A stretch of DNA of 32,000 nt from NCBI RefSeq assembly GCF_021738965.1, contig NZ_JAKKOQ010000007.1, positions 125,620 to 157,619 on the forward strand, written 5' to 3'. This document shows, one piece after another, positions 1 to 32,000 of this stretch. The DNA comes from Gordonia zhenghanii. Lineage in GTDB: Bacteria; Actinomycetota; Actinomycetes; Mycobacteriales; Mycobacteriaceae. Position 1 is the first letter of the stretch. Each line of letters opens with the position of its first letter. The position numbers and the translations under genes were made by a program. The notes under the pieces are model-generated. The model made no database searches, had not been told where the DNA came from, and saw only the letters and a program-made list of their open reading frames with translations.

Positions 1-1
1 G

Positions 2-490
2 GATGTCGACGGCAGCAGCGAGGAGATCTATTTCGCGGGCGGCTGCCTCTGGGGAGTCCAAGCGTTCATCGCGACGCTGTCGGGAGTGACTTTCACCGAG
101 GCGGGGCGAGCCAACGGCACTAGCGAGTCAACCGACAGCGAATACGACGGGTATGCCGAGTGTGTGCGCACGCGGTTCGATCCGACTGTGGTGAGCGTCG
201 AGCAGCTGATGGCGTACTTCTTCGAGATCATCGATCCGTACAGCGTGAATAGGCAGGGCCCGGACATCGGTCAGAAGTATCGCACCGGCGTGTACTCCGT
301 CAGCCCGTCCCACCTCGATCAGGCACGAGCGTTCATCGCTGCGCGAGACGACGCAGATCGGGTCGCGGTGGAGGTGGTTCCACTCGCCAATTATGTGCGA
401 AGTGCAGAGGAGCATCAGGATCGGCTCGCGCGTTTTCCCGACGACTCCTGCCACCTCGGCACGGAAGTACTGACTAAGTACATCGGCTGA
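2..490 (+). CDS. msrA: Peptide-methionine (S)-S-oxide reductase MsrA, 5' end cut by the window edge
   Basis: The frame is open from nt 2. The translation ...EEIYFAGGCLWGVQAF... carries the MsrA catalytic GCxWG motif, followed by IDPYSVNRQGPDIGQKYRTGVY and EEHQDRL. The track ORF 86..490 is the in-frame tail. Confidence 0.9.
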   Translation, partial: DVDGSSEEIYFAGGCLWGVQAFIATLSGVTFTEAGRANGTSESTDSEYDGYAECVRTRFDPTVVSVEQLMAYFFEIIDPYSVNRQGPDIGQKYRTGVYSVSPSHLDQARAFIAARDDADRVAVEVVPLANYVRSAEEHQDRLARFPDDSCHLGTEVLTKYIG

Positions 491-711
491 TCCCGGGCAA
501 AGCGAACTAGGACCGCGATAAGAACCTCTTCCCCGTTTGAGCAGGGGACGGCGCTGAACGGATAGCGTCGCACTGACCGACGAGCTAGACGGGCTGGCGA
601 ACAGGCCGGGTACGGCGTCGGACGAGGCGGGGGAGCGCGTCGCCTAGTGGTTCGGCGAAACGCGGTTGGGCACGCCCGTTTCGGGGCGTTTCGCCACCAT
701 AAATCGGCCAC

Positions 712-1152
712 TTAGCCACCGTAGGTAGTTTCGATGACCTGCGTGACTTCCGCCGTGATGACGGCGTCGCTGGAAGCGGTTCTGACAGAGAGACTCTCGT
801 CGATCGTCGCCCGCATGCCCGTCATTGTGAAACGGTCAAGAATGGGCTCTTCGCCGCCCTGAATCTCGTACAGCACTTTGAATGATCGACCCTCCAGCGT
901 TGCGGACATGCCGTCGAAAGTAGGAGAAAGCGAGATCGTCACGAGGCACCCCGCCGAACCGAAGCACTTCTTTTCCTCAGTCAGAACCGAGAGCGTGAAG
1001 TCTGAAGCGGTCACGGGCATCGCGTAGGGCGTTGTTTCTGTCGTCTCCGCTGTCGTTGTTTCGTCGGCCTCTGCAGCTGGTTTAGGGTCCGCGACCCTCT
1101 GTGACCCGAAACCGTATCCGACAGGCACCTCGCGGAATTGCCTATTTCTCAC
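712..1152 (-). CDS. Hypothetical protein (Thr/Glu-rich N-terminus, beta-rich C-terminus), possibly a truncated lipoprotein-like remnant
   Basis: 146-aa ORF with coding-like composition but no signal peptide and no recognisable motif. Its 5' end abuts or overlaps the start of the helicase remnant on the other strand. Confidence 0.4.
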   Translation of the reverse strand: MRNRQFREVPVGYGFGSQRVADPKPAAEADETTTAETTETTPYAMPVTASDFTLSVLTEEKKCFGSAGCLVTISLSPTFDGMSATLEGRSFKVLYEIQGGEEPILDRFTMTGMRATIDESLSVRTASSDAVITAEVTQVIETTYGG

Positions 1153-1153
1153 A

Positions 1154-2194
1154 CTGAAGGATGAGGACCTCGCTCAGACGCTCGGGATGCTTAAGTGTTG
1201 GTCGGACGGCTGGGTAGAGCCTGTCGTCGCGACACCAGAGCCGAGGCACATTGCGGCGCAACAGTTGCTCGCTGCCGTGCTACAGACACGCCGTCTGCCG
1301 CTCGCTGGCTGGCAGAACCAGTGGGGCACGCTGAACCTCTTCGGGGACGACGGACCCCGGATCGTGGAACACCTCCTCTCGGAGGGTTTTCTCGATCAGG
1401 ACGGGGGAGCGCCTTCATCGGACTTGAGGCCGAGAAGCACTTCGGCCGGCGGCACTTCATGGAATTGCTGGCGGTCTTTACGGCAGCCCCGGAGTTCACC
1501 GTGCTCGCAGGACGGAACGAGGTCGGTAAGATCGACGTCGGGCTACTCACCGACGACGTCGAAGGCCCGCGGGTCCTGCTGCTCGGCGGACGGTCGTGGA
1601 TGGTGACGCACATCGATTGGAAGCGGCGGCACGCATTCGTAGAGTCGACGGACATTGCGGGTATCGCACGGTGGCAGTCGATCCCCGACGGCGTCTCGTT
1701 CGAGATCGCCAGGGGGGCGCGTGATGTGTTGCTTGGCGCCGTTCCCGAAGGTGTGACGTTGACGAAGCGTGCAGCAGAAGCGATTGCGGCGTATCGCGCG
1801 CAACGTAGCCCCGATGTGGTTGCTGACGCGCTGGTCGTGCGACGTGATGACAAGGGAGATTGGCACTGGTGGACCTGGGCGGGAGCGAAGGCCAACCGGA
1901 CCCTTGGCTGCGTGGCTGCCCGAGCTGGTGCCGCCGCGACAACGGATCGGTGCGGAATCGATCCGGCTTCACCGTGACCTGACGCGTGACGAGATTCGGT
2001 CGGCGATCAAGGCGGTGTTGGAGAGTGACAGGCGACCCGCGCCGACCGTGGACTCTCGCGCGGTGAAGGGACTCAAATTCTCCGCAGCGCTACCGGTGGA
2101 ATTGGCGCAGCGGACGTTGGCGGTGCGTGGGATGGATAGGGTGCATGCCGAGGAAGTGTTGGGGGAGAAGCGGTCGTATCGGCTGGATGGGTGA
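1154..2194 (+). pseudogene. 5'-truncated, twice-frameshifted C-terminal remnant of an Lhr-like DEAD/DEAH helicase
   Basis: Three consecutive ORF pieces in alternating frames read as one protein. Piece 1 is ...GWVEPVVATPEPRHIAAQQLLA...LSEGFLDQDGG. Piece 2 is AFIGLEAEKHFGRRHFMELLAVFTAAPEFTVLAGRNEVGKID...WWTWAGAKANRTL. Piece 3 is AAWLPELV...FSAALPVELAQRTL. This matches my memory of the Lhr 'DEAD/H-associated' C-terminal region. The frame switches fall at a G5 run (1403-1407) and at about 1897-1903. No helicase core lies upstream. Confidence 0.7.
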
Positions 2195-2223
2195 CAATGA
2201 CTACCCGCACGTCCTCGCTGCAT

Positions 2224-3123
2224 TTACTCCGGTTGCGGCCCGCGAGTAGCAGATGAGAACCAAGCGCAGTCATCATGGTGCGCTTTGAGATTGGCTTGTG
2301 CTGGCCAGTCCTGACGGGCGGAAGGCAGACTAAGAGCGTGGCTATCGTACTGGTCGTACTCGGTACCCCGCATCGGTTCGCTTACCCGGACCAAAATTTG
2401 GGAACTATCTGTTGAGAACTCGAGCGTGATGAGGTGCAGATCGAAAAGTGTATGGAGATCCGACCGCATCAGGATTCCGTTGTTTGTCTGGTGAGAGTGC
2501 TCGCCTCGGTACGGCTGAATGTGAGCTGCCTCGAGGATTTCGGTCACCGATGAGCCGGTGATTGCGCATTTGTTTCTGTAGGCGACGAGTAGCTTTTGCC
2601 GGAACTGTGGTTGACCCTGCCTTCGGTGGATTAAGGCGGTGACCTTCTTTCGAGTGTCGGGGTAGCCATCTCCATCCCCTCCGGGCGGCAGCGTACTGCC
2701 ATTGAAGAGGTCCCGTAAGAACTGCTCGCTGCCGCTAGGGACCGACACCTGGCCGTTGCTCGGGAGTTCTCTGACTCCGGTAGCGGCCGCCATCTTGCCC
2801 CAGCGGATATCGGTACGGAGATCGTCGCTGACGAGTTCGAACGAGAACCGGCGCTTGTATGGCCGATCGTTCCACGGCGCTTCCGGCATCGTTTCCTCGA
2901 TCGGCACCGCGTCCTGGGTGACGCGAGTCCATCCGACAAAGCTTTGGCCGCTCTGCCAAAAGAATACGTCGTCACCCGCTCGGATATCCTTTGCGTTCGT
3001 GATGTCCCAGAACTCGCGTTCAACCGCGTAATCCCAATGGTCCGGGTAGTCACGGCTGATCGTTACGATCCATGCAGTCACTTGCAGGCATGCCTTTTCC
3101 AGGTTCGCTCCGGGTGGAGGCAT
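2224..3123 (-). CDS. EVE/PUA-like (putative modified-base reader) domain fused to an HNH_2-type endonuclease; type IV restriction-like
   Basis: The C-terminus GQPQFRQKLLVAYRNKCAITG..LEAAHIQPYRGEHSHQTNNGILMRSDLHTLFD is a textbook HNH_2 module. The N-terminal ~130 aa (WIVTISRDYPDHWDYAVEREFWDI..IRAGDDVFFWQSGQSFVGWTRV) fits the EVE/PUA-like pattern. The true start may be GTG at 3081 (VTAWIV...). Confidence 0.8.
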   Translation of the reverse strand: MPPPGANLEKACLQVTAWIVTISRDYPDHWDYAVEREFWDITNAKDIRAGDDVFFWQSGQSFVGWTRVTQDAVPIEETMPEAPWNDRPYKRRFSFELVSDDLRTDIRWGKMAAATGVRELPSNGQVSVPSGSEQFLRDLFNGSTLPPGGDGDGYPDTRKKVTALIHRRQGQPQFRQKLLVAYRNKCAITGSSVTEILEAAHIQPYRGEHSHQTNNGILMRSDLHTLFDLHLITLEFSTDSSQILVRVSEPMRGTEYDQYDSHALSLPSARQDWPAQANLKAHHDDCAWFSSATRGPQPE

Positions 3124-3188
3124 GTCCTGGGCGGAAGCCTGTCGGGCCGTGCTCGTTTGTCGGTGTTCTATTTAGTTGTGGTCGGGTG

Positions 3189-5081
3189 TTAGGTAGTACC
3201 GTCCACCAGCCGATGCAACGCATCCCGCGTCTCTTCGTCCGTTGAGTACAAGACGGTCCCGACCATGCCGCGCGTGAGCAGCACTTTGTAGACATGGCGG
3301 ACGAGTCGAGTGAAACGAAGATCGGAGACCTTCGTCGAACTGCGGAAATCGGGGTCACGGTTTGCGCCGCGATCGATGACGAACCAGCCGTCCCTCCATA
3401 GGAGGTCGGGGCCGAGTATCACGCCGTTCCAGTCGTACTCGAAGCCTTGAGCCGTGTAGATGCAGCCGACTTGGCCGAAGCCACCGTCCTGTGTTGCCCA
3501 CAGCGCGGATGGGGGAGCCTCGCCGATGCGTCGGTCTCCCTTGGCGTTCCACGGGCGGGCCCAGTCGCCGATCTCGACGTCGGCGACGAGTTCGCCGTCT
3601 CGAGGGTCTGACCATGGCCAGCAGAAGCCGGCGGTCATGCGTGCGGAACAGCCGTCGTCCATCTTCTCCAGGAGGCGCCGTTCGAGGTCCCATGGAGTGT
3701 CGGCCACTTCCACGGCGAACTCGGGGATGGGCTTCCACGCGGTCGGCTCCTTCTCGGACAGCCCGAGGAGCCTCTGTACCCAGTCGAGATACTCGGCGCT
3801 GCCACCGCAGCGAAACTGAGCGTCGAGTGGAATATGTACGGTCTCGAGACCAAGGGACTTCGCGTACGACGTGATCTGTTCGAGCGAACCCATCTCGCCG
3901 GGGCGAACCACCTGGTGCTCGTCTAGAAGGAACACCGGTACGCGGGCAGCCGAGATCAGCTCGTCGACCTGTGGTCGGTCCGTACGCAGTGCCGCCTTGG
4001 TGTATCGATCAACCGAGGTCTCGCGGACGCGATGTGCCTCATCCATGATGAGGACGTCCAGATCGTTTGCGTCGGCCGTCATGAACTGGTTGAAGTACTT
4101 GAACATCTTCTGCACGCGGGGTGCGCGGTGTCCTGCGACTTTGCGGAGCGTCTGCGTGAAAGACCGGGAACCGGTCGCGTGGAGGACTGTCCTGCCTTGA
4201 CGGGCGAGTTCTCCGAGCAGTTCCAGCGCGATAACACTCTTCCCGCTGCCGGGGCCTCCGCTGACGATGATGACGCGCTTGGAGTTCGACTTCTTCGCTT
4301 GGTCGACCTGATGCATCACCAGATCGACAGCGAGCTGCTGATTGCCGAGCAGGTGGAACTGCGAGCGGTTCTTCACCTCTTCGGCAGCGACCTTGAGTAG
4401 TTGGCGAGACGGCGCCGCAGCTGAGTTGAGGAGTAGGTCCGCCGACGCCTTTCCCCGCTTCTCGGCGAGCCGCGATCGCAGGAACTCGTGGAACTTGCCC
4501 CGATCCGCGGCTGTGAAGACACGGCCCATCGTCGTGGCGGGCACCGCCTTCAGGTCCTCGACGAGGCTCGGGTCGTTGGCGTTGTGGAGGTAGGCGGCCC
4601 CAGCCAGCGCATCCGGCTGATCTTGCAGAACGCGCGCGAAGTCCGCGATGTATTCGCAGTAGCCACGGACCTGCAGGATCGGATTGAGCTTCGGGCCGCC
4701 GGGCATGCCGGGAACGTCGACCAGTTCAGCACTGTCCTCGAACGAATACGCGGCGGTCCACTGCTTCAACTCAATGACGACGTACGACGGCTCACCGGTC
4801 TTCGGGTGAATGCCTGCCAGGACGACGTCGGCGCGTTTCGAGGTGAGCGGCATGTGGTACTCGATCAACATCTCGACATCGCCGAGTCCGGCCTCGCGTA
4901 GGTCGGCGGCTAGCGCGGGGAGACTGCGACGCCAGGAGTTCTGTTCCGACTCTCCGGCACGGTGCCCCGTCGTGAACAACATTTGGCTCAGTAACTGCTC
5001 CACCAACGAATCGGGCTGACTCATCCGCGGGTCGGCGGCAGTCGTACGAAGCAGCGTCACTCTCAGTCCCCAAGGCAGCAC
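3189..5081 (-). CDS. DUF2075 (Schlafen-like) nuclease-helicase with an N-terminal PD-(D/E)xK-like core plus a P-loop ATPase
   Basis: Motifs seen: KRADVVLAG...SYVVIELKQW (D...ExK), Walker A GGPGSGKS, Walker B LIMDEAHR. DUF2075 hallmarks present: DAQFRCGGSAEYLDWV, IYTAQGFEYDW, YKVLLTRG. An alternative start is ATG at 5024 (MSQPDSLVEQLL). Confidence 0.85.
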   Translation of the reverse strand: MLPWGLRVTLLRTTAADPRMSQPDSLVEQLLSQMLFTTGHRAGESEQNSWRRSLPALAADLREAGLGDVEMLIEYHMPLTSKRADVVLAGIHPKTGEPSYVVIELKQWTAAYSFEDSAELVDVPGMPGGPKLNPILQVRGYCEYIADFARVLQDQPDALAGAAYLHNANDPSLVEDLKAVPATTMGRVFTAADRGKFHEFLRSRLAEKRGKASADLLLNSAAAPSRQLLKVAAEEVKNRSQFHLLGNQQLAVDLVMHQVDQAKKSNSKRVIIVSGGPGSGKSVIALELLGELARQGRTVLHATGSRSFTQTLRKVAGHRAPRVQKMFKYFNQFMTADANDLDVLIMDEAHRVRETSVDRYTKAALRTDRPQVDELISAARVPVFLLDEHQVVRPGEMGSLEQITSYAKSLGLETVHIPLDAQFRCGGSAEYLDWVQRLLGLSEKEPTAWKPIPEFAVEVADTPWDLERRLLEKMDDGCSARMTAGFCWPWSDPRDGELVADVEIGDWARPWNAKGDRRIGEAPPSALWATQDGGFGQVGCIYTAQGFEYDWNGVILGPDLLWRDGWFVIDRGANRDPDFRSSTKVSDLRFTRLVRHVYKVLLTRGMVGTVLYSTDEETRDALHRLVDGTT

Positions 5082-5173
5082 GAAACGATTCGTGCGGGTG
5101 GGGACATGTCATGGTGCGCGAGGCGTAGAAGTCCGTCGGGCCGCAGGTGTCAGGTTAGCGGATAGCGCAGCGA

Positions 5174-6049
5174 GTGTTGTGGTGTGGCACACGGAGTCTG
5201 GAAGTGGCCTATCGGGGCGGTCGCCGGAGCTACTCTTGCTTCGTGGCCCTGACTGACCTGACAGTGGATGCGGTCAACTCGGCCATGGACGAGTTCGATG
5301 ACGCTGGCGGAGATGCGTTCCTGTCGAGGCACGGGTACCAGCCGGCCAAGCAGTACTTCGTTGTGCGTGACGAACGGCAGTACGATTCGAAAGCGATCGT
5401 CGGCGTCGCGCATGGATACCTTCCCGGTCGGCAAGCGTTGAAGGCGTCAGAGTTCAGTGGCGGCGAGAAGACGGTCGTCAGAGTGCTTGAGTCGCTCGGG
5501 TTCGAGGTTCGCAGACACGAGGTCGATCGACCGCGCGACGAGTCCGGTTCGCCGGTGAAACACATGCGAGATCATGACGCCCCGGCTCACCCGATTACGG
5601 AACCACGCGTCGAGCGGATCCCGGTGGAATCGCAGATCACCGGGACGTTCGTTTACGACGTCGACCGGACGGTTGAGGCTGCGCGAGCCGAGGCGGAACT
5701 TCAGTCGAGCCTCCACCGCTACCTGACTTCGATCGGACACGTCGTCTGTCGACATCTCATCCACACACCCGACGGCTACCGCCTCCTGACAGACATCTAC
5801 GACGAGACGGCCGACGTTCTTGTCGAGGTGAAGAGTGATGTCAGCAGGCAAACGTTGCGGTCAGCGCTCGGACAGATCCTCGACTATCAGCGGTACGTGT
5901 CGCCAGCGGCCAGTGCGCTGCTCGTGCCAGAATCGCCGTCTCGGGAAATGCTTGATCTTTTCCGCAGCAACTCGATCGACGTCATCTGGCCTCAGGAAGG
6001 CGCGTTCTCTACGGCGTCGATCGCTGGAGGCTTGTTCACGAAGATGTAG
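5174..6049 (+). CDS. Two-domain nuclease: N-terminal ScoMcrA-type 'head'-like domain plus a C-terminal PD-(D/E)xK nuclease
   Basis: The N-terminus DAFLSRHGYQPAKQYFVVRDERQYDSKAIVGVAHGYLPG..FSGGEKTVVRVLESLGFEV resembles the module at the N-terminus of actinobacterial type IV (ScoMcrA-like) enzymes; this is from memory. The C-terminus LLTDIYDETADVLVEVKSDVSRQTLRSALGQILDY is a D...ExK...Q..DY nuclease core. The likely true start is GTG at 5243 (VALTDLTVDAV). Confidence 0.65.
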   Translation: MLWCGTRSLEVAYRGGRRSYSCFVALTDLTVDAVNSAMDEFDDAGGDAFLSRHGYQPAKQYFVVRDERQYDSKAIVGVAHGYLPGRQALKASEFSGGEKTVVRVLESLGFEVRRHEVDRPRDESGSPVKHMRDHDAPAHPITEPRVERIPVESQITGTFVYDVDRTVEAARAEAELQSSLHRYLTSIGHVVCRHLIHTPDGYRLLTDIYDETADVLVEVKSDVSRQTLRSALGQILDYQRYVSPAASALLVPESPSREMLDLFRSNSIDVIWPQEGAFSTASIAGGLFTKM

Positions 6050-6317
6050 GCGAGACGCGATCGCAGCGGCGGTAGATACAGTCGCCGGATCGATCACCTC
6101 GGTCGAGTTCACGTTCGTGGCGTTCAACGACGAGCTCGCGGAGGCGTTGGGAACGTACGCGTGACTTGAGACCCAGGTGTGGCCGCTCGCCAGCGCTCAA
6201 AAGGTTTACCCGCGGGGAGTCGTCGACCTCCGATTCTTGCCGTAGCGCCTCGCGACTGCAGGTCCGCCCTCGAGTTTGAGGAGCCCTCGCGCATGATGTC
6301 AAAAGTGGTACTATTCG

Positions 6318-6572
6318 ATGGTGGGCAAGCACGGCAGGATCGTTCAGGCGATGCGGAACAACCCTGCCGGGATACGGTTCGATGACTTGAAGAAGGTCTG
6401 TGACGGACTCTTCGGCGCGCCGCGGAATAGAGGAACGAGTCACTTCGTCTACAGAATGCCGTGGGCAGGCGATCCGCGTGTGCTCATCCAACGAGGAAAG
6501 GACGGCAAAGCGAAGGCGTACCAAGTGCGCCAGGTGCTTGCCGCGATCGACAGACTTGAAGGCGGTGAATAG
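6318..6572 (+). CDS. hicA: HicA-family type II toxin (mRNA interferase-like)
   Basis: 84-aa protein immediately upstream (3-nt gap) of a clear HicB antitoxin. The ...GTSHFVYRMPW...VLIQRGKDGKAKAYQVRQVLAAI pattern resembles the HicA/YcfA GSH-x-fold signature. Confidence 0.6.
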   Translation: MVGKHGRIVQAMRNNPAGIRFDDLKKVCDGLFGAPRNRGTSHFVYRMPWAGDPRVLIQRGKDGKAKAYQVRQVLAAIDRLEGGE

Positions 6573-6575
6573 CAA

Positions 6576-6893
6576 GTGTGGAAGGCAGAACAATATAGCT
6601 ATCGCGTGGTCTGGTCCGAAGAAGACCAGGAGCACGTCGGGCTCGTCGACGAGTTCCCGAGTTTGTCCTGGTTGGCGGCGAACCAGGTCGAAGCGCTGAC
6701 AGGAGTCGGCGAGGTCGTTGCCGAAGCGCTCGACGACCTGGGGGACGACGCTCCCATTCCGCTGTCGCAACGCAAGTACTCGGGAAAGTTCCTTGTCCGA
6801 ACGACGCCTCGTGTGCACCGGCGACTTGCCGAACAAGCCGCACGCACAGGTAAGTCGTTGAACGCCGTCGCGAACGAACTCCTCGACGTGTGA
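6576..6893 (+). CDS. hicB: HicB-family antitoxin with a C-terminal RHH-like DNA-binding tail
   Basis: YSYRVVWSEEDQEHVGLVDEFPSLSWLAANQVEAL...PIPLSQRKYSGKFLVRTTPRVHRRLAEQAARTGKSLNAVANELL closely matches the HicB antitoxin consensus as I remember it (YsY.v.WSeED...ySGkf.lR.p..lH..La..A...g.SLN). Confidence 0.8.
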   Translation: MWKAEQYSYRVVWSEEDQEHVGLVDEFPSLSWLAANQVEALTGVGEVVAEALDDLGDDAPIPLSQRKYSGKFLVRTTPRVHRRLAEQAARTGKSLNAVANELLDV

Positions 6894-6950
6894 TCGACGC
6901 TGCTCAACCAGCGTCGATACCACTCCCACGCGACCGATAGACTGCACACC

Positions 6951-8531
6951 GTGACGAACTCATCCCCGGAGCATCCGCGTCCTGTCCTCGTCGTCGACTT
7001 CGGAGCCCAGTACGCCCAGCTCATCGCTCGGCGCGTACGAGAGGCTCGTATCTACTCAGAGGTCGTCGCGCACGATGCGACCCTCGAGGAGATCACCGCG
7101 AAGAATCCGGCGGCACTGATCCTGTCGGGTGGCCCGGCGTCGGTGTACGCCGACGGTGCGCCGACCATCGACGAGAAGCTGTTCGACCTGGGAATTCCGA
7201 TGTTCGGCATCTGCTACGGCTTCCAGAAGATGACCACCGCGCTCGGTGGTGTCGTCGCCAACACCGGTGGACGCGAGTTCGGCCGCACGACGCTGACTGT
7301 GTCGGGCGACGGCCGACTCCACCGCGGACTCCCGGATACGCAGCCGGTGTGGATGAGCCACAACGACGCCGTGCAGAGCGCACCCGAAGGATTCGACGTG
7401 ACCGCGTCGACGCCGGGCGCACCGGTTGCAGCCTTCGAGTGCATCGAGCGTCGGATGGCCGGCGTCCAGTACCACCCCGAGGTGATGCACAGCCCGCACG
7501 GCCAGGAAGTGCTCACCCGCTTCCTGTACGACGTCGCGGGCCTGAAGCCGACGTGGACCGCGGCCAACATTGCGGAGGCGTTGATCAACGATGTGCGCGA
7601 GCAGGTCGGCGACGGCCTCGCCATCTGTGGACTGTCCGGTGGCGTCGACTCCGCTGTCGCAGGTGCGCTCGTGCAGCAGGCGATCGGGGATCGCCTCACG
7701 TGTGTGTTCGTCGACCATGGTCTGCTGCGCGCCGGTGAGCGCGAGCAGGTGCAGAACGACTTCGTCGCGGCTACGGGCGCCCGCCTGGTGACCGTCGATG
7801 CTGAGGAGACCTTCCTTGGACACCTCGACGGTGTGTCCGACCCGGAGGAGAAGCGCAAGATCATCGGTCGTGAGTTCATCCGGTCGTTCGAGGGCGCGGT
7901 GTCCGAAGTCCTCGGCGGCCAGGCCGCAGAGGGCAAGAAGGTCGACTACCTCGTCCAGGGAACGCTGTACCCGGACGTCGTCGAATCTGGGGGCGGCAGC
8001 GGCACCGCGAACATCAAGAGCCACCACAACGTCGGAGGACTGCCCGAAGACCTCGAGTTCAAACTCGTCGAGCCGCTCCGTCTCCTGTTCAAGGACGAGG
8101 TGCGCGCCGTGGGACGTGAGCTGGGACTGCCCGAGGAGATGGTCGCCCGCCAGCCGTTCCCGGGGCCGGGCCTGGCCATCCGCATCGTCGGTGAAGTCAC
8201 CAAGGATCGCCTCGACCTTCTGCGCACCGCCGATCTGATCGCGCGTGAGGAACTCACGGCGGCCGGTCTCGACGGCCAGATCTGGCAGTGCCCGGTGGTG
8301 CTGCTCGCGGACGTCCGCAGTGTCGGCGTGCAAGGCGACGGCCGAACGTACGGCCACCCGATCGTGTTGCGGCCGGTGTCGAGCGAGGACGCGATGACCG
8401 CCGACTGGACTCGTATTCCCTACGAGGTGCTCGAGACGATCTCGACTCGCATCACCAACGAGGTTCCTGACGTGAACCGCGTCGTGCTCGACGTGACGAG
8501 CAAGCCGCCGGGGACGATCGAGTGGGAGTGA
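6951..8531 (+). CDS. guaA: GMP synthase (glutamine-hydrolysing)
   Basis: Full-length 526-aa protein with a GTG start. It has the GATase-1 domain (ICYGFQ, YHPEV), the ATP-PPase P-loop [10 protein letters not shown], and the C-terminal dimerisation domain ending PPGTIEWE. Confidence 0.97.
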
Positions 8532-8554
8532 GACTTCCGTAGAGCTGTGTTGGG

Positions 8555-8576
8555 CCCTCGCACTTTGGTGCGGGGG
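8555..8576. terminator. GC-rich hairpin between the convergent guaA and the 8602..9072 gene; possible bidirectional terminator
   Basis: ccctcgcac-tttg-gtgcggggg forms a 9-bp stem (one G.U pair) with a 4-nt loop, 24 nt after the guaA stop. There is no clear U-tract. Confidence 0.35.
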
Positions 8577-8601
8577 TCTGACTGCACTGCGCCGACCGGC
8601 T

Positions 8602-9072
8602 CTACAGTGTCGAGGACTGATCCGATGGGTACAGGTCGGGCCAGAGGTTGAGGAGTGCATCGACCCTGCGCGCATAGTCATACCTTGTTCGGTATCCAAC
8701 GGGCGGGCCTGAACCGACTGAGGCGAGAGCCTCTACGACGTCTTGATAGACGATGTCTGTCGATGCAACAGTGCCCAACGTGTAGTAATAGACGCGCGGC
8801 GGTGAGTCGGAATGATCAGGGAAGACGTGCAGGATTCGCCCGGGCGGGTAGACCGCTGCATGGGGGCGCGGCTTCTTCGCAGATTGTGCGCACTCGACCA
8901 AGATCACGTGGTCTTGCTCATGAAGGCGAATGCCGTCGCCGTCTTCCCAGAACATATCGATGTACTCGTTGCCCATTTCCGCGGCGGGGTGCGCGCTGAC
9001 CTCGTTTTGATCGGCTAGCTGTTCGGCGATCAACTTCGCCTCCTCGGAGACGTTTCGCGCGCGTGGTCGCAC
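8602..9072 (-). CDS. Hypothetical protein downstream of mcrC
   Basis: 156-aa ORF on the same strand, 69 nt after the mcrC stop. No motif recognised. The start is uncertain because several internal Met codons exist. Confidence 0.45.
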   Translation of the reverse strand: MRPRARNVSEEAKLIAEQLADQNEVSAHPAAEMGNEYIDMFWEDGDGIRLHEQDHVILVECAQSAKKPRPHAAVYPPGRILHVFPDHSDSPPRVYYYTLGTVASTDIVYQDVVEALASVGSGPPVGYRTRYDYARRVDALLNLWPDLYPSDQSSTL

Positions 9073-9141
9073 GCCGTGTCAGTATCGCTGAGCAGGACCG
9101 CCTCTTTGCTTCGGGGAGCGGCCTTGGCTGATGCATTAAGG

Positions 9142-10263
9142 TCACAGACGTTTCAGGTCTTCGTGAGGAGTCGGCGTTGCCGAGGGATGCCAGTCGGCAA
9201 TTGCTTCGAGCAGTGCGGAGCGGACAGAACTCGGGGGAGCAGACAGGTCGACTTGTCTAACACGTAGCGGGAATCCAGCGAGTTCGACATCGAGGTCACG
9301 GCCGCGTGATCCGTCGACGAGTGCCCCCAACAGGAGCGCGCGGACAGTTTCCGACGAACCCGCGGCGTAAACGGACGCGTATGCGTGGATCTGTCGAACA
9401 TAGTCAGGTTTCAAGATTACCTTTCCGTACGTCGTGGTGAAGATCGGCCCAAACTTGCACTCGACGATTGTCTGGTAGCTGTCGGTTCGGATCACGACGT
9501 CCGTGTTCAGACGCGGCAGAAACGCGATGTCCTCGGGACTTCCCGTTGCCGGCCATGCTTTGCTCTCGGCTGCGACGGTGCAGCCCTGGCCGCCGACGTG
9601 GATACGGTAGAAGCTGCGGACGGCGGCTTCGAAGAGTCTCCGGAGAGCAGCCTCGTTCCGAACGACGGCAGGCAAGGAGACGTTCCCGGGCGCATGCTCC
9701 GGCGCACACATCTCCCGCACGAGCCGGCTCAGTCGGATCAACGTTCGATCGACCGAATCGAAGTGCCCGTACTGTTCCCGTGACAAGTCTGTCAGTAAGG
9801 GATCTGCTGGCGTGACGCCCGCACGTTCCAGCATCTGGGCGGTAGTCAGGCAGCGACGGCGAACAGTGGTGGAGACAGCCTGGTGCGCGGCGCGGCGCAG
9901 AGTGACGAGCATGAACCGGTACCGAGGAAGGTCGAGGGTCTGCTCACTGAATCGACACATCACGCGGCCCGACTCCATCAGCCGGTGACGCGCTGTTCCG
10001 AGGTGGTCGATCCGGCCTCGCACTCGCGTGAGCGTGTCCACCCGAGTGCGGTAGTCGACCGCGAGCATCGAGCGAACGCGCGAATCGACCTGACCGGCGA
10101 GAGTGTCTGCGAGAGCGTCGAGCAGATCATTGTCCCGCTCGCCGCTCTGCAATGACTCCTTGTCGTCGCCGGTGAGTACGTCAAGAAGGTCCGATGCGTA
10201 GAGCAGTAGGAACCAGACGCTGCGGACGTCTATGTGAGTGGATCCTTCACCCGCGGTGAACAT
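9142..10263 (-). CDS. mcrC: McrC-like nuclease subunit of a McrBC system
   Basis: The start lies 1 nt after the mcrB stop. The sequence shows LRRLFEAAVRSFY (McrC LFE.FV..f-type motif) and a C-terminal PD-(D/E)xK core LNTDVVIRTDSYQTIVECKF. Confidence 0.8.
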   Translation of the reverse strand: MFTAGEGSTHIDVRSVWFLLLYASDLLDVLTGDDKESLQSGERDNDLLDALADTLAGQVDSRVRSMLAVDYRTRVDTLTRVRGRIDHLGTARHRLMESGRVMCRFSEQTLDLPRYRFMLVTLRRAAHQAVSTTVRRRCLTTAQMLERAGVTPADPLLTDLSREQYGHFDSVDRTLIRLSRLVREMCAPEHAPGNVSLPAVVRNEAALRRLFEAAVRSFYRIHVGGQGCTVAAESKAWPATGSPEDIAFLPRLNTDVVIRTDSYQTIVECKFGPIFTTTYGKVILKPDYVRQIHAYASVYAAGSSETVRALLLGALVDGSRGRDLDVELAGFPLRVRQVDLSAPPSSVRSALLEAIADWHPSATPTPHEDLKRL

Positions 10264-10264
10264 C

Positions 10265-12052
10265 TCAGAGTTCCGTCAGCAGATCGTCAACGACGCTGCT
10301 GACGGACTCCGGATCCTCATGCCAGTACTCGCGCAGCTGCGGCTCGACCGACGACCGCACGACGGCGGTGAACCAAGAAGCGAGCTCGGTCGCCTCTAAT
10401 CCGGGAGTGAAGTATGCGTGGCCGATCCGGAACGAGGGGCCTAAGCGTGGATCCGCCGCAATCCGATCGTTCATCGCCATGATGAGAGTCCCAAGGTCGT
10501 CGACGCGTTGGGGGTCGACGCCACGGAATCGCGCGCGTAGACAGGCTCTCCACGCCTCGTTGAACTGCGGTTCGAGCTCGAAGAACGCGAACCGTCGTCG
10601 CAGTGCGAAGTCGACGAGGGCAAGTGAGCGGTCGGCAGTGTTCATGGTGCCGATCACATAGAGGTTCTCTGGAAGGAAGAACGCAAGCTCGTTCTCGCGC
10701 ATATACGTCAGCTCGAGCGCGTCAGCTTCAGTTCGCTTGCTGCGCTCCAACAGCGTGAGCATCTCGCCGAGCGCCTGCGCGGGATTCCCGCGGTTGAACT
10801 CCTCGATGACGATCACATGGGGGATGTCAGGATAGTTTCGTGCTCGCTCGGCGTGTTGGAGCAATGGCCCGTCCACGAGTGTGAGTACTCCATCGCCACC
10901 GGGCCGCCACCCGCGAACGAAGTCCTCGTACGCAGTCCCGGGGTGGAACTGGACCGCGCGGACGGCGTCATCGACCCGGCTGCCGATGAGTGCATATGCC
11001 AGGCGGCGCGCGAGCCATGTCTTTCCAGTGCCCGGAGCGCCCTGCAGGACGATGTTTCGCGTCTCATCCCAGCGCTTGATGATCGCGTGCAGTTCCGCGA
11101 CATCGTGGAAGGCTCCGTCATTGATGATCGATTCGACGGTATACCCACGATCGACGATCAACTCGGATTCCCTATCCTCGGACGGGAGATCGCTGTCGGT
11201 GTCGTCCGGCGTTTCATCCGGTTGCCAGTATGACTTGAGCGGCTTCGTGTAAAACGACGGGGTGTCGCCGGGTTCAAGTGAAAGCCACGAACGGAGCGCC
11301 GCCAGGTCGAGATCGTCGTCACCTGACCGTGGGCGTCCTGTGACTTCCGGGAAGAAGGCGTTGACTATGGCTTCCTTGTGCTGGCTTGCGACGATCGACA
11401 TAAAGTAGTTGGGATGGCCGAGGTAGGTAAGGCATTCGCGCATCGATGGCTCGGAACCTCCCGGCGCAGCCTTAACCATCGAGCGCCACTGGAGAGGTTC
11501 TCGAAACGCAGCGTCAATCTCCTCCGTGGTGAAACTCCGGACGTACCGGGCGAATTCAATGGCGACTGACAGTTGCTGGAATCGACGAATTGCGAATGCG
11601 ACTCCACCGTAGAAGACCGGGTTGTCGAACGCGGCTAGTATCTCGTCAGGAATCTCGTAGTCGATGCCGTGCAGAACGGCGTCGATGTTTGCGATCTTCG
11701 TAGCCTTGCGGAACTGCATAGTCGGCAGCATCTGCAGTAGGTAGATCTCCGCAAACAGCACTCGTGCGTCGTCGCTCACCTCAGCCAATTGCTTATCTAG
11801 CTTGTCAGAGAACGAGCCACCAGTGACATCTGGTTGATTTACGAAACTCTTGATCAGCGTGGCGATGTTTTCGTCCGTCCACGCGTCGCGATCGGTCAGT
11901 ACCGATCCGCCGTGCCGCAGGGGGTTCAGCATCATCGCCGCAGCCACGCGCAGAGGCTCTTCACTCGGACGGAAGTCGCATTGCAACGGCTCACGCTCGA
12001 TCGCCCCGCTCGTAGGCCACAGAACAGAGCCGGGGGTCTGAAAATCAGTCAT
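10265..12052 (-). CDS. mcrB: McrB-like AAA+ GTPase with a ~330-aa uncharacterised N-terminal domain
   Basis: Walker A LQGAPGTGKTW, VQFHPGTAYEDFVRGWRP, Walker B VIVIEEFNRGN, and the McrB signature GTMNTADRS. The start is placed at ATG 12052, preceded by GAGGAC 5 nt upstream. The upstream 267 codons of the 862-aa track ORF are Arg/Pro-rich noise. Confidence 0.85.
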   Translation of the reverse strand: MTDFQTPGSVLWPTSGAIEREPLQCDFRPSEEPLRVAAAMMLNPLRHGGSVLTDRDAWTDENIATLIKSFVNQPDVTGGSFSDKLDKQLAEVSDDARVLFAEIYLLQMLPTMQFRKATKIANIDAVLHGIDYEIPDEILAAFDNPVFYGGVAFAIRRFQQLSVAIEFARYVRSFTTEEIDAAFREPLQWRSMVKAAPGGSEPSMRECLTYLGHPNYFMSIVASQHKEAIVNAFFPEVTGRPRSGDDDLDLAALRSWLSLEPGDTPSFYTKPLKSYWQPDETPDDTDSDLPSEDRESELIVDRGYTVESIINDGAFHDVAELHAIIKRWDETRNIVLQGAPGTGKTWLARRLAYALIGSRVDDAVRAVQFHPGTAYEDFVRGWRPGGDGVLTLVDGPLLQHAERARNYPDIPHVIVIEEFNRGNPAQALGEMLTLLERSKRTEADALELTYMRENELAFFLPENLYVIGTMNTADRSLALVDFALRRRFAFFELEPQFNEAWRACLRARFRGVDPQRVDDLGTLIMAMNDRIAADPRLGPSFRIGHAYFTPGLEATELASWFTAVVRSSVEPQLREYWHEDPESVSSVVDDLLTEL

Positions 12053-12300
12053 TCGCGTCCTCAACTGGGAATGGGTGCCGGTGGTAGTCGGAAGGGTATC
12101 GGAGGCGAGGTGACGGGGCTCGACCTTGTTCGCCATGCGGGACGCACCGGGGCGATCGACTTGTCCGGCTCGCGGATTAAGCGGTCTGCCGGGGCACTTC
12201 GAACGAGAGCGACGACGATGCAGGATTTCGATGCACGCCGCTTTGCTCCGACGTTCACTCAGTCGCGATGGGTCTCCACTTCGACCACCAGAAGGCCGAA

Positions 12301-12801
12301 TCACCACACGTTCAGCACGGTCCGCTCGACGAGGTGCGGGCGGGCGGTGGTGAGCGTGAACTCGACCGGACCTGATCCAGTGCGGGGAGACGCCGACACC
12401 AGGTCTTGGGCGACCGGCGGAATGAGGGTGCCGGAGACGCGACCCGCCACCACACCCGACGACCCGCTGCGCAGATTGCGCCAGCGGACGATCGTGTGCA
12501 CTCGACACGGCATGCCCGCGCGGTCGGAGATGCCGAAGAAGTTGCCGCCCACGCTGACTCGCACGATTCCACGGTTGTTCTTGGGTGGCAGGTTTGGACC
12601 GGGGTAGAGGACACGTGCGGATGTGAACTGGGCGAACACTTGACCTGCACACGCTGGACCATATGCGACAGTCGGTGAGCGCAGTTCGGCGTAGCGAGGG
12701 GCGTCGGCATGCGCAGGCGCCGCGAGCATGGTGGCCGCTGCGCCAGCGACTACTGCCGCGGCGATCCCGGTTCGCATCCTTAGGTTTGAGCCTCTTGTCA
12801 T
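12301..12801 (-). CDS. Secreted hypothetical protein with a signal peptide
   Basis: The N-terminus MRTGIAAAVVAGAAATMLAAPAHA|DAP is a classic signal peptide, followed by a beta-rich body with 3 Cys. It overlaps the spurious extension of the mcrB ORF in another frame. The start is 12801 or 12777. Confidence 0.6.
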   Translation of the reverse strand: MTRGSNLRMRTGIAAAVVAGAAATMLAAPAHADAPRYAELRSPTVAYGPACAGQVFAQFTSARVLYPGPNLPPKNNRGIVRVSVGGNFFGISDRAGMPCRVHTIVRWRNLRSGSSGVVAGRVSGTLIPPVAQDLVSASPRTGSGPVEFTLTTARPHLVERTVLNVW

Positions 12802-12913
12802 CTTTGCTCCCTGGTCTCAGGTTGTCGATGACTGTCGGTGACGGACGCACCATCAGCCTGATTCCAGCGTAAGCGCGGTGTCGTCGGACGTAGACCGAAT
12901 TGCGGAGATCGAG

Positions 12914-13070
12914 GGTCTCGACTTCGCTCGACCAGCGGGGAGTCTCGACTTCGCTCGGCCGGCGAGTGGTCTCGACTCCGCTCGACCAGCGGAGGGGGCT
13001 CGGGTTCGCACGGCCAGCGAGGAGTCTCGAGTTGACTCGACCAGCGAGGGGTGGGCGCGCTCGACCAACA
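12914..13070. repeat. Tandem array (about 5-6 units, ~27-bp period) of the GGTCTCGACTYCGCTCGACCARCGG repeat family
   Basis: Near-identical units start at 12914, 12942 and 12968. Degenerate units sit at about 12997 and 13024, and a half unit at about 13056. Confidence 0.85.
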
Positions 13071-13082
13071 TGGGTGAGAGTG

Positions 13083-13475
13083 CTAGTTGCCGCGTTCTCG
13101 GATGATGCGGTCGTAGTCGCGCTTACCGGTGATCTTCAGCAGCGGGATGTCGGTGATCTGGTCGAAGGTGAGGACCGCTTCGGGGCGCGAGAGGCGTTCG
13201 ACGTCGTCCTTCGGCGGTTCGGGGATGATGATGGCGGCGTCGAGGAAGTCCCAACCGTCAATCGAGTCGTGGACCCAGCGTCGTTCGCTCTCCTCGAGTT
13301 GATGGTCCTGGGAGATGAACCAGTTTGCGATCAGGCGACGCTGACCGGGGAGCAGCGTCCAGATCTTCTGGCGATCGATCCGCGCGTGCGCCGTCGGACG
13401 CATCACGCCGATCCACTCGAGGTCGCCCGCCTGATTGAAGAACTGCCAGAAGCGCCACTTGTCTACGTCCACCAT
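13083..13475 (-). CDS. Hypothetical cytoplasmic protein
   Basis: 130-aa ORF with coding-like composition (Trp/charged-rich, not low complexity), bracketed by repeat arrays. No motif recognised. Confidence 0.55.
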   Translation of the reverse strand: MVDVDKWRFWQFFNQAGDLEWIGVMRPTAHARIDRQKIWTLLPGQRRLIANWFISQDHQLEESERRWVHDSIDGWDFLDAAIIIPEPPKDDVERLSRPEAVLTFDQITDIPLLKITGKRDYDRIIRERGN

Positions 13476-13621
13476 GGTGGGGAGCGTAGTTGGGGGTGGT
13501 GACAGTTTTGGGTCGATGCTGGGTTGGTGGGATTTCGATGCGCTCGTTCGCTTCGCTCTCTCGCTTACTCAATCAGCTACGAGGGGAGTGGGGAGAGGTT
13601 TCGCGCTGTCGGCGGTGGGCG

Positions 13622-13790
13622 GGTCTCGACTCCGCTCGACCAACGTGGGGATGAGGTTCGTTGTTTGTGCGGTGGGGGTCTCGACTCCGCTCGACCAACA
13701 ACAAAACGGGCTCGAGCAACGAGAGAGTGCGGGTCTCGACTTCGCTCGACCAACAGCGAAGGGGCTCGACCAACGACAGGGGGTCGACCG
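13622..13790. repeat. Second array of the same repeat family (3 full units plus half units)
   Basis: Full units GTCTCGACTCCGCTCGACCAAC start at about 13622, 13678 and 13732. They are interleaved with GCTCGA(C/G)CAAC half units. Confidence 0.85.
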
Positions 13791-13798
13791 GCGGCGGC

Positions 13799-14005
13799 CT
13801 ACCGCCGCCGAATGCCGCTCGCGACCAGACCGACACCGACGACCAGGCCGATGACGAGGATCGTCCAGGGGATGGCGCCGGAGTCGGTGACGTCGGGGCC
13901 GCCGGCGAGGCCCCAACCGGCGACCATCAGGGCGAGGACGCCGAGGAGGGCGAGGAACGGATTGCGGCGTCCTTCGGGAGCTTCGGTGCTCTGCTGTTCG
14001 GTCAT
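13799..14005 (-). CDS. Small two-TM membrane protein translationally coupled to the PspC-domain gene
   Basis: MTEQQSTEAPEGRRNPFLALLGVLALMVAGWGLAG...WTILVIGLVVGVGLVASGIRRR (68 aa). Its ATG overlaps the upstream stop as ATGA (14002-14005). The rest of the 287-aa track ORF is noise. Confidence 0.6.
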   Translation of the reverse strand: MTEQQSTEAPEGRRNPFLALLGVLALMVAGWGLAGGPDVTDSGAIPWTILVIGLVVGVGLVASGIRRR

Positions 14006-15270
14006 TTGCTCGTCTCCACATTGCCCATCGCGGTGTGCGCGTCGATCGTCAGGGTCGGGGTCTTCGCGTCGGGGTTGACGACGCCGTCGGCGCAGTTCAC
14101 TTCGCCGACGCCTGCAGTGCAGTTCATTCGGACTCGAAGGTCGTCGGGCAGCAGGATCTTGATCTCGCCGACGCCTTGACGGATGTCGATCGTACGGTCG
14201 CGGTCGAGGTCGCCGACGTCGCGGAGATCCAGAGTCGATGAACCGACCGTCAACTGGTATTTGTCGCGCAGATCGCTGGCGGTCGGCGGATGCCACGTCC
14301 GGTCGCCGACACCGCCTTGCGGGAAGGCGTTGCCGACTCCGGCGAGACCGGTCGTCGTGATTGCGACCGCCGCAGCGATCACAGCGATCCACGCGAGGCC
14401 TGAGCCGCCGCGGCGTCGGACGAATGCCGACACGATCAGTCCGATACCGAGGACCGCAAGAACCAGCGAGGCGATCCTGCCCGGCGTGAACCAGTCGATC
14501 CCGGCGGCGTTCGCGGCAGCACCGGCAGCACCCGTGATCACGGCCAGGCCGAGGAAGATCGGCGTCACCGGTGATCGCGGAACACGGGGTGCGGGAGGCT
14601 GCGGAGGAACGGTCGGCTCCGGGAGATCCCACGCGAACCTGGCCGTGCCCAACGGATCCCAACTCGGCGGCTCATCGGTCGGACGGTCGACAGGAACTGT
14701 CGCAACTCCGTCCGTGGCACCCTCAGCGGGTACCTGCGTCTTGGTCATCGACACGCCCTCGAACACGGGAGCCGGAGTCGCGACGTGTGCTTCGACTAAC
14801 TGGTCGGCCGACGTTCCGGCAGGCGCCTGCGGAGTCCGCTGATACAGCAGCCACCACCCGGCGGCCATCAGCAGTCCGCCGAGCAATCCGCTCGACCCCC
14901 AGAAGTTCTGCGACCCGACGACGGACACCGCGACGACCACGAGGATCGCCAACGGAATCCACCGCGCGTATCCGCCCGGCCCGCGATGGCGCATCCGCCG
15001 ACTACCGCAACCTTTGGTCCGGCCGTCGGCCGTCGCCTGCGAGGTCCGCTCGTCCTCGGCAGGAAACGCGATGGCTGCCGCGATGTACGCGATGACCCCG
15101 CTTCCGCCGAACAGTGCGGCGACCACGAACGCGACCTTCACCAGCGTCGGGTCGACGCGGTAGCGGTCGCCGATACCGACGCACACACCGGCGATGGTGT
15201 TGCCAGACCGGCGGCGCACCGGCCGGGTGTTCCACAGGTTCTGGAGAGTCGAAGCGTTCATGCCAATCAT
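14002..15270 (-). CDS. PspC-domain membrane protein with a LiaF-like C-terminal domain
   Basis: N-terminal PspC motif RRRSGNTIAGVCVGIGDRYRVDPTLVKVAFVVAALFGGSGVIAYIAAAIAFP, several TM helices, and a C-terminal beta-repeat region (STLDLRDVGDLDRDRTIDIRQGVGEIKILLPDDLRVRM...) typical of LiaF/DUF2154-type proteins. Confidence 0.8.
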   Translation of the reverse strand: MIGMNASTLQNLWNTRPVRRRSGNTIAGVCVGIGDRYRVDPTLVKVAFVVAALFGGSGVIAYIAAAIAFPAEDERTSQATADGRTKGCGSRRMRHRGPGGYARWIPLAILVVVAVSVVGSQNFWGSSGLLGGLLMAAGWWLLYQRTPQAPAGTSADQLVEAHVATPAPVFEGVSMTKTQVPAEGATDGVATVPVDRPTDEPPSWDPLGTARFAWDLPEPTVPPQPPAPRVPRSPVTPIFLGLAVITGAAGAAANAAGIDWFTPGRIASLVLAVLGIGLIVSAFVRRRGGSGLAWIAVIAAAVAITTTGLAGVGNAFPQGGVGDRTWHPPTASDLRDKYQLTVGSSTLDLRDVGDLDRDRTIDIRQGVGEIKILLPDDLRVRMNCTAGVGEVNCADGVVNPDAKTPTLTIDAHTAMGNVETSK

Positions 15271-15360
15271 CTTGTCGGCTCGGCGCCTGGAGTGAATCGG
15301 GCTAAACCCTGAGATGTTCCCTGATGTGCGGACCCGCCTGGTCGTGACACTATCGAATCA

Positions 15361-16623
15361 ATGAGATCAACGACGCGCACCGGGACTGAGCCGCGGCTGC
15401 ATCGACGCAGCGGCGGCAAGGTGATCGCCGGTGTGTGCGGCGGCGTCGCCGACCATCTCGGCGTCGACGTGTTCCGGGTCCGCGTGGTCTTCGTCGTCCT
15501 CGCCGCACTCGCGGGCGCGGGCGTCCTCGCGTACGCGCTCCTCTGGTTCTTCTGCCCGGCGGGCGACGACACGGTGCACGCCGAACCCCGCGAACGACGG
15601 CAGGCGTATGGCCTGGTGGTCATCGGCGTCATCGCGCTGGCCGTCAACGGGATGGTCGCGACGAGTGCGCCCGCGCAGTCGATGCTCGCGATCCTGTTCG
15701 TCCTCGGCGGTGCGTCGCTCGTCTGGCGCGAAGCCGACGTCACCGGGATCTCGTCGTCCCAGTCCCGCCTGATCACCTGGGTGCGCGTCGTGTTCGGCGC
15801 GCTGTTCGTGATCGCAGGTCTCGTCCTCGTGGTCGTCTCGCCGGACACGCCGCTCGCCGGCATGAACCCAATCCTGTTGGCCGTTCTCGTGACTGTGGTC
15901 GGCAGCGTCCTGCTGACCGTGCCCGTCTGGATGCGGATGCTGCGGGCTCTCAACGAAGAACGCGCCGCCCGCATCCGCACCGACGAACGCGAAGAGATCG
16001 CCTCTCACCTGCACGACTCGGTCCTCCAGACGCTCGCCCTCATCCAGAAGCAGGCCGACCGGCCCGACACCGTCGCCCGACTTGCCCGCAGCCAGGAACG
16101 GGAACTGCGGCAGTGGCTGTTCAGCGACAGAGCTCGCCCCAACGAATCGCTCGCCGCCGCGATCAGCGCTGTGGCCGTCGAGGTGGAAGACACGTACGGT
16201 CCAGAGGTCGAGACGGTGACCGTCGGCGACGTGACCGTCGACGAACTGCGCGACCCGGCCCGAGCACGGGCATGGGGCGCGCTCGTCGCCGCCGCGCGCG
16301 AAGCACTCGTCAACGCGGCGAAACACTCTGGCGCCGACAAGATCGACGTGTACTGCGAAGTGGCCGACAACGAAGTGGAAGTGTTCGTGCGCGACCGCGG
16401 CGTCGGCTTCGACCTCGACACCGTCGACCCCGACCGACAGGGCATCACCCGGTCGATCCGCGGCCGCATGGAACGCGCAGGCGGGACGGCCCATGTCACG
16501 TCGACGCCGGGACGCGGCACCAACGTCGGCCTCACCCTGCCGCGGACGCCGGAGATCGCCGCCGATCCCGAGAAGTCGCGCCCCGACAAGTCCCACGCTG
16601 AGAACGATCAGGAGATCGCATGA
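15361..16623 (+). CDS. PspC-domain sensor histidine kinase (HisKA_3/NarX-LiaS type)
   Basis: N-terminal PspC motif LHRRSGGKVIAGVCGGVADHLGVDVFRVRVVFVVLA, TM segments, the H-box EREEIASHLHDSVLQTL, and an ATPase domain (NAAKHSGA, DRGVGF, GRGT). Confidence 0.85.
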   Translation: MRSTTRTGTEPRLHRRSGGKVIAGVCGGVADHLGVDVFRVRVVFVVLAALAGAGVLAYALLWFFCPAGDDTVHAEPRERRQAYGLVVIGVIALAVNGMVATSAPAQSMLAILFVLGGASLVWREADVTGISSSQSRLITWVRVVFGALFVIAGLVLVVVSPDTPLAGMNPILLAVLVTVVGSVLLTVPVWMRMLRALNEERAARIRTDEREEIASHLHDSVLQTLALIQKQADRPDTVARLARSQERELRQWLFSDRARPNESLAAAISAVAVEVEDTYGPEVETVTVGDVTVDELRDPARARAWGALVAAAREALVNAAKHSGADKIDVYCEVADNEVEVFVRDRGVGFDLDTVDPDRQGITRSIRGRMERAGGTAHVTSTPGRGTNVGLTLPRTPEIAADPEKSRPDKSHAENDQEIA

Positions 16624-17279
16624 CCACGTACCGCCTGTTTCTCGTCGACGACCACGGAGTGTTCCGCTCCGGGGTGCGCGCCGAACTCGCAGGCGAGGAC
16701 GGGCTGGACGTGGTCGGCGACGCGGGGACCGTCAGCGAGGCGATTGCGCAGATCACCCAGACCCGGCCCGACGTCGTACTGCTCGACGTCCACATGCCCG
16801 GCGGGGGAGGCGTCGCCGTGCTGCGCGGCGTCACCGACGCCCTCGGATCCGACGCGCCGGTGTTCCTGGCGCTGTCGGTGTCGGACGCGGCCACCGACGT
16901 CATCGCCACCATCCGCGCAGGCGCACGCGGCTATGTCACCAAGACCATCGACGGCAGCGAACTGGCCGACGCCGTGCGACGCGTCGCCGAGGGCGACGCC
17001 GTGTTCAGCCCGCGACTGGCCGGATTCGTCCTCGACTCGTTCACCGGGAAGTCGGCGGTGCCCGAACCGCATCTGGACCCCGAACTCGACTCGCTCACCA
17101 AACGCGAACTCGAAGTGCTCCGGCTGTTGGCCCGCGGATATACGTACCGCGAGATCGCGGAAGAACTCTTCATCTCGGTGAAGACCGTGGAGACGCATGC
17201 CTCGAACGTGCTGCGCAAGACCCAGCAGTCGAACCGGAACGCGTTGACCCGGTGGGCGGTTAATCGGCAGTTGGGGTGA
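16620..17279 (+). CDS. LuxR/NarL-family response regulator
   Basis: ATGA overlap with the kinase stop. Receiver domain (LVDDH...DVVLLDVHMPGG) plus a LuxR HTH (TKRELEVLRLLARGYTYREIAEELFISVKTVETHASNVLRK). Confidence 0.9.
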   Translation: MTTYRLFLVDDHGVFRSGVRAELAGEDGLDVVGDAGTVSEAIAQITQTRPDVVLLDVHMPGGGGVAVLRGVTDALGSDAPVFLALSVSDAATDVIATIRAGARGYVTKTIDGSELADAVRRVAEGDAVFSPRLAGFVLDSFTGKSAVPEPHLDPELDSLTKRELEVLRLLARGYTYREIAEELFISVKTVETHASNVLRKTQQSNRNALTRWAVNRQLG

Positions 17280-17531
17280 GTTATGGTGCGGCTGGGAGGG
17301 TTTCGACTCGCAAGCTCGCTCAACCAACTACAAAAGAGGACTCGCTCAACTGACTGCGAAAGAGACCGCTGGCCGCAAAAAAATACGGGCCGCCGGCTGC
17401 TGGAAATTGGCACACGTAGGGCACCTCTACAGGTGAAATACCGAGGTTAGCCCCACTGCTCGGGAACATATCGTCGGTATATCGAGAATCGCATACGTCC
17501 TGGCAACGTCGCGTTGTCTTGACTAGTCCAC

Positions 17532-18575
17532 ATGGTTTCAACCGAACTGAGTCCCACCTCCCGGGCGGACATTGCGAGAGTCCACGACCGACCGTTGGCC
17601 ACGTCGAGTAATCGGCCTCCTTCAACGGAGATCGCGGCCTTCGGGTGCGGCGACGACGAAGCGATGTTGTTCCGGACGGTTGGCAATCGTCTCGGAGTGT
17701 CGCTGACCGTCACTGCCGCGGCCGTCGATGAGACGAATGCCGAACTGGCTCGTGGTAGCCGCTGCATCAGCGTGAGTCATAGAAATCAGATCACCCACTC
17801 CATGCTGCATGCACTCAGCGGAGTCGGCGTGGAGTACATCTCCACCAGGAGCGTCGGCTACGACCATATCGACCTCGATTACGCGAGGGCCGTCGGCATC
17901 TCCGTCGGCAATGTCGCGTATTCACCGAATGGCGTCGCCGACTACACCGTGATGTTGATGCTGATGGCCGTCCGCCATACGAAGTCCACTATCCGCCGTA
18001 CCGACTCGCACGATTACCGACTGGGTGTGAACAGGGGCAAGGAACTACGGGACTTGACGGTCGGTGTGGTCGGGACCGGAAGGATCGGGACCGCGGTGGT
18101 CGACCGGTTGCGCGGGTTCGGGTGCCGCATTCTCACCCATGACCAACGGGCCGAGTCTTCCGATGCGACTCTCGACGAACTAATAGATCAGAGTGACATC
18201 GTCACGCTCCACACCCCGCTCACTGCTGGCACCCATCACTTGCTCGATCACGAGCGTATCGGGCGAATGAAACCGGGATCCTTCGTGGTCAACACAGGTC
18301 GAGGGGCGCTGCTCGACACCGAAGCGCTCATCGTCGCGCTAGAAGACGGACGGTTAGCCGGTGCAGCGCTGGACGTCCTCGAAGGCGAGGAAGGAGTCTT
18401 CTACTCAGATTCCAGCAGCACGATCGTCGAGAACCATCTACTGGCGCACCTACAGCGCCTGCCGAATGTGTTGATCACTCCACATTCGGCCTATTACACA
18501 GACCACGCGCTGAACGACATCGTCGAAAACAGCATCGTCAACTGCCTGAACTTTGAAATCGGGAGAACAGCATGA
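17532..18575 (+). CDS. vanH: D-lactate dehydrogenase VanH (D-isomer-specific 2-hydroxyacid dehydrogenase)
   Basis: Collinear with enterococcal VanH as I remember it: YISTRSVGYDHIDLDYA, NVAYSPNGVADYTVMLMLMAVR, VGVVGTGRIGTAV..LRGFGC, TLHTPL, NTGRGALLDT, AALDVLEGEEGVFYSD, ITPHSAYYT. The first ~30 codons may be an over-extension. Confidence 0.9.
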   Translation: MVSTELSPTSRADIARVHDRPLATSSNRPPSTEIAAFGCGDDEAMLFRTVGNRLGVSLTVTAAAVDETNAELARGSRCISVSHRNQITHSMLHALSGVGVEYISTRSVGYDHIDLDYARAVGISVGNVAYSPNGVADYTVMLMLMAVRHTKSTIRRTDSHDYRLGVNRGKELRDLTVGVVGTGRIGTAVVDRLRGFGCRILTHDQRAESSDATLDELIDQSDIVTLHTPLTAGTHHLLDHERIGRMKPGSFVVNTGRGALLDTEALIVALEDGRLAGAALDVLEGEEGVFYSDSSSTIVENHLLAHLQRLPNVLITPHSAYYTDHALNDIVENSIVNCLNFEIGRTA

Positions 18576-19612
18576 ACAGATTACGAGTCGCCGTCATCTT
18601 CGGAGGCGCTTCCGAAGAACATCAGATCTCAGTCAAATCGGCGATAGAGGTCGCGAAGAACCTCGACACCGACAAGTACGAACCGTTCTGGGTCGGCATC
18701 ACCACCAGCGGAGAATGGAAGCTGTGCGCCGCCCCTGCCCAGGGTTGGGACAATCAGAGCACCCGTGCCGCCGTGTTGTCGCCCGACACCGGCGTCCACG
18801 GACTCCTGGTCCAGTCCAACGAGGGCTACGAACGCGTCCGCCTCGATGTGGTCTTGCCCATGCTGCACGGAAAGCACGGCGAGGATGGCGCTATCCAAGG
18901 GCTGTTGGAGCTCGCTGGTATCCCATACGTCGGCTGCGGCGTCCAAGGATCGGCAGTCTGTATGGACAAGTCCCTGGCCTACACGGTCGCCAAGCACTCC
19001 GGAATCGCCACGCCAGAATTCTCAATCCTCTCCGATGGCGAGGAGGTCGATCCCGGACGGCTTCGTTATCCCGTATTCGTGAAGCCGGCCCGTTCGGGAT
19101 CGTCGTTCGGCGTCAGCAAGGTCACCGGAGTAGACGAGCTGCCGAGCGCGTTGAGCGAAGCACGCCTGTACGACTCGAAGGTCCTGATCGAGGAGGCGGT
19201 GCCCGGTAGCGAGGTCGGCTGCGCAGTCCTTGGAGAGAGGTTCGGCCTGATCACGGGAGAAGTGGACCGGGTCGAAATGTCGCACGGATTCTTTCGCATT
19301 CACCAGGAGGATGCGCCCGAGGAGGGGTCAGAGAATGCGACGTTCATCGTTCCGGCCGATATATCGGAGAAATCACGAGACCTCGTCCAGGCGACGGCAA
19401 AGACCATCTACCGTGCTCTCGGCTGCAAAGGGATCGCACGCGTCGACATGTTCCTCACCGAGGACGGCGACGTGGTCCTCAACGAAGTCAACACCATGCC
19501 TGGCATGACTTCCTACAGCCGTTACCCGCGGATGATGGCCGCCTCAGGGCTGTCGCTGAGCGATGTGATCGACCGACTCATCGCAATGACAATGTATGGG
19601 AAGAAGCGATGA
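18572..19612 (+). CDS. vanA: VanA-family D-alanine--(R)-lactate ligase (actinobacterial, VanO-like)
   Basis: Near-collinear with VanA. Shared blocks: MNRLRVAVIFGGASEEHQISVKSAIEVA, HGKHGEDGAIQGLLELAGIPYVGC, YPVFVKPARSGSSFGVSKV, FRIHQE...GSENA, and LNEVNTMPGMTSYSRYPRMMAA. ATGA overlap with vanH, with a GGGAGA RBS. Confidence 0.92.
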   Translation: MNRLRVAVIFGGASEEHQISVKSAIEVAKNLDTDKYEPFWVGITTSGEWKLCAAPAQGWDNQSTRAAVLSPDTGVHGLLVQSNEGYERVRLDVVLPMLHGKHGEDGAIQGLLELAGIPYVGCGVQGSAVCMDKSLAYTVAKHSGIATPEFSILSDGEEVDPGRLRYPVFVKPARSGSSFGVSKVTGVDELPSALSEARLYDSKVLIEEAVPGSEVGCAVLGERFGLITGEVDRVEMSHGFFRIHQEDAPEEGSENATFIVPADISEKSRDLVQATAKTIYRALGCKGIARVDMFLTEDGDVVLNEVNTMPGMTSYSRYPRMMAASGLSLSDVIDRLIAMTMYGKKR

Positions 19613-20217
19613 ATGCGGACTTCGTCTACGTCGACTCCGTCGTGCCGGCCGTTCGGTGGGACGCGAAGTATGCGACCTGGGACAATTTCACCGGAAAACC
19701 CGTCGACGGGTACTTCACGAATCGCATAGTAGGCACTCGGGCGTTGTGCACGGCTCTGGAGAAAGCACGTGACAGGGCGGCCTCTTTCGGGTTCGGTTTG
19801 CTTCTCTGGGACGGATATCGTCCGCAGCGCGCCGTCGACTGTTTCCTCCGCTGGTCGGCACTACCCGAGGATGGTCGAACAAAACGACGGCATTACCCCA
19901 ACATCGACCGGACCGAGATGGTCAAACACGGGTACGTTGCCGAGAAATCCGGCCACAGCCGGGGATGTTCGGTCGACTTGACGCTTTACCACCTTGCCAC
20001 CGATGAGCTCGCCCCGATGGGCGGCGGTCACGATCTGATGGATCCCATTTCGCATCTTCACGCTCCAGGCATCACACGTACCGAGGCCCGAAACCGTGAA
20101 TACCTCAGTTCCATCATGACCGATTCCGGGTTCGCCCCATACGACTCCGAATGGTGGCACTACACACTAAGAGACGAGCCATATCCCGATGTCCACTTCG
20201 ACTTCCCTATCATCTGA
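19609..20217 (+). CDS. vanX: D-Ala-D-Ala dipeptidase VanX
   Basis: VRWDAKYATWDNFTGKPVDGY, LLLWDGYRPQRAV, YPNIDRTEMV.KGYVAEKSGHSRGCSVDLTL and EWWHYTLRDEPYP are almost identical to the VanX consensus. ATGA overlap with the ligase gene. Confidence 0.92.
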   Translation: MNADFVYVDSVVPAVRWDAKYATWDNFTGKPVDGYFTNRIVGTRALCTALEKARDRAASFGFGLLLWDGYRPQRAVDCFLRWSALPEDGRTKRRHYPNIDRTEMVKHGYVAEKSGHSRGCSVDLTLYHLATDELAPMGGGHDLMDPISHLHAPGITRTEARNREYLSSIMTDSGFAPYDSEWWHYTLRDEPYPDVHFDFPII

Positions 20218-20860
20218 CCCGGGGCTCCATTGTGTTTCGCAATGGGGGCACCTGAGAAACAACGACTCGGTCGTCATGCGCCGTACCGACCCGTCCAAAC
20301 TGGAAGTCTTTCTGGGCGGCCCTGACCCGTCGAGACGCCACGACTGGGCCGCAGACGGATATCGCTCAAGCGAAGAGTATCTATTCTGGTCCCGAAAAGT
20401 CTGCGGTCTGGCATGTCTGCAGTCGCTGCTCCACAGTTGGACAGACATCCGCAGGACGATGGGCGACCTTCTCGCGCAAGCGTACGACTGGGGCTGCTAC
20501 ACAGTGGATTCGTCCGGCACAGTTCACGGGCTCATATACCGGCCATTCATGTCCTGGGTCAGCTCCGAGTTCGGATTCGACTGTGAGTTGGTCGAGCACA
20601 CGCCGATCCAGAAATCAGGGCGAAGCCTCGAGTCTGGGCAGGTCATGATCGCCTCGGTGTCTCCTGAGATTCGTGACCCAGACACCCCGGCGCCGCAACG
20701 TGGCGGGCACCTCGTGCTGGTGTATGCGGTCGACGATGGTGCAGTACGGTTCCACAACCCGTCTGGATACTCGCACAATTCGGACTCAGTATCGCTGTCC
20801 GCCAACGTATTCGAGCGCTTTCACGCAGACCGGGGCATCGTGATCGGGGGCGTTTCGTGA
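20189..20860 (+). CDS. Cytoplasmic papain-fold (peptidase C39-like/BtrH-like) cysteine peptidase homologue inside the van operon
   Basis: Candidate Gln/Cys/His/Asn arrangement: VSQW ... WSRKVCGLACLQSLL ... GGHLVLVYAVDDGAVRFHNPSG. No signal peptide. Overlaps vanX by 29 nt and murG by 4 nt (GTGA). The family assignment comes from motif pattern only. Confidence 0.5.
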   Translation: MSTSTSLSSDPGLHCVSQWGHLRNNDSVVMRRTDPSKLEVFLGGPDPSRRHDWAADGYRSSEEYLFWSRKVCGLACLQSLLHSWTDIRRTMGDLLAQAYDWGCYTVDSSGTVHGLIYRPFMSWVSSEFGFDCELVEHTPIQKSGRSLESGQVMIASVSPEIRDPDTPAPQRGGHLVLVYAVDDGAVRFHNPSGYSHNSDSVSLSANVFERFHADRGIVIGGVS

Positions 20861-21984
20861 TCCGAGAAGCTGCCCTCCGCATCGTCGTCGCCGGTGGTCA
20901 TTCGGCAGGTCATATCGAGCCTGCGATGAACCTCGCCGACGCAGTGCGGAGACTGGCGCCTACGGCTGAGATCACCGCGCTCGGCACCGTCCGCGGACTA
21001 GATACCACGCTCATTCCCGCCCGCGGCTACCAGCTCGAACTGATCCCGCCGGTACCTTTCTCGCGCAAACTCGACATAAACCTGTTTCAGACACCGACCA
21101 GGCTTCTCGACTCGATCCGAGTCGCCGGCGCGGTACTCGATCAGTCGGGCGCGGAGATCGTCGTCGGTTTCGGCGGCTATGTTGCACTGCCCGCGTATGT
21201 GGCCGCCCGGCGACGCCGTTTGCCGATCGTAGTCCACGAGGCGAACGCCCGACCTGGGCTGGCCAACCGGGTAGCAGCTCGGATGACGAGTCATGTTTTT
21301 ACCGCCACCTCACGTGTCCGCCTGCCCCACGCCATCCCGCTCGGCATCCCGATGCGACCCTCGATCACCGGACTCGACAGACGCGCACTGCGCAGTGCGG
21401 CCCGGCGCCGGTTCGGGCTGCGAGGTGATGGGGTCGTCCTACTGGTCACCGGCGGTTCCCAAGGTGCGGGGACGATCAACGCCGCGGTCTCCGGTGCTGT
21501 CGCAGCATTACGAGCGGCCGACATACAGGTCCTCCACATCACCGGGTCTCGGCACACCGTCCAGATACCCGCTGGACGGCCGTCCGATCCTCCATATGTA
21601 GTAGTCGACTACATGGACGAGATGCGGTACGCCTATGCCGCGGCAGACTTCACCGTCTGCCGCTCCGGAGCGATGACATGCGCGGAACTGTCCGCTGTCG
21701 GAATGCCCGCAACGTACGTCCCGCTGCCCCAGCGCGGAGGTGAACAAGCGTTGAACGCCGAGCCGATCGTTGCTGGCGGCGGGGCACTGCTCGTCGATGA
21801 CAGTGAGTTTGACCCGGCGTGGATTGAGACCAACCTCATCCCGGTGCTCACTAACCCCGAACAGATCGCCGCGATGTCAGCACATGCATCCGCAACGGGC
21901 GCACCCGATGCCGACACGGCCCTCGCCCGGTACGTGCTCGCCACAGTCACGCGAGAGAGACGTCATCGTCGGAGGGCCCTGTAG
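20857..21984 (+). CDS. murG: MurG-family UDP-GlcNAc:lipid I N-acetylglucosaminyltransferase (van-operon paralogue)
   Basis: LRIVVAGGHSAGHIEPAMNLADAV, IVVGFGGYVALPAYVAA, IVVHEANARPGLANR, LLVTGGSQGA, CRSGAMTCAELSAVGMPATYVPLP...GEQALNA is the MurG GT28 motif set. Confidence 0.85.
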   Translation: MIREAALRIVVAGGHSAGHIEPAMNLADAVRRLAPTAEITALGTVRGLDTTLIPARGYQLELIPPVPFSRKLDINLFQTPTRLLDSIRVAGAVLDQSGAEIVVGFGGYVALPAYVAARRRRLPIVVHEANARPGLANRVAARMTSHVFTATSRVRLPHAIPLGIPMRPSITGLDRRALRSAARRRFGLRGDGVVLLVTGGSQGAGTINAAVSGAVAALRAADIQVLHITGSRHTVQIPAGRPSDPPYVVVDYMDEMRYAYAAADFTVCRSGAMTCAELSAVGMPATYVPLPQRGGEQALNAEPIVAGGGALLVDDSEFDPAWIETNLIPVLTNPEQIAAMSAHASATGAPDADTALARYVLATVTRERRHRRRAL

Positions 21985-21991
21985 CCAGCGC

Positions 21992-22012
21992 TCACGGGCC
22001 GCGACCCCGTGG
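21992..22012. terminator. Hairpin in the 28-nt gap between the convergent murG and vanS
   Basis: cacggg-ccgcgac-cccgtg forms a perfect 6-bp stem (7 bp with a flanking U.G pair) and a 7-nt loop. It directly abuts the vanS stop codon. Confidence 0.3.
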
Positions 22013-23131
22013 CTAGGAGCTTGATCGGGCGGTGGCAGGTAGCCGTACTGTGCTGCACAGCCCGCCATCGGCATGCGGCCTGAGGGAGAGGTCTCCATCG
22101 TGGGCTTGGGCGATCCGGTTAGCGATCGCGAGCCCGAGACCGGCACCCACATGGTCGCCGCCGACGCGCTCAGTGCCGCGCTGGAACGGTTCGATGAGCG
22201 TGGAGATCACGCTGGGGTCGAGTTCGATGCCGGTGTTCTCGAAAGTGAGCTGTGCGGTGACACAGTCAGTGGCGGTGCCGATGTGGATACGGCCGTCGTC
22301 GCACAGATTGTGGACGATCGCGTTGTGTAGAAGGTTCGTCGCCAATTGCAGGAGCAGGGTATGGGACCCGTGACAGGGTGTCGGATTCAAATCTGTCTCT
22401 ATGGCGACGCCGTGCTTTTCTGCGAGCGGAAGCAACGTCTCGATGGCTTCGTCGGCGATAAGCGCCAGATCGACCTGGTGACGGTCAAAAGTTCTCTGGT
22501 CAACACGACTGAGCAAGAGGAGCGCCTCGGTGAGTTCGATAGCTCGAGTGTTGACCATGCGAAGCCGTTGATCGAGCTGACTGTCCTCGCGATCGGGATC
22601 GTTCAGCGCGACGTCGAGAAGGGTCTGCGTGATCGCAAGCGGGGTGCGCAGTTCATGGGAGGCGTTGGCCGCGAACCTCTGTTGCTCGGCATCCCGGATC
22701 TCGAGCTGCGCGAGCATAGCGTCGAACGCATCAGCGAGCTCCCGGAACTCGTCCTTGCGTCCCTCCATCTCGATTCGAAACGACAGCGACCCGCCTTGGG
22801 CCTTCCGTGCGGCATTCGAGATTCGGGTCAGCGGCGCAAGCATCCGCCCGGCAAGAATCCAACCGCCCACAAGACCGAACACCAGGAGGAATCCGATCAC
22901 AATGATCGCTGCGGGGACGAACACCACTGGGCCGAAATTGCTTGGGTCGAATACTCGACCGAAGTCAGCGAGAGCAGGGAACCGGAACGCTGTAGATCGA
23001 CCTCTCAGCAGGAACACCCAGACCGCGGCGAGCAGCAATACGCCTGCGAGTACGAGGAAGCTTGCATAGCTGAGTGTGAGCTTGAGGCGGACGCTCAGTC
23101 CCGGTGCCCTAGCCACCGCCGTCTCCGGCAC
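22013..23131 (-). CDS. vanS: VanS-like sensor histidine kinase
   Basis: Two N-terminal TM helices with a short loop, a HAMP domain, the H-box FAANASHELRTPLA, and an ATPase domain (NLLHNAIVHN, ENTG, GAGLGLAI). Paired with the OmpR-type regulator and convergent on the vanHAX operon. Confidence 0.8.
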   Translation of the reverse strand: MPETAVARAPGLSVRLKLTLSYASFLVLAGVLLLAAVWVFLLRGRSTAFRFPALADFGRVFDPSNFGPVVFVPAAIIVIGFLLVFGLVGGWILAGRMLAPLTRISNAARKAQGGSLSFRIEMEGRKDEFRELADAFDAMLAQLEIRDAEQQRFAANASHELRTPLAITQTLLDVALNDPDREDSQLDQRLRMVNTRAIELTEALLLLSRVDQRTFDRHQVDLALIADEAIETLLPLAEKHGVAIETDLNPTPCHGSHTLLLQLATNLLHNAIVHNLCDDGRIHIGTATDCVTAQLTFENTGIELDPSVISTLIEPFQRGTERVGGDHVGAGLGLAIANRIAQAHDGDLSLRPHADGGLCSTVRLPATARSSS

Positions 23132-23810
23132 TGGGGGCTGCGGCAGCGTCGATACGGTATCCCACGCCCGGCACCGTGGCGATCACCCACGGTTCGCCCA
23201 GCCTCCGCCTCAACGCCGATACCGTTATGCGCACGGCATTCGTGAACGGGTCAGCGTTCTCGTCCCATGCCCGCTCTAGTAACTCCTCGGCGCTGATCAC
23301 CCCGCCTTCAGCCTCTACGAGAACCTCTAGCACCGCGAACTGTTTTCGGGTGAGTGCCACGTACCGCCCACCTCGGTAAACCTCTCGGCGAAACGGATCT
23401 AACCGTAGGTCGGCGATCTCACTCACCGGTGGTCGGCTGTGGACGCGCCTTCGGCCGAGCGCACGTAGCCTGAGAACGAGTTCTTTGAGATCGAACGGTT
23501 TCGTGAGGTAGTCGTCCGCGCCGAGTTCAAATCCGGACGCCTTGTCGTCGAGTCGATCGGCCGCGGTCAGCATGAGAATCGGCATGCCGCTGCCCGACGC
23601 GATTATGTGTCGAGCAACTGTGTCGCCGGATGGCCCCGGGATATCACGATCGAGAACAGCGATGTCGTATGCGTTTACGTCTAACAACTCCAGGGCAGTG
23701 TCGCCGTTACCGGCGATATCGGCTGCGATCGCCTCCAGTCTCAGCCCATCGCGGATAGCCTCGGCCATGTAGAGCTCGTCCTCGACAACTAGTACACGCA
23801 TGATCTGCAT
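23109..23810 (-). CDS. vanR: VanR-like OmpR-family response regulator
   Basis: Receiver domain (MRVLVVEDE...DIAVLDRDIPG...TKPF) plus a winged-helix domain (LTRKQFAVLEVL...VRITVSALRRRLG...I.TVPGVGYRI). The likely start is ATG at 23801. Confidence 0.85.
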   Translation of the reverse strand: MQIMRVLVVEDELYMAEAIRDGLRLEAIAADIAGNGDTALELLDVNAYDIAVLDRDIPGPSGDTVARHIIASGSGMPILMLTAADRLDDKASGFELGADDYLTKPFDLKELVLRLRALGRRRVHSRPPVSEIADLRLDPFRREVYRGGRYVALTRKQFAVLEVLVEAEGGVISAEELLERAWDENADPFTNAVRITVSALRRRLGEPWVIATVPGVGYRIDAAAAPSAGDGGG

Positions 23811-23892
23811 GCTACGAGTTCACGTATATCGGCGATGTATTGAAAACTGTAGTCTGCGGTTGAAATCGTGCGATCTGGCAATCGCGAAGTCG

Positions 23893-25182
23893 CTACACAG
23901 TCATCACGATGATGACGGCGATGATCGCCGTCAGCAGGACGAGCAGGGCGAAGATCGCGACGGCGAGGCCGATGTTGCTGCTCTGCTGAGGCGGCTGCTG
24001 GTAGTAGGTGGGGTAGGGGTTCGGCCCGGAGCGTGTGGGGTCGTACGCGGGCGATGGCGTGTACGGGTCTCGACTTCGCTCGACCGGCGGTTGGGAGTAG
24101 CCGTAGTAGGGGTCTCGACTCCGCTCGACCAGCGACGGGGGCCGCGCGACCATCGAGGGGGAGTACGGGTCGTAACCGGTCCCCGTCGGGGCGACGCGCG
24201 TGGGCGGATGCGAGTTCGTCCCCGGGTTCGACGGGATGATGGTCTCGCGGGCAGGCACCGCCCGCTGCGGCTTGGTCGAGATGAGGCCGGTCAGCACCTT
24301 TTCTGTGGTGCCGAGCGTTCCCGCCGCGTACTGGACGAGTAGATCACGAGCCTCCGACATCGTCGGTCGGGCGGCGGGAGCCGGCTCGAGTAGGTGCAGC
24401 ATCACCGGTTCGAGCGCGCCTGCGCGCGTCGGCGGATCGATCTGTGCGTTCGCCGCACGGTGCAGCGTCGCGATGTAGTTGTCGGTGTCGCCGTACGGAG
24501 GGCGACCCTCCACCATCGTGTACAGCGTCGCGCCGAGTGAGTACACGTCGGCAGGCTCGCCCGGCTCGTCGCCGCGCGCCACCTCGGGCGCGAAGTACGC
24601 GGGCGTGCCGGTGACGATGCCGGTCTGGGTCAGCGAGACGTCGTCCTTGGCGCGCGAGATACCGAAGTCGGTGATCTTCACCAGCCCCACGTTGCGGCCG
24701 GTGTTGGCGATCAGGATGTTGGCCGGTTTGATGTCGCGGTGGATGATGCCCGACGCGTGCGCCTCGGCGATCGCGTCGGCCACCTGCGCAGCGATCTGAG
24801 CGGCCTCGATCGGCGCGATCGTATGGTTGTCGCGCAGCACGTCGGCCACGCTGTGCGACGGCAGGTACTCCATCACCAGCCACGGATCCTCGCCGTCGAG
24901 GGCGACGTCGTGCATGCCGATCGCGTTGCGGTGCGACAGACGGGCGGCGAGTCGGCCCTCGCGCATCGCGCGCTGACGGTTGGTGAGCGACTCCTCGTCG
25001 GACATGCCCGCCGTCGACAGGACCTGTTTGACGGCGACGTCACGGTCGAGCAGGGTGTCGCGGGCGAGCCAGACGGCTCCCATGCCGCCACGCCCGATCT
25101 GGCGGACCAGGCGATAGCGGCCTGCGACGAGATACGAGGGGGCAGGCGCGGCCGATCCGGTCATGTCGCGAGTGTAAGCCAT
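23893..25182 (-). CDS. Hanks-type Ser/Thr protein kinase with a Pro/Tyr-rich linker and a C-terminal TM anchor
   Basis: GRGGMGAVWLA, VAVKQV, HRDIKPANIL, DFGISRA and GTPAYFAPE motifs. The C-terminal helix IGLAVAIFALLVLLTAIIAVIIVMTV ends the protein. Confidence 0.9.
   Translation of the reverse strand: MAYTRDMTGSAAPAPSYLVAGRYRLVRQIGRGGMGAVWLARDTLLDRDVAVKQVLSTAGMSDEESLTNRQRAMREGRLAARLSHRNAIGMHDVALDGEDPWLVMEYLPSHSVADVLRDNHTIAPIEAAQIAAQVADAIAEAHASGIIHRDIKPANILIANTGRNVGLVKITDFGISRAKDDVSLTQTGIVTGTPAYFAPEVARGDEPGEPADVYSLGATLYTMVEGRPPYGDTDNYIATLHRAANAQIDPPTRAGALEPVMLHLLEPAPAARPTMSEARDLLVQYAAGTLGTTEKVLTGLISTKPQRAVPARETIIPSNPGTNSHPPTRVAPTGTGYDPYSPSMVARPPSLVERSRDPYYGYSQPPVERSRDPYTPSPAYDPTRSGPNPYPTYYQQPPQQSSNIGLAVAIFALLVLLTAIIAVIIVMTV
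24066..24134. repeat. Two copies of the intergenic repeat unit embedded in-frame in the kinase linker
   Basis: GGTCTCGACTTCGCTCGACCGGCGG (from 24066) and GGTCTCGACTCCGCTCGACCAGCG (from 24111). On the coding strand they read PPVERSRDP and SLVERSRDP. Confidence 0.85.
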
Positions 25183-25234
25183 GCGTACGACGCGACCTTG
25201 ACGCAGCTATCGCACATGTGTTCGGATAATCGGC

Positions 25235-26140
25235 ATGAGTGGGTTGCCGGGGCTGGTCGCGGACGACCTCGTGCGGACCCTGCGGATCCCCGAGGCCCCA
25301 CGACTCACGGTGCACGAGATGCTGGCGCCGACCATGCTGCGATCGGTGACCAGCGATCGGCGGCATCCGTATGAGTTCTCGGTGGATCCGATGGTGCGCG
25401 ACGGTGGTGACGTTCGGGTGATGCTGAACGCGGCCGCCGTCCTGCGAAAAGAGGTACGACGGCGGTCGTGGCACCAGTCGACGGTCGCGATCGGAGCGTC
25501 CGGCACCGACCCGTACGGGTTCTTCGAAGACCGATATCGGTTGATGCCCGGCGTCATCTCCACGCTCGCCGAATCACAGACACCGTTCGCGTTGCATACG
25601 GGATCCGAGCTCGTCCTGCGCGATCTGTCGCTGCTGCGCGTGGTGCGCCACGCGGTCCCGACCACCGTGATCGTCACGGTGCCGGCGATGGACGTCGACC
25701 TGTGTCGGCGGGCGGATCCGCAGGGGTCGTCGCCCGCGAAGCGGATCGAGACCGTTCGAAAGCTCGCCGACGCGGGTCTCGTGCCGCACGTGCAGATCGC
25801 GCCGCTGCTGCCGCTGCTGACCGATGCCACGTCACAGTTGGACGACCTACTCGGCGAGCTCGCGGACGCTGGCGCCGATCGGGTGTCGGTGTCGGTGCTA
25901 CAACTGTCCGACGACGGTTACCTCGAATGGATCGCCGAGGAGCATCCGGCGCTGCTGCGTCGCTACCGGTCGCTGTACGGGCGCGGATCGTTCGTGCCCG
26001 CCGACTACGCGGTCAGGCTCCGTGAACGGATGAAGCCGCTCGTGCAGGAACACGGCCTGGTTCGGCCTTCCGGAGATGAGCCCGCCGCGGCTGTGGCGCC
26101 GATCGAACCCGTCGAAGACCCGGAGCTCACTCTGTTCTGA
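25235..26140 (+). CDS. Rv2578c/SplB-like radical-SAM family homologue lacking the CxxxCxxC cluster motif
   Basis: Collinear, from memory, with Rv2578c-type proteins (AAVLRKEVRRRSWHQSTVAIGASGTDPY...RYRLMPGVISTLA...VAPLLPLLTD...ELTLF). The whole protein contains a single Cys (DLCRR). Confidence 0.6.
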   Translation: MSGLPGLVADDLVRTLRIPEAPRLTVHEMLAPTMLRSVTSDRRHPYEFSVDPMVRDGGDVRVMLNAAAVLRKEVRRRSWHQSTVAIGASGTDPYGFFEDRYRLMPGVISTLAESQTPFALHTGSELVLRDLSLLRVVRHAVPTTVIVTVPAMDVDLCRRADPQGSSPAKRIETVRKLADAGLVPHVQIAPLLPLLTDATSQLDDLLGELADAGADRVSVSVLQLSDDGYLEWIAEEHPALLRRYRSLYGRGSFVPADYAVRLRERMKPLVQEHGLVRPSGDEPAAAVAPIEPVEDPELTLF

Positions 26141-26615
26141 GGCGGGACGAGTAAGCGCAGAGCGCTGCCGTCAACAGCATGACCAGCGTGAGTGGAATGA
26201 GAATCACCTTGCTGGGGGCGGCGAAGTCGGCGAGGTTCGGTGCGCCGAGCTTGGTCTCGAGGTCGCCGTAGAACCAGTTCGGCCAGATCATCACGGCCAC
26301 CGGGACGATGGCGCCGATGGTGGTGGCGACGGCGGCGATGACGTTCGCCAGTCGCGACAACGGGGCAGCCGACGGTGCAGGCATCAGTGAGATCAGGGCC
26401 GCGAGTATCGCGACGACGCACGCCGCCACGATCAACCAGCCGCGTCCCTCGGGTGCGACGTCGAGGTCGGCGATCGCGGAGTCGCCGATGCCCAATCCGT
26501 TCCACGACAGGTCCAGGCCTGCCGACTTCAGGTTCATCCAGGGGAGTGCGGTGAGGGCGATCGCGGTCGCGGCGGAGACGATCGTCGCGAACGGAAACAG
26601 GCGGGACGGCTGCAT
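26127..26615 (-). CDS. Integral membrane protein (about 4 TM helices), function unknown
   Basis: 162-aa hydrophobic ORF with segments FATIVSAATAIALTAL, WLIVAACVVAILAALISL, VIAAVATTIGAIVPVAVMIW and VILIPLTLVMLLTAALCAY. Its 3' end overlaps the convergent gene by 14 nt. Confidence 0.6.
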   Translation of the reverse strand: MQPSRLFPFATIVSAATAIALTALPWMNLKSAGLDLSWNGLGIGDSAIADLDVAPEGRGWLIVAACVVAILAALISLMPAPSAAPLSRLANVIAAVATTIGAIVPVAVMIWPNWFYGDLETKLGAPNLADFAAPSKVILIPLTLVMLLTAALCAYSSRLRTE

Positions 26616-26690
26616 GAGTGCCGACTGTAGTGGAGCGATCTGGCCCGTGGGCTGCAGCGTTGACGATTGTCAGAGGCGAGACCTAGACTA

Positions 26691-26706
26691 TCGAACAATA
26701 GTTCGA
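26691..26706. promoter_or_regulatory. LexA (SOS) box upstream of imuA'
   Basis: TCGAACAATAGTTCGA is a perfect match to the actinobacterial/mycobacterial SOS box TCGAAC-N4-GTTCGA. It ends 21 nt before the imuA' ATG. Confidence 0.85.
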
Positions 26707-26727
26707 ATGCCGAGGATTGGGGAAACG

Positions 26728-27489
26728 ATGGCTCGGTCAGGGATCGTCAAAGCAGGTCAGCGCGATGTTTCAAGGGAGGTAGACGAGCTTCGGCGGCGGC
26801 TCGCAGGTATGTCGGGGGACGCGGTTTCCGAGACGTCGGTGCTTCCCGTTCCGGAGTCGATGACGCCGTTGTTTCCGCGCGGCGGACTCTCTCGGGGGAC
26901 GGTGGTCGCCTCTGCCGGAGCCACCACGGTGCCGATGGCGATCATCGCCGAGACGACCCGAGCGGGAGCGACGGTCGCCCTCGTCGGACTGCCGCGGTTG
27001 AACCTGGCCGCAGCTAAAGACATGGGGGCCGATCTGAGTCGGGTCGCGGTGGTGACTGAGCCCGGCGTCGACCCGCTCGAAGTGGCCGGCGTGCTGCTCG
27101 ACGGGATCGACCTCGTGGTGCTCGGGCCGGAACTCGGGAACGGACGCATGCGCGGCCCGGTGACGCCGTCTCGCGCGCGGGTGCTGGCGGGGCGGGCTCG
27201 CAAGCAGTCGTCGACGCTGCTGGTCCTGGGCGACTGGCCGGGTGCCGCCGTCCGCATCTCCAGTGAGGTGACCGATTACCGGCACGTTCCCGCACGACGC
27301 AGCGGGTACGGGCGGATCGGCGGGTTCGGGGTGGACGTGCAGGTGTCCGCGTCCGGTGCGCGGTCGTCGACCGGTCGGTTCGACCTTGTGACACCCGGCA
27401 TGGGGGAGAAGCAGGACGTCCTGCAGTTGGTGGCTGTCGACGCCCAGGTTCAGGCGCCGGCTCGTCCGAAGCTGGCGGTAGCGAATTGA
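26728..27489 (+). CDS. imuA': ImuA' (RecA-fold SOS mutasome accessory protein)
   Basis: About 250-aa protein directly upstream of and overlapping imuB, behind an SOS box. ...LFPRGGLSRGTVVASAGATTVPMAIIAETTRAGATVALVGLP... resembles the degenerate RecA/SulA-like core of ImuA'. The start is set at ATG 26728 (GGGGAAAC upstream), not at the 26308 track start. Confidence 0.8.
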   Translation: MARSGIVKAGQRDVSREVDELRRRLAGMSGDAVSETSVLPVPESMTPLFPRGGLSRGTVVASAGATTVPMAIIAETTRAGATVALVGLPRLNLAAAKDMGADLSRVAVVTEPGVDPLEVAGVLLDGIDLVVLGPELGNGRMRGPVTPSRARVLAGRARKQSSTLLVLGDWPGAAVRISSEVTDYRHVPARRSGYGRIGGFGVDVQVSASGARSSTGRFDLVTPGMGEKQDVLQLVAVDAQVQAPARPKLAVAN

Positions 27490-29075
27490 GTGGGGACGGG
27501 CGCGGGGCCCAGTCGCGCCGTGTCATGGCGGTGTGGTGCCCCGACTGGCCTGCGGTCGCGGCGGCGACGGCGGTCGGACTCTCCGCGGTCGACTCGATCG
27601 CGGTCCTGGACGCGGGCAAGGTGCAGGCGTGTTCGCGAGCAGCGCGAGCGGTCGGCGTCCGACGCGGCATGCGGAAACGGCAGGCGCAGTCGCTGTGCCC
27701 GGACCTGACGGTGGCCGACGCCGACCCGGCACGTGACGGACGCCTGTTCGACCCGGTGGTGACTGCGGTGACCGAAGTGGTCCCGCTGACCGAAGTGCTG
27801 CGGCCCGGTCTGCTCGTGGTGACCGCCGACCGTGCCTCGCGCTACTTCGGGGGCGAGGACGCACTCGCCGAGCAGATCGTCGACGCGGTGGCCGCGACCG
27901 GTGTGACCGCGTCGGTCGGGACCGCCGACGAACTGTTCACTGCCGTGCTCGCCGCACGGTCCGGGCAGATCGTGCCGCCCGGGACTGACGCCGCCTATCT
28001 GGCGACGCGGCCGATCTCCGACCTGACCGTCGAAGCGGCGCTGTCGGTGCCCGAACGCGCCGACCTTGTGGATCTGCTGTGGCGGTTGGGTATTCGGACG
28101 CTCGGATCGTTCGCCGAGTTGTCGGCCGCCGACGTCGCCTCCCGATTCACTGCCGACGCGATCAGCGCGCACCGGCTGGCAGCCGGGTTGCCCGGACGAC
28201 GTCCCAGTCGCGCGCCGATCCCCGTCGCGCTCGAAGTGGAGCACACCTGCGACCCTCCGATCGACCGGATCGACGCCGCCGCATTCCTCGGACGACGCCT
28301 CGCTGACGACCTGCATCATCGTCTGACGGCGGCGTCGCTGGCGTGCACCAGGCTGACCGTGCATGCGATCACCGAACGCGGACAACGGCATTCACGGACC
28401 TGGCGATGCGCGGAGCCGCTCACCCCGGAGGCGACTGCCGCCCGGGTGCGATGGCAGTTGGAAGGCTGGCTGACCGGCACCGCGGGTGGAGCAGGCGCGC
28501 CCGACTCGCCGATCGCCCGTCTACTCCTCGAACCCGTCGAGGTAGTGGACCCCGGCACCCTTCAGTACACGTTCGTCGGGGCCGGGCTGCCCGCAGCCGT
28601 CGGCGACGGACTCGGCGACCGTGCACGACGCGCACTGGTCCGCGTGCAAGGTCTGCTCGGCGGAGAATCGGTGCGCGTCCCTGTTCACAGTGGTGGCCGC
28701 GGCCCCGCCGAACAGGTCGCGCTGGTGGCGCTCGGCGACGAACTCGTCGCACCGCGCGACCCGGACGCCGCGTGGCCTGACCGGCTGGCTCGGCCGTCTC
28801 CCGCTCTGTTGTCGCACACTGATGCCGAAGTCCTCGACGCGCAAGGGCGGCTCGTCTCCGTGACCCCGCGCGGAGCGTTCACCGCCGAACCCACCGATGT
28901 GCGGATCGGGCGGAGTCTCCACCGTCTGCGGTGGTGGGCCGGCCCGTGGCCCTTCGGCTCCTCGCCCCAACCTCTCGCAGTCTCCGCGAGAGCCCAAGTG
29001 CTGCTCGAGGATTCCCGCGCCCTCCTCCTCTGCTACCGCGAGTCCGCCTGGACCGTGGAGGGCGTGTACGAGTAG
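27486..29075 (+). CDS. imuB: ImuB (catalytically inactive Y-family polymerase-like mutasome subunit)
   Basis: MAVWCPDWPAVAA...LDAGKVQACSRAARAVGVRRGMRKRQAQSLCPDL is the typical ImuB N-terminus, with a Y-family fold but no DxD catalytic triad seen. The probable true start is ATG at 27525. Confidence 0.9.
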   Translation: MSGDGRGAQSRRVMAVWCPDWPAVAAATAVGLSAVDSIAVLDAGKVQACSRAARAVGVRRGMRKRQAQSLCPDLTVADADPARDGRLFDPVVTAVTEVVPLTEVLRPGLLVVTADRASRYFGGEDALAEQIVDAVAATGVTASVGTADELFTAVLAARSGQIVPPGTDAAYLATRPISDLTVEAALSVPERADLVDLLWRLGIRTLGSFAELSAADVASRFTADAISAHRLAAGLPGRRPSRAPIPVALEVEHTCDPPIDRIDAAAFLGRRLADDLHHRLTAASLACTRLTVHAITERGQRHSRTWRCAEPLTPEATAARVRWQLEGWLTGTAGGAGAPDSPIARLLLEPVEVVDPGTLQYTFVGAGLPAAVGDGLGDRARRALVRVQGLLGGESVRVPVHSGGRGPAEQVALVALGDELVAPRDPDAAWPDRLARPSPALLSHTDAEVLDAQGRLVSVTPRGAFTAEPTDVRIGRSLHRLRWWAGPWPFGSSPQPLAVSARAQVLLEDSRALLLCYRESAWTVEGVYE

Positions 29076-29086
29076 GCCCTATTTAG

Positions 29087-29207
29087 CTGGTCGAGCGAAG
29101 TCGAGACCCCGCTGATCGAGCTTCCCGCTGTTGATCGAGCTTTCCCGTTGTTGATCGAGCGGAGTCGAGATCCCTTGCGTACGTAGCGGTGGCGCTCGAC
29201 CAACGCC
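29087..29207. repeat. Repeat-family copies in inverted orientation plus GTTGATCGAGC sub-repeats, starting 11 nt after the imuB stop
   Basis: CTGGTCGAGCGAAGTCGAGACC (29087-29108) is the exact reverse complement of the forward unit. It is followed by 3 copies of (G)TTGATCGAGC, then GGAGTCGAGATCCC, then the half unit GCGCTCGACCAAC. Confidence 0.8.
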
Positions 29208-29404
29208 AGAACGGCCCGGCAGGGTCTTGAAAACGTTGGCTTCGACGGCGATAATGGAAGGCAGTCCCGTACCGTTCATGACTTAGCGATCTCCACGACA
29301 CCCTTCGGGGATGTCTCACCTAGGAGATTTGTCTGCTCGGTGCGGGACACCTTTCTATTCTGTGGATGGCGAGTCGTTCCCCTACTGACCGATCTTCCCC
29401 CCAC

Positions 29405-29663
29405 GTTGATCGAGCGGAGTCGAGATCCCCTGCGCACGTTGCGGTCTCGACTCCGCTCGACCAGCGGGAGTCTCGACAGCGGGGGTCTCGACTCCGCTCG
29501 ACCGGCAGGGGTCTCGACTTCGCTCGACCAGCAGAAATGTGCTCGACCAGCGAGGGTCTCGACTTCGCTCGACCAGCGGAAAGGCGCTCGACCAGCGGGG
29601 TCTCGACTTCGCTCGACCAACAGAAAGGCGCTCGACCAGCGGGGAGGCTCGACCGGCGAGCGG
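29405..29663. repeat. Largest array of the repeat family: one inverted copy, then about 10 forward full and half units with a 44-45-bp higher-order period
   Basis: A perfect 16-bp inverted repeat joins 29410-29425 and 29445-29460. Full forward units start at 29443, 29484, 29511, 29555 and 29599, alternating with GCTCGACCAGCG half units. The array ends 3 nt before the acrA1-like stop codon. Confidence 0.9.
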
Positions 29664-29666
29664 GCG

Positions 29667-31589
29667 CTAGTTCTTCTGTCCGAGGGCGGCGCTCGACTCG
29701 CCGACCATGAGGAACTCCTGGTGCATGATGCGGGTGGTCAGGCGGGGGAGGAGGTTGTGGCCTGCGTCGACGAGATCGCCGAGGAAGGTGTTGGCGCGCT
29801 TCGGGCGGTCGACGATGGCGTGAAGGACGCGGGTCGCAGCTTTGTCGACACTCCAGACGCCGTGCTGGGACTCGTAGGCGTCGGTCGGAGCGATCATCCG
29901 AGTCCGCGTCAACGGGAGTCGGACAGTGCTGAAGGTGATGTGGTCCGACAGCGTCTCCGCCGCCGTCGCTGCGCTGAACGCTTCGAGTGCTGCTTTCGAC
30001 GCGCTGTACGCGCCGAACCGCGGACCGCGACTCTGAACCGCGATCGACGACACGTTCACCACATGGCCTGTCTGGCGCGCGACCATGTGCGGCAGCAGCG
30101 CGAGCGTCATGTAGACCGCCCCGAAATAGTTGACGGCCATCGTCCGCTGATAGTCGTGCGAACGGTTCACCGAGTTCAACGTCGACCGGCGGATCGAGCG
30201 GCCGGCATTGTTGACCAGCACGTCGACGTAGCCGTGTTCGGCGATGATCGACTTGACGACCGTCTGCACCGCAGCCTCATCGGTGATGTCGGCCTGATAC
30301 GCGTAGGCGCGGCCCAAGGGGAAGCCGTCTTCCGGAGTGTCGGCCTCCAGTTCGGCGACGGCCTCCGCGAGTCGGTCGACGTCGCGGGCCACCAGGAAGA
30401 CGTTCCCGCCGCGCATGACGCACATGCTGGCCGTCGCCCGGCCGATGCCTGCTGAGGAGCCGGTGATCAGGATGTTCTTGCCGACCAGCGGGCCGCGTGC
30501 ATCCGCGCGACGGAACCGCGCCGGATCGAGATGGTCGTACCAGTAGCGCCACAGGCGCGGGCCGTAGTCGTTCAGGTCGGGCAGTTCGACGCCGAGGCCA
30601 CGCAGTGTCGTCACGGACTCGTCGCTGCGGAAGTCGACGGGCAACGAGACGAGGTCGGCCATCACCGGCGGAATGCCCATTTGACCGACCACCAGATCGC
30701 GTGCGGCGCGCAGTGGGCCCCGGGAGCCGGCGGCGAGGAACGGTCGGACCAGTGCGTTCGGCACCACGTCGAAACCGCGCGGCGCGTCGAACGCCGGAGC
30801 CAGCGCGTTCACCATGTCGGTGATGGTGTGCGGCGTCGGGTCGGCCAGGTGGAACACCAGACCGGAGTCGGCGGGTCGGTGGTCGACGAGTGCGACGATC
30901 GCGTCGGCGACGTAGTCGACCGGCACCAGTTCGATCCGTCCGAGGTCGGGCATCGGCACCTTCATGAACGACGGCAGCTTGCCGAGCGACGCGAGTTGCC
31001 CGAAGAAGTAGTAGGGGCCGTCGATCTTGTCCATCTCGCCGGTCCGCGAATCGCCGACCACTGCGGTCGGACGGTAGACGCGCCACCTCAGGTCAGGGGT
31101 GTCGCGGACGACCTTCTCGGCCTCGAACTTGGTCCGGTGATACGGGGTCGGGAAACACTGTCCCTTGTCGAAATCGGCTTCGGTGAAGGCACCGTCGTAG
31201 TCGCCAGCCACCGCGATCGACGAGATGTGGTGCAGCATGGCGTCGAGGTCGACGGCCAGAGCAGCGACCCGGCGCGTGCCCTCGACGTTCGCCGCCTCCT
31301 GCGACGCGGCGTCGGCCGCCATGTCGTAGATCGCGGCGAGGTGGATGACGTGGTCGATGTCGCCGAGATCGCTGAGGTCACGGATGTCGAGTCCGTCGAC
31401 CGTGAGATCGCCCGGCACGGTGACCACGCGGTCGCCGCCGGGGATCGTTTCGAGCAGGCGTGCGAAGGACGGCACCGAGCCGGGCCGCACCAGGGTGGTG
31501 ATGCGAGCGTCGGCGTCTGCGTCGAGCAGTCGCTGAAGGACGCGACGGCCGATGAAGCCGCTCGCCCCTGTCACGAGATATCCGGTCAC
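29667..31589 (-). CDS. acrA1: AcrA1-like bifunctional fatty acyl-CoA reductase (N-terminal NAD-dependent reductase domain plus C-terminal classical SDR)
   Basis: N-terminal Rossmann VTGASGFIGRRV with PYHRTKFEAEK (YxxxK). C-terminal SDR ITGSSAGIGRA, NNAG, YSASKAALEAF. The 640-aa size and the position next to imuB match my memory of M. tuberculosis Rv3391. Confidence 0.8.
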   Translation of the reverse strand: MTGYLVTGASGFIGRRVLQRLLDADADARITTLVRPGSVPSFARLLETIPGGDRVVTVPGDLTVDGLDIRDLSDLGDIDHVIHLAAIYDMAADAASQEAANVEGTRRVAALAVDLDAMLHHISSIAVAGDYDGAFTEADFDKGQCFPTPYHRTKFEAEKVVRDTPDLRWRVYRPTAVVGDSRTGEMDKIDGPYYFFGQLASLGKLPSFMKVPMPDLGRIELVPVDYVADAIVALVDHRPADSGLVFHLADPTPHTITDMVNALAPAFDAPRGFDVVPNALVRPFLAAGSRGPLRAARDLVVGQMGIPPVMADLVSLPVDFRSDESVTTLRGLGVELPDLNDYGPRLWRYWYDHLDPARFRRADARGPLVGKNILITGSSAGIGRATASMCVMRGGNVFLVARDVDRLAEAVAELEADTPEDGFPLGRAYAYQADITDEAAVQTVVKSIIAEHGYVDVLVNNAGRSIRRSTLNSVNRSHDYQRTMAVNYFGAVYMTLALLPHMVARQTGHVVNVSSIAVQSRGPRFGAYSASKAALEAFSAATAAETLSDHITFSTVRLPLTRTRMIAPTDAYESQHGVWSVDKAATRVLHAIVDRPKRANTFLGDLVDAGHNLLPRLTTRIMHQEFLMVGESSAALGQKN

Positions 31590-31657
31590 TGAAACAGGTT
31601 CTCACATTTGTCTCGTGTGTGGATGGACGGAAGCGTCGGGCGAGGCGGTCGGAGAAG

Positions 31658-32000
31658 TCAGGGGCGACGTCGAAGAACGTCGTGAACTCGACTCTGCTCC
31701 ATCGCCCAGTCTCGAAGGTCGAAACTGATGCTGTTGAGAAGTGGCATCAATACACGGTCGTGGACATGCTCGATGTCGACGTAGAGCAGTGAATCCATAT
31801 GCGAAACACGATTTCTCAGACGTCGGAGGTCGCGGACCTTGTTACCGGTGTTGAACCCTCGGGGGTCGTTTTTCATGTTGGGAAACCCAGCGTGCAGCGA
31901 CTCTCGCCAGAGTCTGCGGCGAGCCGCGAGGTTGTCCTGGTCTTGAACGGGTCTGCCCTGAGGGTCGAGCCGGTCGGATCGGAACCTTTCGGGGAGAAGT
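31658..32000 (-). CDS. 3' part of an Abi_2-like (abortive-infection-like) protein; the gene continues beyond the window
   Basis: My hand translation shows the frame stays open upstream of the track Met, out to nt 32000. The sequence ...VRDLRRLRNRVSHMDSLL... resembles the Abi_2 family (l)RN..aH motif. Only about 113 codons are visible. Confidence 0.4.
   Translation of the reverse strand, partial: LLPERFRSDRLDPQGRPVQDQDNLAARRRLWRESLHAGFPNMKNDPRGFNTGNKVRDLRRLRNRVSHMDSLLYVDIEHVHDRVLMPLLNSISFDLRDWAMEQSRVHDVLRRRP

Follow-up and report, generated by a model that had tools for sequence, protein, structure and literature searches.

The window analysed here, a stretch of 32,000 nt from Gordonia zhenghanii, carries two neighboring genes on the minus strand, a large one encoding a DUF2075 protein and a small one encoding an HNH protein. 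Their features are as follows:

3189..5081, minus strand: DUF2075 gene; longest open reading frame 630 aa with a GTG start, likely true start GTG 5060 (623 aa)
4572..4949, minus strand: N-terminal nuclease-like domain (approximately residues 45–170) with D85 and E104-x-K106-Q-W
3237..4280, minus strand: DUF2075 helicase core, residues 268–615 (Pfam and motif conservation)
3082..3188, minus strand: spacer between the two genes, 107 nt
2224..3081, minus strand: EVE-HNH gene; 285 aa from GTG 3081, longest open reading frame 3123->2224 (299 aa, ATG 3123)
2692..3081, minus strand: predicted EVE/PUA-like reader domain, residues 1–130 (AlphaFold model, Foldseek, Pfam EVE)
2257..2658, minus strand: HNH_2 beta-beta-alpha-Me nuclease domain, residues 142–275 (Pfam HNH_2, profile match to VcaM4I)

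The initial annotation had described two same-strand open reading frames separated by 66 nt. Both frames lie where it had placed them, but orthologues and the NCBI models indicate later starts for both genes, GTG 3081 for the HNH gene and probably GTG 5060 for the DUF2075 gene, so that the real intergenic gap amounts to ∼107 nt instead of 66 nt. The NCBI models give 623 aa (P0121) and 611 aa for the DUF2075 protein and 285 aa for the HNH protein (P0001, 100% identical). Neither a terminator-like nor a sigma-70-like site was found on the minus strand of the spacer (3082..3188) in the window sequence. All motifs that the initial annotation had quoted were recovered in the translations of the two open reading frames.

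The large protein matches the Pfam family SLFN-g3_helicase/DUF2075 (PF09848) over residues 268–615 with E = 1.6e-82. Its helicase core contains Walker A (G275–S282, nt 4259–4236), Walker B (D347 E348) and the motifs FRCGGS, YTAQGFEYDW and KVLLTRG; these motifs as well as D85 and E104-x-K106 of the N-terminal region are kept in at least 97% of 92 orthologues, and the nuclease motif (D85, E104-x-K106) is invariant in A2. A Pfam search with the DUF2075 protein of the window yielded no match over the N-terminal nuclease-like region, and a search of PDB sequences yielded no match to the protein. A relative from Bordetella with a homologous N-terminus matches Pfam NERD with 2e-5, above the cut-off. 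The AlphaFold (AF2) model of the DUF2075 protein, calculated from a shallow alignment of sequences at least 68% identical, was poor (mean pLDDT 57, N-terminus <50) and showed an alpha-beta-beta-beta-alpha-beta secondary structure in the nuclease region at low confidence; the assignment of a nuclease fold is therefore based on motif conservation and on the NERD match in the homologue. PADLOC reported partial matches to PDC-S41, Nhi and AbiO: the Nhi model covers residues 260–405 only (E = 5.7e-10), and the PDC-S41 model scores better but is also confined to a short stretch (2.1e-15). No close relative was found in viral contigs. Judged by its sequence, the product of 5081->3189 is predicted to be a DUF2075 (Schlafen group-3) SF1 helicase with an N-terminal PD-(D/E)xK (NERD-like) motif. 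This agrees with the combination of PD-(D/E)xK and DUF2075 proposed in the initial annotation and corresponds to the domain order of Nhi and its Nhi-like counterparts (Bari et al. 2022; Millman et al. 2022).

In the small protein, Pfam HNH_2 is detected with E = 1e-13. When a profile of the family was compared with PDB sequences, residues 168–273 of VcaM4I were found with E = 1.9e-11, the only PDB sequence match of the HNH domain. Across 26 sequences, C172, H187, N201, H210 and D214 are invariant in this domain, including the catalytic His/Asn/His (H187, N201, H210). The N-terminal domain is harder to recognize by sequence: Pfam EVE reaches 20.5 bits on the whole protein, which is under the cut-off of 23, and just equals the cut-off, with 23.0 bits, when the N-terminal 130 aa are searched by themselves. 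The AlphaFold model of residues 1–130 has a pLDDT >90, and Foldseek ranked the EVE-HNH enzyme VcaM4I (6yex) first among PDB structures, followed by PH1033, Rpa0253, Atu2648 (EVE) and YTH domains, with a probability of 1.00. The domain thus models as an EVE fold, and the EVE/PUA-like N-terminus in front of an HNH_2 nuclease that had been suggested from the letters is borne out by the model, Foldseek and Pfam HNH_2. Residues W25, D26, D37, F41, W70, Y75, R78 and W94 of the EVE domain are invariant across the HNH family, and the aromatic ones among them (W25, F41, W70, Y75 and W94) have remained so despite a mean identity of 32% in this domain. The base-flipping pocket of VcaM4I is hydrophobic and consists of P24, W82 and Y130 (Pastor et al. 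2021, PMC7897488). We conclude from the structural model that the product of 3081->2224 in all likelihood combines a reader of the EVE fold with an HNH_2 nuclease. PLSDB plasmids contained matches to the HNH domain only and no full-length member of the family.

The adjacency of the two genes turned out to be strongly conserved in other genomes. In 19 of 20 independent contexts of the small actinobacterial HNH family a DUF2075 orthologue adjoins, nearly always directly upstream on the same strand at a distance of ∼100 nt. Fourteen of the 15 family loci in a genome scan have a DUF2075 orthologue (57–80% identical) within 8 kb, compared to 3 of 65 loci with other HNH_2 genes (Fisher p = 6.5e-12), and all five further contexts retrieved via the HNH protein are paired as well. 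The orthologue lies directly upstream on the same strand in 12 of the 14 linked scan loci, on the opposite strand in one (L012) and downstream in one frameshifted locus (L030). The pair was seen in genera such as Gordonia, Rhodococcus, Antrihabitans, Tsukamurella, Nostocoides, Humibacillus, Knoellia, Kribbella, Blastococcus and Sanguibacter. The matched stretches of both genes lie 88 to 133 nt apart (19 pairs), and pairwise distances in one protein are correlated with those in the other (r = 0.73, Mantel p = 2e-4, 19 pairs). The DUF2075 and EVE-HNH genes have been co-inherited over a long time and form a cassette with conserved gene order across Actinobacteria. A generalization across phyla was rejected: a look-alike in Bordetella (L049), where a PUA-like HNH_2 gene lies 5 nt upstream of a PD-(D/E)xK-DUF2075 gene, does not generalize, as five of five other members of its HNH family have no DUF2075 gene and instead follow a MazG-like gene.

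The linkage is one-sided, since a DUF2075 orthologue usually has no HNH partner. With downstream partners assigned by open reading frame position and homology criteria, ∼16 of the 62 metagenomic DUF2075 orthologues whose downstream sequence was long enough are directly followed by a reader-nuclease or another nuclease. The closest relative, G. zhaorongruii, possesses a DUF2075 protein 95% identical to that of the window and the HNH gene is absent. In Rhodococcus sp. NPDC058639 (L009/L161) both genes are present ∼24 kb apart, flanking a BREX locus, and in L095 ∼1.3 kb of foreign DNA disrupts the HNH gene while DUF2075 is intact. DUF2075 proteins of paired loci retain their own nuclease motif.

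The three parts of the cassette differ in conservation: mean pairwise identity falls from 68% in DUF2075 to 49% in the HNH domain and 32% in the EVE domain. Between the loci L007 and L085 the DNA outside the reader region is 95–100% identical overall, with 98% identity for DUF2075 and 90–96% for the DNA downstream, whereas identity drops to 40–55% across the EVE domain and linker only, with the 5′ breakpoint in the spacer equivalent to 3082..3188. Since the two loci are nearly identical except for this region, the reader has been swapped within a fixed frame. In G. malaquae the DUF2075 protein is 89% identical to that of the window but its HNH partner just 35%, and divergent members of the HNH family therefore replace each other at one position. 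The slot downstream of DUF2075 is specific; further reader-nuclease genes found in it encode EVE domains with a non-HNH C-terminus (L127, L128), other N-terminal domains fused to HNH_2 (L094, L120, L139), an HNH_4 protein (L092) and a PLD-helicase (L147).

Every pair locus examined has defence genes as neighbors, among them PglW, ZacA/C, HmaA, a DpdE-like helicase, a type IV enzyme and PbeA-like proteins. Of 18 well-flanked pair loci, 8 have BREX-2 genes no farther than 8 kb away: pglW/pglX in L002, L004, L005 and L007, brxD/brxHI in L104, L165 and L009, and a BrxHI remnant at 1384–1911 in the window. In L005 a single strand carries, in this order, DUF2075, HNH, a 209-aa open reading frame, pglW and pglX; across loci the place of the pair relative to BREX is variable (before pglW, after brxHI or convergent). 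In the window BREX is reduced to this BrxHI fragment at 1384–1911. The DUF2075 gene lies next to guaA at a syntenic site in three Gordonia species, and this synteny does not extend beyond Gordonia.

We consider the chances about even that the pair represents a two-gene, ATP-assisted, modification-dependent (type IV-like) restriction module, composed of an Nhi-like motor-nuclease and a dedicated reader-nuclease. In such a module the EVE domain of the small protein would read a modified base, probably after flipping it, in the manner of VcaM4I, into a pocket of aromatic residues, and the HNH domain would then cut or nick the DNA nearby. The Nhi-like large protein would use ATP and either unwind and degrade the DNA from such lesions or bring the reader-nuclease to its targets; limited cuts would thereby be turned into irreparable damage to invading modified DNA. 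The helicase-nuclease may constitute a stable core that is able to exist alone, and the EVE-HNH protein a dedicated accessory whose reader domain would be exchanged or evolve fast, tracking phage DNA modifications. The cooperation of the two proteins, their substrate and the order of events are what we infer; that a sensor/nicker feeds a processive degrader, as the initial annotation imagined, might at most be speculated. The linkage with its fixed spacing, the correlated distances, the specific slot and the conservation of catalytic residues in the two nucleases and the ATPase count for the module. There are also precedents: VcaM4I is an auto-inhibited EVE-HNH enzyme (PMC7897488), Nhi has both nuclease and helicase activities (Bari et al. 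2022), and TgvAB is a type IV system that requires two genes. On the other side, most DUF2075 orthologues, including that of G. zhaorongruii, have no partner, the genes are far apart in NPDC058639 and the HNH gene is disrupted in L095. In addition, the spacer of ∼100 nt could hold a separate promoter, correlated distances are expected for any adjacent genes that are inherited together, the nuclease motif of DUF2075 itself makes an HNH nuclease not obviously needed, and both types of components work alone, namely Nhi or Nhi-like proteins and TspA15I or VcaM4I, respectively.

The main rival is that two independent single-gene defence systems travel together and that their association brings nothing but complementary coverage, which we regard as a real though distinctly tentative possibility. 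The Nhi-like enzyme would then attack phage replication intermediates and the EVE-HNH protein would be a stand-alone, NTP-independent type IV enzyme, their adjacency resulting from clustering in islands and shared inheritance. This would fit the autonomy of each architecture in characterized relatives, the many DUF2075 orthologues without a partner, the separated genes in L009/L161, the inactivated partner in L095 and the location of all loci in dense defence islands. However, clustering predicts neither the fixed order, strand and ∼100-nt spacing in 12 of 15 scan loci and in every further pair, nor the contrast of 14 of 15 to 3 of 65 with other HNH_2 genes from similar islands, nor that a swapped-in reader again belongs to the same family and occupies the same position. 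In a further reading, DUF2075 would be a housekeeping helicase-nuclease of DNA repair or recombination and the HNH protein a selfish or toxin-like nuclease that it restrains. For a defence gene DUF2075 is indeed unusually conserved, with 58–80% identity between genera and thousands of homologues, and its site beside guaA is syntenic in three Gordonia species. We nevertheless hold this to be highly improbable: the guaA synteny is confined to Gordonia, the neighbors are defence genes in every locus examined, the architecture matches Nhi-like proteins whose defensive role is experimentally established, and the HNH gene can go missing while DUF2075 stays, but not the other way round, unlike what a toxin-antitoxin pair would show.

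The neighborhood also raises the question of a dependence on BREX. The pair could be an accessory arm of type 2 BREX (Pgl) that relies on BREX and supplies a nuclease against modified DNA absent from the BREX core. The BREX-2 genes within 8 kb of 8 of the 18 well-flanked loci and the succession DUF2075-HNH-209-aa open reading frame-pglW-pglX on one strand in L005 are in line with this, and BREX loci with a type IV enzyme inside them are a known theme in the literature. However, BREX genes are missing within 8 kb of more than half of the pair loci, the window retains the pair although its BREX is a fragment, and the position relative to BREX varies, so we find such a dependence unlikely. Very unlikely in our view is a bolder version, in which the EVE/YTH-like reader-nuclease together with DUF2075 would be the modification-dependent effector that type 2 BREX has been missing: the reader would recognize N6-methyladenine placed by PglX on phage DNA, which the helicase-nuclease would destroy. 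YTH-type m6A readers are among the close structural matches, and pair loci abut BREX-2 genes in 8 of 18 cases. Pgl restricts progeny phage that were modified during the first infection round, and the effector reading would explain how.

If the two proteins cooperate as in the proposed module, they would represent the first coupling of a Schlafen-type (DUF2075) helicase-nuclease with a reader of modified bases to be described, and an ATP-assisted type IV system built from parts that have hitherto been known only as autonomous enzymes. Some EVE-HNH proteins, two of them actinobacterial, showed little activity when assayed alone (Lutz et al. 2019, PMC6765204), and those from Saccharomonospora and Mycolicibacter were inactive in that study; if these belong to the same clade, cooperation with DUF2075 might explain this weak activity. 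The reader swap in a conserved frame is a natural experiment in the retargeting of a defence system to new modifications of phage DNA, and proteins that recognize new DNA modifications might be found among the variable readers. That type 2 BREX recurs nearby suggests that actinobacterial defence against phage DNA is layered, covering both its unmodified and its modified forms.

In the literature, which was incompletely covered, we found no paper that pairs DUF2075 with EVE-HNH as a named system, in agreement with the initial annotation. A related case is a DUF2075 NTPase gene that likewise adjoins a gene for a modification-dependent nuclease: Lutz et al. 2019 considered the NTPase a possible partner for the McaZI group only (DUF3427-DUF3883) and proposed testing for an active complex (PMC6765204), but the partner family is a different one and conservation statistics or experiments were not given. 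The HNH protein itself resembles the TspA15I/VcaM4I group (PMC6765204; PMC7897488), with an N-terminal EVE fold and a C-terminal HNH_2 domain in ∼300 aa, and VcaM4I is its best structural match. A difference lies in its EVE domain, which sequence comparison scarcely reveals (23 bits). VcaM4I has also been described as an NTP-independent stand-alone enzyme, whereas in the clade of the window the gene nearly always follows immediately on that of a DUF2075 ATPase-nuclease; judged from genomic context only, with 19 of 20 contexts adjoining the ATPase gene, this clade does not stand alone. Nhi from Staphylococcus epidermidis (Bari et al. 2022) and the Nhi-like proteins (Millman et al. 2022) share with the large protein a DUF2075 SF1 helicase and, as far as the conserved motif indicates, a PD-(D/E)xK domain N-terminal to it, although the PADLOC Nhi model matches the window protein only partially. 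These are single-gene systems, whereas a quarter or more of the orthologues of the large protein have a reader-nuclease in the fixed downstream slot. Most of the orthologues are alone in their context, which is compatible with autonomy. The NTP-dependent type IV systems SauUSI and McrBC have the functional parts of the proposed module in that they combine a reader of modified bases with an NTPase motor and a nuclease, but they use other folds (PLD, SF2 helicase and DUF3427 in SauUSI, an AAA+ GTPase and McrC in McrBC). SauUSI is a single polypeptide, whereas the parts of the proposed module are distributed over two genes and include two nucleases. TgvAB from Vibrio cholerae (PMC11014532) consists of two GmrSD-like proteins (DUF262/DUF1524) and contains no helicase, but it is likewise a two-gene type IV system, in which both proteins are needed though one seems sufficient by its domains.

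Both minus-strand reading frames described in the initial annotation exist in the window, running from 5081 to 3189 (630 aa) and from 3123 to 2224 (299 aa), and all motifs quoted for them were found in the translations. The frames are 100% identical to annotated proteins of the source organism: the large one to P0121 and P0122 (DUF2075, 623 and 611 aa) and the small one to P0001 (285 aa, "HNH endonuclease"). Alignment with orthologues places the predicted start of the HNH gene at GTG 3081 and that of the DUF2075 gene probably at GTG 5060. With these later starts the spacer between the genes is therefore ~107 nt, and no terminator-like site was found in it.

Residues 268–615 of the DUF2075 protein match Pfam SLFN-g3_helicase (DUF2075; E = 1.6e-82), and the PADLOC models PDC-S41, Nhi and AbiO match the protein partially. 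No Pfam family matched its N-terminal 230 residues; the N-terminus of a Bordetella relative (27% identity, same motif) passes the threshold of Pfam NERD, a PD-(D/E)xK family. The predicted active sites are intact: D85, E104-x-K106-Q-W, Walker A, Walker B and the later helicase motifs are kept in at least 97% of 92 orthologues. The AlphaFold model was poor and uninformative (mean pLDDT 57), and no PDB sequence match to the protein was found.

The small protein carries an HNH_2 domain (Pfam, 1e-13), and a profile built from 26 members of the HNH family hits the corresponding domain of VcaM4I, an EVE-HNH enzyme with a crystal structure (E = 1.9e-11). Its N-terminal 130 residues just reach the Pfam EVE cut-off (23.0 bits) and are modelled with pLDDT >90; the top structural matches of this domain are VcaM4I, followed by bona fide EVE proteins and YTH domains. 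The reader therefore has a PUA-superfamily fold of the EVE/YTH type, as had been guessed from the sequence. Across the family W25, D26, D37, F41, W70, Y75, R78 and W94 are invariant in the reader, as are C172, H187, N201, H210 and D214 in the nuclease.

With 27 full-length clusters among 5.8 billion proteins, all of them actinobacterial, the HNH family is small. Plasmids yielded no HNH gene of the family, and viral contigs no close DUF2075 relative. A scan of one genome per species yielded 15 loci of the family, and the adjacency for which the initial annotation had proposed a check was recovered: a DUF2075 orthologue (57–80% identical) lies within 8 kb of the HNH gene in 14 of the 15 loci, and directly upstream on the same strand in 12. 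At other HNH_2 loci of the same scan any DUF2075 was present in 3 of 65 (Fisher p = 6.5e-12 versus 14/15). Further contexts looked up from the HNH side were all paired with DUF2075 (5/5). The matched stretches of the two genes lie 88–133 nt apart (19 pairs), and the genes are co-inherited, pairwise distances of the two proteins being correlated (r = 0.73, Mantel p = 2e-4). The sole exception is Rhodococcus sp. NPDC058639, where DUF2075 is found ~24 kb off on the same contig, on the far side of a BREX locus. Here (L161 6001–13872 with L009; JBHXRF010000003.1) pglW and pglX directly follow DUF2075 and the EVE-HNH gene lies ~24 kb downstream, past brxHI and a McrB-like gene; the two partners appear to be separated by a BREX system. 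In Geodermatophilaceae (L033 6759–8489, L012 8001–8867) the pair is divergent, not tandem, and the Geodermatophilus HNH protein (576 aa) has an additional domain in the middle, flanked by the EVE-like and HNH domains.

Pairing across phyla was rejected: the Bordetella DUF2075/HNH_2 pair is a one-off, as other members of that HNH family occur without DUF2075 (5/5). The proteobacterial and cyanobacterial HNH_2 family is large and consists of 330-aa proteins with an uncharacterised N-terminal domain (gene at 4001–~4990 in the loci L166–L170). A MazG-like (PF12643) gene lies 0–40 nt upstream of this gene in 5/5 contexts, and the two look like a separate conserved two-gene module. In Dermatophilaceae pair loci a MazG-like gene is located divergently upstream of DUF2075. 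The segments L171 2620–2979 and L172 312–671 also belong to this set of observations.

Seen from the other side the association is asymmetric, as DUF2075 orthologues far outnumber the HNH family. Among 80 metagenomic orthologues (58–80% identical), 62 had enough downstream sequence to be judged, and a complete family EVE-HNH gene comes next in ~9 of these. The slot directly downstream of DUF2075 is occupied by an EVE domain with a different C-terminus in two, by an HNH_2 protein with another N-terminal domain in three, and by an HNH_4 protein and a PLD-helicase in one each; unrelated genes follow in the remainder. Partner-bearing DUF2075 genes group in certain DUF2075 subclades. In Gordonia the gene occupies a single syntenic site with guaA on one side and msrA/bioY on the other: G. 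zhaorongruii carries a DUF2075 95% identical to that of the window without an HNH gene, and in G. malaquae DUF2075 is 89% identical and the HNH partner just 35%. At the locus L095 (2866–4147) ~1.3 kb of unrelated DNA replaces the middle 460 nt of the EVE-HNH gene behind an intact DUF2075; part of this insert matches a distant segment of L100 (11607–11872) at 90% identity, so the insert may be a mobile element. The loci L127 (6217–7143) and L128 (6542–~7468) encode a protein of 308 aa directly downstream of DUF2075. Its N-terminal part is a member of the same EVE family, and its non-HNH C-terminus has a PD-(D/E)xK-like motif, 'DLVWTD...NVAEVKGLT'. In these two loci the nuclease is exchanged and the reader retained.

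The reader is the variable part of the pair, with a mean pairwise identity (24 pairs) of 0.32 for the EVE domain, 0.49 for the HNH domain and 0.68 for DUF2075. Between R. erythropolis NBRC 15567 (L007) and a metagenome contig (L085) DNA identity is 95–100% through DUF2075 to ~50 nt before the HNH start, drops to 40–55% across the EVE domain and linker, and is back at 82–96% over the catalytic HNH region and into the adjoining downstream flank. Inside an otherwise conserved two-gene frame the reader has been replaced locally or has diverged to an extreme degree. What takes its place belongs to the same family once more; we rate this as the strongest argument for a functionally specific slot instead of a chance neighbourhood.

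Every examined locus lies in a defence island, with PglW/PglX, BrxD/BrxHI, ZacA/ZacC, HmaA, a DpdE-like helicase, a 1036-aa type IV enzyme, PbeA-like proteins and more HNH_2 genes as neighbours. In 8 of the 18 well-flanked loci of the pair, type 2 BREX genes lie no more than 8 kb away. The window contains the following features around the pair:

Features flanking the pair in the window
86–490: msrA-like ORF, following the BrxHI remnant
1195–1977 (homology 1384–1911), plus: BrxHI remnant, residues 429–604, 80% identical to the intact L165 gene, convergent with the HNH gene
5174–6049, plus: type IV-like gene, 291-aa ORF divergent from DUF2075; N-terminal domain (residues 27–114) matches a PADLOC type IV enzyme model (1.6e-11)
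6318–6572, plus: small ORF without family match, assumed HicA, adjoining the HicB gene
6576–6893, plus: HicB antitoxin gene
6951–8531: guaA, between the HicB gene with the small ORF and the McrC/McrB-like pair
9142–12853, minus: McrC / McrB-like (AAA_5) pair

The intact brxHI of L165 is likewise convergent with the HNH gene. The stretch 1384–1911 of the window is what is left of a lost BREX system; the gene remnant is truncated and probably frameshifted, and the other BREX genes are absent. The product of 5174–6049 has a PD-(D/E)xK-like D...EVK motif at its C-terminus and is probably a third modification-dependent nuclease of the island; in six loci from other genomes (L021, L039, L060, L065, L068 and L075) a related stretch immediately precedes the HNH_2 match, possibly in the same protein. 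In Gordonia the guaA–msrA interval resembles a hotspot for defence islands. The Arg-rich stretch formed by the first ~270 codons of the 862-aa McrB ORF seems to be a spurious extension. In L007 a second HNH_2 protein with a different N-terminus (8916–10007, minus strand, 363 aa) directly follows the EVE-HNH gene in convergent orientation; several reader-HNH genes seem to be commonly stacked in these islands.

The best-supported reading, which we consider about evenly balanced between right and wrong, is that the pair is a two-gene, modification-dependent restriction module. The data show the domain identities, the intact active sites, the linkage, the co-inheritance and the exchange of readers; we infer that the two proteins cooperate, what their substrate is and that ATP is needed. 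The EVE domain would recognise a modified base in invading DNA, the HNH domain would nick or cut, and the Nhi-like helicase-nuclease would spend ATP either on unwinding and degrading DNA from such lesions or on loading the reader-nuclease. In this scheme the helicase-nuclease would form an autonomous core, with the reader-nuclease as a dedicated, exchangeable accessory. The main rival, less probable and still to be taken seriously, is that two autonomous systems are inherited together. It fits the autonomous action of characterised relatives, the many DUF2075 genes without a partner, the split Rhodococcus locus and the disrupted partner in L095. However, the fixed gene arrangement, the tie of the HNH clade to DUF2075 in 19 of 20 contexts and the replacement within the slot by the same family speak against it. 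A role as a BREX-2 accessory seems improbable, and a housekeeping or toxin-like role is more improbable still.

EVE-HNH proteins such as TspA15I and VcaM4I are established modification-dependent endonucleases (PMC6765204, PMC7897488), and such proteins are predicted to be common type IV enzymes. PD-(D/E)xK-DUF2075 proteins are established single-gene defences (Bari et al. 2022; Millman et al. 2022), and the large window protein has the layout by which Nhi and Nhi-like proteins are defined, here a predicted nuclease at the N-terminus and then DUF2075. Lutz et al. 2019 (PMC6765204) noted DUF2075 beside another group of modification-dependent enzymes and proposed a test for a complex. In the literature searched, which is incompletely covered, we found no description of a conserved DUF2075/EVE-HNH cassette, its reader exchange or its BREX-2 neighbourhood. 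The pair is thus a well-supported candidate system built from known kinds of components.
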